Virus record (IMG/VR): IMGVR_UViG_3300025133_000076
Direction: 5' to 3' (one strand)
Length of the DNA: 20,000 nucleotides
Source: an uncultured virus (IMG/VR IMGVR_UViG_3300025133_000076)
Lineage: Duplodnaviria > Heunggongvirae > Uroviricota > Caudoviricetes
Shown here: positions 1 to 20,000 of the stretch, piece by piece
Layout of the letters: every line of letters starts with the position of its first letter
Position numbering within the stretch: position 1 is the first letter of the stretch
The notes under the pieces: model-generated
Database searches by the model: none
What the model was told of the DNA's origin: nothing
Seen by the model: the letters and a program-made list of their open reading frames with translations, nothing else
Translations under genes and position numbers: made by a program

Positions 1-1
1 C

Positions 2-742
2 TTTCGTCTTATAGTAACAAAGCCCGAAGATATGATAGAGTCTAATGAGGGGCCTGGGGATCTTCGTGACACTCAGGAACTTGAAGAGTGGCGGGAGGCT
101 AATATAAGAATCATAAAAGAAGAGGCTAACGTACCTAGCCTGCCCGACATAGACAGAGAAGTGTTAGCTAATGATTTAAAGTTTTATATCGACGCAACTC
201 ATGAGGATCTTATTAAAGATATGAGGCGAGAAGAAGATCTTAAAGATAGCATGGAGGCATTCCGGGCAGCGGGATGGACACAGGGGGCTGACTTCGAGCC
301 TCCGCGTAGTTCTTTTGACAAAGTTATAAACGAGGCCTCAGAGGGGGCTCTGGACTATCTTATTGAGGCCTATGGGGAAGATAGTCTCACAAGGAATCGC
401 GATTATAAAAGTGATGGAGTTATCCTAGAAGAAATTAGGGACGATACCTCTGGGTTTTTTGAAGCAGCGTTGAAGCTGACTGAAGATGGAACTGTAGATT
501 TAGTTTCGATGCTCTCTATTCTTATGAAAGAAACTTTTCCAGGCAGAGAGGACGGAGTAAGTGTAGACTTTTGGAACTGGAAAGAAATCCTTAAGCCATT
601 AACCAAAAGATACCCTATTCAAGCAAGATGGGTTGTCTCTCAAACTGACAATCCAATGCTAAAAGCAGAACTGGAAGAATACTTAGAGGAAATAAAGCTC
701 GAAGAATACTTAGAGGAATTAAGCGAAGACTCTGATCTCTAA
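2..742 (+). CDS. Hypothetical acidic protein, probably 5'-truncated by the window edge
   Basis: The frame of ORF 32..742 is open back to position 2 (TTT CGT CTT ATA GTA ACA AAG CCC GAA GAT ATG). Very Glu/Asp-rich; no recognised family. Confidence 0.7.
   Translation, partial: FRLIVTKPEDMIESNEGPGDLRDTQELEEWREANIRIIKEEANVPSLPDIDREVLANDLKFYIDATHEDLIKDMRREEDLKDSMEAFRAAGWTQGADFEPPRSSFDKVINEASEGALDYLIEAYGEDSLTRNRDYKSDGVILEEIRDDTSGFFEAALKLTEDGTVDLVSMLSILMKETFPGREDGVSVDFWNWKEILKPLTKRYPIQARWVVSQTDNPMLKAELEEYLEEIKLEEYLEELSEDSDL
674..718 (+). repeat. 18-nt direct repeat, 27-nt period, in frame
   Basis: GAAGAATACTTAGAGGAA at 674-691 and 701-718, encoding LEEYLEEIK-LEEYLEEL. Confidence 0.85.
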
Positions 743-788
743 AAATATTTTCGCCGTAAACTTACCAACTAATATTATAGATACAGTT

Positions 789-1055
789 ATGTTAAAAGAA
801 CTCATTAAAATAGCGAATAAGTTGGACGAAAGAGGGTTGGCAAAAGAGGCTATTGGACTTCCTAGCATCCCGTCCTCTACCGACCCGCGAGAATGGACTT
901 CTTATGCTAAAAAGAATTGGTCGAGGCTATATGGGCCTCATAAGCCCATAGTTAAGGAGTTACTGTCTAAAGTTAGGGATATTGCAAAGGACTATGACAG
1001 AGGGGCGAGTGCTCCACAGGTGGCTGAAGCAATCAGGCATAATGATGAGTTGTAA
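789..1055 (+). CDS. Hypothetical protein with N-terminal shared helical module (MLKELIKIANKLDERGLAKEA)
   Basis: 88-aa ORF. The N-terminus matches a motif also seen in ORFs 3834, 15659 and 18358. Confidence 0.7.
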   Translation: MLKELIKIANKLDERGLAKEAIGLPSIPSSTDPREWTSYAKKNWSRLYGPHKPIVKELLSKVRDIAKDYDRGASAPQVAEAIRHNDEL

Positions 1056-3666
1056 ATTAGATACATTACAGTCATGGCTTATAAGCAATGGATTTATAAA
1101 TGAATCTGTTGAATTACACATTATAAAAACAGCTATATCTTTAGAAGAGGCAGCCATGAGGCTCGACCAAAAGATAATAGGAAAGATTATTAACGGAGCA
1201 TTGTGGAGGCCTGATAAATCTGTGTCTCAATATCTTTATGACTTCGCGGGCCACAACCCGGCTGGTAACGATATTTTGCCAGAATTGAAAAAGAGAGTTT
1301 CATATCTTCTTTTAAATATGGTCCCAAAAGACTTGCTTCCAGACCAGAAGGGTACAGCCTTAAGCTGGTTAATAAGCCTAGCTAACAGGACTGCCTCTCC
1401 AGATCTAGAGATTGGTCGCGGATTCGGCAGAGCTTTAGTATTAGGGGCTTTAGATGACCTGATGCACCTTGCCAAGCACACAAACTTATCAGAGGGCGAC
1501 TCTCTCTCCGCTTTTGATAAACAGTATTTAAATACATATCTAGAAAACGGATATGTCGAGCCAAAAGAGGGGGATCCACACCTCCGCAACTTAGACCGAA
1601 TAAGCTCTCTTGATGATCACCCGGCCAGTACCGCAAGGAATAATCTAGAGATATTCTTTCATTATAAAGATCTTATGAGCCAAAAGGATCTGCTTTCTAT
1701 GGAAACATTTGGAGACTTACAATTCACAGTAGACGAGGCAAGGCCCAAGATTAAGCAAAAGCAGGAAAAGAAAAGGCACCTAAATGTAGAAGAGGGAGCT
1801 GTATTCTTACAAGGTGGTTTTAAGAAGAGCGAACATACCGGAGAGATCCTATATAACTACAAGGTGACTACAGGCAAAAAGGATGCAGACGGATCGTTCC
1901 TTGGAGCTGTTTATTGGACAAACAAGTTAAACAGGGCAAGCGCAAGGCAGGTTGATGCAATAAAAAATGGGCTTGAGTTAAGAGCCGAGTCTAAAGAAAG
2001 TGCAAAAAAGTATTTTGCGGGAATAGTTTGCACAACTGGGCGGGAAAAATGCCCCCCTGATATTGTCGCAGAAATGATAGGCAACTTAGATGCAGAGAGG
2101 CTGGGTCCAGCCTTTGAGTATTCAGAGGGGCTTGTTATAGCTGAAATTCACAACAAAGGTGCCGCCTGTATGCTGGGGTCACAATCAAACCAGTGGTGTA
2201 CTGCCGCTCCGGGATTAGACTACTTTGACGATTATTATAAAAAAGATGATCCACTGTTTTTCTTTGCCGACGAATCTCGGGATGAGATATTTCAATTTAG
2301 TTACGGACAAGGGGATTTTGCCGATGAAATGAATAATCAGGTCGATGCGACAGTTAAAAGAGAATTGCACAATCATCTTCTCCATGTAGTTGATATTGAC
2401 AAGTATCCGAATGTCAAACTTATGACGGCAGATATTGTAATCTCTGACTGGGAAACTGATGGGCCAGATTTGAGAGCAGCGATTAATTATACAGACATCA
2501 GCAATATGAGGCAGGATTTACTAACAAGACTTATAGCGCATCCAAATATTCAAGAAGATATGCTAATAGACGCGGTAGACTCCCTTGCGCAAAAGGACCC
2601 TCTGGTATTTTTTAGCGAACATCTTTATGATAAAATAAATAACAATAAAAAAAGAGCTGAGATAATCAGTCATGCAGCTACAGCATTGGCATACAATGAC
2701 GACTCTGTGGGCAAATCAGTTAAATTTTTTGACATTCATATAGAGGGAGGAGCAGGTTCTGGCCGCTTTAGTGATGGGCGGCTAAAAGACTTGTTTCCAG
2801 ATCTGGCAGAGGAACTTGCAGAGCGCCTCTCTAGCTCCACCTCCTTTATACGCTCATTTTTATATAGAGATTACCCAGAGTTTACAGCCAGAGGGATAGA
2901 GTCGCAGATAGCTGACATAAAACTGAACGGTCAAGTGCCACATAGAGCACGAGGTTTGGAAGAGCTTATTCAGCTTTCCTCTACAAAGTATGAGAAGGAG
3001 CTTTTTAGACTTGCAGAGACAATAGCTCAATACTCTCCAGCGTTTTTCTTTAAAAATAAATTACATAAAAAATATCCAAAGATAGCAGAAAGCACCCCGT
3101 CGTGGCTTCCGGAATCCGCCTACAACCGCCGAAGTGTAGCGGATATGTTTTCCGGTTCAAATGCATTTTGGAACCTTGAGTTATATTTGGATTATCCAGA
3201 GATAGCAAAAAAGAGAGCATCAGAGCTGCGTCCAGAGATATTCTTTAGCATTAAAATTGAAGCCCCAGACCCTTCCAGGGATGGCATGGGCTACTATGGT
3301 CAGGTTGGATTACAAACCATATATCCAGAAGAGGCAATAGTAAAGGCTCAATATATGGCGGATCATATGCCTGGCAGATTCTTTAAACATAATATGGAAA
3401 AGTCGTATCCAGAAATAGGTCGTAAAGCAGCAGAACATATGGCTATAAATAATCCAAACAGATTCGCCACAGTACGATTACACGAAAGATACCCGGAATT
3501 TGCACATCATGTAAAGGCGGCTATTGATGCCAGAATAATCTCTGATATAACCCTGCATGGTGGAGGGAAGCTATCAGACTGGCTTGAGCAACATGCCTAC
3601 GATCCTCGTCGTCATATAGTCGAAGAGTTATACGGAAACAATGAACCGGATGAGGCTGATGGTTGA
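1042..3666 (+). CDS. Large hypothetical protein with a central WCTAAPG motif and C-terminal ~28-aa helical repeats
   Basis: Long ORF (track start 982; ATG at 1042/1045 overlapping the previous stop is more plausible). Contains GSQSNQWCTAAPGLDYFDDYY and repeated 'P..FF...L...YPE.A' units. Confidence 0.85.
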   Translation: MMSCKLDTLQSWLISNGFINESVELHIIKTAISLEEAAMRLDQKIIGKIINGALWRPDKSVSQYLYDFAGHNPAGNDILPELKKRVSYLLLNMVPKDLLPDQKGTALSWLISLANRTASPDLEIGRGFGRALVLGALDDLMHLAKHTNLSEGDSLSAFDKQYLNTYLENGYVEPKEGDPHLRNLDRISSLDDHPASTARNNLEIFFHYKDLMSQKDLLSMETFGDLQFTVDEARPKIKQKQEKKRHLNVEEGAVFLQGGFKKSEHTGEILYNYKVTTGKKDADGSFLGAVYWTNKLNRASARQVDAIKNGLELRAESKESAKKYFAGIVCTTGREKCPPDIVAEMIGNLDAERLGPAFEYSEGLVIAEIHNKGAACMLGSQSNQWCTAAPGLDYFDDYYKKDDPLFFFADESRDEIFQFSYGQGDFADEMNNQVDATVKRELHNHLLHVVDIDKYPNVKLMTADIVISDWETDGPDLRAAINYTDISNMRQDLLTRLIAHPNIQEDMLIDAVDSLAQKDPLVFFSEHLYDKINNNKKRAEIISHAATALAYNDDSVGKSVKFFDIHIEGGAGSGRFSDGRLKDLFPDLAEELAERLSSSTSFIRSFLYRDYPEFTARGIESQIADIKLNGQVPHRARGLEELIQLSSTKYEKELFRLAETIAQYSPAFFFKNKLHKKYPKIAESTPSWLPESAYNRRSVADMFSGSNAFWNLELYLDYPEIAKKRASELRPEIFFSIKIEAPDPSRDGMGYYGQVGLQTIYPEEAIVKAQYMADHMPGRFFKHNMEKSYPEIGRKAAEHMAINNPNRFATVRLHERYPEFAHHVKAAIDARIISDITLHGGGKLSDWLEQHAYDPRRHIVEELYGNNEPDEADG

Positions 3667-3833
3667 TATATTAATATTTGATATTAAAATGACAGGTTTA
3701 ATATGATAAAAGATTTAGGACGAATATAGAAACTGCCGCTGTAGAGTGGAATGATGAAATCAATGAATATATTGCATATAATATGCACAGAGAAGTGGGC
3801 GATACAGCTTTCGCATAAGGATTAAGAATAATT

Positions 3834-4490
3834 ATGAAACAATACACACCAGATACTGACAGGGTAATAGCCGACCCAGAAGAACTAAGCGATATGATGG
3901 CGACTATAGATCTAAAGGAACGTGTCACATATCTAATGAATGTAATTTCTGGGGCCAAAAGAGATCTTGCAAGACTAGAGGACTTAGGCCCGGCTTCCGT
4001 TGGCTTGGGAAATCTGAAGAAAGAACTCAAAGAGTCTCTATCTATGAATCAGGCTGAGTTGCGTCAAATTTACGATTACTATTTGGGAGTCGGAGCTTTA
4101 CAGATGGCGACAGAGCCTGGAGATATTCCTGCGTTTCCAGGGATATCAGGATGGGGGTCTAGAAAACCGGAGGACCCAGATATGATGTACCTTCCCCCAA
4201 TGTTAGAGGCGGCAGAAGCATCTTTGACAAAAGAGTTGGTAAAAATCTCAAACGAACTAGACTCATTAGGCTTAATTGCCGAAGCTGATAGCCTGGACTC
4301 AATCATCCTAAAGTATGCTTCAAATAATGTAATAAGATTTGAAGATCATGCTGGAGAGAAAGAGCAGGTATATGCTTACGCCTTATTAGATCCCGATGGG
4401 GAATTTCAAGATATGTTTGGCTCAAGAGAAGAGGCTCTGGCCGGACTTATGGATGCAACAGGATATACCTTGCGGGAAATAAAACTATAG
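3834..4490 (+). CDS. Hypothetical protein with internal shared helical module (LTKELVKISNELDSLGLIAEADSLDSIILKYAS)
   Basis: 218-aa ORF. The module is encoded at 4224-4322. Confidence 0.8.
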   Translation: MKQYTPDTDRVIADPEELSDMMATIDLKERVTYLMNVISGAKRDLARLEDLGPASVGLGNLKKELKESLSMNQAELRQIYDYYLGVGALQMATEPGDIPAFPGISGWGSRKPEDPDMMYLPPMLEAAEASLTKELVKISNELDSLGLIAEADSLDSIILKYASNNVIRFEDHAGEKEQVYAYALLDPDGEFQDMFGSREEALAGLMDATGYTLREIKL

Positions 4491-4509
4491 TCTGGAGATA
4501 CTTTAAACG

Positions 4510-5028
4510 ATGATCTTAAGGATTGCATTTTATAAAAACAAAGAACTTTTAAGAGATCGATTCATTAGATGGTGGACAAGAAGCCGCTATAGTCATGTTG
4601 AATTAGCCATCCCCAATGGTGGTGGATGGATCGGAATATATCCTCCACATAATCCTGTTGTGAAATTAAATAAGGCCGATATATATAAGGAGTCAGATTG
4701 GGACTTTATTTCTATCCCAATTACAGATAATCAATTAAAAATTATTTTAGATTTTTACGAGGAAACTAAGGGTCAGTCTTATGATTGGATTGGGATGCTG
4801 CTATCTCACATAACCCCGTTTAAAATAAGAAGAATAAACAAGTGGTATTGCAGCGAATGGGTTGCTTATGCGCTAAGTCTCTCTGGGGTAATAGAGTGGA
4901 GGAATTTGGCATTATATAAGACGAACCGCCTTCCTCCGCAAAAGCTATACGACGCCCTGATTTGTCAAGCAGAAGTGCTCCCGGCGTATTGGGTAGACGC
5001 TAGTGATAATACAAGATATATAGATTGA
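4510..5028 (+). CDS. Permuted papain-like (NlpC/P60-superfamily, YiiX/YaeF-type) amidase/peptidase
   Basis: N-terminal His motif TRSRYSHVEL, then KGQSYDW and C-terminal Cys motif KWYCSEWVA. His-before-Cys order is the permuted arrangement. Confidence 0.75.
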   Translation: MILRIAFYKNKELLRDRFIRWWTRSRYSHVELAIPNGGGWIGIYPPHNPVVKLNKADIYKESDWDFISIPITDNQLKIILDFYEETKGQSYDWIGMLLSHITPFKIRRINKWYCSEWVAYALSLSGVIEWRNLALYKTNRLPPQKLYDALICQAEVLPAYWVDASDNTRYID

Positions 5029-5068
5029 TATATTATTAACCAAGATTATATCGGGAGATAGTAATTAA

Positions 5069-5449
5069 ATGAGCAGAAAAGTAGCTTGGATAAGCGATAT
5101 AAAAACTGATGATAAACCATGGGGAAGTGAAAAGTCATGGTCTAGTGCCGGATTTTCTCATAGCAAAATAATTACAATAGAGAGTGGACACAGAACATCT
5201 CTAAAGAAATACAAGGTAAAAAACGAATCATTCTTTTTGGTGTCCGGAAAGATAGCCGTTATATATGGGGATGAAAAAACAACCAGTGTTAAGTTTATGT
5301 CTCATGGAATATTGCTGCCAAATCAAGTTCTGTCTGTACCATCTGGATGCCCGTATAGACTTGAGGCTCTGGAAGACTCTGTTATTATCGAAACGTCAGA
5401 TTATAGAGAAGACGACTTTGAGCTAATCGAAGATGACTATAACCGATAA
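5069..5449 (+). CDS. Cupin-fold protein (mannose-6-phosphate isomerase type II C-terminal-like), with degenerate metal ligands
   Basis: KPWG, 'SGHRTSLKKYKVKNESFFLVSG', 'VPSGCPYRLEALEDSVIIETS' and C-terminal EDDYNR follow the small phage/bacterial cupin pattern. Confidence 0.7.
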   Translation: MSRKVAWISDIKTDDKPWGSEKSWSSAGFSHSKIITIESGHRTSLKKYKVKNESFFLVSGKIAVIYGDEKTTSVKFMSHGILLPNQVLSVPSGCPYRLEALEDSVIIETSDYREDDFELIEDDYNR

Positions 5450-5469
5450 ATAAAATTTTATCACCCACT

Positions 5470-5489
5470 TTCTGCACCAGCTATCGTAC
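5470..5489 (+). promoter_or_regulatory. Repeated intergenic motif copy 1 (TTTCTGCACCAGCTATCGTA), putative phage promoter/operator
   Basis: Identical to 8216-8235 and 17/20 identical to 17410-17429. All three copies are intergenic and in the same orientation. Confidence 0.6.
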
Positions 5490-5512
5490 TATGAACACAG
5501 TGGAGGAAGAAA

Positions 5513-5749
5513 ATGTCTTTGTTTATAAGGGTAGAGATTGCATCCAAGTTGCTTGGAAGCAAAAGTCCAAATGATATTATGTTTATTGCTCTAGATAGGG
5601 TTCATAAGATTCAGAGCACTGGAGGCGAAAGAGGTTGCATTATTTTTCATGGGCAACCAACAGAGAGGACTGTTGTAGATGTAACCGCAGGAGAATTGGT
5701 TGCTAACAACATTGTCGATACTTCATTTTTTGCTATAGAATCTAAATAG
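5513..5749 (+). CDS. Hypothetical protein
   Basis: 78-aa ORF with a GGAGG Shine-Dalgarno just upstream. Confidence 0.7.
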   Translation: MSLFIRVEIASKLLGSKSPNDIMFIALDRVHKIQSTGGERGCIIFHGQPTERTVVDVTAGELVANNIVDTSFFAIESK

Positions 5750-5779
5750 CTAACTGCCACCTACGTTAATTAAACGTAT

Positions 5780-5855
5780 GGGCCGTTAGCTCAACAGGCA
5801 GAGCAAAAGACTTTTAATCTTTAGGTTCTGGGTTCAAGTCCCAGGCGGCTCACCA
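5780..5855 (+). tRNA. tRNA-Lys (TTT)
   Basis: Acceptor GGGCCGT/GCGGCTC, anticodon arm AAAGA-CTTTTAA-TCTTT, T-loop GGTTCAAGTCC, encoded CCA; 76 nt. Confidence 0.95.
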
Positions 5856-5862
5856 TTATTAT

Positions 5863-5940
5863 AGGGCTATAGCTCAATCAGGTTAGAGCAACTGCCTCAT
5901 AAGCAGTAGGTTCTCGGTTCAAGTCCGAGTAGCCCTACCA
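5863..5940 (+). tRNA. tRNA with CAT anticodon (elongator Met or lysidine-modified Ile2; not initiator)
   Basis: Acceptor AGGGCTA/TAGCCCT, anticodon arm ACTGC-CTCATAA-GCAGT, T-loop GGTTCAAGTCC, encoded CCA. Lacks the initiator GGG/CCC anticodon stem and the 1-72 mismatch. Confidence 0.92.
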
Positions 5941-5954
5941 TTTAACGATATAAG

Positions 5955-6240
5955 TGTTGTCGCTCAACTCTTATAAGAAGGAGCGGAATGTTGGAGTTAC
6001 TTTAGATCATTTTGGTTGGGTGATTTAAAGTGGGCGGGTTTCAACAAGTGCGGTAAAGATAGTATTTGTTACATAAAGCAAGTACAATATTAGGGCTCCT
6101 AATGTGACACCCCCTTTGTAATAAAGGGGTTTTAATATAGGAAAAAGCTCCGGTCATGTAATAGGTGTGTCACTCCCTATTATTTAGGCTTATTATTTAA
6201 GTCAGATGAAAGCTGGCCTTACCGGAGGCCAGTTAGTAAT
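5955..6240 (+). ncRNA. Candidate structured non-coding RNA (multi-stem, putative pseudoknots), family unknown; boundaries approximate
   Basis: At least 8 stems with G-U pairs on the + strand, plus two loop-to-upstream 7-bp complementarities. Lies directly downstream of a tRNA, in a stretch with no credible CDS. Confidence 0.6.
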
Positions 6241-6256
6241 CAAAAGGGTCGGATTT

Positions 6257-6505
6257 ATGGACAACTTTGAGGTTGAAGAATATATCCTTCAAACATTGTC
6301 TGGAATAATTCCCAAAGAATTATGGGACGAGCACAGTGGGAGCGACTCCTCTCCTTTCGACAGACTTAGCGAAGCAGAGGCTAGGGTTGTGAAGAGAAAG
6401 TTTAGAAAGTTAAAAAAAAAAGCTAAAGTAAAAAAGTATAATTCTGCAAAATCTATGTGGTCAAGTATAAATTATTATTTAAAAGGTATCAAAAATGGGC
6501 AGTAA
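6257..6505 (+). CDS. Hypothetical protein (basic C-terminus)
   Basis: Track ORF 6206..6505. Start at ATG 6257 preferred because 6206-6240 lies within the structured RNA. Confidence 0.65.
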   Translation: MDNFEVEEYILQTLSGIIPKELWDEHSGSDSSPFDRLSEAEARVVKRKFRKLKKKAKVKKYNSAKSMWSSINYYLKGIKNGQ

Positions 6506-6686
6506 AGCACAGCGACAAAACCAGCATGTTCAGCGTCTTAATAAAAAAATTAGAAAATTCACAAAGGCTGGCAAATCAACTGCTGGATTAGAAAAAGAAT
6601 TGAATTATATGTTGGGCGAAGAACGGGTAAAGCACAAAACAGGAAGAGAGGCAGACCCTCGGCTCAAAAGATTTAATCACGACTGA
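6495..6686 (+). CDS. Small basic hypothetical protein
   Basis: 63-aa Lys/Arg-rich ORF overlapping the upstream stop. Confidence 0.65.
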   Translation: MGSKAQRQNQHVQRLNKKIRKFTKAGKSTAGLEKELNYMLGEERVKHKTGREADPRLKRFNHD

Positions 6687-6708
6687 TGCAAAGCCCATGA
6701 TAAAACAT

Positions 6709-6784
6709 TCCCCTGTAGCTCAGTTGGTAGAGCAGATGACTGTTAATCATCGGGTCGTTGGTTCAAGTCCAGCCGGGGGAGCCA
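6709..6784 (+). tRNA. tRNA-Asn (GTT)
   Basis: Acceptor TCCCCTG/CGGGGGA, anticodon arm GATGA-CTGTTAA-TCATC, T-loop GGTTCAAGTCC, encoded CCA; 76 nt. Confidence 0.95.
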
Positions 6785-6791
6785 TTTTTAT

Positions 6792-6825
6792 AAGCCATGT
6801 ATCTTTTGGTACATGGCTTTGTTTA
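6792..6825 (+). terminator. Possible intrinsic terminator or processing hairpin after tRNA-Asn
   Basis: 12-bp stem AAGCCATGTATC-TTTT-GGTACATGGCTT followed by TGTTT. Confidence 0.5.
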
Positions 6826-6839
6826 GTTTCGGAGGAATA

Positions 6840-7196
6840 ATGCCTAGAATATCAAAGATAAATGACGATACAACAGACATAGGTGGAACAAGTTTTGTTG
6901 GAGAAATTATCGCAGACTATAGCCTTCTGATAGAAAGGTTTGGAGAGCCAGGAGATTCGTTTGACAATTATAAAACGGATGCAGAATGGGTCATAGAGTT
7001 TGAGAGCGGGGAAGTCGCGACAATTTACAATTGGAAAGATGGCCTTAATTATTGCGGAGAAACTGGTACTCCAGTAGAATTGATAAAGGAGTGGCACATC
7101 GGGGGCAGGTCAAGCCTTGTTCAGCTTTGGATAGAGGATTATCTCTTTCACTCATGGCCGGTCTTTGATGAAATAAGACAGGATGCACAATTTTGA
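6840..7196 (+). CDS. Hypothetical phage protein
   Basis: ATG 6840 follows GGAGG. Sequence GTSFVGEI..FGEP..YKTDAEWVIEF..VATIYNWK is recalled as a widespread uncharacterised phage family (not searched). Confidence 0.75.
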   Translation: MPRISKINDDTTDIGGTSFVGEIIADYSLLIERFGEPGDSFDNYKTDAEWVIEFESGEVATIYNWKDGLNYCGETGTPVELIKEWHIGGRSSLVQLWIEDYLFHSWPVFDEIRQDAQF

Positions 7197-7443
7197 TGAA
7201 CCAAAGGAATGGAGCAATAAATGCCCAGACTGTAGGGCTATAATCAAATGGAGCCTAACCCCATCTGGGGCGGGAGCGAAATCAAGAGTCTATTGTTCTA
7301 ATAATGTTTCTTGCTCAAGAGTTGATATAACAAGCCTTGATGATTTAAAGCTTTGCTTTTGGATAGGGTTTGTTGTTAGGCAGAAAGATGGTGGAGTTAG
7401 GTTTCAAGATAAAGACGGAAACTGGATAAGAGAATACATATAA
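7183..7443 (+). CDS. Hypothetical Cys-containing protein (possible Zn ribbon)
   Basis: 86-aa ORF with CPDC and further Cys residues; overlaps the upstream stop. Confidence 0.65.
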   Translation: MHNFDEPKEWSNKCPDCRAIIKWSLTPSGAGAKSRVYCSNNVSCSRVDITSLDDLKLCFWIGFVVRQKDGGVRFQDKDGNWIREYI

Positions 7444-7445
7444 AT

Positions 7446-7521
7446 GCCATCTTAGCTCAGTCGGTAGAGCAGTTGCTTTGTAAGCATCAGGTCGTCAGTT
7501 CAAGTCTGACAGGTGGCTCCA
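7446..7521 (+). tRNA. tRNA-Thr (TGT)
   Basis: Acceptor GCCATCT/AGGTGGC, anticodon arm GTTGC-TTTGTAA-GCATC (one mismatch), T-arm GTCAG-TTCAAGT-CTGAC, encoded CCA; 76 nt. Confidence 0.92.
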
Positions 7522-7553
7522 CAAGCTTAATTAACAAGATCTATTGGTGTTAA

Positions 7554-7727
7554 ATGAAATACTGGCGCATTGAAGTTATAAACAATGATAAGCAAGAGAC
7601 TCACTTTATAAAGGCTGTTGATTATTCTAAGAAGCTTATAAGGGCAGTTCTAAAAGAAACTCATCCAGAGTGGAATATTAAAAGGATAGTATCAATTGAT
7701 GCTATTCCAGAAAAAATTAAGGAGTGA
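7554..7727 (+). CDS. Small hypothetical protein (57 aa, not in the ORF track)
   Basis: MKYWRIEVINNDKQETHFIKAVDYSKKLIRAVLKETHPEWNIKRIVSIDAIPEKIKE*; fills the gap between tRNA-Thr and the next gene. Confidence 0.6.
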   Translation: MKYWRIEVINNDKQETHFIKAVDYSKKLIRAVLKETHPEWNIKRIVSIDAIPEKIKE

Positions 7728-7731
7728 TAAT

Positions 7732-7950
7732 ATGGAAGATACATATGTTTATATCAGTGTTAAATTATATCTCAAAGATGGGCAGACAAAAGATTCTATC
7801 CAAGAGGTCGTTCAAGATTTAAATTATTCTTTTGAACACAATGATATTTTGCAGCATGAAATTGTAGATATTTTAGATACTCAACTTCCAATTAAAACAA
7901 TTGAGCTTCCTGTAGACCCGTTTGATTTGCCTATAAGTGAGGATGAATAA
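7732..7950 (+). CDS. Hypothetical protein
   Basis: Track ORF 7696..7950. ATG 7732 follows AAGGAG; stop overlaps the next start (TAATG). Confidence 0.65.
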   Translation: MEDTYVYISVKLYLKDGQTKDSIQEVVQDLNYSFEHNDILQHEIVDILDTQLPIKTIELPVDPFDLPISEDE

Positions 7951-8201
7951 TGGAGAATGAAATGAATACACATAACTTATCTGAAAGAGCCTGGGGTAAT
8001 AACTACGAGATCATGAGCCTTAGTGAAGATGGGCATAAAGCATCTATCACAGGATGGAGTTCTGGTATCAAAAGCGGTGATTATTTAATCCTGCAATCTC
8101 CCGAAGGGACCACCCGGTATCAGGTCGATTCTATTAAGTATTGCAGAGATCCACAGGATATGTGGTTTGCGGAAGTATCATTTTCTCCAAGAGATAATTA
8201 A
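7950..8201 (+). CDS. Hypothetical phage protein
   Basis: 83-aa ORF, translationally coupled to the upstream gene. Confidence 0.7.
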   Translation: MENEMNTHNLSERAWGNNYEIMSLSEDGHKASITGWSSGIKSGDYLILQSPEGTTRYQVDSIKYCRDPQDMWFAEVSFSPRDN

Positions 8202-8215
8202 AACTTTCACTTCTG

Positions 8216-8235
8216 TTTCTGCACCAGCTATCGTA
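8216..8235 (+). promoter_or_regulatory. Repeated intergenic motif copy 2 (TTTCTGCACCAGCTATCGTA)
   Basis: 20/20 identical to 5470-5489; upstream of a long run of coupled small genes. Confidence 0.6.
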
Positions 8236-8251
8236 AAACAAAAGCCTCTTT

Positions 8252-8440
8252 ATGGGTCAGGAGATAATTGTGGGACCAAGATTTTTTCAAACAATAATGG
8301 GCCAGAGATTTATCGAAGGCACCATTCCGGCTGTTCTTAAGGAAATTAAGCGACTTAATGATAACTTAGAGCGGCTTAATAAAACTCTGGAAAAGACATT
8401 AAGCGAACCGTCCTGCGAAGAAGAAAAGGATGATGAATAA
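8252..8440 (+). CDS. Hypothetical protein (coiled-coil C-terminus)
   Basis: 62-aa ORF: FFQTIMGQRFIEGTIP followed by heptad-like LKEIKRLNDNLERLNKTL. Confidence 0.65.
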   Translation: MGQEIIVGPRFFQTIMGQRFIEGTIPAVLKEIKRLNDNLERLNKTLEKTLSEPSCEEEKDDE

Positions 8441-8708
8441 ACTAATGGGTCCATGTTTTGATACAGAGCTATTAGGGCTGCTAACTCCAGAGGAAGCGAT
8501 TTATATTTCCCTGCTTCTATATGAAGACTTTGGCGGCGACCCAATCAATGTTGACCCAGGAATGTTTTATGGGTCAGGTGCATATCATAAATTGTTTGAC
8601 TTTTATGCAGATGAAATGCCGTATGGAGTAGCGAAATATAGAACGGGGGAGGCGGATAAATGGATTTGTCACAGATTGCGAGAAAGATATAATGAATTAT
8701 ACTCTTAA
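8430..8708 (+). CDS. Hypothetical protein
   Basis: 92-aa ORF overlapping both neighbours; contains EMPYGVAKYRTGE. Confidence 0.7.
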   Translation: MMNKLMGPCFDTELLGLLTPEEAIYISLLLYEDFGGDPINVDPGMFYGSGAYHKLFDFYADEMPYGVAKYRTGEADKWICHRLRERYNELYS

Positions 8709-9135
8709 AAATGTAAGCGAAAATGTTGAAGCATGGTCTGAAAAGGACCCTGTTAGGCCAGAGTTAGATGCCAAATTTAAGACCGCATCTGGGAGGGAGG
8801 TATACGGGCTAATGGACGAAGAAGGCTCCTTTAAAGCCTTTTTGTGTTTGGCGTATACAGATAATGTTCCAACCAACGTAAGTGAGCTTGAGTTATTCGT
8901 CTCTTATCCCTCTTATATAGCGGTCCCATACTCAGTTTGGAGTTATCAAAAAGGGGCTGGAAAAGAAATTATAAGACAGGTTGCATTGTTGATGAAGGAT
9001 AATCCAAACGTAACTAGACTAATTACCCTGTCTCCGCTTACAGATATGGCTAGAAAGTTTCACTTAAGAAATAATGCAATAGAATTAAGTGTAAATAAAG
9101 AAACTGTAAACTTTGAATACTTTATTGGTGAATAA
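8692..9135 (+). CDS. Hypothetical phage protein, probable GNAT-like fold
   Basis: YSVWSYQKGAGKEII resembles the GNAT acetyl-CoA loop; TLSPLTDMARKFHLRNNA resembles the 'A..FY...G' motif. Confidence 0.6.
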   Translation: MNYTLKNVSENVEAWSEKDPVRPELDAKFKTASGREVYGLMDEEGSFKAFLCLAYTDNVPTNVSELELFVSYPSYIAVPYSVWSYQKGAGKEIIRQVALLMKDNPNVTRLITLSPLTDMARKFHLRNNAIELSVNKETVNFEYFIGE

Positions 9136-9140
9136 ATTAT

Positions 9141-9374
9141 ATGTTGTCATTTATATTTTCATTGATTCTATTTTCAATAGGCTTTGTATTTGGAGCGTAT
9201 TTTAAAGGACTTATGTTTGACCGTTTGGACTGGAACATGTTAACGTGGGATTCAAACATACTTGCATATAGACCCGCTAGAGTTGGAGCAATGTTACATC
9301 GGGGAGATAAAATTCTTATGGCTATCAAGGTGCCTAGTGATTCAATCCCAACAGAGGGGGTTAAGTATGAATAA
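9141..9374 (+). CDS. Small membrane-anchored hypothetical protein
   Basis: N-terminal hydrophobic helix MLSFIFSLILFSIGFVFGAYF. Confidence 0.7.
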   Translation: MLSFIFSLILFSIGFVFGAYFKGLMFDRLDWNMLTWDSNILAYRPARVGAMLHRGDKILMAIKVPSDSIPTEGVKYE

Positions 9375-9573
9375 ATACACCGTATATGTATTAGAAATTC
9401 ATCAGGTCCCAATTCAGGTAGAGGCTGTAAGCGAAAGTGACGCTATCGAAAGAGCCTTAAATTGTGAGGGGGATTGGTCGCATGATGATATGCACTTTGT
9501 AGAGTGTTGCGATACAGACGTTTGGACCGTTGAATTAATCGAGGATGGAAATAAAGATGAAGCCTCCAAGTAA
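9367..9573 (+). CDS. Small hypothetical phage protein (VEA.S..DA motif)
   Basis: Track ORF 9262..9573. ATG 9367 after GAGGGGG is the plausible start: MNKYTVYVLEIHQVPIQVEAVSESDAIERAL. Confidence 0.7.
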   Translation: MNKYTVYVLEIHQVPIQVEAVSESDAIERALNCEGDWSHDDMHFVECCDTDVWTVELIEDGNKDEASK

Positions 9574-9712
9574 AGATTCTATTGTTTTGGTTGACTACGA
9601 TGGTGGTCACACAAGATTTTATGGGTCCTTAGAAAAGGCTTTAAGATTTTTTAATTCTAATAATGATTACTGGAAGATTTTAATAAATGGTCTTATTTAT
9701 ATTCAACGTTAA
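9557..9712 (+). CDS. Small hypothetical protein (51 aa, not in the ORF track)
   Basis: MKPPSKDSIVLVDYDGGHTRFYGSLEKALRFFNSNNDYWKILINGLIYIQR*; fills the gap between neighbours. Confidence 0.55.
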   Translation: MKPPSKDSIVLVDYDGGHTRFYGSLEKALRFFNSNNDYWKILINGLIYIQR

Positions 9713-9723
9713 TTGGGGGCTAA

Positions 9724-9987
9724 ATGAGAGAGGCTGCTTATAGGGTTAGGGGCACAATATATCTTGCCGAATATAGTCATAAGCATGGCGATGATTATTC
9801 TGTTCACATAACGCATGAGGGTGCTAAAGATTGGTTTAGAGATATTGCCTCTGAATGGAAGTCAGAGTTTATTGAGGAAGGTGATCCGTTCTATTTATTT
9901 ACCACAGATGAACTGGTAAGTTATTGGCCGGAAGTAACGGGACATACTGAATTTTTTAATATTCACGAATTGGAGCTACAAAAATGA
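9724..9987 (+). CDS. Hypothetical protein
   Basis: 87-aa ORF; ATGA overlap with the ligase. Confidence 0.7.
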   Translation: MREAAYRVRGTIYLAEYSHKHGDDYSVHITHEGAKDWFRDIASEWKSEFIEEGDPFYLFTTDELVSYWPEVTGHTEFFNIHELELQK

Positions 9988-11111
9988 GTTTACCAACATT
10001 ATACGGAAAGTCAACTAATGGAAAGATTAAGGAGTGGAATATCTCGGTCCTCCAGATGGGCGATGGAGCCTGTTATATCGAGACTAAGCATGGTTATGAG
10101 GACGGCAAGAAGCAACTTGACCAACGCTATATTGGAGAGGGCAAAAACCTCGGTAAAGCTAACGAAACCTCTCCCTACGAACAGGCATGTTCTGAAGCTC
10201 AATCTGCACATAGTCGTAAAAAAGACTCAGGATATGTAGAGGATAAGAATAAAATCCCCTCGGCATCTGATGGCTTATTTCTCCCCATGTTGGCACATCG
10301 TTATGACAAGCATAGTGCAAAGATCAACTTCCCCTGCTTGGTTCAGCCGAAACTAGATGGGGTTCGTATGCTTGCTAGAAAGAACAATGGAATAGTAACT
10401 ATGTGGTCCCGCAAGGGAAAGGTTATTGACATTCCAGATAAGATTAATTCTCAATTATGTGAAATGCTTAATGACGGACAGTGTACTGATGGCGAACTAT
10501 ATGTTCATGGCTGGACCTTCCAGAGAATTATCTCTGCCGTAAAAAAGAAACGGGATGATACAGATCTTCTTGAGTATCATATTTATGACTCTCCGCACCC
10601 CACTCTTGCCTTTGAAATGAGGCTTCCGCAAAAAGGAATTGGAGCAACAATGTTCCCGCCTCATTGTCAAGGATGGACAATCATTGGAAAGAATATTAAG
10701 TTTATATCCACATATGATGCTGCTGACCAAATAGAGTTTGATATGTACGAAGGAATGATGGTTCAACAGGGTTACGAAGGAATGATGGTTCGTAACCAAA
10801 GCAGCCTATATAAGTACAAGCATCGTTCATATGATTTGCAAAAAGTAAAGAGATTTATTGATGATGAATTTGAAATAATAGGAGGCAAAGATGGGTCTGG
10901 CAGAGAGTCTGGACTGGTTGTGTTCCGCTGCGTTACTGGTGGTGGGCTTGAGTTTGATGTTAGACCAAAAGGGACCCACGAAGTAAGGGCGGAAATCTTC
11001 AAGAACTTAAGCAAGTATATAGGAAAGAGTTTAACGGTTAGATATCAAGAACTTACGGATGATGGTAGGCCGAGATTCCCGGTTGGCATCGCTGTAAGAG
11101 ACTACGAATAA
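9984..11111 (+). CDS. ATP-dependent DNA ligase (phage type, with N-terminal extension)
   Basis: Motif I QPKLDGVR, motif III DGELY, IIIa YHIYD, IV YEGMMVR, V LQKVK, and OB-domain motif VI DGRPRFPV. Confidence 0.95.
   Translation: MSLPTLYGKSTNGKIKEWNISVLQMGDGACYIETKHGYEDGKKQLDQRYIGEGKNLGKANETSPYEQACSEAQSAHSRKKDSGYVEDKNKIPSASDGLFLPMLAHRYDKHSAKINFPCLVQPKLDGVRMLARKNNGIVTMWSRKGKVIDIPDKINSQLCEMLNDGQCTDGELYVHGWTFQRIISAVKKKRDDTDLLEYHIYDSPHPTLAFEMRLPQKGIGATMFPPHCQGWTIIGKNIKFISTYDAADQIEFDMYEGMMVQQGYEGMMVRNQSSLYKYKHRSYDLQKVKRFIDDEFEIIGGKDGSGRESGLVVFRCVTGGGLEFDVRPKGTHEVRAEIFKNLSKYIGKSLTVRYQELTDDGRPRFPVGIAVRDYE
10746..10791 (+). repeat. 19-nt direct repeat, 27-nt period, inside the ligase
   Basis: TACGAAGGAATGATGGTTC at 10746-10764 and 10773-10791 (YEGMMVQQGYEGMMVR). 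Confidence 0.85.
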
Positions 11112-11115
11112 AGGG

Positions 11116-11313
11116 GTGAATATGCAAGATCATACAGAAGTAATTATACAGTCATTAATGCAGGACATAGAACAACTGAAGGAGCATTTGCAAATGCAGC
11201 AAATGATGATTTTTCAAATCATTGAGGCATTAGCAGCAGCCGAGATCATATCTATAGAAGAGGATGAGGAAGGGTCAGGGAAAGAGCCGGAAAGCAAGCT
11301 TATCCTTCCATAG
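11116..11313 (+). CDS. Hypothetical coiled-coil protein
   Basis: 65-aa ORF directly after the ligase. Confidence 0.6.
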   Translation: MNMQDHTEVIIQSLMQDIEQLKEHLQMQQMMIFQIIEALAAAEIISIEEDEEGSGKEPESKLILP

Positions 11314-11328
11314 TGAATTCAAAATACA

Positions 11329-11631
11329 ATGACATTTGAAATAAAAAAAACGTTTATCGCCTCAACCTCCCATACTATTCCGGGTGATTTTGGCCTTTTA
11401 GATGAAGCCCAAATTCTAACAGAGTCATATGAATATGGAACAAGAGTTTATTTGTGCACGGAATACGGTTGTGAGCCAGATATAGAGACGATTATTGACC
11501 GTGTTTCTAGATTTTCATTTAGCGAAGGACTCAAATTACTTGTGCTCTTTGCAGTATCATCTGACTGTAGCTGGCTAGAGTTAGATTCAGACGGACCTAT
11601 ATATGAGGAGTTTCCAGAGTATGAATGGTAA
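11329..11631 (+). CDS. Hypothetical protein
   Basis: 100-aa ORF with STSH..YEYG..CSWLELDSDGP..YEW. Confidence 0.75.
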   Translation: MTFEIKKTFIASTSHTIPGDFGLLDEAQILTESYEYGTRVYLCTEYGCEPDIETIIDRVSRFSFSEGLKLLVLFAVSSDCSWLELDSDGPIYEEFPEYEW

Positions 11632-11887
11632 TGTGTGTTGTTTTGAAGCGTCTGGCCGAGGAGCCTTTCCGCATGAACTTTTGGCAAATCAAATGTGTTT
11701 TCCGGCATCAAAAAGAGATGCTATTAGTGCGTTTGATTATACGGGGTCAGGCAGGACTATAACGATGAAGGGGCTTGAGCCTCCTAGTCGCAACCTATGG
11801 CTTAGTTACGGATGGACTATTCGTATGATATCTGGGTTCGGTCCACTTAATGAAGATTATACCAAGTATCATACTTGGCCATGTTAA
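11621..11887 (+). CDS. Hypothetical phage protein
   Basis: Track ORF 11603..11887; ATG 11621 after GAGGAG-rich sequence preferred. Contains FEASGRGAFPHELL..CFPA. Confidence 0.65.
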   Translation: MNGNVCCFEASGRGAFPHELLANQMCFPASKRDAISAFDYTGSGRTITMKGLEPPSRNLWLSYGWTIRMISGFGPLNEDYTKYHTWPC

Positions 11888-11913
11888 CTTGAGAAGGAGG
11901 CGGCTCATGCCGA

Positions 11914-12276
11914 GTGTACTATCCAACTAAAGCAAGGGAGATTGCTTTGAATAATAACCAAGGATTTCATCTTGCAGCTTGGGCAAAGCGTGGAGGGTCC
12001 ACTGTCTATGGGACCAATACAGAAAGGTGCTCTGCAAGATTCAAAAGGACCCATCCAGATGGATCTAAGGGGTTTCATCTTCACGCAGAAATGGACTTGA
12101 TAAGAAGGTTTGCTCCTGGCTCTATTAGCGAAATTAAAGTTATTAGATTTTTAAAAAAAGGTGATGTAACAATGTCTAAGCCATGCACCTTTTGCCAAAA
12201 GTTTTTACGATTGCATGGCATCAGAAAAGTTAGATTTACAAATTGGAAAGGACAATGGCAAACGATGTATCTTTAA
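11914..12276 (+). CDS. Zn-dependent cytidine/deoxycytidylate deaminase-superfamily protein
   Basis: HAE (LHAEMDLI) and PCxxC (SKPCTFCQ) motifs. GTG start downstream of AGGAGG. Confidence 0.85.
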   Translation: MYYPTKAREIALNNNQGFHLAAWAKRGGSTVYGTNTERCSARFKRTHPDGSKGFHLHAEMDLIRRFAPGSISEIKVIRFLKKGDVTMSKPCTFCQKFLRLHGIRKVRFTNWKGQWQTMYL

Positions 12277-12308
12277 CTACTAATTATATCTATAAATATG
12301 AGGGAAAT

Positions 12309-12650
12309 ATGAAGTGGAAATACGCCATGATATCAATAGAGCATGAATCTATTGATCCAGGATACTGCGAGCTTGTAGAGCTTTTCTTTTCAGAGGGGGA
12401 GGATAAACCTCTTGGCTTTTGTAAAGCCAGGGTACATTCTTTGGACGAATTAGAAAGAGCGTTAGAGGATGTGAGGGCCGATGGTATAATATCATACTTT
12501 TCTAAGCATGGAAGCTTCTCAAGAAATAGTGACGATAATTTTTGGGACTGGAATATAGATGATAGATACTTAGATAAATCTCTGGCAAATTGTGATATAG
12601 ATTCTTATGAAGATGAAATTGAGCTATATACAGTTTATGGTGGAGACTAA
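12309..12650 (+). CDS. Hypothetical protein
   Basis: Track ORF 12243..12650; ATG 12309 after GAGGG preferred. Confidence 0.7.
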   Translation: MKWKYAMISIEHESIDPGYCELVELFFSEGEDKPLGFCKARVHSLDELERALEDVRADGIISYFSKHGSFSRNSDDNFWDWNIDDRYLDKSLANCDIDSYEDEIELYTVYGGD

Positions 12651-12667
12651 CTGCTTCATAAGGCTTT

Positions 12668-12874
12668 ATGATAAAAACTTTTTTTAATTTAGTAAAAAAC
12701 AGAGTGTTCTTAATAGCATTATGTATTATAAATACTATAATATTTTTATTTGCTTTCGCTATGGACAATATAGATTTAATGCTCTTGGCAGTAGCGTCTT
12801 ATGCGTCAGTGCTATTGGGCCTTGAATACAATAGGGATTTCCCAAATGACGAAGAAGAAGAAGATATCTTATAA
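12668..12874 (+). CDS. Small two-TM membrane protein
   Basis: Two hydrophobic segments (VFLIALCIINTIIFLFAFAM; LMLLAVASYASVLLGL) and an acidic tail. Confidence 0.7.
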   Translation: MIKTFFNLVKNRVFLIALCIINTIIFLFAFAMDNIDLMLLAVASYASVLLGLEYNRDFPNDEEEEDIL

Positions 12875-13154
12875 AATTGGAGATATTTTAGAAGTAGAAT
12901 CTTTTGCAGGACCAAAGGTTTATAAGCGAGTTACAGAGCTGGCAAACAATACGACAAAGTATAAATCTAAGCATCTTGGTACCATTACCGTAAAAGGATT
13001 CTGGGGCTCTCTGACAAGGCGGAAAGACTTACAGGCTTTGAAAAAGAATTGCGTCCCATATACGGGGAAAGAAAAGCTGTCTAAAACCAGAAGCTTTTCG
13101 TATGATTGGCAAATATTACGAGTTGTAAAAAAAGCAAAAAGTGGTAAAAAATGA
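12846..13154 (+). CDS. Basic hypothetical protein
   Basis: Track ORF 12801..13154; ATG 12846 preferred. Lys-rich. Confidence 0.7.
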   Translation: MTKKKKISYKIGDILEVESFAGPKVYKRVTELANNTTKYKSKHLGTITVKGFWGSLTRRKDLQALKKNCVPYTGKEKLSKTRSFSYDWQILRVVKKAKSGKK

Positions 13155-13376
13155 AAAGAATATATAAGGCTCAATTATCCCAATACATTAGAGAGTATAA
13201 TGATATATGTTGAGGCAGAAACCATAGACGACGCCGCCTTAGCCGCGATAGAGGCAATGGGTTGAATTGAAATGGGAAAGGATAAGGGATTTAAGACTAA
13301 GGGTGGAACGCCTATTGTCATTGGGCCAGTTCCGGCCAGCGTCCCCGAAGAGCAAATTTATAAAAGGAAAGAATAA
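13151..13376 (+). pseudogene. Frameshifted small gene (VEAET..DA family) or sequencing-error region
   Basis: MKRIYKAQLSQYIREYNDI continues in another frame as YVEAETIDDAALAAIEAM; a further in-frame TGA precedes DKGFKTKGGTPIVIGPVPASVPEEQIYKRKE*. ATGA and TAATG overlaps at both ends. Confidence 0.5.
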
Positions 13377-13807
13377 TGGGTGCTGATTTTGTATGCGCTG
13401 TTTGTCCGTTGCCGGAAATTACAGATAAAATTATAAAAGAAATAAATTTAAGAATTTCTAATATCAAAAAGAATACCATTAATAATCTTCTAAACACATA
13501 TCACTATGATTGGGAAAGCGATCTTAATGAACGAATTGAGGAAAAATTTGGAGAAGAACATTTGTTTGAACTGGACGATATAAGGAATACCTTCAAAAAA
13601 GAAATGGCCCAAGGCCTTATAGAAAACGCCTTAGAGGAGGTTATATACACTCCGGACCGGAGGGATACGGGGCATATGTTTTTAGACCATAGATGGTGGA
13701 TAATATCCGGAGGTATGTCTTGGGGCGAAACGCCAACAGAAGCTATGCAGCATATTGATATTATCGAAGAATCAGGAATTCTTCTTGGATTAAATTATAA
13801 AGAGTAA
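13376..13807 (+). CDS. Hypothetical phage protein
   Basis: 143-aa ORF beginning MGADF, with motif SGGMSWGETPTEA. Confidence 0.75.
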   Translation: MGADFVCAVCPLPEITDKIIKEINLRISNIKKNTINNLLNTYHYDWESDLNERIEEKFGEEHLFELDDIRNTFKKEMAQGLIENALEEVIYTPDRRDTGHMFLDHRWWIISGGMSWGETPTEAMQHIDIIEESGILLGLNYKE

Positions 13808-13946
13808 AAAAGTTGATGTTGTATTTGGGACAAATGAATCTTGCAGCGAAAGTATTGGCGCAAAATAATTATATGTAAAATATATTGGCACCTTGAGAGG
13901 CGTGCGTATATTATAAATTGCCCACCACAAAGGACGGGCGTACTTT

Positions 13947-14147
13947 ATGACTAACTTAATATTTAGGGCAACACGCAAATGTTATGGATTTGAGTGGGAG
14001 TCTTATCAAACCCGTGATGATAAAAGTTATGTGGCAATTTGCCATACATTCTCTGGGTCTGTTGCGTCTAAAACATGGGACGGATTATGGGAGGAAATAC
14101 TTAAGGCTTCTAAGGCTAGAAGGAAATTTGAGAGAAAAAAGCGATAA
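13947..14147 (+). CDS. Small hypothetical protein
   Basis: 66-aa ORF; YVAICHTFSGSVASKTWDGLWEEI is faintly HicB-N-terminal-like. Confidence 0.55.
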   Translation: MTNLIFRATRKCYGFEWESYQTRDDKSYVAICHTFSGSVASKTWDGLWEEILKASKARRKFERKKR

Positions 14148-14178
14148 AGCTATAATTAGGAGGTAGCAGAAAGCAATT

Positions 14179-14397
14179 ATGAAACCGCAAAGCGCAGGGG
14201 GCTTTCGACCCCCAACAGGCAAAGGCTCTGATGATATAGTGATTAAAGATACCGATGTAAATGATCAAGACTATCAGCATGATGAGTATGACGACAGTTG
14301 GGATTATCTTTATGATGATATTGATAATCAAAAATATAACAATAAGCTTAGGCGGTCGGAGAGAAAAGAGGATAGAAAGAATAATAAATACAATTAA
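14179..14397 (+). CDS. Small hypothetical protein (acidic middle, basic tail)
   Basis: 72-aa ORF with AGGAGG upstream. Confidence 0.55.
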   Translation: MKPQSAGGFRPPTGKGSDDIVIKDTDVNDQDYQHDEYDDSWDYLYDDIDNQKYNNKLRRSERKEDRKNNKYN

Positions 14398-14411
14398 ACA
14401 TTGGAGATTTG

Positions 14412-15257
14412 ATGGAATCGTATGACGTTATAAGCAGAGCTATTAAAGATAACCCAATCCTGCCTCATTCTAAACAGCTTAATTTAGTTAAGCTATGGCA
14501 GAATACAGCAAATAAAGATGCTCTAGATAAATTAGTGCTTTCTAATATGAGGGCCGTAACAAAGGAGGCTTCAAGAATAAAGAGTAAAAATCATTATCTA
14601 TCATATGATGATTTAATTCAAGAAGGCATTGCTGGGCTATTAAAGGCCGCAGATATGTTTGATGTAAAGCAAGAGGTTAACTTCTTAACGTATGCAATGT
14701 GGTGGATCAAAGCCAACATGAGAAAGCATGTTATGAGTTATAGGTCAGTGGTTAAGATGGGCACTACGAGAGATGATAGAGTTTTATTTTCCAATTTGTC
14801 AAAGGCACTACGAGAGGCCGAAGAGTTGGGCGTAAATGGTGAAATGAAGTTCGATTTTGTTGCGAAACACCTTGGGGTAAGTAAGGCTTCCGTAAGCCAA
14901 ATGGCAATTACCCTAAAAGGCTTTGACACAAGGCTTGATGCTCCCATAAGAAATGAGGAAGGGAATGAGGTACGAAGAATTAACTTGATTGAAGATGAAT
15001 CATTTTCAGAAGATATATTTTTAGAAGCTAATGAAAATGAATTATTATCGTCTATCCTAAGGACCATTACAAATGATCTTCCGAATGACGAAAAGACTAT
15101 AATAGAAAATCGGTTTTTATCAGAAGACACAAAGACCTTAAGGGAGCTGGCAAAAGAAATGAAAATCTCAAGAGAATGGGTCAGAAAGTTAGAGTTAAAA
15201 GCTTTGGGTCGAATTAAAAAAAGACTTGCTACTCAATATGGTATAAGAGAGGCTTAA
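14412..15257 (+). CDS. RNA polymerase sigma factor, sigma70 family, RpoH/sigma32-like
   Basis: Region 2 DLIQEGIAGLLKAADMFD..FLTYAMWWIKA. RpoH-box-like VVKMGTTRDDRVLFSNL. Region 4 TLRELAKEMKISREWVRKLE. Confidence 0.93.
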   Translation: MESYDVISRAIKDNPILPHSKQLNLVKLWQNTANKDALDKLVLSNMRAVTKEASRIKSKNHYLSYDDLIQEGIAGLLKAADMFDVKQEVNFLTYAMWWIKANMRKHVMSYRSVVKMGTTRDDRVLFSNLSKALREAEELGVNGEMKFDFVAKHLGVSKASVSQMAITLKGFDTRLDAPIRNEEGNEVRRINLIEDESFSEDIFLEANENELLSSILRTITNDLPNDEKTIIENRFLSEDTKTLRELAKEMKISREWVRKLELKALGRIKKRLATQYGIREA

Positions 15258-15260
15258 TAG

Positions 15261-15452
15261 ATGTATAATAATAATCCAACGTCTCTTGATAGCATTAAGA
15301 AGTATATAACCTTATGCAAAAATGAGGTAAGAAATCCCAGAAATGACGGATGGGTTCAGTCTGGATATCTTGCTGAAATAGAAGAAATTTTTAATGAAGC
15401 AGAAAAAGCTCTTTTAGAGTGCAGAAAAAATGAATACATTACGAGAAAATAG
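15261..15452 (+). CDS. Hypothetical protein
   Basis: 63-aa ORF with NPRNDGWVQ. Confidence 0.65.
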   Translation: MYNNNPTSLDSIKKYITLCKNEVRNPRNDGWVQSGYLAEIEEIFNEAEKALLECRKNEYITRK

Positions 15453-15464
15453 TATCATATAATA

Positions 15465-15647
15465 ATGGGCAATAAAACCGACGAATATTATAAGAAGTAT
15501 AGGTATTTGATTTGGCGCGATGATGTTGGCTTCCTTGAGCTTGAAAACTTCTCCATGGAAGACCTTGAGCAATTTGCCAAAAGCATAGCTTTGCAGATTG
15601 AAAAGGTAAAAGAGAAAGCGGAATATATTACTATTCCTAGTTCTTAG
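15465..15647 (+). CDS. Hypothetical protein
   Basis: 60-aa ORF in a co-directional run. Confidence 0.6.
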   Translation: MGNKTDEYYKKYRYLIWRDDVGFLELENFSMEDLEQFAKSIALQIEKVKEKAEYITIPSS

Positions 15648-15658
15648 CAGAGGTTATT

Positions 15659-15988
15659 ATGGAAACTATCTACGAGTTAATCTGTTTGGCTCAAAAATTA
15701 GATGAATTGGGTCTGATAAAAGAGGCCGATTTATTAGATGATATAGCAGAGAAAATGATAATAAAAAATGCTCATGATGATATTGATTTAGAGCTACTGG
15801 CTCAATCATTACGAAAATACTTAGACGAAGGGCTTTCTTTGGAGGAGGCTATGAATAAGGCTGTAAGTGATTTTGAAGAACTAGAATTGGAAGGAGCATC
15901 GTTTGAAGCTTCGCCAGCAGAAAAGGCAAAGGCGAAAAGCTATGTCCCATTGCAAATTTCAGAAATGTTTTCGCCCGTTTCTGAATAA
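15659..15988 (+). CDS. Acidic hypothetical protein with N-terminal shared helical module (ELICLAQKLDELGLIKEADLLDDI..IIKNA)
   Basis: 109-aa ORF with GAGG SD; carries the module shared with ORFs 789, 3834 and 18358. Confidence 0.8.
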   Translation: METIYELICLAQKLDELGLIKEADLLDDIAEKMIIKNAHDDIDLELLAQSLRKYLDEGLSLEEAMNKAVSDFEELELEGASFEASPAEKAKAKSYVPLQISEMFSPVSE

Positions 15989-16017
15989 TCCACAACATTA
16001 AACCCAGGGGTTTCTCA

Positions 16018-16359
16018 ATGAAATATATAAACGTATACCTAAACAAGAGGGGGTTTTGGGCGGCGTCCTTATGCCGTGGCACACAAGAGATTGATTCTAT
16101 TGGCGGGTCTTATCCCAAGTCAAATAGCGCATCACTAGATGCCCAATCAAAATGGGGCAGGGACCTTGAAGTGAAAACAAGTTATGGGCCTATGTTTATT
16201 TCAAATGAATTAAAAGAAAGAATTGTAAGCCTTATTAACGAAGGAGCGACTACCCAAGATATTGCAGATAGATTTAATATAAAACAATCCAACATTAAGG
16301 CTATAAAGGCTCATACTACCAGAGGGACCTACTTTGATAAATATAAGGGATCAGTATAA
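16018..16359 (+). CDS. Hypothetical protein with C-terminal helix-turn-helix
   Basis: LKERIVSLINEGATTQDIADRFNIKQSNIKAI fits an HTH pattern. Confidence 0.7.
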   Translation: MKYINVYLNKRGFWAASLCRGTQEIDSIGGSYPKSNSASLDAQSKWGRDLEVKTSYGPMFISNELKERIVSLINEGATTQDIADRFNIKQSNIKAIKAHTTRGTYFDKYKGSV

Positions 16360-16389
16360 CAATTAATCATAATTAAGATCAGAGGAAAC

Positions 16390-16956
16390 ATGAGCAATCC
16401 AGAGTTCATTATTTATACAGGCCCTATGTTCGGCGGGAAAACAACGAGACTTCTAAGTGAGATTGAAAGATACAGGCATAAAGGAAAGGCTATACTGGCC
16501 TTTAAGCCGACTATAGACTCCAGATACTATGATGAGTATATAGTAACTCATAATGGGCTGAAGGTTTTTGCTAAAAAAATTCTTCATGCAGAAGAAATGT
16601 TGCTAACTTTAGACGAAGGCTGCTCTGACAATCAAATAGTTGTTGTAGATGAAGCTTTTATGATTAAAGATATAGGGAAAATTCTTCCTATTATATTTCA
16701 AAAAGGCTGGACCGTATTAGCCTCTACACTACAGCTATCTGCATCAGGGCGAGTATTTGACGAGGTTGAAAAGATTTTGCCCTGGGCTACTAAAGTCGTT
16801 GTTTGCCCTGCCGTATGTACTATGTGTAGTAATGATGCCTTTTATACATTTAGAAAAGTAGATGGACTAGAAGAAATAGCTGTAGGCGGAAACGATCTTT
16901 ATGAACCAAGATGCTTTGGACATTACTTTGGAGATAAACATGATAAGTCCCAGTAA
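16390..16956 (+). CDS. tdk: Thymidine kinase (TK1/Tdk type)
   Basis: P-loop GPMFGGKT, FKPTIDSRY, Walker B VVVDEAF, Zn/lasso motifs CTMC and YEPRC. Confidence 0.95.
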   Translation: MSNPEFIIYTGPMFGGKTTRLLSEIERYRHKGKAILAFKPTIDSRYYDEYIVTHNGLKVFAKKILHAEEMLLTLDEGCSDNQIVVVDEAFMIKDIGKILPIIFQKGWTVLASTLQLSASGRVFDEVEKILPWATKVVVCPAVCTMCSNDAFYTFRKVDGLEEIAVGGNDLYEPRCFGHYFGDKHDKSQ

Positions 16957-17383
16957 AAATACCGCTATTGCAAGAAAAAAGCCATCGGCTCCTCTTCTTT
17001 TCTTGGAAAAGAATAATATGCTGAATGGAACCATCCTTGACTATGGTTGCGGAAAAGGAATGGATGAAAAGTATCTGTTATCTAGGGGATTCGACGTTGA
17101 TGCTTATGATCCAAATTGGAATCCGGTATCAATAGATAGGGATTATGATGTAATTCTCTGCACTTATGTTCTCAATGTTGTAGATGAAAAAATAGAACCT
17201 TCTGTTATAAGCGCGGTAATGTCCCTCCTAAAAGATGGCGGAAAAGCCTACTTCTCTGTTCGAAGAGATATAAAGAAAGAGGGCCTGACTAGTCGTGGCT
17301 TCCAGAGAAATGTTTTGCTAGATAAGAAAGTTGTAAAAGAATACCGTGGCAATTACTGTATTTACGAATTAACGAAGAATTAA
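16940..17383 (+). CDS. Class I SAM-dependent methyltransferase
   Basis: Motif I ILDYGCGKG, YDP, and YDVILCTYVLNVV. ATG 16940 preferred over track start 16901. Confidence 0.88.
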   Translation: MISPSKNTAIARKKPSAPLLFLEKNNMLNGTILDYGCGKGMDEKYLLSRGFDVDAYDPNWNPVSIDRDYDVILCTYVLNVVDEKIEPSVISAVMSLLKDGGKAYFSVRRDIKKEGLTSRGFQRNVLLDKKVVKEYRGNYCIYELTKN

Positions 17384-17409
17384 AGGGCAATTTCTTTTTT
17401 TTATTTCTT

Positions 17410-17429
17410 TTTTTGCACCAACTATTGTA
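17410..17429 (+). promoter_or_regulatory. Repeated intergenic motif copy 3 (TTTTTGCACCAACTATTGTA) upstream of tmRNA
   Basis: 17/20 identical to the copies at 5470 and 8216. Confidence 0.55.
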
Positions 17430-17473
17430 CCATGCGAACAGGTATGTGCTGTTTATAACAACTATTTATATGA

Positions 17474-17867
17474 GGGGGCGCAATGGTTTCGACAGGGTAA
17501 TGAGAGCGGATAGTGCAAGCGGTCTACGGTAACGAATGACCTAAAGATTGTTACAAAACTTATAATTGCCAATAACAATTATTACTACAACAACGTCGCT
17601 TTAGCGGCTTAGTTGTCTGGGCTTCTAGCGGCCTTGTCACCCAATGTTAGATAACAGGTAGAGATCCTGCGAAAATAAAAAATCAAGATGGATACCTCAT
17701 CAGTATCGGTGAAAGTCCGACTGTAGGGATGAGTGGACTTCTGAGGCTACATAGGGAGAGGGTTTCTGTGGCTACCTTGCTGATTTGGGAATAAATCAGA
17801 CAAGCTTGTGAATGACTTGAAGAATGAGTTGCTTTGGACGCGGGTTCGACTCCCGCCGCCTCCACCA
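17474..17867 (+). ncRNA. ssrA: tmRNA (transfer-messenger RNA)
   Basis: 5' GGGGGCG..GGTTTCGAC and 3' GCGGGTTCGACTCCCGC-CGCCTCC-ACCA with a G3-U alanine pair. Tag frame 17568-17612 encodes ANNNYYYNNVALAA*. Confidence 0.96.
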
Positions 17868-17879
17868 TCTATTCTCCGC

Positions 17880-17929
17880 GCCTCCACTGTTTTTATTATC
17901 TATTTACCATAATAGACAGTGGAGGTTTC
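17880..17929 (+). terminator. Hairpin downstream of tmRNA (terminator or processing element)
   Basis: CCTCCACTGTTT (17881-17892) pairs with AGACAGTGGAGG (17914-17925); only a short TTT follows. Confidence 0.45.
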
Positions 17930-18091
17930 AGAATAGAAGAAGATTCCATATTGATTAATGATATGGGAGCTACTGCTTGTAGTTTCGGGCCGGGAATTAG
18001 TATCGAAACTCCGGGAGAAGAAAGAAACACAGGCTGGATTCGAACTCTTTGCGATACATGCTATTTAAAAATTCAATAAGAAGAGGTAACA

Positions 18092-18319
18092 ATGTTTAAT
18101 CCTAGAAGTTTAGTTGGAAAAGAGGTTCGTGCTTTGGGTGATAAAGAATATGGACACCGTGTTTTGATTTATCATTCAGACATACAGAAGTATGTTGTCG
18201 AGACTATTTACTGGAATGATGGCAAAATAGTGAATCCAGATTATCTTGGAAGTACAATTAGCAAAGATGATTTGTTTAATAAGTATGATGTAAAGTCTGC
18301 TAGAGAACAAGAGAGATAA
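18092..18319 (+). CDS. Hypothetical protein
   Basis: 75-aa ORF with GAGGT SD. Confidence 0.7.
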   Translation: MFNPRSLVGKEVRALGDKEYGHRVLIYHSDIQKYVVETIYWNDGKIVNPDYLGSTISKDDLFNKYDVKSAREQER

Positions 18320-18357
18320 GAAATACTAATAATATCGGTATACATAAAGAATTATAA

Positions 18358-18861
18358 ATGACTGATAGAATTACAAATTTTGAAACCTATTTGAACGAAC
18401 CATACACCTGGAGTGTTGATTCTTTAAATAAAGCCGCATGTGAATCATGCAGCGAAAAAAAACAGGCGAAAGAGGAAACTTCATGTTGCCCCGAATGTCA
18501 TTTTGAATTTGAAGAAGAAGAGGCGGTTCCTTTTCTTTCCGATAAAATTAAAAAGAAACTTTTAAAAGAGCATAAAGACCTTGAAGAGAAAGGGTTTCCG
18601 AAAAAAGAAATGCTTGCACATAGCAAGCGTGAAGTAAAGTGGTTTGAAGAGGCTGGCGTTCCTTGTGAAATATTGACCAGAATAAAAGAAGATCATGCAA
18701 TTCTTCTGGGTAATAAAGATAGTTCTTCCCGGCCTAACAATATTGCTTCAAAGGTTAAGCACAGCCTTATAAAACTTTCTAATTATTTAGATTCGATGGG
18801 ACATATCAAAGCTGCCGATGAAATTGATTTACTTATCTATAATGCATCAGGAGAATTATGA
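18358..18861 (+). CDS. Hypothetical protein with Cys motifs, possible hemerythrin/HHE-like segment and C-terminal shared helical module
   Basis: CESC and CCPECH; LLKEH..HSKRE..IKEDH; C-terminal SLIKLSNYLDSMGHIKAADEIDLLIYNAS. Confidence 0.75.
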   Translation: MTDRITNFETYLNEPYTWSVDSLNKAACESCSEKKQAKEETSCCPECHFEFEEEEAVPFLSDKIKKKLLKEHKDLEEKGFPKKEMLAHSKREVKWFEEAGVPCEILTRIKEDHAILLGNKDSSSRPNNIASKVKHSLIKLSNYLDSMGHIKAADEIDLLIYNASGEL

Positions 18862-19232
18862 AGAATACAGGAATAGGAATAATCCTATTAATTGGGGCGT
18901 TTGGGGTAATATTAATCAGTATGCTGGCATTCATTTTAGGAGCAACAGTACCCCCAGCATCACAAGAGGAAAGAATTGGCAGCGTTGTAAATGGCCGAAT
19001 TGTATACGAAGACTTTTGCGCAGGATGTCATCAAGCAGACGGCAAAGGAATGAATGGAATGTTGGGCGCAGATTTTACTGATAAAGAAAGAATGAAAAAA
19101 TCAAACGACGAATTGCTTAAATCCATAAAATCCGGATTTAAAGGGAAGAACGGTGTGATGCCACCATGGGAAGGGACATTATCAGATAAACAAATGAAAG
19201 ATGTTTTACAATATATAAGAGATACATTTTAG
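18858..19232 (+). CDS. Membrane-anchored/exported class I cytochrome c (c6/c553-like)
   Basis: N-terminal hydrophobic helix, heme motif CAGCH, distal Met in GVMPPW, C-terminal helix LSDKQMKDVLQYI. Confidence 0.92.
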   Translation: MKNTGIGIILLIGAFGVILISMLAFILGATVPPASQEERIGSVVNGRIVYEDFCAGCHQADGKGMNGMLGADFTDKERMKKSNDELLKSIKSGFKGKNGVMPPWEGTLSDKQMKDVLQYIRDTF

Positions 19233-19240
19233 GGGGAAGG

Positions 19241-20000
19241 TTGAAAAAAGCAGAAGAGCAAGAAGAATTGGTGAGTCTACAGAAGATAACCGAAAATACC
19301 GAAATATCAAAAACAACTTTTGACACCCCAAGGTTTACACAACTTTTAAAAATGTCAGGAGCTATACTTAAAAACAGGATTTCATTTAAAAATCCGCTCA
19401 TGTTAATGCACTCAGTCACTGAGGCGTGTAATGCTAAATGCCCCTATTGTGTATTTCGCCATGGAAAAGGACGCCCTAACGAAATGTCTCTAGACGAGAT
19501 TTCCTCTCTATATAAAGAGGCGGAGAAACTTTCTATGCAATATGTTCACATCTGGGGAGGGGAGCCGCTTATTCATCCGAGAATTTCTCAGATTTTAACC
19601 CTCGCAAAAGAATCTCGACTAATAACCGGACTTGTTACGAATGGTGCCTTTTTAAGAAAGAGGGCTGATGATATAATCCCCAAGCTTGATAGACTTTATA
19701 TCTCCCTTGATTACCCCGGCCCTCACCATAACACTTTGAGGGAAACTCCTGGGCTTTATGAAGCCGCCATAGAGGGGGTTAAGTATATTCACTCAAAATG
19801 GAAAGATCAACCAATAGTCGTTAGTTTTACATTAATGAAAGATAATGCTGATGCTATTGTTGAAATGGCCGCGCTATGTAGTGAAATAGGTGCAAGGCTA
19901 TATGTTAATCCGATGCGAGAAACTTCAAATTCAGATTCAGATCAAATCTCAATCCTCCAAAATAAAGAAGTTTTTGAGGTTAATAACAGTGACAGAATAA
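19241..20000 (+). CDS. Radical SAM protein (probably SPASM/twitch-type), 3'-truncated by the window edge; not in the ORF track
   Basis: Open frame from TTG 19241 to the end. CNAKCPYC (CxxxCxxC) at 19427-19450, WGGEPL, VTNG, ISLDYP..HNTLR. Confidence 0.92.
   Translation, partial: MKKAEEQEELVSLQKITENTEISKTTFDTPRFTQLLKMSGAILKNRISFKNPLMLMHSVTEACNAKCPYCVFRHGKGRPNEMSLDEISSLYKEAEKLSMQYVHIWGGEPLIHPRISQILTLAKESRLITGLVTNGAFLRKRADDIIPKLDRLYISLDYPGPHHNTLRETPGLYEAAIEGVKYIHSKWKDQPIVVSFTLMKDNADAIVEMAALCSEIGARLYVNPMRETSNSDSDQISILQNKEVFEVNNSDRI

What the first reader, a model, noticed from the sequence alone, without database searches (positions are those of the whole stretch)
5955..6240. Unannotated, highly structured ~290-nt RNA with two putative pseudoknots embedded in the tRNA cluster
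Seen stems: CGCTC 5961-5965/GAGCG 5981-5985; TGTTGGAG 5989-5996/TTTCAACA 6039-6046 enclosing the 14-bp 5999-6012/6018-6031; 6062-6070/6077-6085; 6088-6094/6098-6104; CCCCTTT 6111-6117/AAAGGGG 6123-6129; TAATAGG 6159-6165/CCTATTA 6176-6182; 6187-6192/6198-6203; 6211-6220/6225-6234. The loop of the 6159-6182 hairpin (GTGTCAC 6167-6173) is the exact complement of GTGACAC 6104-6110. The apex of the last hairpin (ACCGGAG 6221-6227) is complementary to CTCCGGT 6148-6154. Many G-U pairs favour a + strand RNA. It fills a long gap in otherwise tightly packed DNA. Known: large ornate ncRNAs such as GOLLD and ROOL occur next to tRNAs in phages, but I cannot match this one to them, nor to RNase P, SRP or group I intron signatures. 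Inference: a possibly undescribed phage ncRNA co-transcribed and processed with the tRNAs.
Basis: partly seen in the sequence, partly recalled or inferred. Interest (0 to 1): 0.85.

Follow-up and report, generated by a model that had tools for sequence, protein, structure and literature searches.

The report
Conserved 100-base RNA behind phage tRNA
Only the first third of the flagged stretch is a conserved, uncatalogued folded RNA sitting right behind a tRNA gene of an uncultured marine giant phage; the rest is an ordinary terminator and the leader of a small inserted gene, and what the RNA does is still unknown.

Summary
The + strand folds better than shuffles (z -4.35), the - strand does not (z -1.68).

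The 290 bases are not one RNA. Two other marine phage lineages keep only about 100 nt (window 5949-6045). It sits 7-8 nt behind the same tRNA(CAU) and runs straight into a 63-aa basic-protein gene.

In three distinct versions, 95 of 96 pair cells are paired. 11 of 32 pairs changed on both sides, against 0-3 in slid controls. Four unpaired blocks are invariant: hairpin loop UCGCU, linker AGAAGGAGCGGAA, apical UUUGGUUGG and bulge GCGGG.

No Rfam family matches any of the three versions. It is not tRNA-like.

Window 6050-6494 is lineage-specific. It holds two small hairpins, an intrinsic terminator (6111-6133), a structured leader and a real 82-aa gene.

The two proposed pseudoknots lie in this non-conserved part and are no more than chance (5 complementary 7-mers against 3.3 +/- 2.4).

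Best reading: a new small structured RNA of the phage tRNA operon, comparable to the T4 RNAs RNAC and RNAD. Its function is inferred, not shown.

The parts
5469..5488 (+). Promoter-like 20-nt motif TTTCTGCACCAGCTATCGTA. It is the likely start of the transcript that carries ORF 5513-5749, tRNA-Lys, tRNA(CAU) and the element.
   Evidence: The same 20-mer occurs at 8216, and an 85% copy at 17410, about 45 nt before the tmRNA gene. A related motif lies upstream of the homologous ORF in G001 and L155. Its function as a promoter is inferred.
5780..5940 (+). tRNA-Lys(UUU) 5780-5855 and tRNA(CAU) 5863-5940, both with encoded CCA.
   Evidence: ARAGORN and Rfam tRNA model. The tRNA(CAU) is 100% identical in G001.
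5949..5975 (+). Hairpin H1 of the conserved element. It has 10-11 bp (5949-5954/5970-5975 and 5956-5959/5965-5968) and an invariant pentaloop UCGCU (5960-5964).
   Evidence: All 10 pairs are paired in 3 of 3 sequences; 2 pairs changed on both sides and 2 on one side.
5976..5989 (+). Invariant purine-rich single-stranded linker AGAAGGAGCGGAA(U/A). It carries a perfect Shine-Dalgarno-like AAGGAG (5978-5983). AUG at 5988 and UUG at 5991 follow. GAGCGG (5981-5986) is complementary to the H1 loop region UCGCUC.
   Evidence: Alignments A2, A3 and A5; complement search. The short reading frame that follows is not conserved: MLELL* here, 10-11 codons in relatives, and the differences are non-synonymous and compensated in the 3' arm (read).
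5990..6045 (+). Long two-part helix. Lower stem 5990-5996/6039-6045 (7 bp). Upper stem 5997-6012/6018-6033 (15-16 bp). Invariant 3' bulge GCGGG (6034-6038). Invariant apex UU[UGGUU]GG (loop 6013-6017).
   Evidence: 22 pairs; 9 of them changed on both sides; 65 of 66 cells are paired (helices 2 and 3). G-U pairs and the fold energy favour the + strand: -30.8 against -15.4 kcal/mol.
6062..6105 (+). Two small hairpins found only in this lineage: 6062-6070/6077-6085 and 6087-6094/6098-6105.
   Evidence: Minimum-energy fold, z -3.26 on + and -0.94 on -. Absent from G001 and L155. In a ~94% identical contig of run X5, the three stem substitutions (6064, 6069, 6079) all keep pairing through G-U or G-C (my reading).
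6111..6133 (+). Intrinsic-terminator-like hairpin CCCCTTTG-TAA-TAAAGGGG followed by TTTT.
   Evidence: Terminator scan: 8 pairs, 4 of them G-C, T-run. The only weak Rfam alignment here (SSRC8_2, E 5.9) matches just this hairpin.
6134..6256 (+). Leader or promoter region of ORF 6257. It holds hairpins 6159-6165/6176-6182, 6187-6192/6198-6203 and 6211-6220/6225-6234, and AAAGGG before the ATG.
   Evidence: Fold z -2.84 on +, -0.83 on -. A weak sigma-70-like match lies at 6167-6196. Absent from G001 and L155.
6257..6505 (+). Lineage-specific 82-aa gene, inserted together with 6050-6256 relative to G001 and L155.
   Evidence: Two relatives of exactly 82 aa, 90% and 76% identical. 9 of 15 listed differences in the X5 contig fall on third codon positions (my count). 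No relative in 5 related phage records at E <= 0.01 (best 0.011), and none in IMG/VR.
6495..6686 (+). Small basic 63-aa protein gene. In G001 and L155 it starts 25-30 nt behind the element.
   Evidence: 72 clusters in metagenomes, with no Pfam, PHROG or PDB match.

Best explanation
The flagged stretch is composite.

(1) The conserved element (shown). Window 5949-6045 is a conserved, + strand structured RNA of about 100 nt. It has a hairpin with loop UCGCU, then a single-stranded Shine-Dalgarno-like linker, then a 22-23 bp helix with a 5-nt bulge and an invariant apex. It lies 7-8 nt behind tRNA(CAU).

(2) How it is made (inferred). It is transcribed with the upstream ORF and the two tRNAs from the promoter-like motif at 5469. 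tRNA 3' processing then releases it as a trailer-derived small RNA.
- In this phage the RNA would end at the intrinsic terminator at 6133, giving roughly 190 nt (5941-6133).
- In the two relatives it stays attached as the 5' leader of the small basic-protein mRNA.

(3) How it acts (inferred). It acts through its invariant unpaired blocks, as a binding platform for a protein or for the ribosome's anti-Shine-Dalgarno end. This resembles the stable RNAs of the T4 tRNA cluster, whose role is also unknown.
- The H1 loop may dock on one of two G[A/G]GCGG copies, in the linker or in the bulge.

(4) The remainder. 6134-6256 is the leader of an inserted 82-aa gene and is not part of the RNA.

The confidence given covers the whole statement. 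For parts (1) and (4) alone I would say about 0.9; for the inferred biogenesis and mode of action in (2) and (3), about 0.35.
For: Structure.
- 3 distinct versions: the window; G001, which is identical to L154; and L155, which is identical to L156.
- 95 of 96 pair cells are paired. 11 of 32 pairs changed on both sides, against 0-3 when the partners are slid by 1-3 columns. 0-1 of 500 shuffles reach the observed values (two-sequence version).
- Strand: the + fold is -30.8 kcal/mol and the - fold -15.4.

Position and boundaries.
- The order ORF, tRNA-Lys, tRNA(CAU), element is the same in all versions.
- Similarity ends at about 6049 and resumes at the basic-protein start. This bounds the element and shows that 6050-6494 is extra.

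Not a known family.
- No Rfam match at E <= 10 over the element in any version.
- No INPHARED blastn match.
- ARAGORN finds nothing at an 80% threshold.

Not coding.
- The mini-frame differs in length and sequence between versions, and its changes are matched in the non-coding 3' arm.

Single copy per genome.

Terminator at 6111-6133.

Weak hint of RNA.
- A metatranscriptome run (X13) holds a 153-nt contig identical to 5932-6079.
- The tool warns that DNA can be present in such libraries.

Loop docking.
- UCGCUC has exactly two conserved complements in all three versions. At least two complements arise in 4.1% of 5000 shuffles.

Analogy.
Against: - Only three distinct sequences, all from one marine phage clade. 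They are related, so the shuffle control overstates significance.
- The invariant blocks cannot be tested by covariation.
- No read-level RNA data are available, so transcription, processing and RNA ends are not shown.
- In 2 of 3 lineages no terminator follows. The element could there be simply a 5' untranslated region.
- A contig in RNA run X24 carries an identical tRNA(CAU) with different flanks. More distant relatives (L031, L032) have the basic protein without the element. So the element is dispensable to both neighbours.
- The strong Shine-Dalgarno-like motif with a start codon 5-8 nt behind it is not explained by a pure scaffold role.
- No complementary target for the loops was found in the window above chance.
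Confidence: 0.55

Rival explanations
1. A cis-acting processive antiterminator, working like HK022 put RNA. The nascent two-hairpin RNA binds the elongating polymerase. The polymerase can then read through the terminator at 6111-6133, the hairpin at 6792-6819, and Rho-sensitive untranslated tRNA stretches.
For: - Two stem-loops with invariant bulge and loops and fast-covarying stems.
- It lies in a same-strand operon with terminator-like hairpins downstream, in the window (6111, 6792) and in L154 (1968-2005).
- No further copy of the phage promoter-like motif lies between 5469 and 8216. tRNA-Asn, tRNA-Thr and several ORFs may therefore depend on read-through.
- The element is kept whatever gene follows it.
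Against: - No blastn match in INPHARED; whether that collection holds HK022 was not checked.
- The element is longer (97 nt) and has a 14-nt single-stranded linker that put lacks.
- The Shine-Dalgarno-like block is unexplained.
- Other promoter types may serve the downstream genes (a weak sigma-70-like site lies at 6167-6196).
Confidence: 0.13
2. A cis-acting junction module between tRNA and mRNA. The long helix is a cleavage site for a double-strand-specific RNase (RNase III type). The 5' hairpin and the Shine-Dalgarno-like purine tract protect the downstream mRNA once the tRNA has been cut off. Alternatively, it is a translational operator for the small basic protein.
For: - In 2 of 3 lineages the element ends 25-30 nt before the basic-protein start.
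- The helix of 22-23 bp with an asymmetric bulge has the size and shape of phage RNase III sites (recalled from the T7 literature, not checked here).
- Purine-rich Shine-Dalgarno-like stabilisers in 5' leaders are known (STAB-SD and the SP82 leader; recalled, not checked).
Against: - In the window, 445 nt and an intrinsic terminator separate the element from that gene. Yet the element is intact with compensated stems.
- Invariant loops are not needed for RNase III.
- The downstream ribosome-binding site is not paired with the element (sequence reading).
- The basic protein occurs without the element in L031 and L032.
Confidence: 0.2
3. One reading: one ornate RNA of about 290 nt (5955-6240), held together by two pseudoknots (6104-6110 with 6167-6173, and 6148-6154 with 6221-6227).
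For: - All stems and both 7-mer complements exist.
- The whole stretch folds better than shuffles on the + strand.
- A ~94% identical contig in run X5 keeps the 3' part, and no substitution is listed inside the four 7-mers. At that identity this says little.
Against: - Relatives lack everything after about 6049.
- An intrinsic terminator lies between the partners of both pseudoknots.
- Complementary 7-mers are at chance level (131 of 500 shuffles).
- 6134-6256 directly precedes a real gene.
Confidence: 0.04
4. No function: the similarity is just slow divergence of an intergenic spacer, and the hairpins are incidental.
For: There are few sequences, all from related phages.
Against: - The stems differ at 11 of 32 pairs on both sides while 95 of 96 cells stay paired.
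- Unpaired blocks are 100% identical although neighbouring proteins are only about 73% identical.
- The slid-partner control gives 0-3 such pairs.
Confidence: 0.05

Closest known systems
Bacteriophage T4 RNAC and RNAD (species 1 and 2 stable RNAs of the tRNA region)
   Same: Small non-coding RNAs encoded inside a phage tRNA gene cluster on the tRNA strand. Their roles are unknown (PMC3014915 section 29 and PMC9697503 section 16, passages read).
   Different: - No blastn match in INPHARED; whether that collection holds T4-type phages was not checked, and no structural comparison was made.
- Expression and processing are shown for T4 but not here.
- In two lineages this element is continuous with a downstream mRNA.
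HK022 put RNA (polymerase-utilisation antiterminator)
   Same: A phage-encoded cis RNA of two stem-loops with functionally important bulges, placed upstream of terminators (PMC9378689, introduction and discussion passages read).
   Different: - About 70 nt with adjacent stems there, against 97 nt with a 14-nt Shine-Dalgarno-like linker here.
- No blastn match in INPHARED.
- Binding to RNA polymerase and antitermination are untested.
3' external transcribed spacer of the E. coli glyW-cysT-leuZ tRNA operon (a small-RNA sponge)
   Same: A functional RNA carved from the trailer of a tRNA precursor and ending at the operon terminator. The window would do the same if its RNA ends at 6133. This rests on my own knowledge; for papers on it I saw only the listing.
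   Different: That RNA acts by base-pairing with Hfq-dependent small RNAs. No target was found here, and the relatives have no terminator.
   Different: Those RNAs are several hundred nucleotides long with many helices. No Rfam family, these included, matched at its gathering score or at E <= 10. The conserved element is only about 100 nt.

Membership tests
Any Rfam 15 family (4227 models, including GOLLD, ROOL, RNase P, SRP, 6S, T-box, CRISPR repeats and ribozymes) | Covariance-model score at or above the family's gathering score | tested here: not met
   - Window: only 4 tRNAs and the tmRNA pass.
- 5850-6350 at E <= 10: only the tRNA, its antisense artefact, and an 8.8-bit hit on the terminator hairpin.
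- L155 and G001 versions: nothing over the element.
tRNA / tRNA-like RNA | Cloverleaf with acceptor and T arm detectable by ARAGORN or the Rfam tRNA model | tested here: not met
   ARAGORN finds 0 genes at an 80% threshold in 5930-6270, and only implausible calls at 60%. No Rfam tRNA hit.
T4 RNAC/RNAD-type stable RNA of a phage tRNA cluster | Encoded within a phage tRNA gene cluster on the same strand | tested here: met
   It lies between tRNA(CAU) 5863-5940 and tRNA-Asn 6709-6784, all on the + strand. The same holds in the relatives.
T4 RNAC/RNAD-type stable RNA of a phage tRNA cluster | Accumulates as a discrete processed RNA | not testable with these tools
   Only assembled contigs of RNA runs were available. 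One 153-nt contig identical to 5932-6079 is in run X13, but DNA carry-over is not excluded.
T4 RNAC/RNAD-type stable RNA of a phage tRNA cluster | Sequence homology to the T4 RNAs | tested here: not met
   blastn (word 11) of 5941-6257 against 50,697 phage records: no match. Whether T4-type records are among them was not checked.
HK022 put-type antiterminator RNA | Two stem-loops of about 70 nt with sequence similarity to putL or putR | tested here: not met
   Two stem-loops are present, but the element is 97 nt with a 14-nt linker. No blastn match in the phage collection.
HK022 put-type antiterminator RNA | Suppresses downstream terminators in cis by binding RNA polymerase | not testable with these tools
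   Context only: terminator-like hairpins lie downstream on the same strand.
Intrinsic (Rho-independent) terminator (for 6111-6133) | G+C-rich hairpin directly followed by a T-run on the transcribed strand | tested here: met
   8-bp stem with 4 G-C pairs, 3-nt loop, then TTTT.
Pseudoknotted RNA as proposed (6104-6110/6167-6173 and 6148-6154/6221-6227) | Long-range pairings that exceed chance and are conserved or covary | tested here: not met
   The complements exist, but 131 of 500 shuffles give as many 7-mer complements. The whole region is absent from the relatives.

The most novel reading that the evidence does not exclude
The ~100-nt module is a protein-independent RNA that acts on the transcription or translation machinery. 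One version is a put-like antiterminator that makes polymerase read through the terminators and untranslated tRNA stretches of a giant-phage tRNA operon. Another is a pseudoknot bearing a Shine-Dalgarno sequence that captures 30S subunits. Either would be the first such element outside lambdoid phages, and it would be tied to phage tRNA expression.
Probability: 0.12. Interest if true: 0.75.

Novelty: new variant of a known kind. Interest (0 to 1): 0.42.

Why it matters
Phage tRNA clusters have long been known to hold small stable RNAs of unknown role. T4 RNAC and RNAD are the classic case.

This is a compact example with clear covariation. Its boundaries are sharply defined by a natural insertion, and it has four invariant unpaired motifs to mutate. 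That makes it a tractable case for asking what such RNAs do.

It also shows that a gap full of hairpins next to tRNAs can be a mosaic of a real RNA element, a terminator and a gene leader. That matters for how such findings are scored.

Its known range is narrow: three versions in one marine phage clade. General importance is unproven.

Tried and rejected
Searching for more homologues.
- IMG/VR pattern scans with two or three conserved blocks gave 21, 120+ and 1 loci. Model R1 accepted only the G001 copy among the 100 + 52 sources searched. One 15.9-bit hit in L032 (E 0.15) was discarded.
- A genome contigs pattern scan gave 9 loci, none accepted by R1.
- Locus scans with neighbouring proteins found few or no relatives. 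Searches found none. One search found 4 loci without the tRNA region. One search found 3 loci, of which only G001 has the element.
- INPHARED blastn and tblastn: no match. The DNA ligase has at most 38% identity to any cultured phage.
- No whole genome is held for this window.
The contigs behind the 72 basic-protein relatives and the 76%-identical ORF relative could not be fetched.

Function leads.
- The small basic protein has no Pfam, PHROG, PDB or Atlas lead.
- Complements of the invariant loop and linker in the window are at chance.
- From memory, I considered resemblances to a lambda or rrn boxA, a T-box bulge, a type I-C CRISPR repeat and a type I toxin leader peptide. I dropped them. 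No Rfam hit supports any of them, the motifs match only in 4-5 bases, and the mini-frame has an early stop in the window.
- A long-range helix 6149-6155/6247-6253 from the minimum-energy fold is half broken in the X5 relative. 6250 C>T keeps the pair and 6251 G>T breaks it.

RNA runs (contigs only).
- Run X13 shows no cover of the flanking ORFs 5450-5778 and 6108-6389.
- Its contig stops at 6079.
- Holes and contig ends prove nothing.

Earlier notes of this scan, by place and by sequence: nothing.

Full report
**Context**

The window is part of an uncultured marine phage with a large genome.
- All called genes in the region lie on the + strand.
- It carries tRNA-Lys (5780-5855), tRNA(CAU) (5863-5940), tRNA-Asn (6709-6784), tRNA-Thr (7446-7521) and a tmRNA (17474-17867).
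- It also encodes a DNA ligase, a sigma-70-family protein, a thymidine kinase and a radical SAM protein.
- The window's own 82-aa protein is recorded on a contig of up to 205 kb.
- The closest IMG/VR relative is a 223-kb contig estimated 67% complete.
- No cultured phage is close. There is no blastn match, and the ligase is at most 38% identical.
- Public runs that hold the stretch are marine or seawater metagenomes.

**Observation**

- The gap between the tRNA(CAU) end and the next credible start (ATG 6257) is 316 nt.
- The + strand of 5941-6257 folds to -96.6 kcal/mol against -74.6 +/- 5.1 for shuffles (z -4.35, 0 of 100). The - strand gives z -1.68.
- In parts, the + strand z-scores are -3.62 (5941-6052), -3.26 (6053-6140) and -2.84 (6134-6256).
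- The - strand of the last two parts is at -0.94 and -0.83.
- So the hairpins are real, and they favour a + strand RNA.

**What relatives show**

A related phage (G001; locus L005, identical in metagenome locus L154) has the same order: small ORF, tRNA-Lys, tRNA(CAU).
- Behind its 100%-identical tRNA(CAU) it has only about 105 nt similar to window 5941-6049.
- About 30 nt later comes the start of the homologue of window ORF 6495-6686.

A three-block pattern scan of JGI metagenomes found 3 loci.
- One is identical to G001.
- Two are identical to each other and form a third version (L155, L156) with the same architecture.

The window therefore has about 445 extra bases (6050-6494) between the element and the basic-protein gene.

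**The conserved element (5949-6045)**

RNAalifold on the window plus G001 predicted 32 pairs, 11 of them changed on both sides.

Counts on the model-guided alignment of the three versions:

| Measure | Value |
|---|---|
| Pair cells forming standard pairs | 95 of 96 |
| Pairs changed on both sides | 11 of 32 |
| Shuffles reaching that count | 1 of 500 |
| Same count with partners slid 1-3 columns | 0-3 |
| Cells paired in slid controls | 34-55% |
| Pairs changed on both sides, by helix | H1: 2 of 10; lower stem: 1 of 7; upper stem: 8 of 15 |

The three sequences are related. The shuffle control therefore overstates significance, and the slid control is the fairer one.

By contrast, four unpaired blocks are invariant:
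- the H1 loop with its closing pairs, GUGUUGUCGCUCAA
- the linker AGAAGGAGCGGAA
- the apex UUUGGUUGG
- the bulge with its flank, GGGCGGGU

Neighbouring proteins are only about 73% identical. So these blocks are under selection.

The element is single-copy in the window and in G001. It was not found in four other related but incomplete records.

**Not a known family, not coding, not tRNA-like**

- Rfam 15 gives nothing over the element at E <= 10 in any of the three versions.
- ARAGORN finds nothing at an 80% threshold.
- The linker holds a perfect AAGGAG, followed by AUG (window, L155) or AAG (G001) and then UUG in all three versions.
- The frame reads MLELL-stop in the window and 10-11 hydrophobic codons in the others.
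- Its differences between G001 and L155 are non-synonymous and are matched in the non-coding 3' arm. Selection is therefore on pairing and not on a peptide.
- The start codons lie inside the lower stem.

**A possible tertiary contact**

- UCGCUC (the H1 loop plus one base) is complementary to GAGCGG in the linker and to GGGCGG in the bulge, in all three versions.
- Two or more such complements arise in 4.1% of 5000 shuffles.
- These blocks never vary, so covariation cannot test the contact.
It overlaps the covariation-supported H1 by one base. It would have to form as a pseudoknot or as an alternative fold.

**The lineage-specific part (6050-6494)**

It contains:
- two small hairpins (6062-6085 and 6087-6105)
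- a terminator-like hairpin with a T-run at 6111-6133
- a structured 123-nt leader
- an 82-aa ORF (6257-6505) that overlaps the basic-protein start

The ORF is a real gene.
- Two relatives of exactly 82 aa exist, 90% and 76% identical. This also supports the start at 6257 over the upstream ATG at 6206.
- DNA run X5 holds a 765-nt contig, about 94% identical, spanning 5978-6745. Of the differences listed for this contig, 9 of 15 in the 82-aa ORF and 9 of 12 in the basic-protein gene fall on third codon positions. This is my count from the table, and 60 further rows were not shown.

The same contig has three substitutions in the stem of hairpin 6062-6085.
- All three keep pairing (A-U to G-U, U-G to C-G, G-C to G-U).
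- The contig also loses one base on each side of the terminator stem.
- At this identity the evidence is weak.

Both proposed pseudoknots lie here, on either side of the terminator. Exact 7-mer complements are no more frequent than in shuffles (5 against 3.28 +/- 2.36; 131 of 500).

**Transcription context**

- A 20-nt motif at 5469 recurs at 8216 and, at 85% identity, about 45 nt before the tmRNA gene.
- Related sequences precede the homologous ORF in G001 and L155.
- No copy lies between 5489 and 8216.
- This suggests that the ORF, the two tRNAs and the element share a transcript. That is inference.
- One metatranscriptome run (X13) holds a 153-nt contig identical to 5932-6079. The tool warns that DNA may be present in such libraries and that contigs show no ends. 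I count it as a weak hint only.

**Mechanism**

Shown: there is a conserved, + strand, two-domain RNA structure with invariant unpaired motifs, directly behind a tRNA.

Inferred: it is made as the 3' trailer of the tRNA precursor.
- In this phage it would end at the terminator, giving about 190 nt.
- In relatives it remains the leader of the basic-protein mRNA.
- It acts by binding a partner through its invariant motifs.

I rank the readings as follows.
1. Trailer-derived stable RNA or binding platform. This reading comes first. The element stays intact when it is separated from the downstream gene and is followed by a terminator.
2. A tRNA-mRNA junction, processing or stability module (0.20).
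3. A put-like antiterminator (0.13).

These cannot be separated without experiments. The Shine-Dalgarno-like block is the least explained feature under every reading.

**Comparison and novelty**

- The closest analogues by place and kind are T4 RNAC and RNAD (PMC3014915 and PMC9697503, passages read).
- The closest analogue by architecture and context is HK022 put RNA (PMC9378689, passages read).
- The closest analogue by biogenesis is the leuZ 3' trailer sponge (my own knowledge; only the listing was seen).
- Membership in any of these fails on sequence or cannot be tested.
- Earlier notes of this scan list several other uncatalogued folded RNAs in phage and giant-virus tRNA clusters. I did not check them. 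They suggest the theme is recurrent, which lowers the surprise.

**Verdict**

This is a real but small and narrowly distributed new RNA motif. The ornate 290-nt pseudoknotted RNA is not supported.

Noticed in passing
window 17474-17867 (+): Phage-encoded tmRNA (Rfam 116.6 bits) with tag peptide ANNNYYYNNVALAA. A copy of the promoter-like motif lies about 45 nt upstream of it.
   Followed up: partly
window 5469-5488, 8216-8235, 17410-17429 (+): Repeated 20-nt intergenic motif TTTCTGCACCAGCTATCGTA: two identical copies and one 85% copy. Related versions occur upstream of the homologous ORF in G001 and L155. It is a candidate phage-specific promoter; the phage has its own sigma-70-family gene at 14409-15257.
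   Followed up: partly
window 5863-5940; L031 739-816 and 836-1471: In a distant relative, the homologous tRNA(CAU) (65 of 78 bases identical) is followed directly by a PP-loop ATPase (PF01171, the family that holds TilS). The tRNA called Met may therefore be a lysidine-type tRNA-Ile2. No such gene lies in the 20-kb window.
   Followed up: partly
window 6495-6686 (+): A 63-aa, very basic protein with 72 clusters in marine metagenomes, some on contigs of about 300 kb. It has no Pfam, PHROG, PDB or Atlas lead, and it sits among tRNA genes in several lineages.
   Followed up: partly
window 6792-6819 (+); L154 1968-2005 (+): A long hairpin (12 and 15 bp) with a T-rich tail follows tRNA-Asn in both phages, with same-strand genes continuing behind it. 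It could be a terminator or a processing hairpin inside the operon.
   Followed up: no
window 5858-5944 (run X24): A metatranscriptome contig carries an identical tRNA(CAU) with different flanks on both sides. The tRNA therefore circulates without the element.
   Followed up: no
window 5988-6005; L155 734-769: A mini reading frame lies behind a perfect Shine-Dalgarno-like motif inside the element. It is 5 codons in the window and 10-11 hydrophobic codons in relatives, and it is not conserved as a peptide.
   Followed up: yes
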